A stretch of 64,000 nucleotides of DNA, taken from an uncultured Pseudomonadota bacterium. Lineage in GTDB: Bacteria > Myxococcota_A > Polyangia > Fen-1088. Under the pieces are notes generated by a model that had not been told where the DNA came from, did not search any database, and worked only from the letters and a program-made list of their open reading frames with translations. The stretch spans positions 1-64,000 of the forward strand of contig CAWKBC010000034.1 of assembly GCA_963847705.1 (NCBI GenBank), written 5' to 3'. Below are positions 1 through 64,000 of this stretch, one piece after another (positions within the stretch are counted from its first letter, which is position 1; each line of letters opens with the position of its first letter). A program made the translations under genes and the position numbers.

Positions 1-25
1 CTCCAATTCGACCCGCGAGCCGAAT

Positions 26-1374
<1,349 letters not shown>

Positions 1375-1375
<1 letters not shown>

Positions 1376-1395
1376 GGAACCCTCGAAGGGTTCCC
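1375..1395. terminator. Perfect hairpin between convergent genes (possible terminator, no U-tract)
   Basis: gggaaccct-cga-agggttccc directly at the kinase stop codon. Confidence 0.4.
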
Positions 1396-1499
1396 GATGA
1401 CCCTCCCGCGATGAGCTCCGCGCGGCCAAGCCGCGCCACGCTCGACGCGATCGGATTCGTGGGTTCGTCTTCGGACCAACCGCTGGAGAGGGAGCTTGC

Positions 1500-1877
1500 C
1501 TACCCGCGGGGGACGCACTGCTTGTAGGGGACGCCGCCGGGGGGGGCCGGAACCTCGCGGCAGGTCTCCTCCTCGGGACAGTCGGGATCGGCGTCGCAGG
1601 CGACGGCGGCGGCCATCCATCCCCCCGCCGCCACGACGGCGGCGAGGCCCACCGCGACCGCCACGAACCCTCCGTCGGTGAGCGCGTGGGCCGTCGATGG
1701 GTGCGCGTTCCTGTCGAACCCTTCCCCCGCCGCCCAGGTGGCGCTGCCGGCGCCGACCAGGACGCCGCCGATCGAGGCCAGCGTGCGAGGACCGGCGTGA
1801 CGGCCGACGCAGCCCGAAGCGACCAGTGCCAGCGTCAGGGTCAGGCCAAAAATTGTACGCCGCGATCGTTCTTCCAT
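1500..1877 (-). CDS. Small lipoprotein with hydrophobic segments and Cys-rich C-terminus
   Basis: Lipobox-like LVASGC; C-terminal CDADPDC...C...C. Confidence 0.7.
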   Translation of the reverse strand: MEERSRRTIFGLTLTLALVASGCVGRHAGPRTLASIGGVLVGAGSATWAAGEGFDRNAHPSTAHALTDGGFVAVAVGLAAVVAAGGWMAAAVACDADPDCPEEETCREVPAPPGGVPYKQCVPRG

Positions 1878-1899
1878 ATCCTCGACCGAACCTCAGGCT

Positions 1900-2520
1900 A
1901 TGCGGGAACGCGCTCCATATCCACTGCTGCTCGCGTCGCTGGCGCTTGCCCTGGCGTTGCTGTCACCGTCGGTGGCGCGCGCACAGGAGAACCAGAATCT
2001 GCTGCACGGCCCGCATCCCTTCCTGAAGGACAATGAGCTGTCGGTCCACGCGCTCATCGGCGAGGGTCAGGGGGACGCGCTCTCCGGCGCCAAGCTGGAG
2101 CTCGGCTACGGCTACAAGCTCACCGGGGGCGCGGCACCCTTCTGGCTCAACCTGCTGGTCAGCTTCGAGCACAGCGGCTGCAACCCCGTGACCGGCGCCA
2201 CCGACGCCTGCGCGGGCGTGACCGGCGACATCGTCGAGACGATGGCCGGCGTGAAGTGGACGTTCGCCACCCCGATCCCGGTGGTGCCCTACCTGCAGGG
2301 GAACGCCGGCCTCGTGTTTGCCTTTCCCAACGGCGCGACCGACGCCTTGGGCCTGGCCATCCGCGCGGCGGGCGGCGCGAACTACTTCTTTTTCGACTGG
2401 CTGGGGCTGGGGATCCAGGTGGGATTTTCCGTCGGACAGATCGACTACGACGCGACCTTTCACGGCAGCCACACCTACTCGGTCGTCGACTTCGGCGGCG
2501 GCGTCGAATTTCAATTTTAG
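1900..2520 (+). CDS. Outer-membrane beta-barrel protein (OmpA/OmpW-like size)
   Basis: Signal peptide ending ARA; amphipathic strands; C-terminal GGGVEFQF. Confidence 0.8.
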   Translation: MRERAPYPLLLASLALALALLSPSVARAQENQNLLHGPHPFLKDNELSVHALIGEGQGDALSGAKLELGYGYKLTGGAAPFWLNLLVSFEHSGCNPVTGATDACAGVTGDIVETMAGVKWTFATPIPVVPYLQGNAGLVFAFPNGATDALGLAIRAAGGANYFFFDWLGLGIQVGFSVGQIDYDATFHGSHTYSVVDFGGGVEFQF

Positions 2521-2590
2521 GGAGTCAGGTCAGCGAGACGGGGTACGGCTCGCTGCCGCTCGCGCACCCCGGTCCCCCTCGCTCGTCCCG

Positions 2591-2961
2591 GCGGAGCCGC
2601 GCCGAGCTCGCCTGGTCACTGGATCGTTACCTTCTCTCGTCGCGGCCGAGCCGCGCCGAGCTCGCCTGGTCACTGGGTCGTTACCTTCTCTCGTCGCGGC
2701 CGAGCCCCGCCGACCTCGCCTGGTCACTCGGTCGTTACCTTCTCTCGTCGCGGCCGAGCCGCGCCGAGCTCGCCTGGTCACTCGGTCGTTACCTTCTCTC
2801 GTCGCGGCCGAGCCGCGCCGAGCTCGCCTGGTCACTGGGTCGTTACCTTCTCTCGTCGCGGCCGAGCCCCGCCGACCTCGCCTGGTCACTCGGTCGTTAC
2901 CTTCTCTCGTCGCGGCCGAGCCGCGCCGAGCTCGCCTGGTCACTGGGTCGTTAGCTTCTCT
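2591..2961. repeat. Tandem array of ~6.8 copies of a 54-bp unit overlapping the pepP 3' end
   Basis: Unit ctcgcctggtcactgggtcgttaccttctctcgtcgcggccgagccgcgccgag starting at 2607, 2661, 2715, 2769, 2823, 2877 and 2931; no spacers. Confidence 0.97.
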
Positions 2962-4271
2962 ATCTCTGGAACGGTTTTGGGGGTAGCGACGGTCAGGTTC
3001 TCGTACCCCGTCTCCGTGACCAGGATGTCGTCCTCGATGCGCACGCCGAAGCCGCGGAACTCGGGGGGCGCCGCTGCGTCCTCGGCGACGTAGAGCCCCG
3101 GCTCGATCGTGAGGACCATGCCGGGCACGAGCGGGCGCGCGGCGCCGTTCTCGGAGTAGAAGCCGACGTCGTGCACGTCCATCCCCAGCCAGTGGCTGGT
3201 GCGGTGCATGTAGAAGGGTTTGTAGGCACCGCTCTCCACCAGCTCGGGGACCTCGCCGCTCAGAAACCCCAGCGTGACCAGGTGCCCGGTCAATCGGGCG
3301 ACCACCGCCTCGTGAATCTGGTCGATGGTCGCGCCGGGCTTCACCATCTCGATCGCCGCCTGCTGCGTCTCCAGCACCGCCTCGTAAAACCGCCGCTGCG
3401 GCTCGGAGAAGGGCGCGCCGATCGGAAAGGTGCGGGTCACGTCGGCGGTGTAGCCCTCGACCTCGCAGCCGGCGTCGATCAGCAGCAGGTCACCGCGCGC
3501 CAGCGGCGACGCGTTCTCGACGTAATGGAGGATGGTCGCGTTGACGCCCGCGCCCACGATCGTGCCGTACCCGGGGCCGGTGCCGCCGCGACGGCGAAAG
3601 GTGTAGTCGATGAGCGCCTCGATCTCTCGCTCGCTGCCCCCGGCCCGCGCGCTCCCCATGGCGGCCACGTGCGCCTCGGCGGTGATCGCCGCCGCCTGGC
3701 GCAGGATGGTGAGCTCGTCGGGCGACTTCAGGAGCCGCATCTCGTGCAAGGTGAGGCGCGCGTCGCACAGGCGCACCGGCGCCCGCCGGCCGCGCCGCTC
3801 GCCGGCCCGCAGGCGACCGAGCAGGCGGCCGATGGCGGCGTCCTGCTCCGGCTCGCGCCCGAACGGGTAGTGCACCTCCTCGGCGCCGGCCACGATCTCG
3901 GCCACCTTTTCGTCGAAGTCGTCGCTGGCGAACGCCACGTCGGCGCCGAAGGTGGTCATCGCCCCCTCGACGCCGGCCCGCCGCCCGGTCCAGGTCTCGG
4001 CCGCAGGATCGCGCGGGCGGACGAACAGCACGAAGGGGGTGGCGTGCCCGGGGCGCAGCAGCACCGCCGCCCCCGGCTCGCCGAAGCCGGTCAGGTAGAG
4101 GATGTCGCTGTCCTGACGGTACTTGTAGTGCGCGTCGCCGTTGCGCAAGCGCTCCGGCGGCGACATCAACAGCAGCGCGGTGCCGGGGCCGAGCCGGTCG
4201 CAGAGGCGCGCACGGCGTTCAGCGTAGAGGGAAGGGGGCGCGACAGTCTTGAACACGGGCGCAACGGCCAT
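2940..4271 (-). CDS. pepP: Xaa-Pro aminopeptidase (aminopeptidase P)
   Basis: RQDSDILYLTG N-domain; LIDAGCE..Y.ADVTRT, HWLGMDVHD, TIEPGLY and GVRIEDD M24 motifs. Confidence 0.95.
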   Translation of the reverse strand: MAVAPVFKTVAPPSLYAERRARLCDRLGPGTALLLMSPPERLRNGDAHYKYRQDSDILYLTGFGEPGAAVLLRPGHATPFVLFVRPRDPAAETWTGRRAGVEGAMTTFGADVAFASDDFDEKVAEIVAGAEEVHYPFGREPEQDAAIGRLLGRLRAGERRGRRAPVRLCDARLTLHEMRLLKSPDELTILRQAAAITAEAHVAAMGSARAGGSEREIEALIDYTFRRRGGTGPGYGTIVGAGVNATILHYVENASPLARGDLLLIDAGCEVEGYTADVTRTFPIGAPFSEPQRRFYEAVLETQQAAIEMVKPGATIDQIHEAVVARLTGHLVTLGFLSGEVPELVESGAYKPFYMHRTSHWLGMDVHDVGFYSENGAARPLVPGMVLTIEPGLYVAEDAAAPPEFRGFGVRIEDDILVTETGYENLTVATPKTVPEIEKLTTQ

Positions 4272-4307
4272 GCCGGCAATTTTAGCCTATGATGCGCCCC
4301 CAAACCG

Positions 4308-5516
4308 ATGGGCCAGGATTCTGCGACCGCCGTGGTGAGCGCACGCGGCGCGGCGCGACTCCGCGCCGGCCATCCCTGGGTCTACCGCCCTGACGTCATC
4401 CGCGGGCCGGCGCACGACGCCGGCGACGGCGGACCGTCGATGGTCGGCGTCGAGGACGCGCGTGGCAAGCGGCTCGGCTGGGCCACCTGGGCGGCGCGGG
4501 CGCGGCTGGCGCTGCGGATGATCGGCCGCGGCGCCGAGCCACAGCCGCCCCGGCTGACCGACCTCGTCGACGAGCGGCTGGGCGCCGCGTTGAAGCTGCG
4601 CCTCGGGATGGGGCTCGACCGCGACGCCTACCGCGTCGCGCACGCCGAGAGCGACGGCCTGCCCGGCCTGGTGGTCGATCGCTACGCCGACGCCGCCGTC
4701 CTGCAGACGACCTCGGTGGCGATGAACGCCGCGCGCGCCGAGATCGCCGAGATCGTTCGGGCCCGCCTGGACGCGCGCGTGGTGGTCGCCCGCGACGACG
4801 GCTCGGCGCGCGACTTCGAGGATCTCCCCCGCTTCGCCGGACTCCTTCACGGTCAGGAGTCGCGCATCGTCTACCGGCTGGGCGAGAACCGGCTGGAGGC
4901 CGATCTGCTGGTCGACGGCAAGACCGGCGGCTTTCTCGATCAGGCCGACAACCAGGCGGCGCTGGCGGCGTTGGCCCCCGCAGGCGCGCGGGCGCTCGAC
5001 GCCTTCAGCTACCACGGCGGCTTCGCGCTGGCGCTGGCCCGCAAGAACGGCGCCGGCGAGGTGCTGGCGGTCGACGAGAGCGACGCGGCGGTGGCGCGCG
5101 CGACCGCCAACGCCCGCCGCAACGGCCTCGCCAACCTCAAGGTCGAGCGCGCCAACTCCTTCGACCTCCTGCGCGCGCTGGAGAGCCGCGGTGAGCTCTT
5201 CGACGTGGTGGTGATCGACCCGCCCGCGCTCGCCAAGCGCGGCGGCGAGGCGGCGCTGGCCACCGCCGCGCGCGCGTACAAGGAATTGCTCCTGCGCGGC
5301 GCGCGCCTCACCCGACCGGGCGGCCTCCTCTGCGCCTGCTCGTGCTCGGGCCGGGTGACCCGCGCGCACTGGGAGGAGATCTGCACCGATGCGCTCGGCG
5401 ACGCCGGACGGGCCGCCCATCTGCTGTCGCGCGCCGGCGCCGGCCGCGACCACCCGGAGCTCGCCGGCGTCCCGGAGACGGGTCACCTCAAGGCCTGGAC
5501 CTACCGAGTCCTGTAG
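4308..5516 (+). CDS. rlmI: Class I SAM-dependent rRNA methyltransferase, RlmI family
   Basis: PUA-like GHPWVY, ESDGLPGLVVDRY, KTG.FLDQ, DPP, CSCS. Confidence 0.88.
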   Translation: MGQDSATAVVSARGAARLRAGHPWVYRPDVIRGPAHDAGDGGPSMVGVEDARGKRLGWATWAARARLALRMIGRGAEPQPPRLTDLVDERLGAALKLRLGMGLDRDAYRVAHAESDGLPGLVVDRYADAAVLQTTSVAMNAARAEIAEIVRARLDARVVVARDDGSARDFEDLPRFAGLLHGQESRIVYRLGENRLEADLLVDGKTGGFLDQADNQAALAALAPAGARALDAFSYHGGFALALARKNGAGEVLAVDESDAAVARATANARRNGLANLKVERANSFDLLRALESRGELFDVVVIDPPALAKRGGEAALATAARAYKELLLRGARLTRPGGLLCACSCSGRVTRAHWEEICTDALGDAGRAAHLLSRAGAGRDHPELAGVPETGHLKAWTYRVL

Positions 5517-5536
5517 CGAATGGTCACCTTGAGATC

Positions 5537-5914
5537 ATGGATAAGAGGGTGCTTGGCGTGGCGGCGCTGCTGGGCTCCGGCCTGGCGGTCGTCTGGATGT
5601 TCGCGATCGGTTACCACGCGACGAGCTGGCTGAGCTGGACGGTGCTCGGCTGCGCGGTGGTGGCGCTGGCCGGGCTCGGCCCAGCGACCATGGTCGAGAT
5701 GCCGGGCGTCGGCACCTGGCCGCTCGTCGGGTCCGTGCTGATCTCGGCCTGGCTGTTCGCGATGGCGGTCGGCGCGACGCGCTGGCTGGCCTGGCTGAGC
5801 TTCGGCTTCGGCCTGGCGTTCGTGGTTCTGTCGTTCGCGTTCACCGTGGAGAGCAGCGACCTGGAGCTGCTGCACCACCGGCTGCACGGTCGCCACCTGC
5901 AGGGACGAGCCTGA
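5537..5914 (+). CDS. Small four-helix membrane protein
   Basis: ATG at 5537 (MDKRVLG) followed by four Trp-rich hydrophobic segments; His-rich tail. Confidence 0.65.
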   Translation: MDKRVLGVAALLGSGLAVVWMFAIGYHATSWLSWTVLGCAVVALAGLGPATMVEMPGVGTWPLVGSVLISAWLFAMAVGATRWLAWLSFGFGLAFVVLSFAFTVESSDLELLHHRLHGRHLQGRA

Positions 5915-5957
5915 GCCTCGCACCGGCGAGGCGCTGCGCGGCCAGCCCGGCCGTCGC

Positions 5958-7268
5958 CTAACCTCCCAGGCTGGCGTCGGCGGGGGTGCCCTGCCCGCCC
6001 GCGCCGCCGTCGGTGGCGCTCCCGCTGCCGCCAGCACCGCCTGCGCCACCGCCATCACCGCCAGCGCTGGCGTCGATCGCGCCCGCGTCGCGCTTGCCGT
6101 TCGGCGACGGGTCGGTGTAGCCGAGCAGCGCGGTCTTCACGATCATGCCGGGCGGCGTCGGCGTGCCCGACCAGTCGCTGATGATCGACGGGAAGCTACA
6201 GCCGCCGTTGTACCAAGCCCAAGCGGTCCAGTTGGCGGCGTGCTGATCGGCGTAGGTAATGACGTCCGAGACGTAGGTGTTGATCTGCGGAGAGTAGCTC
6301 TGGCCGCTGCAGTCGGCGCCGTCCCCGAACTCGGTGACGATGACCGGATCGGTCTTGGTCAAGAAGCCCCAGCCCGCGTCCCAGGCCGAGGGGCCCTTGT
6401 CGGAGCTGCCGCCATAGGGGTGGGTGGCGTAGAGAATGTTGTAGCCGTCGATCCGATTCGACGGCACGCCCGAGAGATCGAACGCGTAGTTGAGCCCGCC
6501 GATCACCACCAGGTTGTCGGCGCCGGCGCCCCGCACGGCGGCGTAGAGCTGCTGCATTCCCGCTGCCGTCCACCCGGCGCTGGTCTTCCCACCCGACTTC
6601 CAGACGTTCCAGGGAACGTCGTGCGGCTCGTTGTAGAGCTCGAACAGAACCCGCCCGTCGTTCTTGTAGCGGCCGGCGACGTCGGCCCAGAAGCCGATCG
6701 AATTGGTGTCAGCCATCAGCTGCTGGCAGCTCGTTTTGCAGCTGCCGAGCGTCCCGGCGTCGGACCAGTGCAGATCGAGGATCACGTCCATCCCCGCCTG
6801 CTCGGCCCATTTGACGGCGGCGTCGACGGTCGCCGGGTAGTTGGCGTTGGCCAGCGGGGAAGCGGCGATCCAGAAGTCTTGGTTGAGCGCGATGCGCACG
6901 ATGTTCGCCTTCCAGCCGGCCATCAGCTGAAAATCGGAGGCGGAGAGTTGATCACCGGTCGGCGACCACTCCAGGGACGGCCGGTCGACGCCGTGAAACA
7001 GGTGCGCCTCCCCGCTTGGCGTGCAGACGGAGTTGCCGCTGACGTAGTAGCCGCCGGGCGCGACGTGCTTGGTGGTGGCCGCGGCGCAACCGGTCGCCGT
7101 GGTGGGCCCCGACGTGCTGCTGCTGCTGCTGTCGCCGGGAAAGAGCGTCGAGCAACCAGAGGTGGCGAGACCGACGACCGCCGTCAGTTGAGCGGAGAGC
7201 AAAAGAGAGTTCGAGAGACGAGACAAAGCGGGCCTCCTAAGCAAGATCCCAAAATGCGCAGCCACCAT
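5958..7268 (-). CDS. Glycoside hydrolase family 5 (cellulase-like) lipoprotein
   Basis: ILDLH, ELYNEPH (acid/base), HPY, VTEFG (nucleophile), WAW; LATSGC lipobox; true start probably somewhat downstream. Confidence 0.9.
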   Translation of the reverse strand: MVAAHFGILLRRPALSRLSNSLLLSAQLTAVVGLATSGCSTLFPGDSSSSSTSGPTTATGCAAATTKHVAPGGYYVSGNSVCTPSGEAHLFHGVDRPSLEWSPTGDQLSASDFQLMAGWKANIVRIALNQDFWIAASPLANANYPATVDAAVKWAEQAGMDVILDLHWSDAGTLGSCKTSCQQLMADTNSIGFWADVAGRYKNDGRVLFELYNEPHDVPWNVWKSGGKTSAGWTAAGMQQLYAAVRGAGADNLVVIGGLNYAFDLSGVPSNRIDGYNILYATHPYGGSSDKGPSAWDAGWGFLTKTDPVIVTEFGDGADCSGQSYSPQINTYVSDVITYADQHAANWTAWAWYNGGCSFPSIISDWSGTPTPPGMIVKTALLGYTDPSPNGKRDAGAIDASAGGDGGGAGGAGGSGSATDGGAGGQGTPADASLGG

Positions 7269-7357
7269 CCGAACGCAGAGCTCATTTTATAGGGCCTGGT
7301 CCCCGTCGTTGACCAGAAGGTTTTCGCCAGAAATCGCCAAAAAACCTGCCTACTTGT

Positions 7358-7390
7358 CGGACGTCCGGCGGACGTCCGGCGGACGTCCAC
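7358..7390. repeat. Three tandem copies of an 11-bp unit with palindromic core ggacgtcc
   Basis: cggacgtccgg cggacgtccgg cggacgtccac. Confidence 0.85.
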
Positions 7391-7413
7391 GTTCCACGGC
7401 CGGTGGGCGCGGG

Positions 7414-8724
7414 TCAACGTCGCCCGAGACGCCACCTGCCAACGTAAAACGACAACGTGGCGTAGATCCCCAACCAGGCTGGCAACGAAAACGACAACAG
7501 CCGGTCGTTCTCTTGATGCCGCACGATGCCGATCTTGAGCAGGGCGGCAGCGATCGCGGCGGCGAAAGCCGCAAGGGCGACGGTGCGGGCCCCGCGCGCG
7601 GCCCATGGTCTTCCGAACGTGACGCCGATCCCAAGCACCACGAGGGCGAGCGCCCAGGGCGCGAACAGCAGGATGTTCTGGTTGTGGTGCGCGACGACAT
7701 GGTCGGTCAGCGCCCAGACGTAAACCAAAAAACAGCCGACGAAGCCCGTCACCAGCCCCCACCCCGCGAGCAGCAGGCCGAAGAGCACCTGCGAGGCGAT
7801 ACGGGCGGCAGCGGCCAGGTGCGGGCGGGTCGCCGCCCAACCGAGCAGAAAGAACGACAGACCGACCAGCGAGCCGGCGAGAAAAAATGTCCGGGCGCGC
7901 GCGGGCGGCGTCTCGAGCGGCGCCGCGCGCTGCGCCGCGAAGACCGGGCGCGTTTCGGTGACGAGCGGGCGCGTTCCGCCGGGTCCCGAGACCGTCACGG
8001 CAGAGAGCCCGCGCGCCAGCTCCTGGGGGATGAACATCTCGCCCCAGCGGTCGATCGGGCGATCGGCGTCGGGACCGAGCACGATGTCCAGCGCCACGTA
8101 GAGCGGCCAGTAGTCGGCCGTCATCCGCAGCGCCTGCTGGCGCAGGGTGAGGCGCGCCGGCGCCCGGGCGCTGGCGCGCAGCTGGCCGCCGATGGCGTCG
8201 TCGATCGCGTCGCGCACGCGCGTGGCGCAGTTGTCCAGGAAGTAGTCGTATTTGTAGGCGCGGTTCTCGGGGCGCGCGTTGACGTCGAGACGCGCGCGCA
8301 GCGCCTGCTTGGCGGCCGGATCGAGCGTGAGCTCTTGCACCTCGATCGTCCGGTTCTCATGCTCGTACGACGCGAGCACCGCCGGCAGATACGAGACCGA
8401 CAGCCAGTAGGTCATGCGCCCGTGAAGGAAGTCGAGGATGAGGCGTGGCCCGGTGAAGCTGAAGGTCCCGAAGTTGTAGACGCGATCCGTGCCCGCGGCC
8501 TGGTCGTGAATCCAGATCGCGTCGTGTCCAAACTTGAAGAACGGATGATCGCCGGGCCCGAACGTCATCACGTAGACCGACAGCGGGTCCTTCGACGCCG
8601 CGTCTTCGGCCGGAGGCGGGGCGACGACCGGTGGAGCGGCAGAGCCTGCGCGCGAGACGCTGGCCGCCGCGAGCGCCAGCGCCGTCGCCGCCAGAATCGC
8701 CCGCAGGCGCGAACGAACGCCCAT
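7414..8724 (-). CDS. DUF4105 / Lnb-like protein (periplasmic domain plus C-terminal TM helices)
   Basis: FGHDAIWI, YNFGTF and YKYDYFLDNCATRVRD motifs; four C-terminal TM segments. Confidence 0.8.
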   Translation of the reverse strand: MGVRSRLRAILAATALALAAASVSRAGSAAPPVVAPPPAEDAASKDPLSVYVMTFGPGDHPFFKFGHDAIWIHDQAAGTDRVYNFGTFSFTGPRLILDFLHGRMTYWLSVSYLPAVLASYEHENRTIEVQELTLDPAAKQALRARLDVNARPENRAYKYDYFLDNCATRVRDAIDDAIGGQLRASARAPARLTLRQQALRMTADYWPLYVALDIVLGPDADRPIDRWGEMFIPQELARGLSAVTVSGPGGTRPLVTETRPVFAAQRAAPLETPPARARTFFLAGSLVGLSFFLLGWAATRPHLAAAARIASQVLFGLLLAGWGLVTGFVGCFLVYVWALTDHVVAHHNQNILLFAPWALALVVLGIGVTFGRPWAARGARTVALAAFAAAIAAALLKIGIVRHQENDRLLSFSLPAWLGIYATLSFYVGRWRLGRR

Positions 8725-8737
8725 CAGCCCAAGGCTA

Positions 8738-10045
8738 TCACCGGATTCGTCGCAGCACCGCCGCGAAGAAGCCGTCGGTGTCGTGACGATTTGGTGAAAG
8801 CCGCAGCGTCATCCCGTCGCCCAGCTTCTCTGCCCGCTCGCGCCCCCAGATCTCCTTGACCGGCACCGGGACGAAGTCGTCGCGCTCGGCCAGGAAGCGC
8901 TCCATGACCAGGTCATTCTCGGACCGGGCGACCGTGCAGGTCGCGTAGATGAGACGGCCGCCCACCGCCACCAGCGGCGCGTAGGTCACCAGCAGCCCGA
9001 CCTGTCGCGCGGGGAAGCTGTCGACGGTCGCCCGCGTGAGCCGCCAGCGCGCCTCTGGATTGCGGCGCAGCGTCCCCAGACCCGAACAGGGGGCATCGAC
9101 CAAGACGCGGTCAAACTGCCCTTTGACCGCGAGCGGCCCCTCGCCCACCGGCCGCGCCTCGACGTTGGTCAGGCCGGCGCGGCGGGCGCGGCGGCGCAGC
9201 TCTTCCAGCTTCTTGCCGTCGGTGTCGAGCGCCAGCATGCGCCCCTTGCCACCGAGCGCGGCGCCAATCGCCAGCGTCTTGCCGCCGGCGCCGGCGCAGG
9301 CGTCGACGACGCGACCTCCGGGCGGCGGCGCCACCAGGTCGGCGACCAGCTGGCTCCCTTCGTCCATCACCTCGAAGAGGCCGTCGCGGAACGCGGTCAG
9401 CGCGAAGGCGTTCATGCGCGTCTCGCAGACCAGCCCGGCGGGCGCCAGCGCAGTCGGCCGCGCCACCACCTGCTCGTCGGCCAGGCGGTCGACCAGCGCC
9501 TCCCGCGTCCCGCGCGCGGTGTTGGCGCGGATCGCCAGCGGCGCGCGCCGGTTCATCGCCTCGGCCAGGGCCAGCGCCTCGTCGTGGCCGTGATCCTCCA
9601 CGAACATCTCGAGCATCCAGGTCGGGTACGACAGGCGCACCGCCTCGCGCTCGAGCCCACGGCGCCCGCTCAACCCCGCCTCCTCGCCGAGCGCGCCCGA
9701 CAGATCGATCGGCTCGCGCCCGAGCCGCTTGGTCTCGGCGGCCAGCGCCTCGACCGGAATCCCGGAGCGCGCTTCGTACACCAGCAGCTTCAGCTCGTCG
9801 CGCGCGTGCGGCGCCAGAGCCGTCACGGAGGTCAGCTCCTCAAGAATCGCGCCCAGGCGCCGATCCATCCGGATGAGCCCATAGACCGTCTCCGAACAGA
9901 GCCGGCGATCGCTGCTCGAAAGCTCCCGATGTGCGCGGAACGCCCGCGCGATGAGATCGCTGGCGAAGCCCCACTCCGCGCGCGCCTCTGCCGCGATCTC
10001 CAGCGTCAGCGCCCGGGCGCCGCCCGTCAGGCGTGAAGCAGGCAT
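8738..10045 (-). CDS. RsmB/NOP2-family RNA m5C methyltransferase
   Basis: DACAGAGGKT, VLVDAPCSGLGT.RRNPE, YATCT, TDGFF. Confidence 0.92.
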   Translation of the reverse strand: MPASRLTGGARALTLEIAAEARAEWGFASDLIARAFRAHRELSSSDRRLCSETVYGLIRMDRRLGAILEELTSVTALAPHARDELKLLVYEARSGIPVEALAAETKRLGREPIDLSGALGEEAGLSGRRGLEREAVRLSYPTWMLEMFVEDHGHDEALALAEAMNRRAPLAIRANTARGTREALVDRLADEQVVARPTALAPAGLVCETRMNAFALTAFRDGLFEVMDEGSQLVADLVAPPPGGRVVDACAGAGGKTLAIGAALGGKGRMLALDTDGKKLEELRRRARRAGLTNVEARPVGEGPLAVKGQFDRVLVDAPCSGLGTLRRNPEARWRLTRATVDSFPARQVGLLVTYAPLVAVGGRLIYATCTVARSENDLVMERFLAERDDFVPVPVKEIWGRERAEKLGDGMTLRLSPNRHDTDGFFAAVLRRIR

Positions 10046-10063
10046 GACCCCAAACCCGATGTT

Positions 10064-11359
<1,296 letters not shown>

Positions 11360-11542
11360 TCCCGGCCAGCTTCCGAGCTCCGGCCCCCGCCCCGAGACGG
11401 GCACCGGGACTGGGCGAGCGCAGGGTGGCTTGGTCACCCCGGAGCGAGCCGGGAGCGCGGGGGGCCCCAAGGCGCGCGGCGCCCGACGCCCCCCCGATCT
11501 AGACGTTGCTTTACGGACGAGCCCGTCTTTTAATGCGCGGCC

Positions 11543-12772
11543 ATGGCAGCTTTGCGTCGCCCCTTCTCCTTTTTGTTCGTGTTGGTGGCGGTGGTGGTCG
11601 GTGTCCAAATCGCCACGACAGCCGTCGCGGCAGCGGGGCCGGCCGCCGGTGATCCCGCCACGATCACCAAGGTCACCAATCTCAACAAGAAGGCGCTCGA
11701 GGCCTACAGCCAGCAGGACTACGACACCGCGCGCGACCTGCTGAAGCAGGCCCTCGAGCTCTGTACCAACGCCGGCATGGATCAGCACCCGATCACGGCG
11801 CGCACGCACGTTCACTTCGGCGTGGTCGCCATCGTGGGATTCAAGCAGCGCGAGGTCGGTCTCAAGCAGTTCCGCAAGGCGCTGGAGATCGAGCCCGACA
11901 TCAAGCTGACCAAGTCGCTGGTGACGCCCGAGCTGCAAGACGCCTTCGAAGAGGCAGTGCTCGCCAGCAACGCCAAGGCCGGGGGTGCGGCGGCCGGCGG
12001 CGGCGACGAGCAGGGGAACGCCGGGGGAGCCGCGGCGGGCGGCGACGACAACCAGGGTGGGCCCTCCGCGGAGGCCAGTGACGAGGGGGACGAAGATCAT
12101 CCCAACCCCAAGCCGAAGCCGCACAAGAAGAAGTCGGACGACGACGACGACAACAAGGACAAGGGCGACGAGGGCGCGGGCCAGCAGGGGACCATCTTCC
12201 TGGGCCTCACCATCGGGTCGAGCGCCGGCATCGCCAGCGGCGACGGGCACATGAACCCGGCGCACCAGCTTTCGGCCCCCGGCTTCGCGGTCGGGCAGCT
12301 GGGACAGATCGAGCCCCAGATCGGCTACTTCGTGAACCCGACGACGCTGCTCTCGCTGGTCGGCCGCCTCCAGTACGTCAGCGGTCTCAACGGTGAGAAC
12401 GCCTGCGGCGCGAACGGCATGACCTTCTGCAACCCGCTCACCGTCGTGGCCGCCGTTCTGGCGCGCGCGACCTTCCTGATGAGCGAGGGCCCGTTCCGCT
12501 TCACCATCGGCGGCCAGGTCGGCGGCGGCTATGTCGCCCACGCGCTGGTCTTCTCGTCCGACACCAACTGCGGCTCGTCGATGAGCACCGCGGGGCACAC
12601 CCAGTGCGTCGACGCGCTGCTCGGCGGTCCGTTCCTGATCGGCCCCACGGCCGGCGTCCTCTACGAGCTGGGTGACACCGTCAACCTCGTCGCCGGCGTC
12701 AACACGGAGCTCGGCGCGCCGAAGTTCACCTTCAACTTCGACCTCGACATCGGTCTCGCCTTCCGGCTCTGA
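11543..12772 (+). CDS. Secreted protein: TPR-like N-terminus, acidic linker, C-terminal outer-membrane beta-barrel
   Basis: Signal peptide; helical AxxxY...A repeats; C-terminal strands ending DIGLAFRL. Confidence 0.7.
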   Translation: MAALRRPFSFLFVLVAVVVGVQIATTAVAAAGPAAGDPATITKVTNLNKKALEAYSQQDYDTARDLLKQALELCTNAGMDQHPITARTHVHFGVVAIVGFKQREVGLKQFRKALEIEPDIKLTKSLVTPELQDAFEEAVLASNAKAGGAAAGGGDEQGNAGGAAAGGDDNQGGPSAEASDEGDEDHPNPKPKPHKKKSDDDDDNKDKGDEGAGQQGTIFLGLTIGSSAGIASGDGHMNPAHQLSAPGFAVGQLGQIEPQIGYFVNPTTLLSLVGRLQYVSGLNGENACGANGMTFCNPLTVVAAVLARATFLMSEGPFRFTIGGQVGGGYVAHALVFSSDTNCGSSMSTAGHTQCVDALLGGPFLIGPTAGVLYELGDTVNLVAGVNTELGAPKFTFNFDLDIGLAFRL

Positions 12773-12804
12773 CCGACCGCCGCGCGCGCTATGATGCGCG
12801 CCGG

Positions 12805-13740
12805 ATGCTCTACCGCGGCGTGCACGCCACCATCGGACGGACGCCGCTCGTCGAGCTGCGCCGGATCGGTGAGAACGGCGCGCGCCTCCTGGCCAAGCTG
12901 GAGCTGCGCAACCCGGGCGGCAGCGTCAAAGATCGAATCGCGGCGGCGATGGTGGAGGACGCCGAACGGCGCGGCGTGCTGGCCCCTGGCGGGACGATCG
13001 TGGAGGCGACCAGCGGCAACACCGGCATCGCGCTGGCCTTCGTCGCGGCGACCAAGGGCTACACGCTGCACGTGACCATGCCGGAGCGGATGTCGAAGGA
13101 GCGCCTCACCCTGCTTCGCTACCTCGGCGCGCAGGTCACGTTGACGCCCGGCGCCCTCATGGGCGAGGCGGTGGCGCGGGCCGAGTCGATGCGGCGGGAG
13201 ATCCCGGGGGCCGTGGCGCTCGACCAGTTTCGCAACCCCGCCAATCCCGAAGCCCACCGCGAGACGACCGGCCGTGAAATCTGGGAGGACGCCGCCGGCG
13301 AGATCGACCTGTTCGTGGCGGGCGTGGGAACCGGCGGCACCATCACCGGCGTCGGCGAGGTGTTGAAAGCGCGGAAGCCGGACGTCCGGGTGGTGGCCGT
13401 CGAGCCAGCGGCCGCAGCCGTCCTTTCGGGCCGCCGCGCCGCGAACCACATGATCCAGGGGATCGGCGCCGGCTTCGTCCCCCCGCTGCTGAACCGGGCC
13501 GTCGTCGACGAGGTGATGGCGGTCAGCGACGACGAGGCGTTCGCGCATGCCCGCCGCCTCGCGCGGGAGGAGGGAATCTCTGCCGGCGTCTCCTCGGGGG
13601 CGACGCTGGCGGCGGCCCTGCGGTTGGCCCGCCGCCCCGAGAACGAGGGGAAAACGATCGTGTTCATGGTCTGTGACAGCGGCGAACGCTACATCCACGG
13701 GCCGCTGGTGAACGAGCTTCTCGGCGCGTCAGGGACCTGA
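12805..13740 (+). CDS. cysK: Cysteine synthase A (O-acetylserine thiol-lyase)
   Basis: NPGGSVKDR, EATSGNTG, GVGTGGT, IQGIGAGF, DSGERY. Confidence 0.95.
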   Translation: MLYRGVHATIGRTPLVELRRIGENGARLLAKLELRNPGGSVKDRIAAAMVEDAERRGVLAPGGTIVEATSGNTGIALAFVAATKGYTLHVTMPERMSKERLTLLRYLGAQVTLTPGALMGEAVARAESMRREIPGAVALDQFRNPANPEAHRETTGREIWEDAAGEIDLFVAGVGTGGTITGVGEVLKARKPDVRVVAVEPAAAAVLSGRRAANHMIQGIGAGFVPPLLNRAVVDEVMAVSDDEAFAHARRLAREEGISAGVSSGATLAAALRLARRPENEGKTIVFMVCDSGERYIHGPLVNELLGASGT

Positions 13741-13755
13741 CGGCGGCGCCGCCCC

Positions 13756-14439
13756 TTGCTGCCACGCAGGGGCGTCCTTAGCTTCCCAGACGTGCTGGCC
13801 AGCGCTCCTCTGCACGGGCTCCGCCTCCTGGTGGTCGAAGACGACGAGACGATCCGTGCCTCCCTCGCCGACCTGCTGTGCGACGAGGGGGCGACGCTCG
13901 CCACCGTCGCCAACGGCCGCGAGGCGCTGGAGGCCTTGCGCCGCGCCCCGCAGCCGCCCGACCTGATCCTGCTCGATCTCATGATGCCGGTGATGGACGG
14001 CTGGGAGTTTCGGATCGCCCAGCGCGCCGACCGGATGCTGTCCGGGATTCCGCTCATCGCGATGTCAGCCGACCGCAGCGCCAAGGCGCGCGCCATTGCG
14101 GCCGACGCCTACGTGGTGAAGCCGCTCGATTTCGAGGCTCTCGTCGGACGCATCCGCAGCGTCGTCACAGAGGCCGCCGAAAAGCGACGCGCGGCTGCCG
14201 ACAGCACGGCGGCGTTCGCCGTGATGGCCGCCGAGATTGCGCACGAGATCAACAACCCGCTGACCTACGTGCTGGCAAACCTTCACGTCCTGGCGGAGAA
14301 ATTTCCCGCCGGCAGCCAGGATCCCGAGCGGATGGAGCTGCACGACCTCGTCGCCGACGCGGTGGAGGGGGCCGAGCGGATCCGCCGCGTCGTCAAGCAG
14401 GCCCAGGTGGAACCGGACGCCCTGCGACGACATCACTGA
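13756..14439 (+). CDS. Receiver domain fused to HisKA (DHp) domain, no ATPase domain
   Basis: LVVEDD, LLDLMMPVMDG, KP; then AHEINNPL; stop shortly after DHp helix 2; start uncertain. Confidence 0.85.
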   Translation: MLPRRGVLSFPDVLASAPLHGLRLLVVEDDETIRASLADLLCDEGATLATVANGREALEALRRAPQPPDLILLDLMMPVMDGWEFRIAQRADRMLSGIPLIAMSADRSAKARAIAADAYVVKPLDFEALVGRIRSVVTEAAEKRRAAADSTAAFAVMAAEIAHEINNPLTYVLANLHVLAEKFPAGSQDPERMELHDLVADAVEGAERIRRVVKQAQVEPDALRRHH

Positions 14440-14527
14440 AGGCCTCTTCAAACCAGTTCTCGAGCCCGCGATTGAGAGCGGGCCCGCGCTCAGGACGGGG
14501 CCGGGCCCCGGTGAGACGGAAGGAGCT

Positions 14528-15589
14528 TCAGTCCCCCAGGCCGTCGTCCTTCATGCCGTGCATGAGGCGCGCTTTCACCCTGGTCGCTTGTCGCTCCTTG
14601 TACTTGTCGTGGCTGTTCTCGCCGCTCTCGTTGTTCTCGGCGGTGCGCGCGTCGATGATCTGGAACTCGGTCAACACGAACACGATCGTCCCGTACTCCG
14701 CGAAGATCGGATCGTCGGGGAGACGACACAGGTACTTGTCGATGCGCACCGGCAGATCGCTCACGAAGTTGATCACCCGATAGCCCGGGCCCGAAAACTC
14801 GTTCAGGGGTGACGGCTTCTTGTCGGCCGCCACCGCCGCCAGATCGGTGATGTCGGGCAGGAAGCGCTGGAGCGCCGGGGAGCGCGACAGGGTCTCGCGA
14901 ATCTTGATGATGTCGTTCACCGACTGGCCCGGGATCACGTAGTTGAACGGGACCAGCCGCTCGGTGAGCTCGCGCAGCACGAACACCAGCTGCTCCTCGG
15001 TGTTGGTGATCATGCGGAACCGCAGGTTGTCGTAGACGTCGGCGGCGATCGATTCCTTCTTGGCCAGGAGCTTGGTGATCAGGCTGTCGACGTGCTTGCG
15101 GCTCCACTCGAACTCCACCACCGGGCAGCCGACCGCCTTGATCTCCTCGACCGTGCGCAGGACCTTCTCCTCGACCAGGTGGAAGATCTGGTCGCCGGAC
15201 ACCGGCAGCTTGGTCAGAAGCTCGCGGCCCGCCAGGTGATGCAGGACGTGCATGACCTTGAGGACGACGCAGGCGTGCGTGCGCCGGCGGCCCTTCTGCG
15301 AAGCAATGAGCAGCAGGTCCCGCGGCGGCACGCCGCTGGCGACCTCGTCGGGGATCTGGAGGCCGAGGTGGCGTTCCAGGTACTCGACAGCCGCGGCGCG
15401 CAGCTCGCCGAGGCGGCGCATGTCGTGGGCGTCGTTGGGGTCGAACTCATTGACCCGCAGAAATCGATCCACCTCGTCGCGATCGGTGAAATACAGCCGA
15501 TGCCAGTCGATCACCGAACCACCGCGCAGGAGGTTCCTGATCGCGGTCAGGTCACCGAGGGTGAAGTCCTCGTACCGGACGGGCCGCAT
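14528..15589 (-). CDS. TIGR04552-like conserved myxobacterial protein with RelA/SpoT synthetase-like motifs
   Basis: LRGGSVIDWHRL signature recalled for this family; K..DS...K, YD....R, GY, EFQI and H..YK motifs; likely start MRPVRY at 15589. Confidence 0.75.
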   Translation of the reverse strand: MRPVRYEDFTLGDLTAIRNLLRGGSVIDWHRLYFTDRDEVDRFLRVNEFDPNDAHDMRRLGELRAAAVEYLERHLGLQIPDEVASGVPPRDLLLIASQKGRRRTHACVVLKVMHVLHHLAGRELLTKLPVSGDQIFHLVEEKVLRTVEEIKAVGCPVVEFEWSRKHVDSLITKLLAKKESIAADVYDNLRFRMITNTEEQLVFVLRELTERLVPFNYVIPGQSVNDIIKIRETLSRSPALQRFLPDITDLAAVAADKKPSPLNEFSGPGYRVINFVSDLPVRIDKYLCRLPDDPIFAEYGTIVFVLTEFQIIDARTAENNESGENSHDKYKERQATRVKARLMHGMKDDGLGD

Positions 15590-15844
15590 GAGCCGCGTCA
15601 GGTTAGGTCTCCTCCACGGCGACCGCCAGCCGAAATCGAGCGATCTCTTTGGCGAACGCCGAAGCTCAGGGCAAACGGCGCGACGGGGACGGGCGGCCAG
15701 ACGGGCGGCCAAGACAAATCGTGGCCCAGAAGAGCGCCACGGCGAAAGATCCCATCACCAGGCTTCCGACGATTTGAATCATACCTTTACCCACATATAA
15801 CCACCTGTAGGTTCTGTCAAGAAATACGACGAATTTCGACTAAG

Positions 15845-16900
15845 ATGGCGAGCGTGAAGCGGGCTGACTCTCGTTCGGTGGTTGCTCTTGTGATGGCTCT
15901 CGCCGTGATTCCCGCGGGGCTCAACCTCGCCGCGTCGGCGGCAGCTGCGGCCTCGCCCGCGTCCGAGGCGGCGTATGCCGAGGGGCAGACGTTGCTCAAC
16001 GCCAAGAAGCTGGCCGAGGCGGCCGACAAGTTCGAAGCGGCGGTGGCGGCCGATCCGGGATACGCCTCCGCCTGGTACTCGCTGGCCGTCGCGCGCCGGC
16101 GCATGAGCCAGTGCACCGGCGCAATCGCCGCCTATCGACGATATGCGGCCCTCGAGCCCGACAAGTCCGAGCCGTACTACGGGCTCGGGCTCTGCCTGCG
16201 CGAGACCGGCGATCGTCCAGGCGCGATCGAGGCGCTCAAACACTACGTGGCCATCGAAAAACAGCCGGCCTCGCAGCGCTGGGTCGAAAACGCGCGCAGC
16301 ATCCTCACCGAGCTGGGGGCGACAGCAGCGGCGACTCCCGCGCCGCCAGTCGCGGCCGACGCCAAACCCGATGGCAAGCTGGCCGACGCCAAGCTGGCAG
16401 CCCCCAAGCCGTCTGCGCCGGTCGCGACGACCGGCAGCCCATTCGCAGAGGCGCAGGCGCTGCGCGAACGCGGCCGCCTCGACGAGGCGATCGCCAAGTA
16501 CCAGCAGGCGATCGCCGCCGACCCGAAGCACATGGCCTCGCGCGCCGCGCTGGGCGAGCTGCTGCTGAAGATCCACCGCGAGGACGAAGCGATCGAGGTG
16601 TTTCGCGCGGCGCTCGACAAGAACCCCGCCTACCCGCTGGCCCTCTACGATCTGGCTTTCGCGCTGCGCGTTCGGGATCGGCCGGCCGAAGCGGTCGACG
16701 CCTATCAGCGCTACATCAAGCTGCGCCCCAGCGATCCCGACGCCTACTATGGCCTCGGTCGTGCGCTCCAGCACCTCGGCCGGAAGGCCGACGCCAAGAA
16801 GGCGTACCAGACCTACGTCTCGATGGAGAAGCGCCCCGGCGAGCGACGGTGGGTCGAGTCGGCGCAGACGCAGCTGCGGACGTTGGTCGCCGCGCCGTAG
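15845..16900 (+). CDS. Secreted tetratricopeptide-repeat protein (two TPR clusters)
   Basis: ATG at 15845, hydrophobic leader, repeated A.Y.LG...G...A...Y..Y..L.P units. Confidence 0.88.
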   Translation: MASVKRADSRSVVALVMALAVIPAGLNLAASAAAAASPASEAAYAEGQTLLNAKKLAEAADKFEAAVAADPGYASAWYSLAVARRRMSQCTGAIAAYRRYAALEPDKSEPYYGLGLCLRETGDRPGAIEALKHYVAIEKQPASQRWVENARSILTELGATAAATPAPPVAADAKPDGKLADAKLAAPKPSAPVATTGSPFAEAQALRERGRLDEAIAKYQQAIAADPKHMASRAALGELLLKIHREDEAIEVFRAALDKNPAYPLALYDLAFALRVRDRPAEAVDAYQRYIKLRPSDPDAYYGLGRALQHLGRKADAKKAYQTYVSMEKRPGERRWVESAQTQLRTLVAAP

Positions 16901-16940
16901 CGGGTCGCTGCGCCGTGGCGGGGTCGCTGCGCCGTGGCGG
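16885..16940. repeat. Three copies of an 18-19-bp unit beginning in the TPR gene end
   Basis: ggtcgccgcgccgtagcg ggtcgctgcgccgtggcgg ggtcgctgcgccgtggcgg; the first copy contains the TAG stop. Confidence 0.8.
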
Positions 16941-18551
16941 TCACGCCGGGCCGGTCGCGGTCTCGCGCGGCAGCTCGAGCGTGAACGTCGAGCCCTGGGG
17001 CGGGTCGCTCTCGACCGTCAGCGTCCCGCCGTGGGCGAGCGCGATCTGGCGCCCGATATAAAGACCGAGCCCGAGGCCCCCCACCCGTTCGGCCGTCGGC
17101 AGCCGCTCGAAGGCCTGGAAGACCCGGCTGTGATCGGCGCGGGGAATCCCCATCCCGACGTCCTTGACGCGGATGCGGACGCGCTCACCGACCGACTCGA
17201 CCGACAGCGCGATCGGCTTCCCCATCCCGTACTTGATCGCGTTCGAGATCAGGTTCGTCACCACCTGTTCCAGCCGGCTGCGGTCCCAGGAACCGACGAC
17301 CGGTGCCGCGATCACCAGCTCGATCGATGAGCCGACCTCCGCTGCCTGCTCGCGAAGGCGGCCCGCCACGTCGCGCACCAGCTCGATGATGTCGACGCGC
17401 TCGATGCGAAGCGCAAACCGCCCGGCGGTCAGCCGAGAAACGTCGAGGAGATCGTCCACCAGGCCGCCCAAGCGATCGGCTGTGGTGTTGGCGGCGGCGA
17501 GGGCGCGGGTCAGCCGCTCGGCCTGTCCGTCGTCCGCGACCAGGCGCTCTCCCATTCGAATCGCCGAGCCGAGGCGCAGCTTGAGCGCGGTGAGCGGCGT
17601 CTTGAGCTCGTGCGAGGCGATGGAGATGAACTCGTCGCGTGCCCGGATCGCCGCGCGGCGCTCGGCCAGCGCAGCCGCCAGCGTCAGCATGCTGATCGCT
17701 GTGACCCCTGCGTAACCCTGCACCAGCAGCAGGCGCTCGTGCGGTGATTCGGTGCCGAAGATCCCGTTGCCCGAGGCGGCGCCCGACACGGCGATGGCCG
17801 ACACGAGCAGGAGCGCCGAGGTGACCCCGCGCTGCTCGAACCGGAGCGCCGCCCAGATCAGCAAGGGCACCGTCGGATAGGTGCCGCGCACGAGGCCGTG
17901 AATGGCCTGCCAGGCGAAGTCGTGGCGAAAAACCGTCGCGCTCACCAGGGCCAGAAGCACGGCCAGCACGATTCCCTCCAACCAGCGAAACGGACGGCGC
18001 GAGAGCCGCGAACTGCTGGCCCAGGCGAAGAGCAAGGGGGCAATCAGCAGATCGCCGAGGGAGTCGCCCACCCACCAGACCGCCCAGAATACGGGGTACC
18101 CGTCCGCGGTCCGGACATGACCGAGCAGGGCGGCGAGGAGGCCGAAGGTCGCGCTGATCGTCGTGCTCCCGAGCGCCGCCACGCCGACGAGCAGGTAGAC
18201 GTCCCGCAGCCGCTCGAGGCGGCTGTCGAACCCTCCGCGCTTCAAGAGTTCGGCGCCCACGACCGCTTCCAGCGTGTTGCCGGCGGCGATGATCGCCGCG
18301 CTCCAGAGCGGAATCCCCGTCGTGGCATTCACGGCGAAGGCGGCGGCCGCGATTGCCGGCCAGAGCCCCAACCCCCGCAAGGTGAGCGCGACGAGCGCGA
18401 TGCCGGTCGGCGGCCAGACGGTGCTGGCGATCCCCCCCAGCGCATCGAACGACAGCCCGAGGCGCGCGGTCGCGGCGTAGAGGACGAACAGCAGCCCGAG
18501 CTCCACCGCTCGCACCACCGTCGGTCGGCCTGCGACGGACATCATCGCCAC
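16941..18551 (-). CDS. MASE1-domain sensor histidine kinase
   Basis: WPPTGIA and WWVGDSLG MASE1 motifs; ASHELKTPL, NLISNAIKY, D.G.GI, GLGLGL. Confidence 0.93.
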   Translation of the reverse strand: MAMMSVAGRPTVVRAVELGLLFVLYAATARLGLSFDALGGIASTVWPPTGIALVALTLRGLGLWPAIAAAAFAVNATTGIPLWSAAIIAAGNTLEAVVGAELLKRGGFDSRLERLRDVYLLVGVAALGSTTISATFGLLAALLGHVRTADGYPVFWAVWWVGDSLGDLLIAPLLFAWASSSRLSRRPFRWLEGIVLAVLLALVSATVFRHDFAWQAIHGLVRGTYPTVPLLIWAALRFEQRGVTSALLLVSAIAVSGAASGNGIFGTESPHERLLLVQGYAGVTAISMLTLAAALAERRAAIRARDEFISIASHELKTPLTALKLRLGSAIRMGERLVADDGQAERLTRALAAANTTADRLGGLVDDLLDVSRLTAGRFALRIERVDIIELVRDVAGRLREQAAEVGSSIELVIAAPVVGSWDRSRLEQVVTNLISNAIKYGMGKPIALSVESVGERVRIRVKDVGMGIPRADHSRVFQAFERLPTAERVGGLGLGLYIGRQIALAHGGTLTVESDPPQGSTFTLELPRETATGPA

Positions 18552-18671
18552 GATAGCAAAAACCCGCCGCCGATCATCGGACCCCTCGCACAGGTCCGGT
18601 CAATTGATCGGGGCGGGTTGGCCCGAGACGGTTCCGCCCCGGGCTCTTGCCGTTCTTTTGGGACCTGGACG

Positions 18672-20600
<1,929 letters not shown>

Positions 20601-20658
20601 GAGCTGGTTTTCCTTTTTTCGCTGTCGCTTCGGAGGGTTGGCGTCCGATTTCGCGGTA

Positions 20659-20686
20659 ACCGTAAACACCCCAGATCTGGCGTCAA
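20659..20686 (-). promoter_or_regulatory. Possible sigma-70-type promoter for dnaK
   Basis: Minus strand TTGACG-N16-TACGGT about 60 bp upstream of the ATG. Confidence 0.3.
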
Positions 20687-20740
20687 GCAAAAGCCGGGTG
20701 CGCCGCGCGACATTCGATCTATAACTCCGTACCTGAACAA

Positions 20741-25042
<4,302 letters not shown>

Positions 25043-25069
25043 GGCCGGGCGGCTTGACGCGCCGCGGAC

Positions 25070-25109
25070 CGTTGTCTGCGGAACAGCTTCTGTTGCGCCG
25101 GTCGTAACA
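25070..25109. promoter_or_regulatory. Putative enhancer (bEBP binding) site pair, unit 1
   Basis: tgttgc-N7-gtaaca palindrome at 25091 plus a weaker copy at 25070; conserved in all four units. Confidence 0.6.
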
Positions 25110-25168
25110 GGTGGGGCCTCCGGCCCCGCGCTGCGCCCGGATTTGCGCCTTTATGGCCATAGAAACCG

Positions 25169-25186
25169 TTGGCTTGATTACTGCTT
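25169..25186 (+). promoter_or_regulatory. Sigma-54 promoter, unit 1
   Basis: ttGGcttgattactGCtt = GG-N10-GC. Confidence 0.85.
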
Positions 25187-25212
25187 TGTACAAGACCCGT
25201 GACCGACAAACG

Positions 25213-25295
25213 CCTTGTGAACAAACGGCAAAACCCGAGCGATCGGGCGACGCAAAGCCCACGGGACTCTCGCAGTCGGCCGGGCCGCCTCAAGG
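25213..25295 (+). ncRNA. GEMM / c-di-GMP-I class riboswitch, unit 1
   Basis: ggcaaa-P2(cccga GCGA tcggg)-gacgcaaagcc-P3-ggccgggccgcc; P1 ccttg/caagg; discriminator G at 25227. Confidence 0.9.
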
Positions 25296-25306
25296 GGGGT
25301 ATTCAA

Positions 25307-27178
25307 ATGAGAGAACTGGGGAAGCGGACCATCCAAATCAGCATCGCGCTCGGGGCCATCGCCGGCCTGATCGGCTGCGGTGAGCAGTCGAGCGACGTCG
25401 AGACGGGGACCCACGACCTGGGGCTGTCGTCCATCAACGGCCTCAGCTCCATCAACGGCCTGTCGTCGATCAACGGCCTCAGCTCCATCAACGGGCTGTC
25501 GTCCATCAACGGCCTCAGCTCCATCAACGGGCTGTCGTCCATCAACGGCCTCAGCTCCATCAACGGCCTCATGACGAACTCGGGAGGCCGCAAGACGATC
25601 TCCTACCTCGTCAAGTGTGCCCTCGCCGCCAACGACTCCCTGGTCAAGGCGGATCAGAACGGCAACAACTACACCTTCGCCGGCGGCATCGGCCTCTGCC
25701 CCGCCTGGAAGAACGGCGGCGTCTACGGGAACGACCAGTGCATGGAGGCGCTCTCCGCCTGCATGATGGCCCACGTCAACACCGCCGGCGTCCACGTCCC
25801 GCTCTGGCTCGACTCGAACGACACCGCCATCGGCTGGGGCGTCGATCGCGTCAACTTCCCCATGCAGGAGGGAACCTTCTTCGGCGACATCATCGACACC
25901 GGCAATCTGTCGTCGATCGGTAAACCGAATGTGACCGCGCCGGCCGCTTACTACTGCGACGGCGCCGGCTTCCCCACCGGCGCCTCGGGCGTCGTGGCCG
26001 GACGCCTCGGCGCCAGCCAGAGCGGCGCTCCCTACGTGAACCCGTTCGGCACCGGCACTCTCTGTCAGAACAACTCGTCGGCGGTGGGACAGTTCAGCCA
26101 GGGCATCACGGGCAGCTGCCCCGCCGGCTCGAACGCGAACCCCTCGGTCGGTTGCCCTGATGGATACAAGGCGCTCACCACCGGCTCCAACAACGTCTGG
26201 CAGCACGGCATCACCGTGTGGCGCAACAACAACTACACCCCGGTGTTCGACACCAGCTACCAGTACACGCTCTCGGCCGTCGCCACTCAGGGCAGCCCGA
26301 TGGTCATGGACTGCGGCACCTCGCCGATTCAACAGTGGAACGCCTCGGCTGGTCTCGCCACCTCGGTCTTCGTGATGGCGCCCAACGGCTCCAGCTGGAC
26401 CATCTCGCCGATGAACAACACGGCCCAATGCCTCGACGCGGGCGCCGGCAGCGCCGGCACCGGGTTGGTGCTCAACACCTGCAACGGCAGCGCCTCGCAG
26501 AACTGGAACATCAGCGCCAACGCCATGAACGGCAGCTTCAACGTCGCCACGGCCAGCACCGGTCTCTGCATGAACGTCCGCGGCGGCAACACCGCACCGG
26601 GGGCCGTCATGGAGGTCAACACCTGCACGTCTGGCACGGCCAGCCAGCAGTTCAACATCCAGGCGACCGTTGTCGCGGGCAGCACCGCCAACCAGACCAG
26701 CAGCGGCAGCGGCGGTACGGCGGGCACCACCTCGACCTTCGCCTCGTCGCGGACCTACCGCATGGTTCCCCAGAACGCGACCGGCGAGTCGATCGACGTC
26801 GTCGGCGGCAGCCAGGCGACCGGCACCGGGATTCAGCAGTACCAGACCCAGTCCGGCAACATCAACCAGGCCTTCTACCTGCTGGCCAACGGCAGCAACT
26901 GGCAGATCGCGATGGGCGCGAACCAGGCGATGTGCCTGGGCGCCAGCAACAACGGCACGGGCAATGGCACGATGGTCGTGATTCAGAGCTGCAACGGGAG
27001 CACGGCGCAGAGCTACACCGCGCTGCCGATGTCCACCTCGGGCGTGTACGCCTTCCAGAACGTGGCCTCTGGGCGCTGCCTGAACATGCAGGGCCCGAGC
27101 ACGGCGAACGGCGCCCTCATGCAGCTGTACGACTGCGGGAGCACCCCCGGCACCAACGCCCAGTTCAGCATGCAATAA
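25307..27178 (+). CDS. SSINGL-repeat lipoprotein with Cys-rich core and two ricin-type beta-trefoil domains
   Basis: LIGC lipobox; 8x SSINGL; YLVKCAL...SACMMAHVN...EGTFFG core; CLD/C...Q.W(F) ricin motifs in two blocks. Confidence 0.88.
   Translation: MRELGKRTIQISIALGAIAGLIGCGEQSSDVETGTHDLGLSSINGLSSINGLSSINGLSSINGLSSINGLSSINGLSSINGLSSINGLMTNSGGRKTISYLVKCALAANDSLVKADQNGNNYTFAGGIGLCPAWKNGGVYGNDQCMEALSACMMAHVNTAGVHVPLWLDSNDTAIGWGVDRVNFPMQEGTFFGDIIDTGNLSSIGKPNVTAPAAYYCDGAGFPTGASGVVAGRLGASQSGAPYVNPFGTGTLCQNNSSAVGQFSQGITGSCPAGSNANPSVGCPDGYKALTTGSNNVWQHGITVWRNNNYTPVFDTSYQYTLSAVATQGSPMVMDCGTSPIQQWNASAGLATSVFVMAPNGSSWTISPMNNTAQCLDAGAGSAGTGLVLNTCNGSASQNWNISANAMNGSFNVATASTGLCMNVRGGNTAPGAVMEVNTCTSGTASQQFNIQATVVAGSTANQTSSGSGGTAGTTSTFASSRTYRMVPQNATGESIDVVGGSQATGTGIQQYQTQSGNINQAFYLLANGSNWQIAMGANQAMCLGASNNGTGNGTMVVIQSCNGSTAQSYTALPMSTSGVYAFQNVASGRCLNMQGPSTANGALMQLYDCGSTPGTNAQFSMQ
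25421..25570 (+). repeat. Eight 18-nt coding repeats (GLSSIN)
   Basis: Alternating ggcctcagctccatcaac and gggctgtcgtccatcaac variants. Confidence 0.97.
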
Positions 27179-27204
27179 TCGCTGACCTGAAGCAGTCGCC
27201 CCAC

Positions 27205-27246
27205 AACGGCCGGTTCCGCCTCGCGCGGACCGGCCGTTTCCTATTT
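27205..27246 (+). terminator. Intrinsic terminator, unit 1
   Basis: acggccggttccgc...gcggaccggccgt followed by ttcctattt. Confidence 0.75.
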
Positions 27247-27317
27247 GGGCCGACGGCCTGGGGCGACGCCGATGATCCGGGCGGCCCGTCGCACCTGCAC
27301 GCACCAACGCGATGTGA

Positions 27318-27359
27318 TGCTGTTCACGTAACATCCATTCTGTTGTCTGCGATGCAACG
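27318..27359. promoter_or_regulatory. Putative enhancer site pair, unit 2
   Basis: tgttgt-N7-gcaacg at 27341 with a weaker upstream copy. Confidence 0.55.
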
Positions 27360-27419
27360 GGTGGGGCCTCATTCCCCACGAAAACCCCCAGGCCGGGCGG
27401 TCATCCACTCGAATAAACG

Positions 27420-27437
27420 TTGGCTTGATTACTGCTT
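27420..27437 (+). promoter_or_regulatory. Sigma-54 promoter, unit 2
   Basis: ttGGcttgattactGCtt. Confidence 0.85.
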
Positions 27438-27463
27438 TATAGACCCAGTGTGTCTGACCGGCA

Positions 27464-27545
27464 CCTTGTGAACAAACGCAAAACCCGAGCGATCGGGCGA
27501 CGCAAAGCCCACGGGACTCTCGCAGTCGGCCGGGCCGCCTCAAGG
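27464..27545 (+). ncRNA. GEMM / c-di-GMP-I class riboswitch, unit 2 (one G missing at the discriminator)
   Basis: Identical to unit 1 except aaacgcaaa in place of aaacggcaaa; P1 ccttg/caagg overlaps AAGGAGG. Confidence 0.85.
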
Positions 27546-27556
27546 AGGGTATCCAA

Positions 27557-29254
27557 ATGAAAGAGCTTGGGAAACGGACCATCCAAATCAGTTTGGCGCT
27601 TGGCGCCATCGTCGGCTTGATCGGTTGCGGTGAGGAGGCCGGCGATGTCGAGACGGGGACCCATGATCTGGGTCTCTCCTCGATCAATGGCCTCAGCTCC
27701 ATCAACGGGCTGTCGTCCATCAACGGCCTCAGCTCCATCAACGGGCTGTCGTCCATCAACGGCCTCAGCTCCATCAACGGGCTGTCGTCCATCAACGGCC
27801 TCAGCTCCATCAACGGCCTCATGACGAGCTCGGGGGGCCGCAAGACAATCTCCTACCTCGTCAAGTGTGCTCTCGCCGCCAACGACTCCCTGGTCAAGGC
27901 GGACCAGAACGGCACCAACTACACCTTCGCCGGCGGCATCGGCCTCTGCCCGGCCTGGAAGAACGGTGGCGTCTCCACCAACGCCCAGTGCATGGAGGGT
28001 GTCTCCGCCTGCATGATGGCGCACGTCAACACGGCCGGCGTCCACGTGCCGCTCTGGCTCGACTCGAATGACACCGCCATCGGCTGGGGCATCGATCGCG
28101 TCAACTTCCCGATGCAGGAAGGGACCTTCTTCGGCGACATCATGGACACAGGCCCGCTGGGCAACATCGGCAAGGCCCAGATCAAAGGCCCTCTGGCCTA
28201 CTACTGTGACGGCGCCGGCTTCCCGACCGGCTCCAGCGGCGTCGTCGCCGGACGCCTAGGCGCCAACCAGGCCGGGGCTCCCTACACGAACCCCTTCGGC
28301 AACGGCGCCACCTGCCAGAGCGTCACCAACGGGTACACCCCCATCAACACCGGGTACTTCAGCAAGGGCATCGTCGGCAGCTGCCCGCCGGGCTCCAACT
28401 CGAACCCCGCCCAGGGCTGCCCCGACGGCTACCAGTCGCTCCAGTATCCGTACGGCGCGAGCGCGGCGCCCTGGAACCACGCGATCACCGTGTGGCGCAA
28501 CAACACCTACACGCCGGTGTTCGACACCAGCTACCAGTACAGCATCTCGGCCAACGTCACCGCGGGCAACCCGATGGTGATGGACGCCGGCAGCTCACCT
28601 CTCCAGCAGTGGGCCCAGTCGGCCGGGCTCGCCACCTCCATCTTCAACATGGCGCCGAACGGGAGCAACTGGACGATCTCGCCGATGAACAGCGCCGGCA
28701 AGTGTCTGGATGCGGGCGCCGGCACCAACGGCACCGGCCTCGTGCTCAACGCCTGCAACGGCAGCGCTTCGCAGAGCTGGAACATCAAGGCCATCCCGCT
28801 GAACGGCAGCTTCAACGTCGCCGCCGCCAGCACCGGTCGCTGCATCAACGTCCGCGGCGCCAGCCCGGCCCCGGGCGCTGTCATGGAGGTCGATGACTGC
28901 AACGCCAGCTTGACCAGCCAGCAGTTCAACATCCAGGCGACCATCTATGCCGGCGACACCTCCGGCTCGACGGGCTCGACCGGCTCGACCGGCACCAACC
29001 CCTGCGCCTCGTTCTGTGCCAGCCCCACGGAGTTCCCGCAGAGCTTCGCGTCGGGTTCCATCGCCACCACCGCGGCCTGCTATGAGACCACGGCCAGCCT
29101 GGGTGGCGCGCAGCAGAGCAACATGACCGGCAGGACCTTCAGCATCAACGGCACAGCCTTCACCAGCGGCGCGCTGCCTGCCAAGGTCAACGGCGGCTAC
29201 TGCATCCAGGTCGGCGCCGGCGGCCTCAACTACGCTTCCTTCAGCACCTGGTAA
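27557..29254 (+). CDS. SSINGL-repeat lipoprotein with core, one ricin-type domain and Cys-rich C-terminal module
   Basis: Paralog of 25307..27178; ends NPCASFC...LPAKVNGGYCIQ...FSTW. Confidence 0.9.
   Translation: MKELGKRTIQISLALGAIVGLIGCGEEAGDVETGTHDLGLSSINGLSSINGLSSINGLSSINGLSSINGLSSINGLSSINGLSSINGLMTSSGGRKTISYLVKCALAANDSLVKADQNGTNYTFAGGIGLCPAWKNGGVSTNAQCMEGVSACMMAHVNTAGVHVPLWLDSNDTAIGWGIDRVNFPMQEGTFFGDIMDTGPLGNIGKAQIKGPLAYYCDGAGFPTGSSGVVAGRLGANQAGAPYTNPFGNGATCQSVTNGYTPINTGYFSKGIVGSCPPGSNSNPAQGCPDGYQSLQYPYGASAAPWNHAITVWRNNTYTPVFDTSYQYSISANVTAGNPMVMDAGSSPLQQWAQSAGLATSIFNMAPNGSNWTISPMNSAGKCLDAGAGTNGTGLVLNACNGSASQSWNIKAIPLNGSFNVAAASTGRCINVRGASPAPGAVMEVDDCNASLTSQQFNIQATIYAGDTSGSTGSTGSTGTNPCASFCASPTEFPQSFASGSIATTAACYETTASLGGAQQSNMTGRTFSINGTAFTSGALPAKVNGGYCIQVGAGGLNYASFSTW
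27671..27820 (+). repeat. Eight 18-nt coding repeats (GLSSIN)
   Basis: Counted directly in the sequence. Confidence 0.97.
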
Positions 29255-29273
29255 GCGTCGCTTTCCGCGCTCG

Positions 29274-29320
29274 ACCCGACGGCCGGCCCGCCTCGTGCGG
29301 ACCGGCCGTTCGGGTTTTTT
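29274..29320 (+). terminator. Intrinsic terminator, unit 2
   Basis: acccgacggccggcccgc...gcggaccggccgttcgggt followed by a T-tract. Confidence 0.85.
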
Positions 29321-29342
29321 GGGCTCCACCAACGCGGTGCGC

Positions 29343-29384
29343 CGTTGTTCGCGGAGCATCTCGATTGTTGTGCCGGGTGCAACG
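29343..29384. promoter_or_regulatory. Putative enhancer site pair, unit 3
   Basis: cgttgt-N7-gcatct at 29343 and tgttgt-N7-gcaacg at 29366. Confidence 0.6.
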
Positions 29385-29444
29385 CATGGGCACGGGGTTA
29401 CCCACGCAAAGCCCCGATTCCACGAATATTCGGCTAAATAATTG

Positions 29445-29462
29445 TTGGCCCGATTACTGCTT
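29445..29462 (+). promoter_or_regulatory. Sigma-54 promoter, unit 3
   Basis: ttGGcccgattactGCtt = GG-N10-GC. Confidence 0.85.
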
Positions 29463-29488
29463 TATCTTCGAGCTGTGTCGGACCGACA

Positions 29489-29571
29489 CCTTGTGAACAA
29501 ACGGCAAAACCCGAGCGATCGGGCGACGCAAAGCCAGCGGGACTCTCGCAGTCGGCCGGGCTGCCTCGAGG
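29489..29571 (+). ncRNA. GEMM / c-di-GMP-I class riboswitch, unit 3
   Basis: Same P2/P3 architecture; P1 ccttg/cgagg; discriminator G at 29503. Confidence 0.9.
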
Positions 29572-29584
29572 GGGCAATTCAAGA

Positions 29585-31237
29585 ATGAGAGAGCTTGGGA
29601 AACGAACCATCCAGATCAGCATCGCGCTCGGAGCCATCGTCGGCTTGATCGGCTGCGGTGAGCAGTCCAGCGACGTCGAGACGGGCAGCCACGATCTGGG
29701 GCTCTCCTCGATCAACGGCCTCAGCTCCATCAACGGCCTGTCGTCCATCAATGGCCTGTCATCCATCAATGGCCTCAGCTCCATCAACGGGCTGTCGTCC
29801 ATCAACGGCCTCAGCTCCATCAACGGGCTGTCGTCCATCAACGGCCTGATGACCACCTCGGCCGGCCGCAAGACGATCTCCTACCTCGTCAAGTGCGCGC
29901 TCGCCTCCAACGACACGCTCGTCAAGGCGGACCAGAACGGCACCAACTACACCTTCGCTGGTGGCTTCGGTCTTTGCCCCGCCTGGAAGAACGCCGGCGT
30001 CCACAACAGCGCCTCCTGCGAGGAGCTCGTCTCCTCCTGCATGATGGCCCACGTCAACACCGCCGGCGTCCACGTTCCGGTCTGGCTCGACACGAACAAC
30101 GCGGCCATCGGCTGGGGCATCGACAAGGTGAACTACCCCTTCCAGGAGGGATCGTTCTTCGGGAACATCATCGAGACCGGCCCCCTCTCGGGCGTCGGCA
30201 TGCCGAACGTCAGCGGCCCCGTCGGCTACTACTGCGACGGCGCCGGCTTCGCCTCCGGCACCGCGGGCGTGGTCGCCGGCCGCCTCGGCGCCAACCAGCA
30301 GAACTCCCCCTACCGCAACCCGTACGGCAACGGCACCCTCTGCAAGAACGCCCCGGCCAACGTCCCCTACTACACCTACGGCGTCGGCGGCCAGTCCGAC
30401 CCCGACGGCTACCAGAAGCTCGAGATGCCGCCCGGAAACCCCTGGAACAACGCCATCACCGTTTGGCGCAACAACAGCTACAACCCGATCTTCGACACCA
30501 GCTACCAGTACTCGCTGTCGGCGAACATCACTGGCGGCACGATGGTCATGGACGCGGGCAGCTCGCCGGTTCAGCAGTGGAACGCCTCGGCCGGTCTGGT
30601 CACCTCGGTCTTCACCATGGCCCCGAGCGGCTCGAACTGGACCATCTCGCCCATCAGCAGCCCGACGATGTGCCTCGACGCCGGCGCCGCCACCAACTCC
30701 ACCGCCGTCGTCATGTCGGGTTGCAACGGCGGCGCCTCGCAGGCCTGGAGCATCACCCCCGACGTCCAGACCGGTAACTTCTTCGTGAAGGCCTCCAACA
30801 CCGGCCGCTGCATCAACGTCCGCAACGGCAGCACCGCCGCCGGCACGGTCATGGAGGTCCTCGACTGCAACGCCACCTACACCAGCGAGAAGTTCGCCAT
30901 CCAGGCGACCGTCTACGCTGGCGACCAGACGGGCGCCGTCGTCAACACCACCAGCACATCGGGCACCAACCCCTGCGCCTCTTTTTGCTCCGGCCCGACC
31001 GTGATGGCGTCGCAGAGCGACTCGATCACGAACATCAGCACCAACGCCGTCTGCTACGAGAGCACCTACCCCCTGTCCGGCTTCAACTGCGGCAACATGA
31101 GCGGCCGTACCTTCAGCCTCAACGGCCAGACCATCACCTGCGGTGGCAACATGACCCTCCCCGCGAAGGTCAACGGCGGGTACTGCTTCCAGCTGTCCGC
31201 TGGCGGCACGACCTCCGCATACTTCGGCACCTGGTAA
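29585..31237 (+). CDS. SSINGL-repeat lipoprotein with core, one ricin-type domain and Cys-rich C-terminal module
   Basis: Third paralog; LIGC lipobox, 8x SSINGL, ends LPAKVNGGYCFQ...YFGTW. Confidence 0.9.
   Translation: MRELGKRTIQISIALGAIVGLIGCGEQSSDVETGSHDLGLSSINGLSSINGLSSINGLSSINGLSSINGLSSINGLSSINGLSSINGLMTTSAGRKTISYLVKCALASNDTLVKADQNGTNYTFAGGFGLCPAWKNAGVHNSASCEELVSSCMMAHVNTAGVHVPVWLDTNNAAIGWGIDKVNYPFQEGSFFGNIIETGPLSGVGMPNVSGPVGYYCDGAGFASGTAGVVAGRLGANQQNSPYRNPYGNGTLCKNAPANVPYYTYGVGGQSDPDGYQKLEMPPGNPWNNAITVWRNNSYNPIFDTSYQYSLSANITGGTMVMDAGSSPVQQWNASAGLVTSVFTMAPSGSNWTISPISSPTMCLDAGAATNSTAVVMSGCNGGASQAWSITPDVQTGNFFVKASNTGRCINVRNGSTAAGTVMEVLDCNATYTSEKFAIQATVYAGDQTGAVVNTTSTSGTNPCASFCSGPTVMASQSDSITNISTNAVCYESTYPLSGFNCGNMSGRTFSLNGQTITCGGNMTLPAKVNGGYCFQLSAGGTTSAYFGTW
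29699..29848 (+). repeat. Eight 18-nt coding repeats (GLSSIN)
   Basis: Counted directly; synonymous pattern differs from units 1 and 2. Confidence 0.97.
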
Positions 31238-31263
31238 GCGCCCCACTCCACGCTCCACCGAAC

Positions 31264-31302
31264 AACGGCCGGTCCGCCCCCGCGGACCGGCCGTTTCCTT
31301 TT
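31264..31302 (+). terminator. Intrinsic terminator, unit 3
   Basis: aacggccggtccgc-ccc(c)-gcggaccggccgtt followed by tcctttt. Confidence 0.85.
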
Positions 31303-31325
31303 GGGCCGGCGGCGACGCAAGGCGC

Positions 31326-31368
31326 AGTTGTTCAGAAGACAGCTCTTTCTGTTGTGCCCGGAGCAACG
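31326..31368. promoter_or_regulatory. Putative enhancer site pair, unit 4
   Basis: agttgt-N7-acagct at 31326 and tgttgt-N7-gcaacg at 31350. Confidence 0.55.
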
Positions 31369-31429
31369 CAGGGGACTGTTCTACCCACCTCGAAGCCCAG
31401 GTCATTGCCGTATATCACCAAAATAATCG

Positions 31430-31447
31430 TTGGCTTGATTACTGCTT
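31430..31447 (+). promoter_or_regulatory. Sigma-54 promoter, unit 4
   Basis: ttGGcttgattactGCtt. Confidence 0.8.
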
Positions 31448-31472
31448 TGTCGGCTGTCGTGCCGAACCGACA

Positions 31473-31553
31473 TCTGCGAACAACAGCAAAGCCCGAGCGA
31501 TCGGGCGAGGCAAAGCCAACGGGACTCTCGCAGTCGGCCGAGCTGGCTCAAGA
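31473..31553 (+). ncRNA. Divergent GEMM-class riboswitch, unit 4
   Basis: P2 and P3 retained; A at the discriminator (31485); C-to-G changes at 31509 and 31546; weak P1. Confidence 0.7.
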
Positions 31554-31565
31554 GGGGAATCGAAA

Positions 31566-31951
31566 GTGAGCGTGCTTGGAAGACGGACCATTCGGATCAG
31601 TATCGCGGTCGGAGCCATCGTCGGCCTGATCGGCTGCAGTGAGCAAGCCAGCGACGTCGGGATGGGGACCCACGATCTGGGCCTGAGCCGTGCTGAGCGG
31701 CGCCACCAGCATCGCGGCGCAGGTGAAGCTCATCGGCGCCGGGAGCAGCAATCAGGCCGCGATGTCTGCCTCCGCCACTCGAGCACCACCAACAACCACT
31801 GCGCGGCCCTCGGCCCGACGGGCTCAGCATGACTCTCGGGACGACGGTCCTCGGAACGCACACGCCCGCCGCGCTCGCCAGCAGCACTGCCGCCCAGGCG
31901 ACGACGAGCATGACCGCCTCGTTTGACGACGTCGTCTATTCGCAGCCGTAA
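31566..31951 (+). pseudogene. Internally deleted, frameshifted fourth paralog of the SSINGL lipoproteins
   Basis: GTG start and homologous leader to THDLGLS, then loss of repeats and core; out-of-frame remnant ...MTASFDDVVYSQP-TAA before the homologous terminator. Confidence 0.8.
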
Positions 31952-31971
31952 TCAGAGGCGACAGGCTCGAG

Positions 31972-32008
31972 ACGGCCGGTCCGCTCGATGCGGGCCGGCC
32001 CTTCCTTT
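31972..32008 (+). terminator. Intrinsic terminator, unit 4
   Basis: ggccggtccgc-tcgat-gcgggccggcc followed by cttccttt; homologous to the other three. Confidence 0.7.
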
Positions 32009-32028
32009 GTGCGGGCGGCTCCCTTGCG

Positions 32029-32685
32029 TCAGGCGTCAATCGCCAGGTAGGCCTGGAACGCCGGCACCGACACGAGCTCGCCCGCCGGCAACACCAGCGC
32101 CGTCAAGGAACGGCCGTACACGCAGCCGCTGTCGAGCCCCGTCGCGAATGGGTGTTGCTGCAGCCCACGGACCGCGTCGTGGCCGAACACCACGTGCTCG
32201 GGACCCTTCCAGAGGGACGCCCAGGGCGCGCCCTCGATCCGCTTCGACGGCTCCCCGTCGGCGGTGATGCTGCGGAGGTTGAGCAGATGAGCGCGCGTCT
32301 GCTGCTCGATCGGAGTCCCCGGGACCACCCCGCCGTGAACCACCAGGTAGGGGCGGTCGCCGACCCCGTCGAGACGCAGAAAGAGCGGGCGGGCCTCCAG
32401 CCAGGCGACGTCGGCGGCGCTCAGGCTCTCGGCGACTGCGCGGTGCATCGGGCTGACCCGCCGATCGCCGCGGACCGCGTGAAGCACATGCGCGTCGTGG
32501 TTGCCGAGGACCGCGTCGGCGTTCGATTCGCGCGCCCAGCGCACGACGCCGGCCGAATTGGGGCCCTTGGCCACCAGATCGCCGACCAGCACCACGCGAT
32601 CGTCGGGCGTGCGGCGTGCGGCCGCCAGCAGCGCCAGCAGCTCGTCGAGGCAGCCGTGCACGTCACCGACGACCAGCGTGCGCAT
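32029..32685 (-). CDS. Calcineurin-like metallophosphoesterase (ApaH/PrpE-like)
   Basis: GDVHG, GDLVAKGP, GNHD, VHGG, FGHD, LDSGCVYG. Confidence 0.92.
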   Translation of the reverse strand: MRTLVVGDVHGCLDELLALLAAARRTPDDRVVLVGDLVAKGPNSAGVVRWARESNADAVLGNHDAHVLHAVRGDRRVSPMHRAVAESLSAADVAWLEARPLFLRLDGVGDRPYLVVHGGVVPGTPIEQQTRAHLLNLRSITADGEPSKRIEGAPWASLWKGPEHVVFGHDAVRGLQQHPFATGLDSGCVYGRSLTALVLPAGELVSVPAFQAYLAIDA

Positions 32686-32706
32686 GACCGCCACGCCCAG
32701 GCCGGC

Positions 32707-33222
32707 CTACGACTCCGAGACGGAGATCTTGAACATCTTGACCGGCGTCTTCGGGCGATCGCCCCCGTCGCGCGGCGTCTTCGAGATCTTGTCGACCACG
32801 TCCATCCCCTCGATCACCTTGCCGAACACCGGGTGCTTGGAGGGACCGGCCGAGAACCAGTCGAGGTAGGGGTTGTCGACGACGTTGATGAAGAACTGGC
32901 AGCTGCCGCTCTGCGGCCCCTTGTTGGCCATGGAGAGCGTCCCGCGCGCGTTCGAGATCTTGGCGTTGGCCGGATGCTCGTCGGGGATCGTTCCGCTGGG
33001 GGAGTCGCCGGTTCCGGCGCGCGGGCTCTGGGGATCCTTGCTGTACGGGCAGCCGAACTGCACCATGAACTTGTCGATCACGCGATGGAAGTGCAGGCCG
33101 TCGTAAAAGCCGCTCTTGGCGAGCTTGACGAAGTTGCCGGCGGTGATGGGCATCTGATCTGCAAGCAGCTCGATCTTGATGTCGCCCAGGGAGGTGCTGA
33201 GGGTGGCAGTGGGGTTGGACAT
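32707..33222 (-). CDS. Cyclophilin-type peptidyl-prolyl cis-trans isomerase
   Basis: YDGLHFHRVI..FMVQ.G, LSMAN, QFFIN, VFGKV; start MSNPT at 33222. Confidence 0.95.
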   Translation of the reverse strand: MSNPTATLSTSLGDIKIELLADQMPITAGNFVKLAKSGFYDGLHFHRVIDKFMVQFGCPYSKDPQSPRAGTGDSPSGTIPDEHPANAKISNARGTLSMANKGPQSGSCQFFINVVDNPYLDWFSAGPSKHPVFGKVIEGMDVVDKISKTPRDGGDRPKTPVKMFKISVSES

Positions 33223-33233
33223 GGGCGGGGAGC

Positions 33234-33854
33234 TTAACGCACTTCCAGCGCCGCGACGACCTCGTCGAGCCGGTCGAACAGTCGCGCGCGCGTGCAAAGC
33301 TCCGCCAGCCGGGTGCCGCGCACGGCGAAGACTTCGTCGCAGGTCTCGGCGGCGGGAAGATCGAGCCGACCGTCGCCCAGATAGACGGTCGCATGTCCGG
33401 GATGTCGGCGGCGGAGATCCGCGACGACGTGGCTCTTGAAGTCCTCCCCGGGCGGCAGGCGCATGCCCTCCGGCAGCGAGACCTGCCATCTGCGTCCGTC
33501 GAAGGTGCCCGTGAAGGCGACGATCGGGATCTCGGGCGGCAACAGATCCTGGATGTAGAAGGTGAGCCCGTGGCTCAACACCACGAACGGCCAGCCGCGC
33601 GCGCGGCAGAGGGCGACCAGCTCGGAGAGGCCTGGGCGCAACCGCGTGTGCGCCCGGGCCTGGGCCAGCAGCGCTTCCGGCGGCTGCGCCACGTCGCCAT
33701 AGCCGCGCGCGATCATCTCGAGCGGCGTCGCCCGCCCCGCGTACGTGTCGGGGAGCAGCTCGCGCCTCCAGTCGTAGGTCAGGTGCGCGTCCCAGAACAG
33801 CGTCGTGACGTCGTCGATCGTCAGGGTCCCGTCGAAGTCAGAAACGACGATCAT
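33234..33854 (-). CDS. HAD-IB phosphatase (MtnX-like)
   Basis: MIVVSDFDGTLT, LSHG, K, GDGRLD; ATGA overlap with xth. Confidence 0.85.
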   Translation of the reverse strand: MIVVSDFDGTLTIDDVTTLFWDAHLTYDWRRELLPDTYAGRATPLEMIARGYGDVAQPPEALLAQARAHTRLRPGLSELVALCRARGWPFVVLSHGLTFYIQDLLPPEIPIVAFTGTFDGRRWQVSLPEGMRLPPGEDFKSHVVADLRRRHPGHATVYLGDGRLDLPAAETCDEVFAVRGTRLAELCTRARLFDRLDEVVAALEVR

Positions 33855-34600
33855 TTGAAGGTCGCCACCAAGGGCGCGTGATCGCTGGTGCCGATCTCGC
33901 GCTGCGAGACACAGCTCAGCACCGACTCCCAGAGGTCGCCGCTGGCGAGCAGGTAGTCGATTCGCCAGCCGATGTTGCGCTGGCGGAGGTTGCGCCAGGG
34001 GGCCCACCAGGTGAAGAGCGCCTCGTTGTCCGGCTCGCGCTCGCGCGCGACGTCGTGCAGCCCGCCTTCGGCCAAGACCCGCTCGAACAGCGCCCGCTCC
34101 TCGGGACGCTGGCCGATCGCCCGCTCGTCGCGATCCCGGCTGTTGACGTCGATCGGCGCGCGCGCGACGTTGAGATCGCCGCAGAGGATCACCTTGGTCC
34201 CCACCGCGCGCAGCCCGCCCGCGTAAGCGGCCATCGCCTCGAGAAAGCGGACCTTGGCCGCGAAGTCCTTGCCGCCGTTGGGGACGTAAATGGACGCCAC
34301 CAGCACGCCGCCGACGGTCGTGGCGGCGATGCGCGTCTCGTGGTCGAACTCGGGATGGACGAAGAGCGGACGGTCGGGGGCGAGCTCCTTGCGCACCAGC
34401 AGCGCCACGCCGGAGTACCCCTTGGTCCCGTGCCAGTAGGACCAGTATCCAGGGATGTCGCCCACGGTCTTGGGGATGTGGTCGACGGCGGCCTTGATCT
34501 CCTGCAGGCACAGCACGTCCGGCTGCTCGCGCGCCACCAGCGCGGCCACCTCATCCTGGCGCGCGCGGATGCCGTTGACGTTCCAGGTGGCGATCTTCAT
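33851..34600 (-). CDS. xth: Exodeoxyribonuclease III
   Basis: TWNVNGIR, LQEIK, GYSGVA, YVPNG, GDLN, GWRIDY, SDHAP. Confidence 0.95.
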   Translation of the reverse strand: MKIATWNVNGIRARQDEVAALVAREQPDVLCLQEIKAAVDHIPKTVGDIPGYWSYWHGTKGYSGVALLVRKELAPDRPLFVHPEFDHETRIAATTVGGVLVASIYVPNGGKDFAAKVRFLEAMAAYAGGLRAVGTKVILCGDLNVARAPIDVNSRDRDERAIGQRPEERALFERVLAEGGLHDVAREREPDNEALFTWWAPWRNLRQRNIGWRIDYLLASGDLWESVLSCVSQREIGTSDHAPLVATFK

Positions 34601-34657
34601 CGCCGGACGATTTCGCCTGTCGTCGAAGCGGAGAACATGTGCATGCTCTTCTAGCAG

Positions 34658-35929
34658 ATGAGCGTTCCCGCCGACGAGCCCGCACCGCCGGTCGCCGCCT
34701 TCACGCCGTCACCGCGGAGCCTGATCGCGGTGATCGCGGCCGGCATCTTCGTCACCGGCTTCGGCTGGCCCGGCTCCTTCGGGCGGCTGCCGTTCAACGT
34801 GCTGTTCAAGAACCAGCTGCACCTCTCGGCGCTCGACGTCTCCGAGTTCTGGGCCGTCTCCCTGCTGGTCTGGTACGTCAAGCCGTTGGTCGGGTTCGTC
34901 TGCGACGCCTATCCACTGTTCGGGACCCGGCGCCGCGGCTACCTGCTGGTCGGGACCACGCTCACCGGGCTGTTCTGGCTGATGTTTGCGATCGTCCCAC
35001 GGCACTACGTGCCGTTCATGCTGGTGATGACCGTCCTCAACATCGCCATGGTGGCGGTCAGCACCGTGGTCGGGGGGCTCCAGATCGAGGTCTCGCAGCG
35101 CCATGCCGCGAGCGGCCGGCTCGCCTCGCTCCGCACGGGCCTGGAAGGGGTGATGAACCTGCTCGGCGGGCCTGTCGGTGGCTGGTTGGCCGTCCGCGCC
35201 TTCGGTTGGACCACGGTGACCGGCGCCCTGGTGATGTTCTCCTTTCTCCCTGTCGTCGGCTGGCTCTATCGCGAGCCACGCGGAGCGCGCGCGAACACGG
35301 CGGTCTGGGCCACCGCGCGCAGCCACCTCAAGACGATCGTCGCGTCGCGGGCGATGTGGGGAGCGACGGGACTCCTCTTTCTCACTTACCTCGCGCCCGG
35401 GTTTCAGACGCCCATGTTCTATTACCAGCAAGACGTCCTGAAGCTGGATGCCCGCTTCATCGGATTCCTGCAGCTCCTGGGCGGTGCCGGGGGGATCATC
35501 GGCGCCGCCGCCTACGGGTATCTTTGCCGGCGCCTCCCCCTCAAGGTCTCCTTGGTCGCCGGGATCTTGCTCAACGCCGCGGTCACCCTGCTCTACCTGC
35601 GCTACGACTCGGCCCGGGCAGCGGCCTGGATCGACAGCTCGGCGGCCCTGCTGGGGACGATGGCCACGCTGCCCATCTACGACCTCGCCGCGCGCGCGAC
35701 GCCGGCCGGCAGCGAGAGCTTCGGCTTCGGCCTGATGATGAGCATCCGCAACATCGCGCTCTTCGCCATCTCCGACCCGTTCGGCTCCTACCTCTACGAT
35801 CGCCACCACGTCGGGTTCAAGCAGCTGGTCTGGCTGAACGCCGGTTCATCGGCCGCGGTCTTGCTCTTCGTCCCGCTGCTCCCGCGGGTGCTGCTGGCCG
35901 CGCGCGAGGAGGAGCGCCGCGCGGCCTGA
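34658..35929 (+). CDS. MFS transporter, folate-biopterin (BT1)-like
   Basis: About 12 TM segments; W.VKPL.G...D..PLFG.RR..YL; P.G.E..GF.L.MS. Confidence 0.85.
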   Translation: MSVPADEPAPPVAAFTPSPRSLIAVIAAGIFVTGFGWPGSFGRLPFNVLFKNQLHLSALDVSEFWAVSLLVWYVKPLVGFVCDAYPLFGTRRRGYLLVGTTLTGLFWLMFAIVPRHYVPFMLVMTVLNIAMVAVSTVVGGLQIEVSQRHAASGRLASLRTGLEGVMNLLGGPVGGWLAVRAFGWTTVTGALVMFSFLPVVGWLYREPRGARANTAVWATARSHLKTIVASRAMWGATGLLFLTYLAPGFQTPMFYYQQDVLKLDARFIGFLQLLGGAGGIIGAAAYGYLCRRLPLKVSLVAGILLNAAVTLLYLRYDSARAAAWIDSSAALLGTMATLPIYDLAARATPAGSESFGFGLMMSIRNIALFAISDPFGSYLYDRHHVGFKQLVWLNAGSSAAVLLFVPLLPRVLLAAREEERRAA

Positions 35930-35985
35930 GCTTAAGAAGCTGCGTCGGCCGCCGAGATTGAAGGTCGTACCTTGATGGAGGCTCC

Positions 35986-36492
35986 ATGCGTCTAGCTCTG
36001 CGCTTCGCCGGCTTCGGCCTGGCGCTCTCGCTCTCGTGTGCGTCGACCCCCTGGCCGGACGAGCCCGGGCTCCCCGTCGCGGTCGGGCTCGCCGCCAACG
36101 TCGACGCAGGCGACTCGTTTCTGACCGCGCTCACCGCCGCGCGCGCCACCCGGAGTCTCCCCGCACCGCTGGTGACCCCGCGCTACCAGTCAGAGATCCG
36201 CAACTTCGCCGAAGATCTTCAGGCCGGAAAAACCTCGGCGGCAGGCGCCCGGCGCGCGATCGAGAGCTGGGGGCGCGTCGCCTACCGGCGGCAGGTCACG
36301 AGCTGGGTGGTCGACTGTGGGGCGGGACAGCCGCCCCAGATCCCGTCGGCGCTCGCCGAGCTGCCGACCGCGGTGGTCTCCTACTCGGCGGCGCACTTCC
36401 GCCCCCGCTCGCTGGCCAGCGAGCAGTGCGCGGTCTTGGTGGTGGCGCTCAACAGCGGCGACGAATCCCTGAGCCCCGAGCCGGTCAAATGA
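35986..36492 (+). CDS. Hypothetical lipoprotein
   Basis: GGAGG RBS; LSLSC lipobox. Confidence 0.7.
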   Translation: MRLALRFAGFGLALSLSCASTPWPDEPGLPVAVGLAANVDAGDSFLTALTAARATRSLPAPLVTPRYQSEIRNFAEDLQAGKTSAAGARRAIESWGRVAYRRQVTSWVVDCGAGQPPQIPSALAELPTAVVSYSAAHFRPRSLASEQCAVLVVALNSGDESLSPEPVK

Positions 36493-37330
36493 CGCAGCCG
36501 ATGCGCGCGCTGTCGATGGCGATCTCGTCGAGCCACAGCTCGAACGGCTCCGTCGTCGGCTGATACTCGTACCAGCCGAGCCAGACGTTGGTGAACGTCG
36601 GCAGCGTGAACGGCACCGTGGCGTTCCCCTGGTGCGGCGTGGTGGGGAGGGTGCCCAGCGACGGGTGCTCGACGCCGTCCCACCAGAGACGCGTCTGGTT
36701 GTGCGCGCCGTCGTGCATCCACTCGATGCAGAGCCACTGCCCGGTCGGCACCGGCGAGGGGGTGCCGTTCGGACCGGGGTCCTGATCGGCGTTGGTCCAG
36801 TCCCCGGTGCCGTTCGGGTCGGTCAGGCTGTCGGTCCCCACGCCGAACAGGTTGACCCCGGCTTGCATCTGGCCGCTCACCCGGACCTCGCCAGTCACCC
36901 CCGTCCCCGAGGCGGCGATGAACGTCCAGTGCGCATAGTCGAACGACGCCGCCGGCGTGGGGAGCGACTGGAAGTAGACGAAGGCGCGACCGTAGTAGGT
37001 GTCGTTCGCCGCGGGGAAGGTCCTGGTCTCGTCGATGTACGACGCACCCTTCCCGGTCACCGCGATGTGCAGCGCGTGGGTGCCGCGCGCCGCCTGCAGC
37101 GTGTCGACGACAGGCGGGGTCCCATTCACGGTCCAGAGGGTGGGATCGAGCGCGCCGCTCTCGAAGTCCTCGCAGAGCTGGAGGTGGGCGGCGGCGCAGC
37201 GGCTCGGGCCGAAGAAGGCGGCGCGATCTGACGACAGGTTGCGGCCGCTGCCCGTCGAGCCACAGCCCGAGCTGGTGACCAGCGCTGTCGCGACCGCGAC
37301 GCCGACGAGCCGCGCCGCGGCCCGCGCCAT
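36485..37330 (-). CDS. Lipoprotein with Cip1-like/LamG jelly-roll domain
   Basis: SSGC lipobox; CEDFESG, W.CIEW, W.DEIAI...RIGC. Confidence 0.7.
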   Translation of the reverse strand: MARAAARLVGVAVATALVTSSGCGSTGSGRNLSSDRAAFFGPSRCAAAHLQLCEDFESGALDPTLWTVNGTPPVVDTLQAARGTHALHIAVTGKGASYIDETRTFPAANDTYYGRAFVYFQSLPTPAASFDYAHWTFIAASGTGVTGEVRVSGQMQAGVNLFGVGTDSLTDPNGTGDWTNADQDPGPNGTPSPVPTGQWLCIEWMHDGAHNQTRLWWDGVEHPSLGTLPTTPHQGNATVPFTLPTFTNVWLGWYEYQPTTEPFELWLDEIAIDSARIGCVI

Positions 37331-37894
37331 CTAGAGCCGCACCTGGATCTCGTAGCGGCGGTTCTTGGCCTTCTTGGCGGGCGTGTTGTCGGGCGTCACC
37401 AGCGGGTGCTCGGAGCCCATGCCGACGGAGATGATCTCCTTGGGGGACACGCCGCGCGCCACCAGCTCGCGCTCGATCACCGCCGCGCGCTTGGCCGACA
37501 GCTCCTTGTTGTGCTCCGGCTTGCCGGCCGAGTCGGTGTGCCCCGACACCTCGAACTTGAAGCCGCTCACGCCCGCCGCCTGGAGCTTCTTCTTGGCGTC
37601 GATCAGCGTGTCGGCGAGCTTCTTGATCTTCTTGTCGCATCCGGGCGCCAGCTGGTCGCTGTCGCTCTTGAAGCTGCACTGATTCTTGCGCCCTTCGGCC
37701 AGCAGCTTGGCGTTGACCTCCTTGACCGCCTTGTCGCGGGCCGCGCCGCCAGCCTTGCCGGCCAGGCTGTGGAAGTCGAGCGCGAAAGCCGGCGAGCTGA
37801 AGGGGCCGGTGAGCAGAAGCGCGGCTCCCACGATTCCCAGCGTCAAGGCGAGCCACGACCCACGGCGATCTGTCAGGAACGTTGAACGTGTCAT
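37331..37894 (-). CDS. OmpA C-terminal-like (peptidoglycan-binding) domain protein
   Basis: VSGHTDS.G....N..LS..RA, G.G...P, NRRYEI; signal peptide. Confidence 0.88.
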   Translation of the reverse strand: MTRSTFLTDRRGSWLALTLGIVGAALLLTGPFSSPAFALDFHSLAGKAGGAARDKAVKEVNAKLLAEGRKNQCSFKSDSDQLAPGCDKKIKKLADTLIDAKKKLQAAGVSGFKFEVSGHTDSAGKPEHNKELSAKRAAVIERELVARGVSPKEIISVGMGSEHPLVTPDNTPAKKAKNRRYEIQVRL

Positions 37895-37920
37895 CCCGAC
37901 ACAATAACGCGAACCGCGCC

Positions 37921-38937
37921 CTACCGGCGCAGCGTCAGATCGAGGACCGTCGCCAGCCCGGGCGCCGCCAAGATGACGGCCGGGATGGCGTTGAGCACGG
38001 TGCCGACGGTGGCGCGGTCCCCGTGGGTGCCGCCGCGAATAAGGAGATCGAGCGGCGGGTCGCCCTCGATCACCACGCGATCGTGCGGCTCGGGCGCGCC
38101 GACCGACATCTCCAGCTCGAGCCGGACCAGCTCGCGTCCGCCGTGAAGGCCGATCGCCGACTGCCGCAGCCCGGCCACCTGTCCGGGCTCGATCCCCGGC
38201 CGCACGTCGGTGACCGGACCGATCGTCGAGCGGATCTCGTCGAACGAGAGCCCCAGGCCGAGCCCGAGGAGCGCGCACGACTCGGCCAGCCCCCGATGCC
38301 CGAGCTTCTTGGCCGCGACGCCCGCTTCGAACTCCCCGACGGTCATTCCGGCGCCGACCTTGGCGCGCAGCGGAGCGCGACGCTTGGCGGCGTCGACCAC
38401 CCGGGTGACCGCCACCCGGTCGACGCGCACGCAGGCCGCGGCCAGCGTGAGCGGCAGGCGATCCATCACCAGGCCGGGGTTGACGCCGGTCCCGACGACG
38501 GTGATCCCGGCGGCGCGCGCGTGCGCGTCCAGCTGCTGCGCGAGCTCGGGCGTGGTCAGGTTGGCGTAGGCGAGATCCTCGCAGGTCGAAACCACGTCGA
38601 CGCCCGCGGCGCCCGCCGCCTCGACGATCGGCAGCATCTCGGCGACGCCGGAGAGGGTCAACACCAGCGCGACGTCGGCGCCGGCCAGCGCCGCCGACAG
38701 CGTCGGCGCCACCTTCACGCCGAGCGGACCGACCCCGGCCACCTCGCCAGCGTCCTGGCCGACGAAGGCCGGATCGGCGACACCGGAGAGCTCGAGCGTC
38801 GATCGGGCAAGAACCGCCTTCAGGACCTCGCGGCCGATCGCCCCCAGCCCGACGATCGCCACGCGCACGGCGCCGGCCACCCGGACGCTGCCCGTCGTGC
38901 GGGTGGTGCTGGGCGAACCGATGTTGCCGGCGCTCAC
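37921..38937 (-). CDS. Dihydrodipicolinate-reductase-like NAD(P)H-dependent amine dehydrogenase family protein
   Basis: GLGAIG, VVSTCE, GTGVNPG, GDRAT...NAIP; GTGA overlap with the upstream gene. Confidence 0.82.
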   Translation of the reverse strand: MSAGNIGSPSTTRTTGSVRVAGAVRVAIVGLGAIGREVLKAVLARSTLELSGVADPAFVGQDAGEVAGVGPLGVKVAPTLSAALAGADVALVLTLSGVAEMLPIVEAAGAAGVDVVSTCEDLAYANLTTPELAQQLDAHARAAGITVVGTGVNPGLVMDRLPLTLAAACVRVDRVAVTRVVDAAKRRAPLRAKVGAGMTVGEFEAGVAAKKLGHRGLAESCALLGLGLGLSFDEIRSTIGPVTDVRPGIEPGQVAGLRQSAIGLHGGRELVRLELEMSVGAPEPHDRVVIEGDPPLDLLIRGGTHGDRATVGTVLNAIPAVILAAPGLATVLDLTLRR

Positions 38938-40979
38938 CCCCCGAGCTCCGCCAGATCCTCGCCCAGCTCCTCGAGGAAGCCCGAGATCTCCGAGGGCGAC
39001 AGCGATTCGAGGCGGCGCCGGATCCCTTCGAGATCGTCGCGCAGCCGGCTGGCCCGGCGGCGGTAGTTGTCGAGGGTGTTCTCGAGCCGGCTGGCGTCGG
39101 TGGACGACGCGCCCACGCGACCGACCTCCGCCCGCAAAGTGGCCTCCACCGCGTCGAGATCCCGCGCGATGGCCGCGGCGCCCGCGTCGTGATCGTCGTG
39201 ACCGTTGTTCTTGCCGTTCTGGCCGTTCTTGCCGGCCCCGGCGGCCGCCGACGCCTCGAGCTCGCCCACCCGCAGGCGCAGGCGATCGCGCTCCGCCTCG
39301 AGCGCGTGGAGCCAATCGACCTCGGCCCCGTCGCGACCCGCGGCCGCCTTGCGTTCGTGCTCGAGCCGCAACAGCTTCCCCTCGAGCTCGGCCAGCCGCG
39401 CCCGCCGGGTTCGATCGGCCTCTTCCAGGTCCTTGGCGGTCTTGCGCAACGTCGCCGCCTCGGCGCCCGAGGAGGCCGCGCGCGCTTCGGCGGCGGCCAG
39501 CGCGTCCTCCAGCTCGGCCACCAGCGCCGACTGTTCGGAGACGGACGCCTTCAGCTCGGTGAGCTCATCGACGTGCGCCGTGGAGGCCCGATGAAACTCC
39601 TCGAGCGCACGTCCCCGCGCCGCGGCCAGATCATCGCTGTCCTGGCCCGTGGCGCGTCCCCCCGCGGCCGGAGCCCCCGCCTGAACCTGCCCCTGCCCAC
39701 CTTCGGCGCGCCCCGCGCTCCCCTGAACCGCGCGCGCGATCGCCTGCCGCAACTTGTCCTCCAGCTCGGCGAGGCGCCAGGTCAGATCCTGCTTTTCGCC
39801 TTCCAGACGCAGGATCCGCTCGTCGCGCTGGGCGACGGCGCGCGACCGCTCCTCGAGCGCGCTGTCGTCGACCACCACCGTCCGTGCGCCGTTCTCGAGG
39901 CGCGCCACCTCGCGCCGCGCGCGGCCGAGCTCGCTCTCTGCCAGCCTCTGCCGCTCGAGCGCATCCTCGACCTGCGCCTGTCGCTCGCGGGCAAGCCCCC
40001 CAAGCTCTTCCAGCCGCTGCTCCGCGGCCGCGGCCCGGGCTTCGCTCTCGGCCAGCTTGACCCGCAACCGATCGGCCTCTTCGCGCGCCGCGGCCAGCGC
40101 CGCCGCCGACGCGCGCGCCTCCGCCTCCAGCGGCGCGCGCAGCCCTGCCGTCAGCCGCTCGGCGACCGCCGCCATCTCCTCCGTCGTGCGGCGGGTGAGG
40201 GTCATGACCGATTCGTTGGCTTCGGCCAGCGCCCGCCGCAACTTGGCGTTCTCCGCGTCGAGCGACGCGCGATCCTCGGCCGCCCGGCGGAGGCGCGCGC
40301 GCATCTCCTCGAGCTCCTCGGCCTGCAGGTGCGAAACGCGGGCCGCCGCCGGCGCTCCGGCCTCGCCGGTCTGGGCAGGCGGCGGAGGCAGAGACGGCAG
40401 CTGAACCAGCGCGTAGCCGAGGCCCGCCACCGGCTCGGTCCCCGCGACGGCGACATAGGCGACGGGGGCCTCTGGCTCCTTGACCAGCCGCGAGTCGATC
40501 CGCAACGCTTCGATGGTTCCGTCGAACTCGACCACGCCGATGCCCGAAAACGGGGTCATGCCCAGCATCTGGACCAGCGGAAGGAGGGGGGCGACCGCGC
40601 CGTGCAGATCGTAGTAACCGACGCCGCCGGTGGCGCCGGGACGCTCGGCGTTGCCCGCCGCGACCACCAGGCGCCCCCCCGCAGCGACCAGCTTGCGGCA
40701 GGCGGCGACCGCGCCCGGCCGGCGCACCAGCGCCTCCCCCTCGGGGATCACCACCACGTCGAAGCGCTCGGTGAGGCTGGCGAGATCGCCGTCGGAGACC
40801 ACCACCTTGGCGGCGCCCAGCGATTTCAGGAGCTCGGCGGTCCCGTCGATGCTGGGCCCGATCTCGAGCACGCGGCGGCCCAACCAGATGGGTTCGAGGA
40901 AGGCATAGAGAGACCGGCGGCGGTCGCGGGATTCAGCGGGCGAGCGGTCGCGAGATTCAGGGGCGGAAAGGTCGGGCAT
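38934..40979 (-). CDS. Degenerate methyltransferase-like N-domain plus long coiled coil
   Basis: GRRVLEIG...FDVVV...GGRLVV; about 450 aa of E/R/A/L heptads; start MPDLS inferred. Confidence 0.75.
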
Positions 40980-41056
40980 GGCGGGCTGCACTATATACCC
41001 GACTTGCATCCGGACGCTTCGCCCACTATAAACCCCGGTTCCCAGGACCCAACACC

Positions 41057-41281
41057 ATGGCAAAAAAAGGCATTCACCCGGTCTATAAGCCCTCGACCAT
41101 CAGCTGCGCCTGCGGCAACAAGGTCGAGACCTTCTCGACGCGCGGCGCGTTCTCGGTCGAAATTTGTTCTGCTTGCCACCCGTTCTACACGGGGAAGCAG
41201 AAGTTCGTGGACGCGGCCGGCCGCATCGAGCGCTTCCAAAAGAAGTACGGCAAGACCGCGCCTCCGACGACGACGACCTAA
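41057..41281 (+). CDS. rpmE: 50S ribosomal protein L31 (zinc-binding type)
   Basis: [31 protein letters not shown]. Confidence 0.97.
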
Positions 41282-41287
41282 GCCGTC

Positions 41288-42348
<1,061 letters not shown>

Positions 42349-42352
<4 letters not shown>

Positions 42353-43332
42353 GCGCGGCGCGCATCGTCGTCCTCGACAGCTTCGCCATCGATCAAGGAG
42401 AGCCGGACGTCACCTGGCCCGAGCTGGCGGCGCTGGGCGAGCTGGCGGTCTATCCACGGACGGAAGCCGCCGAGCTCCTCGCGCGCGCTGGAAACGGCGT
42501 CCTGGCGCTGCTCACCAACAAGGTGCCGCTCGACGCCGCCGAGCTCTCGGCATTGCCGGCGCTGCGCTACGTGGGCGTGACGGCGACCGGGACCGACATC
42601 ATCGACCTCGAGGCGGCCCGCGCGCGCGGGGTCGCGGTCACCAACGTTCCCGGCTACGCCACCGAATCGGTCGCCGAGCTGGTGTTCGCGCTCATCCTGC
42701 ATTTTTCCTACGACGTCGCCGGGCACAACGCCGCGGTGAAGGCCGGCGTCTGGGCCGCCTCGCCCGATTTCTGTTTCTTCCGCCAGCCGCTGGTCGAGCT
42801 GGCGGGCAAGACGCTGGTGCTGGTGGGCTCCGGGGCGATCGGTGGCGCCGTCGCCCGCATCGGCGAGGCGTTCGGGATGCGCGTGGTGCGCGCCGCCGTG
42901 CCGGGCGCACCGGCGCACCGGGAAGAGCCCCGCACGCCGCTTGCCGAGGCGCTGCCGCTGGGCGACTTCGTCTCGCTGCACTGCCCGCTCACCCCGGCGA
43001 CGCGCGGGCTGGTCGGCGCGGGGTTCCTGGCCGCCATGAAACCAGGAGCGATCCTCATCAACACGGGGCGCGGCGCGCTGATTGACGATGCTGCGCTGGC
43101 GGCGGGGCTCGCCAGCGGGCACCTGGGCGGCGCCGGGCTCGACGTCCTCGCGACCGAGCCGCCGCCCCCCAACCACCCACTGACCGATCCGCGCGCGCCC
43201 TGGGCCGGACGGATCGTCAACACGCCGCACATCGGCTGGGGGACGGTGGAGTCGCGGCGCCCGTTGGTCACCGAGGTCGCGCGCAACCTGGCGGCCTTTC
43301 TCCAGGGGCAGGCGCGCAACCGGGTGGTCTGA
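42349..43332 (+). CDS. D-2-hydroxyacid dehydrogenase (glycerate dehydrogenase-like)
   Basis: NVPGY, G.G.IG, SLHCPLT, INTGRG, LDV..EP, TPHIGW. Confidence 0.92.
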
Positions 43333-43391
43333 GCGAGGCGCGCAGGCGGGTGGTCCGAACGCCGCTGCTCGGTCCCCGGTTCCTCGTCTCC

Positions 43392-43838
43392 CTACTGGCC
43401 CTGCAGCGTGACGACCACCGTTCGCGCGCCGCCCTGATCGCGGTGCTCACCGAGGTAGATCCCCTGCCAGGTCCCGAGCGCCAGCCGCCCGTCGCGGATC
43501 GGCACCGTCACCGACGCTCCGAGCAGCGTCGCCTTCACGTGCGCCGGCATGTCGTCGGCTCCCTCGGCGGTGTGCTGGAAGTAAGGCGCGTTCTCGGGGA
43601 CCGCGCGGTCGAACCAGCGCGCCAGATCGCCGCGGACATCCGGATCGGCGTTCTCGTTGACGGCCAGCGACGCCGAGGTGTGCTGGATGAAGAAATGCGC
43701 CAGGCCGATCTTGAAGCGTGCTAGATCGGGCAGCGCCGCCACCAGCTCGCTGGTGATCAGGTGAAATCCGCGTGGGCGCGGCTTGAGGCGAATCTCGCTT
43801 TGATACCAGCCAGTGCGGTCGGACGTGCGATCGGACAT
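43392..43838 (-). CDS. yjbQ: YjbQ/UPF0047 family protein
   Basis: HTSASL..NENADPDV, H..EG.DDMPAH.K, LGTWQGIYL.EHR. Confidence 0.92.
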   Translation of the reverse strand: MSDRTSDRTGWYQSEIRLKPRPRGFHLITSELVAALPDLARFKIGLAHFFIQHTSASLAVNENADPDVRGDLARWFDRAVPENAPYFQHTAEGADDMPAHVKATLLGASVTVPIRDGRLALGTWQGIYLGEHRDQGGARTVVVTLQGQ

Positions 43839-43975
43839 GCGATCCGTGCGTTTAGCACGTCGCGCGCCTGGTGACGCCGGCCACCGCTTTTCATCGGAAA
43901 AATTTGCGATAGTCGAGTTTCGCCACTTAATGGATCGTTGAAGGATGCTTACACATCCATCGAACAAGGAGACCC

Positions 43976-44605
43976 ATGAGCCATCGAAAAAACCTGATCC
44001 TCGCACTCGGCGTCACGCTGCTGACGGTGCTGGGCTCCGTCTCGGCCGCCGAGGCCCAAGGATACCCACCCCCTTACTATCCGCCGCCGCCGCCCCCGCC
44101 TCGCGGCGTCTATCGCTCCGGGCTCGTCTTCGGCTTCTCGGGCGGCATCGGTGCGATCCACGTCGATGGCTGTGGCGATGCTTGCGGGGCGGCGGGCGTG
44201 CTGGAGGGTCACATTGGCGGCATGATCAGCCCGCGCGCTGCGGTGATGTTGGAGATCTGGGGAGCTGACCACCCCTGGAGCGCCAGCGGCAACAGTTACG
44301 AGACGATCAACACCTTCTTCACCGGCGCGCTGCAGTACTGGGTCAACGACATCGTCTGGATCAAGGGAGGTCTCGGGCTTGCGGAGATCCGACAGGACAT
44401 CAACGATGACTATGCCGGCTACAGCTACACCTCCAACAGCAGCACGGGCTTCGCGCTGTTCGGCGCGGCGGGGGTCGAAGTGCTTCAGTCGTACAACTTC
44501 GCGCTCGACATCCAGCTGCGCATTGGCAACGGATTCTACAGCGACAGCGGTGGCAGCTTCAGCGCGCAGAACTACGCGCTGATGGTCGGCTTCAACTGGT
44601 ACTGA
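43976..44605 (+). CDS. Outer-membrane beta-barrel protein with Pro-rich N-terminus
   Basis: AAGGAG RBS, signal peptide ending AEA, C-terminal VGFNWY. Confidence 0.8.
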   Translation: MSHRKNLILALGVTLLTVLGSVSAAEAQGYPPPYYPPPPPPPRGVYRSGLVFGFSGGIGAIHVDGCGDACGAAGVLEGHIGGMISPRAAVMLEIWGADHPWSASGNSYETINTFFTGALQYWVNDIVWIKGGLGLAEIRQDINDDYAGYSYTSNSSTGFALFGAAGVEVLQSYNFALDIQLRIGNGFYSDSGGSFSAQNYALMVGFNWY

Positions 44606-44632
44606 AAAAAACCACGCCCGAAGATCTCGCCG

Positions 44633-44650
44633 GGGACCCTGGAGGGTCCC
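44633..44650. terminator. Hairpin between convergent genes
   Basis: gggaccct-gg-agggtccc. Confidence 0.35.
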
Positions 44651-44655
44651 TGGCC

Positions 44656-45957
44656 CTACAGCGAGACGATCTTGTCGGGGTACTGGGCGCGCAGGGCGCG
44701 GGTGGCGTTGCGGGTGTCGACCACCAGCTGGGCGCGCTCGACGAGCGCGGCGTAGTCGACGTTGCGGTGATCGGTGGTGATCACCACGCAGTCGAACCTC
44801 CCGGCCTCTTCCAGCGGCGTGTGCTTCAGCTGGAGCTCGCCGACGCGGATGCTGGGCGCGTACAGATCGCTGTAAGCGACCTCCGCGCCGCGCCGCTGGA
44901 GCAGCTCGATGATGTCCAGCGCCGGTGATTCGCGCACGTCGTCGATGTCGCGCTTGTAGGCCACGCCGCAGATCAAGATCCGCGATCCGCGCACCGCCTT
45001 CCGCCGGGCGTTGAGCGCGTCGGCCACCATGACCGCGACGACCTCGGGCATCGCCGAGTTGATCTCGTCGGCCAGCGTGATGAAGCGGGCGTTGTACTTC
45101 AGCGTCTTCAGCTTCCACGACAGATAGAGCGGATCGATCGGGAGGCAGTGCCCGCCCAATCCGGGGCCGGGATAAAACGGCATGAAGCCAAACGGCTTGG
45201 AGGCCGCCGCCTGCAGCACCTCCCAGGTGTCGAGGCCCAGGCGCCGGCACATGATCGCCACCTCGTTGACGAGGCCGATGTTGACGGCACGGAAGGTGTT
45301 CTCCAGCAGCTTGACCATCTCGGCGCTGTCGGTCGAGGACACCGGGACGATCGTCTCGATGAAGTGCCCGTACATCGCCTGCGCCACCTCGAGGCTCGTG
45401 GGCGAGATGCCGCCCAGCACCTTGGGGGTGTTGTGGGTGAAGAATTTGGGGTTCCCCGGATCGACCCGCTCCGGCGAGAAGGCCAGAAAGAAGTCCTCGT
45501 CGGGCTTGCGGCCGGCCTGCACGAACCGGGGGAGCAGCACCTCGCGGGTGAAGCCGGGGAAGGTGGTGCTCTCGAGGACCACCAGCTGCGGCCGCTTCAT
45601 CCGCGGCGCCAGCATCTCCGCGGCGTCCAGGATGAACGAGTTGTCGGGGTCCTTGGTCTTGTTGAGCGGCGTGGGAACGCAAATGATGACGACGTCCGCG
45701 GCCCACAGCACGTCGGGGTCGGTCGAGGCGTCGAGCGTGCCCGCCTCGACCAGGGGGGCCAGGCTCGCCGACGAGACGTCGTTGACGTAGGAGACGCCTC
45801 GGCCGAGCGACTCCACCTTGTCGACCGACTTGTCATAGGCGGTGATCCTGAAACCGGCCTTGGCCACCTCGACCGCCAGCGGAAGACCGACGTAGCCAGC
45901 GCCGACCACCACGACCTTCGCCGCGCGCGTCTTGATCCGTTCGAGCAGCGTCGTCAT
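44656..45957 (-). CDS. Nucleotide-sugar dehydrogenase (UDP-GlcNAc 6-dehydrogenase, WbpA/WecC family)
   Basis: GAGYVGLPLA, CVPTP, LESTT, SPERVDPGN, KLLENTFR.VNI, GGHC, D.RESP. Confidence 0.93.
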   Translation of the reverse strand: MTTLLERIKTRAAKVVVVGAGYVGLPLAVEVAKAGFRITAYDKSVDKVESLGRGVSYVNDVSSASLAPLVEAGTLDASTDPDVLWAADVVIICVPTPLNKTKDPDNSFILDAAEMLAPRMKRPQLVVLESTTFPGFTREVLLPRFVQAGRKPDEDFFLAFSPERVDPGNPKFFTHNTPKVLGGISPTSLEVAQAMYGHFIETIVPVSSTDSAEMVKLLENTFRAVNIGLVNEVAIMCRRLGLDTWEVLQAAASKPFGFMPFYPGPGLGGHCLPIDPLYLSWKLKTLKYNARFITLADEINSAMPEVVAVMVADALNARRKAVRGSRILICGVAYKRDIDDVRESPALDIIELLQRRGAEVAYSDLYAPSIRVGELQLKHTPLEEAGRFDCVVITTDHRNVDYAALVERAQLVVDTRNATRALRAQYPDKIVSL

Positions 45958-46475
45958 GAGTTGGACTCCAGCTACATTCGCCCGGGCCGCCCGTCAATGC
46001 GAGCGGCGCCGCCCTCACCGACCTCAGTCCGTCCGATGAGAAAGGCCGGCCGGGGATCGCAGATCGAACCCGGGACGACGCGGGACCAGCGCGCGGCCGG
46101 AGGTGTAAGAAAAACAGACAACCTTGGAATATCTATCCATTTTTCGTGCGGAATCTCACGTTGGAGGCGTGCCCACGTTCGGTGAATGATGAAGGCATTT
46201 ATCCCACATATGCGGGAAACTCCTACGAATCGACCAGCGCCGCTGATCGGTCACTTGCCTTGTGATTCTGGCGGAGCTTATGTTCACGGACGCAGGGTGT
46301 TTTTGTGTGGGCAGGGCGCCGTCCGTCCGCGCGGGGTTGGGGTCTTCCGGAATCCGTGGGCGAAGTCCGTTGGGGCGCGCGTCGGCAGTTCGAAACGCTC
46401 CGGTGTCGTACAGGAAGTCTTGACCGCGGGCTCGGCCCGCGGAGTTTCCGTCTAAATTGAAAAAATAAGGAAGCG

Positions 46476-48338
46476 ATGCTTCGGAAACAACCCTACGCGA
46501 TCCTGGCAATTCTTTCGGCGCTCACGGTCGTTCCCGCGTGCGGCAAGGGGAGCTTGAGTGGCGGGTCAGGAGGGAGTGGCAGTGGAAGCGGCGGCCGCGG
46601 CGGTGGCAACGGAACGGGCAGCGGCACCGGCAACGGCGGAAGCAGCTCCGGAGGATCCGGTGGCGGCGTCGACGGCGGCATGGTCACGCAGCCTCCCGTC
46701 TCGGGCCTCAGCCTGTTCGCCGGATCGTCCTGCGGCGGCCCGATCACCGTCGGAAGCTCTCCGGTGCGGCGCCTGTCGCGCATCGAGTACGACAACATGG
46801 TTCGCGACCTCGGGGTCGATCCGAACAACACGCAGCCGGCCACCCAGTTCGTCACGGAGCAGAAGATCGACAACGGCAAGGCCGGTAACTTCAACACCAA
46901 CGCCTATGCCACGATCTCCGGGACGCTGATCAACCAGCAGTATCTGGAAGCGGCCGAAGCGCTGGCGGCCGCCGCGGTCGCGAACAGCAACGTGCTGGCC
47001 GCCCTGCTCCCTTCTTCTTCCTGCGGGACGAAGAACGCCGCCTGCGCGTCGGCCTTCATCACCACCTGGGCCAATCGCGCCTTCCGCGGGCAGCTCGACG
47101 CTGGCGAGACGACGGCGCTCAACACGCTCTACGCCACCGTGAGCGCCCAGTTCGACTTTCCGACCGGCATCCAGGCGGTGATCGAGGCGGTGCTCACCTC
47201 GCCGCGCTTCCTCTTCGTCCTCGAGTTCGGTCAGCCGAGCTCCGACCCCTCCGCCGCCGCGGTTCCGCTGACGCCGATGGAGCTGGCCACCCGCCTGGCG
47301 CTCTACCTGTGGCGCTCCATTCCGGACCAGACCTTGCTCGACGCGGCCAACGGCGTGAACGGCGGCAGCCTGGTCAGCGCCTCCGACGTCGCCACGCAGG
47401 CGACGCGGATGCTCGCCGATCCCAAAGCGACGAGCGCGCTCTCCGACTTCGCCGACCAGTGGCTGGACATCGAGAACATGAACTCGGTCACCAAGGACAC
47501 GCAGTTCACGAAATGGACGTCCAACGTCGCCGCCGACCTCCACACCGAGAGCCTGACCACCTTCACCCAGGCGGTGCTGGGGAACAGCAGCTTCACCTCG
47601 CTGCTCACCTCGGGATCCTCCTACATCAACGGCGATCTGGCCTCGTTCTACGGCCTCTCCGGCAGCCCCACCTTCAGCACCGCGACGACCGTCAACACGG
47701 CGGCCAATCCGCGGATGGGGATCTTGAGCCAGGGGAGCGTGCTGGCCATGCACGCGCACACCTCGCTGCCCTCGCCCACCAAGCGCGGCCGCCTGATCCG
47801 CCAGCAGGTCCTGTGCGAGGAGGTCCCCGACCCGCCCGCCTCGGTCGGGGGCGTGCCGATCCCGCCGCCGCCCGCCAGCATCAGCAGCGGCACGACACGC
47901 GCCGCCTACCTTCAACACGTGTCGGGGAACACCGTGTGCAACAACTGCCACCAGTTCATGGACTGGATCGGGTTCGGCTTCGACAACTACGACGCCACCG
48001 GCGCGTACATCACGCAGGAGAATGCGACCAACGTCGACCCGAGCGGACAGTTCATCCCCTACCCGAACTCCAGCGACATCAGCGGAACCTTCACCGGCAT
48101 GACCGACATGATGACCCAGCTGTCGAAGAGCGAGCAGGTCGACCAGTGCTTCGCGCTGGAGGAGCTTCGCTACGCGCTCCTCCGCTCGGAGACCACCGAA
48201 GACGCCTGCTCGGCGCAGCAGATCTACCAGGCCTTTTCGGGAAGCAACTTCAGCATCTCGAAGCTCCTCGTCGCCGTGGTGAGCAGCAATTCGTTCATGT
48301 ACCGCACGCCGGTGAGCGCGGGCCAAGCCTGTCAATAG
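46476..48338 (+). CDS. DUF1592/DUF1588-type (PSD/PSCyt) lipoprotein
   Basis: RRLSR.EY.N.VRDL, RAFR, L.SPRFL, ELATRL.L.LW.S.PD, SPTKRG, C..CH..D..G..F..YD..G. Confidence 0.88.
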   Translation: MLRKQPYAILAILSALTVVPACGKGSLSGGSGGSGSGSGGRGGGNGTGSGTGNGGSSSGGSGGGVDGGMVTQPPVSGLSLFAGSSCGGPITVGSSPVRRLSRIEYDNMVRDLGVDPNNTQPATQFVTEQKIDNGKAGNFNTNAYATISGTLINQQYLEAAEALAAAAVANSNVLAALLPSSSCGTKNAACASAFITTWANRAFRGQLDAGETTALNTLYATVSAQFDFPTGIQAVIEAVLTSPRFLFVLEFGQPSSDPSAAAVPLTPMELATRLALYLWRSIPDQTLLDAANGVNGGSLVSASDVATQATRMLADPKATSALSDFADQWLDIENMNSVTKDTQFTKWTSNVAADLHTESLTTFTQAVLGNSSFTSLLTSGSSYINGDLASFYGLSGSPTFSTATTVNTAANPRMGILSQGSVLAMHAHTSLPSPTKRGRLIRQQVLCEEVPDPPASVGGVPIPPPPASISSGTTRAAYLQHVSGNTVCNNCHQFMDWIGFGFDNYDATGAYITQENATNVDPSGQFIPYPNSSDISGTFTGMTDMMTQLSKSEQVDQCFALEELRYALLRSETTEDACSAQQIYQAFSGSNFSISKLLVAVVSSNSFMYRTPVSAGQACQ

Positions 48339-48356
48339 ATCAACGAAAGCCTGTCT

Positions 48357-49904
48357 ATGAACAAACGCAAAATACAGCTTGAACGGAGACACTTCCTGCA
48401 GCTGGTGGGCGCCTCCGCCCTCACCTATCCCTTCCTGCGCGGTGTCCCCAGCTACGCCGCCGCCAGCGGAAGCGCGCCGACCTACCTGGTCTTGGTGTTC
48501 ACCCCTTGTGGCTGCGTCCGCCCGGTCTGGGGTGCCACCGACATGAGCGGGGCGTCGATCCCCCGTCCGGCTTCCGGCGCGGCGCCGACGCTCACCAGCA
48601 ACTTCAAGTTCCGCAGCACGCTCGCCCCGTTCGCCACGGGGGGGACCGTCGGGGGCAGCTCCTGGACGACGAACTTGCAGTCCAAGGTGCTGGTCCTCGA
48701 CGGCCTCAACAACAAGGCGGCCCAGGGATCGCACGAGGCGGGCATGGCGTCGCTCTGGACCGGTCAGATCTCCACGGGCAATCAGGCGACGAGCATCAGC
48801 ATCGATCAGCAGATCAGCGCCCTGCTCAAGGCCGGCACGGCGCTCCCGTCGATCCAGCTGATGGTCCGCGACCCCGCCGACTTCACCGATCGCGAGGTGA
48901 AGACGCGCATGCTCTACAACGCGGCCGGCGTCTTCGTCGATCCGATCGACGATCCGACCACCGCGGCGTCGACCTTCTTTCCGGCCATGTCTTCGACCAA
49001 CACGGGGCCGGACAAGACGACGTTCATCCGGCAGCAGCTGTTCGGCAGCGGGACGCAGGCGGGCGAGCTCAACAGCGAGCTGAACAATCTGATGCCCAAG
49101 CTCTGCACCCAGGACCGCACCCAGCTGCAGGCGTTGCAGGACGGCTGGAACAACCTCTACACGCAGCTGCAGGCGGCGGCGACCGCGTCGGCGAAGTGCA
49201 CGCCGCCCGGGGCGATCAGCGTCAGCACCGACTTCCCCACCAACGCCAAGCAGCAGATGGACATCCTGGCGCTGGCGCTGGCCTGCGATCTCACCCGGGT
49301 GGCGAGCCTGCAGTTCTCCACGTCCACCAGCCAGGTGACGCACAGCTGGCTCAGCACCAGCCAGAACCCCCAGAACAACAGCCACCACAACTTCTCGCAC
49401 ATGGGCCCGACCTACCTGGGCGCGCTCGCCATGTGCCAGGGCTACAACAACATGGGCCAGTGCACGGGCGTCACCGACATGTACAGCGCCAGCAACGTGA
49501 ACCTCTATCAGAGCGCTCCCCAGCAGGAAGCGATCGACCAGTTTTACGCCACGCAGGTCGCCTACCTGGCGCAGAAGCTCAATGGGCTCTCGGGTGCCAA
49601 CGGCGGCTCGCTGCTCGATCAGTCGGTGCTCTGCTGGGGGAACGAGCTCGACATGGGGGCGGCCCACAACCACGACGACACGCCGTTCGTCCTGGTGGGC
49701 GGCGCCAATGGTCAGCTCAAGACCGGCAACCTGGTGACCTTCCCGCTCGATCTCGTCGACGGCAGCGAGGCCACCGCCGCGATGAACGACCGGTCGCACA
49801 ACGATCTGCTCCTCACGCTGGCGAAGGTGATGGGCACGCCGATGACCACCTTTGGCGAGCCGACCTACTGCACCGGTCCGATCACGCAGATCCTGAACTC
49901 GTAG
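48357..49904 (+). CDS. DUF1552-family protein with Tat signal
   Basis: RRHFL Tat motif, SIDQ.I, ALACDLTRV.SL, H..SH, GSLLD.S, H...D.PF.L.G. Confidence 0.88.
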   Translation: MNKRKIQLERRHFLQLVGASALTYPFLRGVPSYAAASGSAPTYLVLVFTPCGCVRPVWGATDMSGASIPRPASGAAPTLTSNFKFRSTLAPFATGGTVGGSSWTTNLQSKVLVLDGLNNKAAQGSHEAGMASLWTGQISTGNQATSISIDQQISALLKAGTALPSIQLMVRDPADFTDREVKTRMLYNAAGVFVDPIDDPTTAASTFFPAMSSTNTGPDKTTFIRQQLFGSGTQAGELNSELNNLMPKLCTQDRTQLQALQDGWNNLYTQLQAAATASAKCTPPGAISVSTDFPTNAKQQMDILALALACDLTRVASLQFSTSTSQVTHSWLSTSQNPQNNSHHNFSHMGPTYLGALAMCQGYNNMGQCTGVTDMYSASNVNLYQSAPQQEAIDQFYATQVAYLAQKLNGLSGANGGSLLDQSVLCWGNELDMGAAHNHDDTPFVLVGGANGQLKTGNLVTFPLDLVDGSEATAAMNDRSHNDLLLTLAKVMGTPMTTFGEPTYCTGPITQILNS

Positions 49905-49992
49905 TCGGGAGCTCCGGGGCAAGTGCGCGGGCCGCTCCGGTGCCGGCGCGGGCCCGCGAGGATCAGGGAACCTGGATCCTGTCAGGTGCCCG

Positions 49993-50733
49993 TCAGGTGC
50001 CACCACCCCGCAGCATCACCAGCGGGGTGCGGAGCAAGACCGAGACCTCGAGCTGCACGAAGGTGCGCAGATCCTCCATCGCCGCCGTGTAGGCCAGGTC
50101 ATAGAGCAGCTTCATGCGCATGTGATCGGCCAGGGCGTCCTCCGCCCCGTCCACCTTGAAGGGGTTGGTCAGATCGTGCTCGAACAGATCGAGCTCGCTG
50201 CCGGGCGGCGGCTTGCCGCTATAGCCCAGCGTCACCTGCGCCAGGCCGGTGATGCCGGGCTTCACGTCGCGCATCCGTTCCTCGAAGTAGGGGATGGCGT
50301 GCGCGAGCTGCTGGGCCAGCTCCGGGCGTTCCGGGCGCGGGCCGACGATGCTCATGTCGCCGAGGAAGACGTTGATGAACTGCGGCACCTCGTCGATCCG
50401 CGTCTTGCGCAAGAACCGACCGACGCGGGTGACGCGGGGATCGTCCTCGCTGGCCAGGACCGGCCCGGTGAGCTCCTCCGCGTCGGGGCGCATCGAGCGG
50501 AACTTGAGCATCGAAAATTCCCGGAACTTGGGGCTGTCGTCCTCCTCGGAGGAGGAGTCGTCCGATGTGCGCACGAGCTGCCCGGCGCGGCGCTGGCGAA
50601 TAAAAATGGTTCCCGGCGAATCGAGGTAGACTGCCGCGGCGATCAGAGGGAAAAAGGGTGCAGTGATGGCCAGGCCGAGAAGCGAGCCCGCGACGTCGAT
50701 CAGTCTTTTTACGACGCGAACCGACCGGACCAC
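49993..50733 (-). CDS. Polyprenyl-phosphate phosphosugar transferase (Bac_transf, short PglC-like form)
   Basis: [47 protein letters not shown]. Confidence 0.92.
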
Positions 50734-50809
50734 GCCGTTAGGCTACACCGAAACGCCAAGCCTCCGATATGACACGGAAGATGGAGCGCCCGCCGACGAG
50801 GCTGCCGCC

Positions 50810-51322
50810 TTGATTCGCCTCCAGCTGCTCGGAATATTGGAGCACCGGGACGTTGCCCTTCGTGCGGTGTCGACGGCGTGCAAGTTGGTGACGCCCCGCC
50901 CGCAGGGGCGAGCATGGAACAATTTTCAAATGCAGGTGGTCTCCGCCGTCGGCGAGGCATTCAACAACATCGTTCTCCACGGGTACGCGAACCGGCAGAC
51001 AGCGGTGCGGGCCCCGGAGCAGGTCCCGCGGCGGCAGCTCCGGGAACAGCAAGTCCGGGAACAGATCGGCAGCATCGATCTGCGAATCCAAACCCGCCGC
51101 GGCCACATCAGGATAGAGCTGCGCGATTGGGGATCCGGCTTCGATCCGACGCGGGTTCCCCCTCCGGCGTTCGACACCCTCCCCGAGTCCGGCCTCGGCC
51201 TCTTCATCATGCAATCCTTCATGGAAATGGCGTACCGTCCCGGCCGCCCCAACCTGCTCACCCTGAGCAAGCGCTACGTCGAACGCTCGAGCGCCGTCCG
51301 CAAGAGCGAAGGTGCAACATGA
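50810..51322 (+). CDS. RsbW/SpoIIAB-like anti-sigma factor kinase
   Basis: AVGEAFNNIVLHGY, D.G.GFDP, ESGLGLFIM, N.L.L.K; start uncertain (TTG 50810 chosen). Confidence 0.85.
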   Translation: MIRLQLLGILEHRDVALRAVSTACKLVTPRPQGRAWNNFQMQVVSAVGEAFNNIVLHGYANRQTAVRAPEQVPRRQLREQQVREQIGSIDLRIQTRRGHIRIELRDWGSGFDPTRVPPPAFDTLPESGLGLFIMQSFMEMAYRPGRPNLLTLSKRYVERSSAVRKSEGAT

Positions 51323-51669
51323 GATTCGAGATCAAGGCAGCCACTGGCGTCACGCACCTCGCCATCGAAGGCGAGCTCGATGCCGTCAGCGTGTCGGAGC
51401 TGCGCCCCGATCTCGAGAAGCTGGTCAAGGGCCGGCCGACCGTCGTGGAGGTCGATCTGTCTTCGCTCCGTATGGTCGACAGCTCTGGAATCGGCGCGCT
51501 GGTCTCGCTCTACAAGCGCGTCAGGGCACAGGGCGGAACGGTCGTCATCAAGGGGCTGCGCGACCAGCCGCTGGCGATCTTCCGGCTGCTTCGTCTCGAT
51601 CGCGTGATGCTGGGCGCTGACACCCGGAGTCCGCCTCCGGCGCACAAGCAATCCAAATCCCGCCACTAG
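51319..51669 (+). CDS. STAS-domain anti-sigma factor antagonist (RsbV/SpoIIAA-like)
   Basis: GELD, VDLS.L..VDSSGIGALV; ATGA overlap with the upstream kinase. Confidence 0.93.
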   Translation: MRFEIKAATGVTHLAIEGELDAVSVSELRPDLEKLVKGRPTVVEVDLSSLRMVDSSGIGALVSLYKRVRAQGGTVVIKGLRDQPLAIFRLLRLDRVMLGADTRSPPPAHKQSKSRH

Positions 51670-51752
51670 AAACTCCCACCACTAGAAGCTCCCACCACTG
51701 GAAGCTCCCACCACTGGAAGCTCCCACCACCAGACACTCCCACCACTGGACT
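51657..51752. repeat. Six tandem copies of a 16-bp unit beginning in the STAS gene end
   Basis: ctcccaccactggaag-like units at 51657, 51673, 51689, 51705, 51721 and 51737; the first includes the TAG stop. Confidence 0.92.
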
Positions 51753-51934
51753 TCGCCTCCTCCAGAACCATCTCCTGGTGGTGCGCTGCAACACCGTGAA
51801 ACCACGACGCACTTTGGCGAAAAATCTGTCGTTCCTGAACTGTCACCCAGGATACGGTTTTGAATGGCGTAGGATCATGGGCTCGGCTACCTTAGGCACA
51901 CGGTGGGTTTGCGTATCAGGTGTCGGGGATATAG

Positions 51935-53203
51935 ATGAAAATGGACTCCAGTCCGATGGCCGTGACCTCGCCGCTTCTCGTCGACGCATCGCTCAGTGAG
52001 CCGACCGGGCCCAACCCGGTCAGCCAGGCGGTCGCCGCGCTCGGCGATCCGGAGTCACCGTCAGAGCTCGCCCAGCGGCTCGCGGTCGTCGTCGCGATGC
52101 TCTGGCCGCAGATCGCCGATGCGGATCTGTTCCTGCCCGAGAAAGGGCGTCCGCTGCGCGGCGTCCGTGACGCGCGCGCTGGCGCCGGGCTGCTGGCCAC
52201 CTTGAACGCGGTGTGGGGACCGATCGCCGCGCGCGGCCTCATGCCGGTGACCCCCACCCTTCTTCCTGGCGACGCCGCGACCGGACGCGGTTCGACGATG
52301 TCGACGCCGATCTTCGCCGGCAAGTCGCTGGAGGGGTTCCTGGTCGTGCAGCGGCAGGCCGACGGACCAGCCTTCACGATCGCCGACCTCGAAGGTCTCG
52401 CCCTGCTGGGTGAGGGGGTGGGCGGCATTCTCCCGCGCTGCCGCGCCCATGTTTCGTCGGCGACGATCTCCTGGCTGGAACAGGACCTGGCGGCCGCGGG
52501 AACGGTCCAACGGACCTTCTTGCCAGAACCAATCGGCGAGAACTCGGCCGGTGTTCGCGTCGTGACCGAGTACATGCCGGCCTACGCGGTCGGCGGCGAT
52601 TTCTACGACTTCATCGATCTGGGCAACGGCCGGGTGATGGGTGTCATCGGCGACGTCTCGGGCAAGGGCGTCACGGCAGCCCTCACCATGGGGCGCGTCA
52701 GCGCCGACATCCGCCGGATGGCCACCGAGGTCTCGGGCCCCGCGGAGCTGCTGGAGCGGCTCAATCACACCCTCTCGGTCCGCATGCAAGACGACCGCTT
52801 CGTGACGGCGCTCTGCGTGCTGCTCGACGCTCCGAACAAGAAGTGGATCTTCGCCAACGCCGGCCACGTGCTGCCGCTCTTGCGCCGTTCGACCGGGGTG
52901 GTGTCGCGCGTCGCGTACTCTTCGGGGCCGCCGCTCGGCATCGTGGCGCACGCGCAGTACCGCGAGGAGACGATCTCCGTCGCCGCCCGGGACATCCTGC
53001 TGCTCGCCACCGACGGCGTGTTCGAGATCCTCTCGGCGCCGCGGCGCCCCTGCTCGACGATGGGGCAGTGCCAGTTCACGGAGCTGGTCGGCAGCGCCCC
53101 CCACGACATCGGCGAGATCAGCCGGCGCATCGTCGCCACGGCCCAGGAAGCGACCAACGGCCGCGACGATCTGGCGCTGCTTGGCATGCAGATCGCCGGC
53201 TGA
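51935..53203 (+). CDS. SpoIIE/RsbU-type PP2C phosphatase with GAF-like N-terminus
   Basis: VGGDFYD, IGDVSGKG..AA, RFVT, NAGH, TDGV.E, DD. Confidence 0.92.
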   Translation: MKMDSSPMAVTSPLLVDASLSEPTGPNPVSQAVAALGDPESPSELAQRLAVVVAMLWPQIADADLFLPEKGRPLRGVRDARAGAGLLATLNAVWGPIAARGLMPVTPTLLPGDAATGRGSTMSTPIFAGKSLEGFLVVQRQADGPAFTIADLEGLALLGEGVGGILPRCRAHVSSATISWLEQDLAAAGTVQRTFLPEPIGENSAGVRVVTEYMPAYAVGGDFYDFIDLGNGRVMGVIGDVSGKGVTAALTMGRVSADIRRMATEVSGPAELLERLNHTLSVRMQDDRFVTALCVLLDAPNKKWIFANAGHVLPLLRRSTGVVSRVAYSSGPPLGIVAHAQYREETISVAARDILLLATDGVFEILSAPRRPCSTMGQCQFTELVGSAPHDIGEISRRIVATAQEATNGRDDLALLGMQIAG

Positions 53204-53259
53204 AGCCAGCCCAGCGCCGACCGCGGCCAGGGACCACCAAAACGCGGCTTCCCGGCCGC

Positions 53260-54198
53260 TCAGGCCCGACCGGCGTACCAGGCGACCGTGCGCCGCAGCC
53301 CCTCGCTGAACGAGATCGCGCCGCGGTAGCCGAGGCGCTCGCGCGCGGCGCTGACGTCGGCCAGCGAGTGCTTGACGTCGCCCACCCGCCCCGGGACGTA
53401 GGTGATCGGAACGGCGTGCCCCACGATCTCGCCGACCAGCCTGATCACGTCGTTCAGATTGATGGCGGCGCCGCAGGCGACGTTGAAGACGCTCCCTGAA
53501 ACACCGGAAGCCGTCGCCGCCGCCAGGTTCGCCTCGACCGTGTTGTCGATGAAGCAGAAGTCGCGCGACTGCGTGCCGTCGCCGTAGATGGTGACCCCCT
53601 GGCCGGCGAGCGCGGTGGTCACGAAGCGCGGGATGACGGCGGCGTACTCCGAATTCGGATCCTGGTGAGGGCCGAAGACGTTGAAGTAGCGCAGGCAGAC
53701 GGTCTCGAGGCCGTAGGCGCCGGCGAATACCTGGCAGTAGTGCTCGCCCGCAAGCTTCGAGACGGCATAGGGAGAGAGCGGCATCGGCCGCATCGTCTCG
53801 ACCTTCGGCAGCGTCGGCGTGTCGCCGTAGGCCGACGAAGAGGCCGCGTAGATGACACGCCGGACGCCCGCGCGCTTGGCGGCCTGGAGCAACTGGAGCG
53901 TCCCGGTGGCGTTGGCTTGGTGGCTCCTGATCGGATCGGCCAGGGAGCGCGGCACGGAAGGGACGGCCGCTTCGTGAAACACGAGCTCGATGCCGGCCAG
54001 CGCGCTGGCGAGCGCCGCCTCATCCCGGATGTCGGCCTCGATGAGCTCGATGTCTTTGCTGATGTCGGCAAGGTTCTCGCGGCGCCCCGAGGAGAGGTCG
54101 TCGATCACACGCACCCGCTCGCCACGGGCGACCAGCGCGCGCGCCAGGGACGACCCGATGAAGCCGGCGCCACCGGTGACGAGACAGGGGGTGGGCAC
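53260..54198 (-). CDS. NAD-dependent nucleotide-sugar epimerase (WbpP-like SDR)
   Basis: TGGAGFIGS, ASSSAYG, YAVSK, RYFNVFGP.Q, GDG.QSRDF. Confidence 0.93.
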   Translation of the reverse strand: MPTPCLVTGGAGFIGSSLARALVARGERVRVIDDLSSGRRENLADISKDIELIEADIRDEAALASALAGIELVFHEAAVPSVPRSLADPIRSHQANATGTLQLLQAAKRAGVRRVIYAASSSAYGDTPTLPKVETMRPMPLSPYAVSKLAGEHYCQVFAGAYGLETVCLRYFNVFGPHQDPNSEYAAVIPRFVTTALAGQGVTIYGDGTQSRDFCFIDNTVEANLAAATASGVSGSVFNVACGAAINLNDVIRLVGEIVGHAVPITYVPGRVGDVKHSLADVSAARERLGYRGAISFSEGLRRTVAWYAGRA

Positions 54199-54295
54199 GC
54201 GGCAAACGCTAGCTGATGCTCCGGCCGATTCCCAGCGCCCAACCTGGCGCGCGCAACCGGGCGCCTGGTCACTCCGAAGACGCCGGGTGGGTCCC

Positions 54296-56725
54296 GTGCG
54301 TCTGGTCTCCTGGGCCGTGGCTTTTGCCGTCGGAGACGCGCTGGGAGCGAGCGGCGTGGCCGACTGGCGAGCCGCAGCCGCGGTCGCGCTCGTCGCCGTC
54401 GCCTCACTGGGCCTGCGGCGGGGCCGGGCGCTGGCCGGTCCGCTTCTGTTCCTCGCCCTGGGGGGCCTGCTCGGGGGCCGCGCGGCGCGGGTGCCGGCGC
54501 TCGCTCCCGCGCTCGCCGCAGCCGTCGATTCCGAGGAGCCGCGGGTGATCGAGGCGGTCGTCGTTCACGGCCCCGAGGAGACCGCGAACGGGACGCGCCT
54601 CATCGTGACGCTCGCCGCGCTCGACGGCGCGCCGGCCGAAGGGACGCTGGCCCTGTCGGTCGCCAGCGGTTGGCCCGACTTCGGCCCCGGCGAGACGATC
54701 GCCTGCCGGGCGAAGCTGCGGGCGCTGCGGGGGACGCGCAACCCCGGACTGCCCGATCCGGCGCTGGCGTTGCGGGCCGTCGGGATCGAGGTGCTCGCCG
54801 GCGTGCCGACCGCGGGGTCCATCCGCCGCCTGGCCGAGCCTGCGGGTCTCGGGCCGCGCCGCGCGGCGTACCTGGCGCGGCGGGCGCTGCGTGCGGCGAT
54901 CGATCGGGTGGTCGCGGGAGAAGCAGGCGCCTTTCTCAAGACCGCGGTGCTCGGCGATCGGCGCGGCGTCTCGCCCGACGTCGAGGAGGGGTTTCGCGCC
55001 GCGGGCGCCACCCACGTCCTCTCTGTCTCCGGGCTCCACCTGGCGGCGGTGGCCGCGCTCTTCTTTCTGCTGGTGCGCGGCCTGGCCGCGCGCGTGCCGG
55101 GGCTTCCTCTCTACGTCGACCCGCGGGCGATCGCCGCCGCAGCTTCGCTGCCGGCCATCGCGCTCTTCACCCTGCTGACCGGCGAGGCGGTGGCCACCGA
55201 GCGCTCGGCCCTGATGCTGGCGCTGGGGATGGGGGCGCTGCTGGTCGGGCGCACGGCGTCGGCGGGCCCCACCATCGCCGGCGCGGCGCTGGTCCTCCTC
55301 ATCGCACGACCGCTGCAGATCTTCGACGTCTCGCTGCAGCTGTCGGTGGCCTCGGTGGCGGGGATCGCCCTCTGCGCGCGGCGGCTCGGCCCCGGCGGGC
55401 GGCCCGGAGACTCGGTGGGACAGCGCGGCCTGCGCTGGCTCGGGCGTTTCGGGGCGGCGACGCTGGCCGCGACGGTCGCCACCGCGCCGCTCGGCGCGCA
55501 CGTCTTCGGCGAGATCGCGCCGCTGGCGCCCCTCGGCAACCTGGCGCTCGTCCCTCTGTGCGAGATGGTCGTCGTCCCGGTCGGCCTGGCGGGCGCCGCG
55601 GCGGCCGCGATCTGGGCGCCCCTCGGCCGGTGGCCGCTGGCGCTGGCGGCCGCCGCCGCGCGCCTGGCACTGGCGATCGCCGCAGGCTTCCGCGCGCACG
55701 CGCCCATCTGGGTCTGCCGCGCCCCGAACGTCTTCGAGACCTTCCTGCTGATCGCCGCCGGCGCACTGGCGCTCGTCGCCCCCACGGTGAGCGGCGGCGG
55801 TCGCCGACTGGCCATCGGGGCTGCGGTCGCCTGCGCGGTCGCCGCCTCCTCCAGTCTCGTCATCCGCGACCTCCGCCGGCGGTTCGCCGACACGCTGACC
55901 GTGACCTTCCTCGACGTCGGGCAGGGAGATTCCGCGGTCATCGAGGCGCCGGGGGGCGCGGTCATGCTGATCGACGGCGGCGGCACGCGCGACGGGCAGT
56001 TCGACACCGGTGCGCGCATCGTCGAACCGTTCTTGCGGGCGCGGGGAATCTCCCGCCTCGACGTGGTCGCGCTGTCCCACCCGCACCCGGATCATCTGAA
56101 CGGTCTGTTCCGAATTCTCCAGCGGTTTCCAGTCGGCGCGTTCTGGTCGAGCGGCGACGACGGGCGCAATCCCGACTACCGCCGCCTCATCGCGCTGGCC
56201 GAGGCGCGCGGCGTCCCCAGGCCCGAGATCACGCCGGCGGCGCTGGGCGGCGCCCGGGTCGAGCCGCTGGGGCCGTTCCTCGACGGACGGATCGCCGCCC
56301 CGCCGGGCCTCACGGTCAACGACGCGTCGTTGGTCCTGCGCGTCGCCTTCGCGGGACGGTCGGTGCTGTTCGCGGGCGATCTGGAGGCCGACGGAGAAGG
56401 GGAGCTCTGTGGCCAGCGGTCGCTCGGTCAGACGGTGAGGTCGGACGTGCTCAAGGTTCCGCACCACGGCAGCCGGACGTCGTCGAGCGACGAGCTGCTC
56501 GACGCCGTCGAGCCCGAGCTGGCGGTGATGTCGCTCGGCTGGCGCAACCAGTTCCACTTTCCCGCGCCGGAGGTCGTGGCCCGCTACGCGGCGCGCGGGG
56601 CACAGACGCTGCGGACGGACCGCGACGGAGCCGTGACGGTCACCGTCGCGCCGAGCGGTGCCCTGAACGTGACCTGCGAGCGCGGGTGCCCCACCACGCA
56701 ACCACCCCTGCCCGGCGACCGATGA
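54296..56725 (+). CDS. comEC: ComEC/Rec2 DNA-uptake channel with metallo-beta-lactamase domain
   Basis: G..HVL.VSGLH, QLS, FLDVGQGD, SHPH.DH, N..S.VL, GDLE, KVPHHGS; start uncertain. Confidence 0.92.
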   Translation: MRLVSWAVAFAVGDALGASGVADWRAAAAVALVAVASLGLRRGRALAGPLLFLALGGLLGGRAARVPALAPALAAAVDSEEPRVIEAVVVHGPEETANGTRLIVTLAALDGAPAEGTLALSVASGWPDFGPGETIACRAKLRALRGTRNPGLPDPALALRAVGIEVLAGVPTAGSIRRLAEPAGLGPRRAAYLARRALRAAIDRVVAGEAGAFLKTAVLGDRRGVSPDVEEGFRAAGATHVLSVSGLHLAAVAALFFLLVRGLAARVPGLPLYVDPRAIAAAASLPAIALFTLLTGEAVATERSALMLALGMGALLVGRTASAGPTIAGAALVLLIARPLQIFDVSLQLSVASVAGIALCARRLGPGGRPGDSVGQRGLRWLGRFGAATLAATVATAPLGAHVFGEIAPLAPLGNLALVPLCEMVVVPVGLAGAAAAAIWAPLGRWPLALAAAAARLALAIAAGFRAHAPIWVCRAPNVFETFLLIAAGALALVAPTVSGGGRRLAIGAAVACAVAASSSLVIRDLRRRFADTLTVTFLDVGQGDSAVIEAPGGAVMLIDGGGTRDGQFDTGARIVEPFLRARGISRLDVVALSHPHPDHLNGLFRILQRFPVGAFWSSGDDGRNPDYRRLIALAEARGVPRPEITPAALGGARVEPLGPFLDGRIAAPPGLTVNDASLVLRVAFAGRSVLFAGDLEADGEGELCGQRSLGQTVRSDVLKVPHHGSRTSSSDELLDAVEPELAVMSLGWRNQFHFPAPEVVARYAARGAQTLRTDRDGAVTVTVAPSGALNVTCERGCPTTQPPLPGDR

Positions 56726-56732
56726 GGGGTTC

Positions 56733-57827
56733 ATGAAATGCAGGACGCTTCGGGCGGGCCCTCGGTCCTTCGGCGTCGCCGTGGCGTTCATCGCCGTCGG
56801 GGCCGGTGGTGCGACCGCCGGTTGCGCAACCGCGCCTTCTCACCGGCACCCCCGGGCCGTGGCCCTGCAGGCCGCGGGGGTCGAAGCGCTCGGGCGCGGC
56901 GAGCTGGAGAGCGCCGCGGGACATTTCGCGCTGGCGCTGGAATACGACCCGGGCCTGGCCGAGGCGGAGAGCGGCCTCGGGTTGGTCGCGCTCCGGCGGG
57001 GCGACCTCCCCCGCGCCGAGGAGGATTTTCGCACCGCGCTGGCGCTCAACGAGGATCTGGCCGAGGCGCACGTCAACCTGGCCGACCTGCTGATGCGCCG
57101 CGCCGACGACGAGAGCGCGCTCGGCGAGGCGCGCGCCGCCCTGGCGATCGATCCGGGCTACGCCGATGCGCGCCTGCTGGCTGGCGAGCTGCTGTTGCGA
57201 CTCGGGCGCGCCAGCGACGCGCACTGGGAGCTGGAGAAGCTGTGCGCGGCCTATCCACGCCGCGCCGACGCGCACGCGGCGAACGCCCTGGTGCTCGTCC
57301 GTCTGGGCCGCCCTGTCGCCGCCGGGGAGCAGGCCGACCTCGCGCTGGCGATCGATCCCGATCTGCCGGCCGCGCACCGGGCGCGCGCCGAGATCCTCCG
57401 CCGGTCAGGCGAGCTCGAGGAGGCGACCCGTGAGATTGAGCTGGCCATCGCCGCCAACCCCGGCTCGGTCGAGGACCGCCTGGTCCGCGCCACCATCCTG
57501 GCGGCGCGGGGGCTCTGGGACGAGGCGGCGCGCGCGCTTGGCGATCTGGTGGCGGCGGCGCCGCGGAAACCAGAGGTCCGCTTCGTGATGGCCTTCGTCG
57601 CGCTCAACCGCGGTCAGGCCGAGGCGGCCGTGCGAGACGCCGACGATGCGCTGGCGCTCCGCGCGCACTATCCGGAGGCGCGTCTGATCCGTGCCGAAGC
57701 GCTGCTCCGATTGGCGCGCGCCAACGAGGCCCGCCGCGAGCTCGAGAGATTTCTCGACGAGGCACCGCCGACGATGGTGGCCGAGCGCGCGCAGGCCGCG
57801 CAGACCTTGGCCAGCGTTCCGAGATAG
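56733..57827 (+). CDS. TPR-repeat lipoprotein
   Basis: TAGC lipobox; multiple AL..DP..AEA...LG repeats. Confidence 0.85.
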   Translation: MKCRTLRAGPRSFGVAVAFIAVGAGGATAGCATAPSHRHPRAVALQAAGVEALGRGELESAAGHFALALEYDPGLAEAESGLGLVALRRGDLPRAEEDFRTALALNEDLAEAHVNLADLLMRRADDESALGEARAALAIDPGYADARLLAGELLLRLGRASDAHWELEKLCAAYPRRADAHAANALVLVRLGRPVAAGEQADLALAIDPDLPAAHRARAEILRRSGELEEATREIELAIAANPGSVEDRLVRATILAARGLWDEAARALGDLVAAAPRKPEVRFVMAFVALNRGQAEAAVRDADDALALRAHYPEARLIRAEALLRLARANEARRELERFLDEAPPTMVAERAQAAQTLASVPR

Positions 57828-57838
57828 AGTCAGCGCCG

Positions 57839-58858
57839 ATGCCGCTGCGGCTGCGCATGCTTCCCGCCCCTTCTCCCGGCGCCAGCCCTGGCCAGCCCGC
57901 CGGGCCGACGGAGGAGCGGGCCATCGAGCTCGGCGACGACACGAACGAGGTTCGGATCGGGCGCCGGCCCGACCTGGAGCTTCCGCTCCCCTACCCGGCG
58001 CTGTCCGGGCTTCACGCGCAGCTGGTGCGCGTCGATGGCCGCTGGCAGATCGAGGACCTCGGCAGCACCAACGGGACGCGCGTCGACGGCGAACGGCTGG
58101 CGCCCCGTCAACCACGCCCGATCGCCCCCGGCGCGCAGATCAAGCTCGGTCAGATCACCCTGGTCTTCGATGGCACCGTCGGAGCCGTCGCAGGCGCCGA
58201 ACGGACCGCGACCATCGCGCGCCGGCTGGTGAGCGATCTGTTCGCCGCCTCGTCCGACATGGCCGTGCCCAGCTTGGCCGTCGTCGGGGGAGTCCCGGCG
58301 AAGCCGCCCCTGCGGCTCGAGGCGGCCGAGCGCCGCTACGTCGCGGGGCGGGGCGAGACCTGCGATCTGCAGCTCCTCTCGGAGGAGATCTCGCGCGAGC
58401 ACGCGGAGATCATCCGGCTGTGGGACGGCGTCGTCGTCAACGACCTCGGCTCCAAGAACGGCGTGCGGGTGAACGACGTCGTGGTCAGCGGGCGGCGCCA
58501 GCTGCGCGACGGGGACCTCATTCAGATCGGTCCCGCCACGCTCCGGCTGTCGGACCCGGCCGATCGTTATCTGCGAGATTTCGAGGCGCGGGCACCACGG
58601 GTGCCACCGACGGAGGATGAGGCGGTCCGGCCTCCCGACGCGGCGGCGGCGGCGGCCGCCCAGCCGTCGGAGGTGGCGACCAGCGCGCCGCCGCGTCCCC
58701 TCGCACCTTCGACACCGGCGGCGCCGTCGGTGACCCAACGATCGACCGACTCGACGCGGAAGCAGCGCGCCCGCAGCTCGCGGACCGCGATCGCCGTGGC
58801 CGCCATCGTGCTGATCGCCATCGGCGCCGCGATCGTGGCCTTGGCCTTCGGCGGCTGA
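57839..58858 (+). CDS. Double FHA-domain protein with C-terminal membrane anchor
   Basis: IGR...S..HA...DLGSTNGT and GR...SREHA...DLGSKNG; terminal TM helix. Confidence 0.9.
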   Translation: MPLRLRMLPAPSPGASPGQPAGPTEERAIELGDDTNEVRIGRRPDLELPLPYPALSGLHAQLVRVDGRWQIEDLGSTNGTRVDGERLAPRQPRPIAPGAQIKLGQITLVFDGTVGAVAGAERTATIARRLVSDLFAASSDMAVPSLAVVGGVPAKPPLRLEAAERRYVAGRGETCDLQLLSEEISREHAEIIRLWDGVVVNDLGSKNGVRVNDVVVSGRRQLRDGDLIQIGPATLRLSDPADRYLRDFEARAPRVPPTEDEAVRPPDAAAAAAAQPSEVATSAPPRPLAPSTPAAPSVTQRSTDSTRKQRARSSRTAIAVAAIVLIAIGAAIVALAFGG

Positions 58859-58889
58859 AGCCCCTCGAACCGCCAGAGCCAGCGGTGTC

Positions 58890-60485
58890 TCAACGGTTCT
58901 TGCGGGCCTTCTTGCGCGCCTTGCGGGCGTCCTTGCGCTTCTTCTTCTCTTTGACGCGATCGACGTTCCGCTTGGGCGCCTGGAAGTTGCCGCGCTCCGC
59001 CGACGGGGTCTGCATCATGTTCGCCAGCTGGTTCATGTCCATCCCCATCATCTTCTTGGCCTGCGCGATCTGCTTGAAGCCGGGGATCTTGCCGAGCAGC
59101 CCGGTCGACTGTCCGATCTGCATCATCATCTGGCGCATCATCCCGAAGCGGTTCAGCAGATCGGCGACCTCCTGCTCCTTGTGCCCCGAGCCCTGCGCCA
59201 CGCGCTTGAGGCGGCCGGTGTCGTAGAACGCGCTCCGCTTCTTCTTGCGCTTGCCGTTGTCGACGATCTCTTCCCAGCTGGTGACGATGAAACGCTCGGG
59301 ATGCCGGCGCTCGTCGCCGGTCATCGAGGAGATCATGGACCCGATGCGCACCAGCTCCCGGTCATCGACCTGGGCGCCCTCCGGGATGGCGTCGGCGATG
59401 CCGGGGATCTTGTCCATCATGTCCTTGAGCGGACCCATCTTCTTGAGGACGCCGATCTGCTCGAGGAAGTCGTTCATGTCGAACTTCCCCTTGAGCATGC
59501 GCATCGCGTCCTGCTCGGCCTTCTCCTCGTCGACCACCTCCTCGAACTGCTGGACCAGGCCGACCACGTCGCCGCGCCCCAGGATGCGGCTGGCCATGCC
59601 GTCGGGGCGGAACTCTTCCAGCCGATCGGACGACTCGCCCATCCCGACGAACTTGATCGGCTTGCCGGTGACCGCCTTCACCGACAGCGCGGCGCCGCCC
59701 CGGGCGTCGCCGTCGAGCTTGGTGAGGATCACCCCGTCGATGTTGAGGCGATCGTTGAACGCCTTGGCCGTGCCGACCGCGTCCTGACCGATCATCGCGT
59801 CGACGATCAGCAGGATGTTGCCGGGGTGGACCCGCCGAACGATGTCGGACAGCTCCTGCATGAGCGGCTCGTCGATGGCCAACCGGCCCGCGGTGTCGAA
59901 CAGGATGACGTCCCGCCCGGTCTCGGAGGCCACCTTCAGGGCCCGCTCGCAGATCTCCGGCGGCTTGCCCCCCACCTCCGAATAGACCGGGATCCCCAGC
60001 TTTTCGCCGATGATCTTCAGCTGGTCGATCGCGGCCGGGCGGTAGACGTCGGCCGCCACCAGCAGCGGACGCTTGTGCTGCTTCTCGAGGTAGCGGGCCA
60101 GCTTGCCCACGGTGGTCGTCTTGCCCGATCCCTGCAGGCCGACCAGCATGATCCCGGTCGGGCCCTTCTTGGCGAACTTGATGCTGGTGTCGACCGGCCC
60201 CATCAGGTCGACGAGCTCGTCATGACAGAGCTTGACGAAGTGGTCCTCCGGACTGACCCGGCGGACCTTCTCCTTCGTCGAGGCCTTCACCTTGACGATG
60301 ACGCCGACGGCCTTCTCTTTGACCCGCTTGCAAAAATCCTGGACCACGTCGAAGCCGACGTCGGCCTCGAGCAGCGCCGTGCGGACGTCCTTGAGCGCCT
60401 CGTCGACGGTCGCCTCGTCCAGCTCTGCCAGCCCCTGAAAGCGCTGCTTCGCGCTGCGGAATCCCTTGGTGAGCGTCTCGAACAT
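58890..60485 (-). CDS. ffh: Signal recognition particle protein Ffh
   Basis: ALLEADV, GLQGSGKTT, D.YRPAA, DTAGR, TKLDGDARGGAALS, Met-rich M domain. Confidence 0.97.
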   Translation of the reverse strand: MFETLTKGFRSAKQRFQGLAELDEATVDEALKDVRTALLEADVGFDVVQDFCKRVKEKAVGVIVKVKASTKEKVRRVSPEDHFVKLCHDELVDLMGPVDTSIKFAKKGPTGIMLVGLQGSGKTTTVGKLARYLEKQHKRPLLVAADVYRPAAIDQLKIIGEKLGIPVYSEVGGKPPEICERALKVASETGRDVILFDTAGRLAIDEPLMQELSDIVRRVHPGNILLIVDAMIGQDAVGTAKAFNDRLNIDGVILTKLDGDARGGAALSVKAVTGKPIKFVGMGESSDRLEEFRPDGMASRILGRGDVVGLVQQFEEVVDEEKAEQDAMRMLKGKFDMNDFLEQIGVLKKMGPLKDMMDKIPGIADAIPEGAQVDDRELVRIGSMISSMTGDERRHPERFIVTSWEEIVDNGKRKKKRSAFYDTGRLKRVAQGSGHKEQEVADLLNRFGMMRQMMMQIGQSTGLLGKIPGFKQIAQAKKMMGMDMNQLANMMQTPSAERGNFQAPKRNVDRVKEKKKRKDARKARKKARKNR

Positions 60486-60525
60486 GGGCGCGCAATCTAG
60501 CACGGCGCCCCCGCAGGGTGCGGCG

Positions 60526-61617
60526 CTAGCCCGGCGGCTTGGTTCGGCGCTCAGTCCACCAGGACTGCCAGCGGGCGCGGGCCGCCTCGCGGGCGCCCCG
60601 GGGGAGATCGAAGGCGTAGCCGAAGTACTCGCCGGTGAGGACGCGCAGCTCCTGCTCGGCGGCCTCCCGGATCTCGGCGGTCTTGTGGGAGAGCCCCTCG
60701 AACAGCCAATCGATCCGCTCGTCGTCCTCGTGCTGCCTCCACCAGGCGGCCCAGCGCTTGGGTTTGGGCCCGAAGTCCTGCTTGGTGATCGCCACCAGCT
60801 CGGCGTGCGCGGCCTCGACATCGTCCCCCTCCTCGAGACGTTCGATGAGGCCGGGGACCTCGCGCTTGTCGCGTGACGCCGGCGGCGACGACAGGGTCGA
60901 CAACGGGGTCGACGACGGGGTCGACGACGGCTCCCGCGGTGGGGCTCGAAGCGGACTGGGAGCCGCCTGCGCCGCCGGCGCAGGGGCGGCGACTGGCGCC
61001 GGCGCAGGGGGGCGCGCCTCGGAGACCGGCGGGGGAAGCCGGGGCGGGGGGATCTCGACGGGGGGCTCGGGCGGGGTCGGCGGCGGAACGGGCGTGTGCG
61101 CCGCTTGCCAGCGCCGCACCGGCTCGGCTCCCACCACCCGGGCGAAGAGGCGCACCAGCCGGGGCTCCATCGGTCGCCCGTAGATCGCCTGCTGAACGGC
61201 GGCGATCCGAATCTCCGGCGCGACGAAGAGCGCGAACGGGATGGCCAGCGCGCGCGTCGCCGCCTCGATCTCGACGCGGGCCACCGGCTCGCCGCACAAG
61301 ATCTGCACCGCGCCCTCCTTGAGCCCCACCGGCACCGCCCGGCAACGCGCCGACCAGTCTGCGTCGAGGTCGAGCGCGTCCGAGCCGTCGGGCTTCACCA
61401 GCTTTTGGGGCGCCTCGCAGAGCGTGCGATCCGGGATCCCCAGCTCGGTCGCCGCCGCGAGCTCGCCCCAGAGCGTCCCCTCGGCGATGGCTTCCAGCTC
61501 CAGCAGCGCCGTGTCGAGCGCGCCGCCGTAGACCGCCTGACGTGCGACCGCCGCGCGCACAGCGGCCAGCGGGACCAGTCCCGTGGCGAGCAATCGATCC
61601 GAAAGGCGCGACGCCAT
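60526..61617 (-). CDS. GspE/PilB N-terminal (MshEN-like) domain protein with Pro-rich linker and Trp-rich helical C-domain
   Basis: RLS..L...GLV.....A..RQ...GG.L.T.LLE; AVP; LT...FG...W..WW twice. Confidence 0.7.
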   Translation of the reverse strand: MASRLSDRLLATGLVPLAAVRAAVARQAVYGGALDTALLELEAIAEGTLWGELAAATELGIPDRTLCEAPQKLVKPDGSDALDLDADWSARCRAVPVGLKEGAVQILCGEPVARVEIEAATRALAIPFALFVAPEIRIAAVQQAIYGRPMEPRLVRLFARVVGAEPVRRWQAAHTPVPPPTPPEPPVEIPPPRLPPPVSEARPPAPAPVAAPAPAAQAAPSPLRAPPREPSSTPSSTPLSTLSSPPASRDKREVPGLIERLEEGDDVEAAHAELVAITKQDFGPKPKRWAAWWRQHEDDERIDWLFEGLSHKTAEIREAAEQELRVLTGEYFGYAFDLPRGAREAARARWQSWWTERRTKPPG

Positions 61618-61639
61618 GTCGTCCTCCCGCGCTCGCCGG

Positions 61640-62164
61640 CTAGTCCTCGTCGACGATCACGTACGTGCCGGCCAGGTGATCGTGGAGCGCGCGGTGCTCG
61701 CGATCGAACAGCGCCCACAGCCAACCGAGCGCCGCCGGTCCCACGCTGGGCGCCAGGGCCAACAGCCGAAGGAGCCCGCGCGCGGGCCCGGGCGGACGGC
61801 CGCGCCGGTCGATCAGGCGAATGCCGACGAGCCGCATGCCCAGCGTCTGTCCCGCCATCCCCGCAAAGTAGAGCTGGTAAAGACCGGCCATGCCAAGCAG
61901 AAGGCCGATGGCGCCGACCGCCATCGGGTTGCGATCGAGGATGCCGGCCACCAGCAGGTCGGGGCCGATCTCGCGCAGCCCCGGCATCGGCACGTGCAGC
62001 CCCAGGGCCACCGCCGCCGTGACGGCCAGGGTGAAGGCGAACAGCAGCACCAGATCGCACAGGGCGGCGAAGGCGCGCCGCGGGAACCCGGTCACCCGCA
62101 CGCGCAGCACGCGCTCCTCGTGCGGGCGTGACGGCGACGGATTCGGCTCTGTGGCGGGCATCAT
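61640..62164 (-). CDS. RDD family membrane protein
   Basis: RR..A...D, GQTLG..L.GIR, R.LHD.LAGT.V; start uncertain. Confidence 0.88.
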   Translation of the reverse strand: MMPATEPNPSPSRPHEERVLRVRVTGFPRRAFAALCDLVLLFAFTLAVTAAVALGLHVPMPGLREIGPDLLVAGILDRNPMAVGAIGLLLGMAGLYQLYFAGMAGQTLGMRLVGIRLIDRRGRPPGPARGLLRLLALAPSVGPAALGWLWALFDREHRALHDHLAGTYVIVDED

Positions 62165-62253
62165 GGCGGCGAACGCGGTCACGACCCCATTGTGCGGAGC
62201 CGTTTGCGCGCCAGCAAGTTTAACGCCTGCAAGTTTACGTCTGGCGGCCCGCT

Positions 62254-62994
62254 TCAATCCAACATGCCGTACGCGCCCGCCACCAGCGCGACAGCCACGA
62301 TCGCCGCGGTCTCGACGCGCAGGATCCTGTCACCGAGCCCGACCGCTTCGAACCTGGCGGCCTGAGCCACCGCCAGCTCGGCCGGTGCGAATCCTCCTTC
62401 GGGCCCGACCAGCAGTGCGGTGGCGGCCGGTTCAGCTCCTGCGAGGGCCGCCCGCAACGAGCGGGTGCGCTCACCCTCGAACAGAGCCAGCCGCCGTGCG
62501 GGAAGCTCGGGACCGGCCAGCGCCTCCGCCAACCGGACGGGCGGGTCGACGATCGGGAGGTCAGCCCGACCGCACTGGCGGGCCGCCTCTCGGGCGATCT
62601 TCTCCCAGCGGGCCCGCTTGCCGTCGGCCCCTTCGGCGTCGGGCCGGACCACCGAGCGCTCGGTGACCACCGGAACGATCCGCGCCACGCCCAGCTCGGA
62701 GGTCTTCTGCACCAGGAAGTCCATCCGTGGACCGCGCGGGATCGCGCAGAGGAGCGTCAGCGACGCCGCCGGACCAGCCACCAGGCGGCGCGCGCCCAGC
62801 GCCAGCTCGGTCTCCCCGCGCTCCACCCGGATGACCTCCGCCTCCACCTCACCGCCGGCGCCGTCGAACAGCGTCAGCGTGTCGCCCGGGCGGGCCCGCA
62901 GGACGAGGCCGATGTGGCGATGCTCGGGTCCGGTCAACGTCAGCCGAGGTCCGCCCAGCTGCGCGCCGGGGACGAACAGGCGCCGCTCGCTCAT
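62254..62994 (-). CDS. rsmE: 16S rRNA m3U1498 methyltransferase
   Basis: H...VLR, QK.SELGV, EAA.QCGR, VGPEGGF, LG.RILR.ETA. Confidence 0.96.
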   Translation of the reverse strand: MSERRLFVPGAQLGGPRLTLTGPEHRHIGLVLRARPGDTLTLFDGAGGEVEAEVIRVERGETELALGARRLVAGPAASLTLLCAIPRGPRMDFLVQKTSELGVARIVPVVTERSVVRPDAEGADGKRARWEKIAREAARQCGRADLPIVDPPVRLAEALAGPELPARRLALFEGERTRSLRAALAGAEPAATALLVGPEGGFAPAELAVAQAARFEAVGLGDRILRVETAAIVAVALVAGAYGMLD

Positions 62995-63893
62995 GACGGG
63001 CGGAGACGCAGCGCGGCCCACTCGTCTTCGTCGCGACGGGCCTCGAGCGTGAAGCCCGCGGCGCTGAACGCGCGCAGAACGACGTCGGCCTGGTCGGCCA
63101 GGATGCCGGAGAGGATCACGGTCCCCCCGGGCGCCACGCGCGCCGGAAAGTCAGCGGCCAGCGCCGCCAGGACGCCCGCCTCGATGTTGGCCAGCACCAG
63201 ATCGCTGGCGCCCGAAACCCCGTCGAGGCTCCCTGCCCGCGTGGTCACCGTGGTGACCCCGTTGAGCGCCAGGTTCTCGTCGGTGGTCGCCACCGACTCC
63301 GGATCGACGTCGACCGCCAGCCCGCGCGCGGACGGCCAGAGCCGCACGGCCGCGATCGACAAGATCCCCGAGCCGCACCCGAGATCGAGAAAGGCCTCCA
63401 CCGGCCGGTCGGCGATCTCCTCGCTGAGCGCGATCACCAGGCGCGTGGTCGCATGCCCGCCGGTGCCGAACGCCCGTCCCGGATCGAGATCGATCACCCG
63501 ATCGCCCTTGGCCGCCGGCTTCAGATCCCAGCTCGGCCGAATCAGGAACGTCCGCCCGACGCGCGTCGCCCGGAAGTACTGCTTCCAGACGTCCCGCCAC
63601 TCGTCTTCGTGGGCCTCGCGCCGGCGCACCGACAGCGGGTCGACCGAGACACCGGCCTCTTTCATGCGCGCCGCCGCGGCCTCGATCTCGGCCAGAACGG
63701 CGGCCTCCAGCTCGGGCGCGCACTGGGCCACCAGCACGGCGCGCCCCGCCCCGGCCCGAATGATCGTCTGCGCGTCGCGGATCTCGACGCCGCCGGTCAG
63801 CTCGCCGACGGCGTCCGCCATCACCTCGGCTGCCGCGAAGGGCAGCTCGAGCACGATTTCGATCCAGAGGGGGTCGGCCCCCACGGGGGTCAA
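62991..63893 (-). CDS. prmA: Ribosomal protein L11 methyltransferase
   Basis: W...WK.YF, LDPGRAFGTG.H.TT, LDLGCGSGILSI, ANI, LSGIL. Confidence 0.95.
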   Translation of the reverse strand: MTPVGADPLWIEIVLELPFAAAEVMADAVGELTGGVEIRDAQTIIRAGAGRAVLVAQCAPELEAAVLAEIEAAAARMKEAGVSVDPLSVRRREAHEDEWRDVWKQYFRATRVGRTFLIRPSWDLKPAAKGDRVIDLDPGRAFGTGGHATTRLVIALSEEIADRPVEAFLDLGCGSGILSIAAVRLWPSARGLAVDVDPESVATTDENLALNGVTTVTTRAGSLDGVSGASDLVLANIEAGVLAALAADFPARVAPGGTVILSGILADQADVVLRAFSAAGFTLEARRDEDEWAALRLRPS

Positions 63894-64000
63894 CGCGGTA
63901 CGCGGCGCTTGGCTTCGCGGCGCCGGCGCTTCCGGGCCTCGCGCATCTTGCGTTTCTTTTTGACCGACGGCTTCTCGTAGTAACGGCGCCGCTTGATCTC
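63890..64000 (-). CDS. rpsU: 30S ribosomal protein S21, 3' part (5' end outside the window)
   Basis: Minus strand reads EIKRRRYYEKPSVKKKRKMREARKRRRREAKRRVPR-TGA; not in the ORF track. Confidence 0.9.
   Translation of the reverse strand, partial: EIKRRRYYEKPSVKKKRKMREARKRRRREAKRRVPR

Follow-up and report, generated by a model that had tools for sequence, protein, structure and literature searches.

Lipoprotein genes copied together with a sigma-54-type promoter and a c-di-GMP-I riboswitch in a genus of soil Myxococcota

The CD1980.2 family of C. difficile, as described in the available portions of PMC13724677, consists of multicopy paralogues that carry their own class I riboswitch, with one copy broken, and that are repressed at high c-di-GMP; its dispersed genes encode 58-residue membrane peptides for sporulation, premature termination is the proposed mechanism, and those portions of the article make no mention of a sigma-54 layer. 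In the Geobacter GEMM-Ib regulon, served by the Hypr enzyme GacA, many riboswitches likewise precede genes for surface or secreted proteins, the targets being cytochromes, pili and transpeptidases of several families, and RpoN control of these genes goes unmentioned in the parts of the articles available (PMC6456294, PMC2700814). The riboswitches tested in both organisms control transcription. With FleQ, VpsR and Myxococcus EpsI/Nla24, surface structures are under the joint control of c-di-GMP and an NtrC-like enhancer-binding protein, and it is the protein that senses the dinucleotide (PMC4877007, available portions). Among proteins, the myxobacterial GLTT-repeat/ADYC lipoproteins (PF01744, PF20032) place N-terminal NGL repeats before a Cys-rich domain.

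The array described here lies in a window of 64,000 nucleotides (contig CAWKBC010000034.1, assembly GCA_963847705.1) from the 6.1-Mb genome of an uncultured soil Polyangia bacterium (Myxococcota), designated G000. Four units, all on the + strand, stand between lhr and a phosphoesterase gene and share one order of parts: tandem TGTTG-N9-CAACR sites, a GG-N10-GC promoter, a c-di-GMP-I aptamer, the gene for a lipoprotein and a terminator, with a GC-rich hairpin and T-run downstream of 4/4 units. This common grammar had been proposed in a sequence-only reading of the window, and every element it named was found in place. The same reading had counted four complete units, which is correct for units 1-3, but in unit 4 a deletion has left a pseudogene, and the aptamer is damaged. 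The features are as follows.

25070 to 25109, + strand: unit 1 tandem enhancer-like sites (weak site 25070-25088, main site TGTTG-N9-TAACA 25091-25109)
25168 to 25184, + strand: unit 1 sigma-54-type -24/-12 promoter, GTTGGC-N4-TTACTGC
25213 to 25295, + strand: unit 1 c-di-GMP-I aptamer including P1 (G20, C92; P1 3' strand overlaps the Shine-Dalgarno)
25307 to 27178, + strand: lipoprotein 1, 623 aa (lipobox LIGC, 8x SSINGL, Cys-rich core, two ricin-type domains)
27205 to 27248, + strand: unit 1 terminator-like hairpin and T-run
27315 to 27359, + strand: unit 2 tandem enhancer-like sites (main site 27341-27359)
27419 to 27435, + strand: unit 2 sigma-54-type promoter
27467 to 27545, + strand: unit 2 c-di-GMP-I aptamer (C at position 20, C92)
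27557 to 29254, + strand: lipoprotein 2, 565 aa (repeat, core, one ricin-type domain, and a small, Cys-containing C-terminal domain ending NGGYC...W)
29279 to 29319, + strand: unit 2 terminator-like hairpin and T-run
29343 to 29384, + strand: unit 3 tandem enhancer-like sites (main site 29366-29384)
29444 to 29460, + strand: unit 3 sigma-54-type promoter
29493 to 29571, + strand: unit 3 c-di-GMP-I aptamer (G20, C92)
29585 to 31237, + strand: lipoprotein 3, 550 aa (architecture as in lipoprotein 2)
31265 to 31302, + strand: unit 3 terminator-like hairpin and T-run
31326 to 31368, + strand: unit 4 tandem enhancer-like sites (main site 31350-31368)
31429 to 31445, + strand: unit 4 sigma-54-type promoter, intact
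31475 to 31550, + strand: unit 4 degenerate aptamer (A20, G44, G92, weak P1, 35 bits)
31566 to 31951, + strand: unit 4 pseudogene (signal peptide and leader, then a frameshifted remnant of a C-terminal domain)
31972 to 32008, + strand: unit 4 terminator-like hairpin

Set beside the systems above, the sensor here lies in the mRNA rather than in the protein, it stands behind an enhancer-type promoter, its action is apparently translational, and almost all such riboswitches in the genus serve a single family, one of 400-670-residue modular lipoproteins partly encoded in tandem arrays. The aptamers resemble c-di-GMP-I (GEMM-I, RF01051) in the covariance match, P1-P3, the GNRA loop and, in units 1 and 3, G20/C92; most aptamers in the genus have G20, unlike the GEMM-Ib class of Geobacter. 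A stacked sigma-54 and riboswitch system, or this protein family, was not found described in the literature, nor was a c-di-GMP riboswitch regulon in Myxococcota, in the literature searched. For the stacking and the protein family these searches agree with the earlier reading, which knew of no described system with this architecture, but riboswitch-bearing paralogue families were already known from C. difficile and Geobacter (PMC13724677, available portions).

The promoter word GTTGGC-N4-TTACTGC is invariant in the array (starts 25168, 27419, 29444 and 31429), and the GG-N10-GC spacing, present in 4/4 array units and 61/61 family leaders, never varies. A palindromic enhancer pair about 80 bp from the promoter had been predicted, and in 4/4 units the main palindrome lies 80, 81, 81 and 82 bp upstream of the promoter GG (units 1-4), and a second, weaker site stands another 21-26 bp upstream. 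When a promoter matrix trained on 55 sites from relatives only was run over the G000 genome, its matches above 14 bits were exactly the six cassettes. Palindromes with at most one mismatch accompany 94/96 such promoters, compared with 1/3000 random genome positions and 11/2880 shuffles, and their distances from the promoter (n=94) cluster at 67-74 (19), 79-83 (62), 91-94 (4), 100-102 (4) and 114-123 bp (5), with a best period of ~11 bp, i.e. helical steps; a second palindrome lies 20-24 bp upstream of the first in 67/94. Paired upstream sites in helical steps at 70-120 bp are the known geometry of enhancer-dependent promoters. Exact copies of the promoter word number 90 in 23/24 congeneric genomes and 0 in 16 genomes from elsewhere in the class (reversed-word control, 1).

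G000 encodes rpoN and ~43 activator-type genes. A GAFTGA-less REC-AAA-HTH gene, which shares an operon with a FliA-like sigma factor gene, is preceded at 66-70 bp by a perfect palindrome, and the palindrome is kept at this position in 20/21 orthologues with upstream DNA. The sole G000 paralogue with an identical HTH (NRTTLVEKLRR) has an intact GSFTGA loop. The likeliest candidate for the activator, which has its HTH in common with the GAFTGA-less paralogue, is the REC-AAA-HTH protein G000:C41:5846-7210, whose matches to NtrC proteins include FleQ at E 7e-82. The assignment draws on one conserved site and HTH identity, because across the genome the palindrome by itself shows no enrichment (12 exact matches at spacer 9 versus 2-21 at other spacers); the site was not found at intact-paralogue loci (0/5 examined).

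Scanning with the Rfam c-di-GMP-I covariance model, as the earlier reading had recommended, gave RF01051 matches above the gathering score (cut-off 35 bits) in units 1-3, at 25217-25292, 27467-27542 and 29493-29568 (43.7, 39.4 and 48.3 bits), and a borderline match of 35.0 bits at 31475-31550 in unit 4. The riboswitch had been said to cover the RBS; P1 does overlap the Shine-Dalgarno, but in the array its 3' strand covers only the first 2-3 bases. P1 has at least 4 pairs in 49/61 family leaders and covaries at one pair (U-A in 33/61, C-G in 16/61). Its mean of 5.09 pairs compares with 4.76 +/- 0.10 when strands were swapped between 55 haplotypes (2/2000 swaps reached 5.09) and with a shuffled mean of 2.19, and ligand-free P1 is nearly unformed in 6/6 G000 leaders (P <=0.055). 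Because P1 covaries and overlaps the Shine-Dalgarno, a translational OFF switch is favoured as the probable direction. Invariant spacing, helical phasing and covariation likewise support, at the level of sequence, double gating by a sigma-54/enhancer system and a riboswitch.

All 6 RF01051 matches in G000 precede family genes, and in G000 plus 24 congeneric genomes 61/67 aptamers lie upstream of family genes (tblastn assigned 59; the other 2 were recognised from a 12-residue leader at the end of a contig); because the genomes are related, such counts are not independent events. A TGG-N9-TGC site stands 16-44 bp before the aptamer in 61/61 family cases and in 0/6 others, bearing out the expected co-occurrence of family, riboswitch and sigma-54 motif. 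The aptamer is missing at 40/40 further family loci, 31 of which retain the promoter or enhancer. The riboswitch is a detachable second layer of control, and the claim that each paralogue is gated twice applies to riboswitch-bearing units but is not universal. The family comprises 1198 clusters at 50% identity. Contigs from 4 RNA runs of 4 studies (80% likeness) covered 27-28 of 30 bins, mainly in the three intact genes; they derive from relatives, and the runs were picked for containing array words, without a silent-stretch control, so this coverage does not in itself demonstrate transcription.

The lhr-phosphoesterase locus holds 1 to 4 units across relatives. Spacers between the array units are 55-71% identical and cores 72-79% identical, and a quick-search tree (78 rows, 5/83 having been dropped as lacking anchor motifs) places paralogue lineages common to different species. 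The copies are judged old because of the spacer divergence and the shared lineages; recent tandem amplification or an assembly artefact was rejected because of the same spacer and core identities and because relatives carry arrays at this locus too. On the quick-search tree the riboswitch is gained or lost 3 to 11 times. Rather than a stand-alone system, the array is the ancestral locus, growing and shrinking in unit number, of a regulon dispersed through the genus, and the view that whole regulated cassettes were copied, rather than genes within an operon, is supported. In unit 4, the aptamer has lost conserved bases (A20, G44, G92), and 41 leader codons run directly into the frameshifted remnant of a C-terminal domain, with the repeat, core and ricin domain missing; that type of C-terminal domain also occurs on a family member in the relative G017.

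The eight SSINGL repeats, Cys-rich core and ricin-type domain ascribed to the intact proteins were found in 3/3 (the repeats counted as eight NGL in each), with a PF14200 match above cut-off in each, behind a lipoprotein signal (MRELGKR...LGAIVGLIG-C24) read directly as a basic N-region, hydrophobic stretch and lipobox Cys. The C-termini had been described as differing; there are two intact types rather than three, because the C-terminal domain of protein 2 recurs in protein 3 (55% identity). The ricin domain fold gave Foldseek TM 0.84 to ThreeFoil and 0.83 to CBM13, and its top structural matches include galactanase and xylanase binding domains. Across the family, a constant repeat and Cys-rich core carries interchangeable carbohydrate-binding domains (ricin/CBM13, CBM2, CBM4/9, CBM6-like or F5/8-type), and among 24 long representatives scanned, 18 have a carbohydrate-binding-type domain and 6 no Pfam match. 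This cargo, and a six-residue rather than five-residue repeat, sets the family apart from GLTT/ADYC lipoproteins. GLTT (PF01744) matches 2 family members, the closest clusters in the Atlas (best score 0.89) consist of Myxococcota proteins, 13-98% of whose members have ADYC, and the ADYC model (PF20032) matched none of the three array proteins nor G000, the control genomes being silent too. The repeat-plus-core model (pLDDT 84.6) found no Foldseek match in the PDB at E 0.001 and a best VIA-align Z of 2.6 (rmsd 4.2 over 52 residues) against 48,161 representatives, so that these model-based searches would indicate neither a new nor a different fold; a trimer prediction of the same part scored 0.00, neither for nor against.

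Taken together, we favour, with moderate confidence, a genus-wide lipoprotein family with interchangeable predicted sugar-binding ends, each copied with promoter and aptamer, in which an activator-ON, c-di-GMP-OFF gate controls adhesin-like surface proteins. An NtrC-type activator would bind the tandem TGTTG-N9-CAACR sites, which are seen in the DNA, and loop to sigma-54 polymerase at GG-N10-GC. Bound dinucleotide would then close P1, an element present with its aptamer, so that the 3' strand takes the first Shine-Dalgarno purines, 11-13 bases before the start codon, and translation probably falls. The lipid-anchored repeat-plus-core scaffold would display the carbohydrate-binding domains found on it, which may bind polysaccharide surfaces, substrates or prey in a low-c-di-GMP, foraging state. 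For a genus of Myxococcota that is widespread in soil and uncultured, this gives a proposed wiring diagram of activator site, promoter, riboswitch, target family, candidate activator and candidate antagonist.

Parts of this wiring could be read otherwise. The -12 element reads ACTGC, whereas sigma-54 promoters usually have TTGC, and the TTAC within the promoter is invariant in 55/55 sites, tighter than the typical sigma-54 consensus, which may mean that another protein reads the promoter. The upstream words might then be a lineage-specific operator or the promoter of another sigma factor, such as the FliA-like sigma encoded behind the GAFTGA-less regulator, and the palindrome before that regulator-fliA operon indeed has no GG-N10-GC site behind it. 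Constant GG-N10-GC spacing and paired palindromes 70-120 bp upstream in helical steps make this reading very improbable. As for the direction of the switch, a local CCUC/GGGG hairpin (-3.8 to -7.3 kcal/mol in units 1-3) could hide the Shine-Dalgarno without ligand, and 3-4 purines are still free once P1 forms, so ligand could free the remaining G run and turn translation ON; the proteins would then be biofilm or matrix components made at high c-di-GMP, in keeping with the rise of c-di-GMP in Myxococcus development, where it drives exopolysaccharide genes via an NtrC-like receptor (PMC4877007, available portions). However, when pairing energies were compared using the 16S end of this genome, 42/47 leaders with P1 of at least 4 pairs scored OFF and 5/47 ON. 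In AGGAG-type leaders P1 takes the whole Shine-Dalgarno core, the competing hairpin is ~zero and margins reach 8 kcal/mol, while in units 1 and 3 OFF is favoured by a narrow margin (0.4 and 1.3 kcal/mol), since CCUC within the aptamer is able to pair with the Shine-Dalgarno when ligand is absent. Minimum-energy folding of entire leaders misses the aptamer and was left out of this assessment. Class I switches of C. difficile are also generally OFF (PMC13724677, available portions), and we consider an ON switch quite unlikely.

The function of the proteins is the other point of choice. Their sequences support lipoproteins with predicted glycan-binding domains, and of the adhesin, lectin or fibre repertoire originally suggested, a surface adhesin role is the likeliest and the fibre idea found no support. 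The main rival, an enzyme as yet unrecognised that acts on polysaccharide or the cell wall, would keep the same regulation and use the C-terminal domains as targeting modules. Glycoside hydrolases carry domains of the kinds appended here, some members (L188, L189) consist of the core alone, and the core keeps polar residues: R95, Y100, S150, H156, N158, H163, E188, R233 and R314 of protein 2 are conserved in 85-99% of representatives below 60% identity. Against this, the proteins have no catalytic family match in Pfam or NCBIfam, a catalytic domain was found in 0/24 long representatives scanned, the distant G000 member C27:203156 has R instead of H156, and conservation falls largely on Cys, Gly and aromatic residues, as in a structural scaffold. 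We therefore hold the secreted enzyme to be somewhat unlikely and retain the adhesin-like reading; in either case, riboswitch control and carbohydrate-binding cargo indicate where to seek the function of a large uncharacterised family.

The bases contacting c-di-GMP in class I aptamers are G20 and C92 (PMC6140456, available portions). Units 1 and 3 retain both, unit 2 has C20 with C92, and unit 4 has A20 with G92, so A20 in an otherwise intact pocket, as in GEMM-Ib, occurs in none of the four. Among the 61 family aptamers position 20 is G in 40, C in 18 and A in 3; two aptamers of relatives (G004 and G013) combine A20 with C92 and are GEMM-Ib-like, resembling the cGAMP variants (PMC6140456, PMC6456294, in part). 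The C20 found here in 18/61 departs from c-di-GMP-I, and no description of the ligand preference of C20 aptamers was found in the literature searched. G000 has 17 GGDEF domains, and 2/17 (C34:215128, C44:23513) carry an active motif with the Hypr-like signature, in which Ser replaces Asp at the nucleobase-reading position (PMC6456294, available portions); Ser-type GGDEF enzymes are thus common to G000 and the Geobacter GacA regulon, and the two Hypr-like cyclases are putative cGAMP synthases. Split c-di-GMP/cGAMP control of paralogues is possible because position 20 varies (G, C, A) among them and two such cyclases are present. A fuller scheme, to which we give a low probability, would be a switchable repertoire on a new-fold scaffold or enzyme core, with one activator for all copies, position 20 assigning paralogues to c-di-GMP or cGAMP, the two messengers choosing which glycan-binding tips are displayed, and the GAFTGA-less twin, co-transcribed with the FliA-like sigma, closing feedback on the same sites. 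The 61 natural aptamers, which vary between G, C and A at the specificity position while their frame is otherwise uniform, form a ready panel for discrimination between c-di-GMP and cGAMP.

The interval between lhr and a calcineurin-like phosphoesterase gene holds the four-unit array that the sequence-only reading had described, and the array is real.

Features in the window
20741-25042: lhr, the gene on one side of the array
25070-32008: array of units 1 to 4
31566-31951: gene of unit 4
32029-32694, minus strand: calcineurin-like phosphoesterase gene, on the other side of the array
46476-49901: DUF1592/1588/1595/1585 gene, then DUF1552 gene

All four units share an identical order of elements: two palindromic sites, the promoter word GTTGGC-N4-TTACTGC 80-82 bp downstream of the start of the main site, then, ~30 bp beyond that word, a c-di-GMP-I aptamer, a gene starting 14-16 bases past the aptamer, and a terminator-like hairpin with a T-run at the 3' end. 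Three genes are intact, with products of 623, 565 and 550 aa. The description of four complete units therefore holds for units 1-3, but the unit 4 gene, judged from its sequence, is a deletion pseudogene behind an altered aptamer (A20, G44, G92). Unit 4 retains its promoter and palindromic sites, and its leader is joined directly to a frameshifted remnant of a C-terminal domain that aligns in three pieces to a whole copy in a relative (75-92% identity); the apparent deletion may instead be an assembly error. Directly after the predicted start sites, a GTGTCGGACCGACAC-type hairpin occurs at 25200-25213, 27450-27463 and 29476-29490, a feature that is frequent, not universal, among leaders.

The promoter is strongly conserved, as TGG-N9-TGC occurs in 61/61 leaders of the lipoprotein family and 12 positions are invariant in 55/55 sites from relatives. 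A matrix built from those 55 sites matches exactly the 6 cassettes of the source genome (G000), and the exact word was counted 90 times across the genus, against none in 16 other genomes. Word matches at 17 unassigned loci had family members or remnants downstream, except in 4 genomes, where a Ser/Thr kinase gene follows. This kinase gene (L201, L204, L205, L206) carries the promoter word with a palindrome 114-116 bp upstream, and at L205 it is positioned after a family gene. With at most one mismatch, the palindrome TGTTG-N9-CAACR accompanies 94/96 promoters versus 1/3000 random positions, at distances clustering near 70, 81, 92, 101 and 115 bp; in 67/94 there is also a second, weaker palindrome two turns upstream.

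The palindrome alone showed no genome-wide enrichment in G000, where 12 exact copies occur. One perfect copy precedes a REC-AAA-HTH gene lacking GAFTGA (L190, C14:82843-85218), behind which lies a FliA-like sigma gene. The GAFTGA-less gene is present in 24/24 congeneric genomes, and a perfect TGTTG-N9-CAACA lies 66-70 bp upstream in 20/21 orthologues with upstream DNA, including 4 without a recognisable HTH. The sole other G000 protein with this HTH, nearly identical, is an intact REC-AAA-HTH protein with a GSFTGA loop (L195, C41:5846-7210), making it a candidate activator of the family; its GAFTGA-less twin would be a target of the activator and possibly an antagonist. A frameshifted core-only family gene (L191, C30:390297-391450) has an upstream palindrome and a variant promoter-like site, without a riboswitch.

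A check for co-occurrence of aptamer and core domain across relatives, proposed from the sequence alone, bore out the association: 61/67 aptamers in G000 and its genus lie upstream of family genes, including 6/6 in G000 (units 1-4, C27:349592 and C1:177220), with five of the other six before one other protein type and one before a small secreted protein. The Rfam c-di-GMP-I model RF01051 matched 24/24 congeneric genomes (at least 61 hits) and 1/16 other genomes of the class, counts that may miss matches because 82 candidates were scored per genome. Five genomes (L121, L122, L123, L124, L125) have another c-di-GMP-I target, a protein of 517-535 aa whose N-terminal stretch is rich in His and Arg; the one copy scanned had no Pfam match. 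Upstream of the L121 gene lies a variant GG-N10-GC site that ends in TTACTGC.

The riboswitch is an optional layer of family regulation. A profile that recovers 6/6 G000 aptamers found none at 40/40 further family loci, yet the exact promoter is present at 18 of these, the palindrome at 26 and one or the other at 31. On a quick tree the presence of the riboswitch changes between 3 and 11 times. The aptamer closing helix P1 pairs CCUUG or CCUG with CAAGG or CAGG, covaries (U-A in 33/61, C-G in 16/61), and its strands pair more than a swapped-strand control. In units 1-3 its 3' strand ends 11-13 bases upstream of the start codon, and the riboswitch, earlier said to cover the RBS, does overlap the Shine-Dalgarno sequence but only at its first purines. 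Of 61 aptamers, 40 carry G at ligand-contact position 20, 18 carry C and 3 carry A. PMC6140456 and PMC6456294 describe G20 as the base that recognises c-di-GMP and A20 as one that permits cGAMP; no description of natural C20 variants was found in the literature searched. Among 17 GGDEF domains in G000, two (L192, C34:215128; L193, C44:23513) carry the Ser marking Hypr cGAMP synthases and are possible cGAMP synthases.

Each intact protein has its lipobox at Cys24, followed by a linker that is short and disordered, eight copies of SSINGL, a ~220-residue core and C-terminal cargo. For protein 2, the structure model is confident (mean pLDDT 82) from the repeat through the core to the ricin domain, which is a predicted beta-trefoil. 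Within the genus the cargo is absent, a single ricin domain or a pair of them; in other members ricin is joined by a small NGGYC domain or by the domain formerly present in unit 4. Beyond the genus the cargo is CBM2, CBM4/9, CBM6-like, CBM13-like or F5/8. Carbohydrate-binding-type modules were present in 18/24 long representatives scanned. The core has no match in Pfam or NCBIfam and stands at the head of a family comprising 1198 clusters (50% identity); its likeness to ADYC-domain clusters is no more than a lead. An unrelated Gly/Thr-rich lipoprotein without a Pfam match (C26:7822-8091) also ends in the NGGYC domain of proteins 2 and 3.

Given the observed elements, their conservation, the covariation and the domain content, the likeliest reading, which we hold with some reserve, is that an active activator combined with low dinucleotide yields a group of polysaccharide-binding surface lipoproteins. 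The activator would act through the enhancer-like sites with a sigma-54 promoter, low dinucleotide would relieve an OFF switch, and the lipoproteins would be displayed to bind glycan in a foraging state. Three alternatives each differ from this by one step. The conserved promoter could be of a non-sigma-54 kind, which we regard as very improbable, as the palindrome-promoter geometry is that of enhancer-dependent sigma-54 promoters; G000 encodes rpoN and ~43 activator-type genes, and sigma-54 use is probable.

An ON switch is improbable, if less so, since 42/47 leaders come out as OFF when energies are compared in a simple way; in units 1 and 3 the margin is narrow because CCUC can mask the Shine-Dalgarno sequence without ligand, and the OFF direction is a prediction. 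Unlikely, yet the most serious of the three, is that the core is an enzyme rather than a binding-only scaffold. The core has invariant residues (His, Asn, Glu, Arg) and core-only members exist, which keeps an enzyme viable; none of the 24 long representatives scanned contained a catalytic domain.

Among the genomes compared, the core occurs in 24/24 congeneric ones, with 2 to 15 matches per genome, and only as weak matches in 2/16 others of the class. The ancestral seat of the family is the lhr-phosphoesterase-cyclophilin interval, which holds 1 to 4 units depending on the genome, or sometimes a deleted remnant alone. Between-unit identity is 55-71% in spacers, 72-79% in cores and 87-99% in aptamers, and units 1, 2 and 3 each cluster on the quick tree with copies from other places rather than with each other; by this divergence and placement the array copies are old.

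Every single part of the system is of a known type. C. difficile has a paralogue family with its own class I riboswitch per copy, as in the array (PMC13724677), Geobacter resembles it in having many riboswitch copies before surface proteins (PMC2700814, PMC6456294), and Myxococcus exerts c-di-GMP control via NtrC-like proteins (PMC4877007). The open literature searched yielded no duplicated cassette that stacks a riboswitch onto a sigma-54 enhancer promoter, no such riboswitch regulon in Polyangia and no account of the repeat-plus-core lipoproteins. Within that literature, the earlier claim that no such architecture had been described stands for the stacked cassette, but not for one riboswitch per paralogue.

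At L196, L197, L200, L203 and L212, family leaders precede short unrelated or deleted coding stretches; four of the five lie at the lhr-phosphoesterase locus, where unit decay is therefore recurrent. Away from the array, at C27:347742-349717, is a near-copy of unit 1 that has a promoter and an aptamer of its own; its core is 90% identical and its ricin domains are 97-99% identical, a near-identity that suggests a recent copy or gene conversion. Elsewhere in the window, the DUF1592/1588/1595/1585 and DUF1552 gene pair is of a kind common in myxobacteria and planctomycetes.
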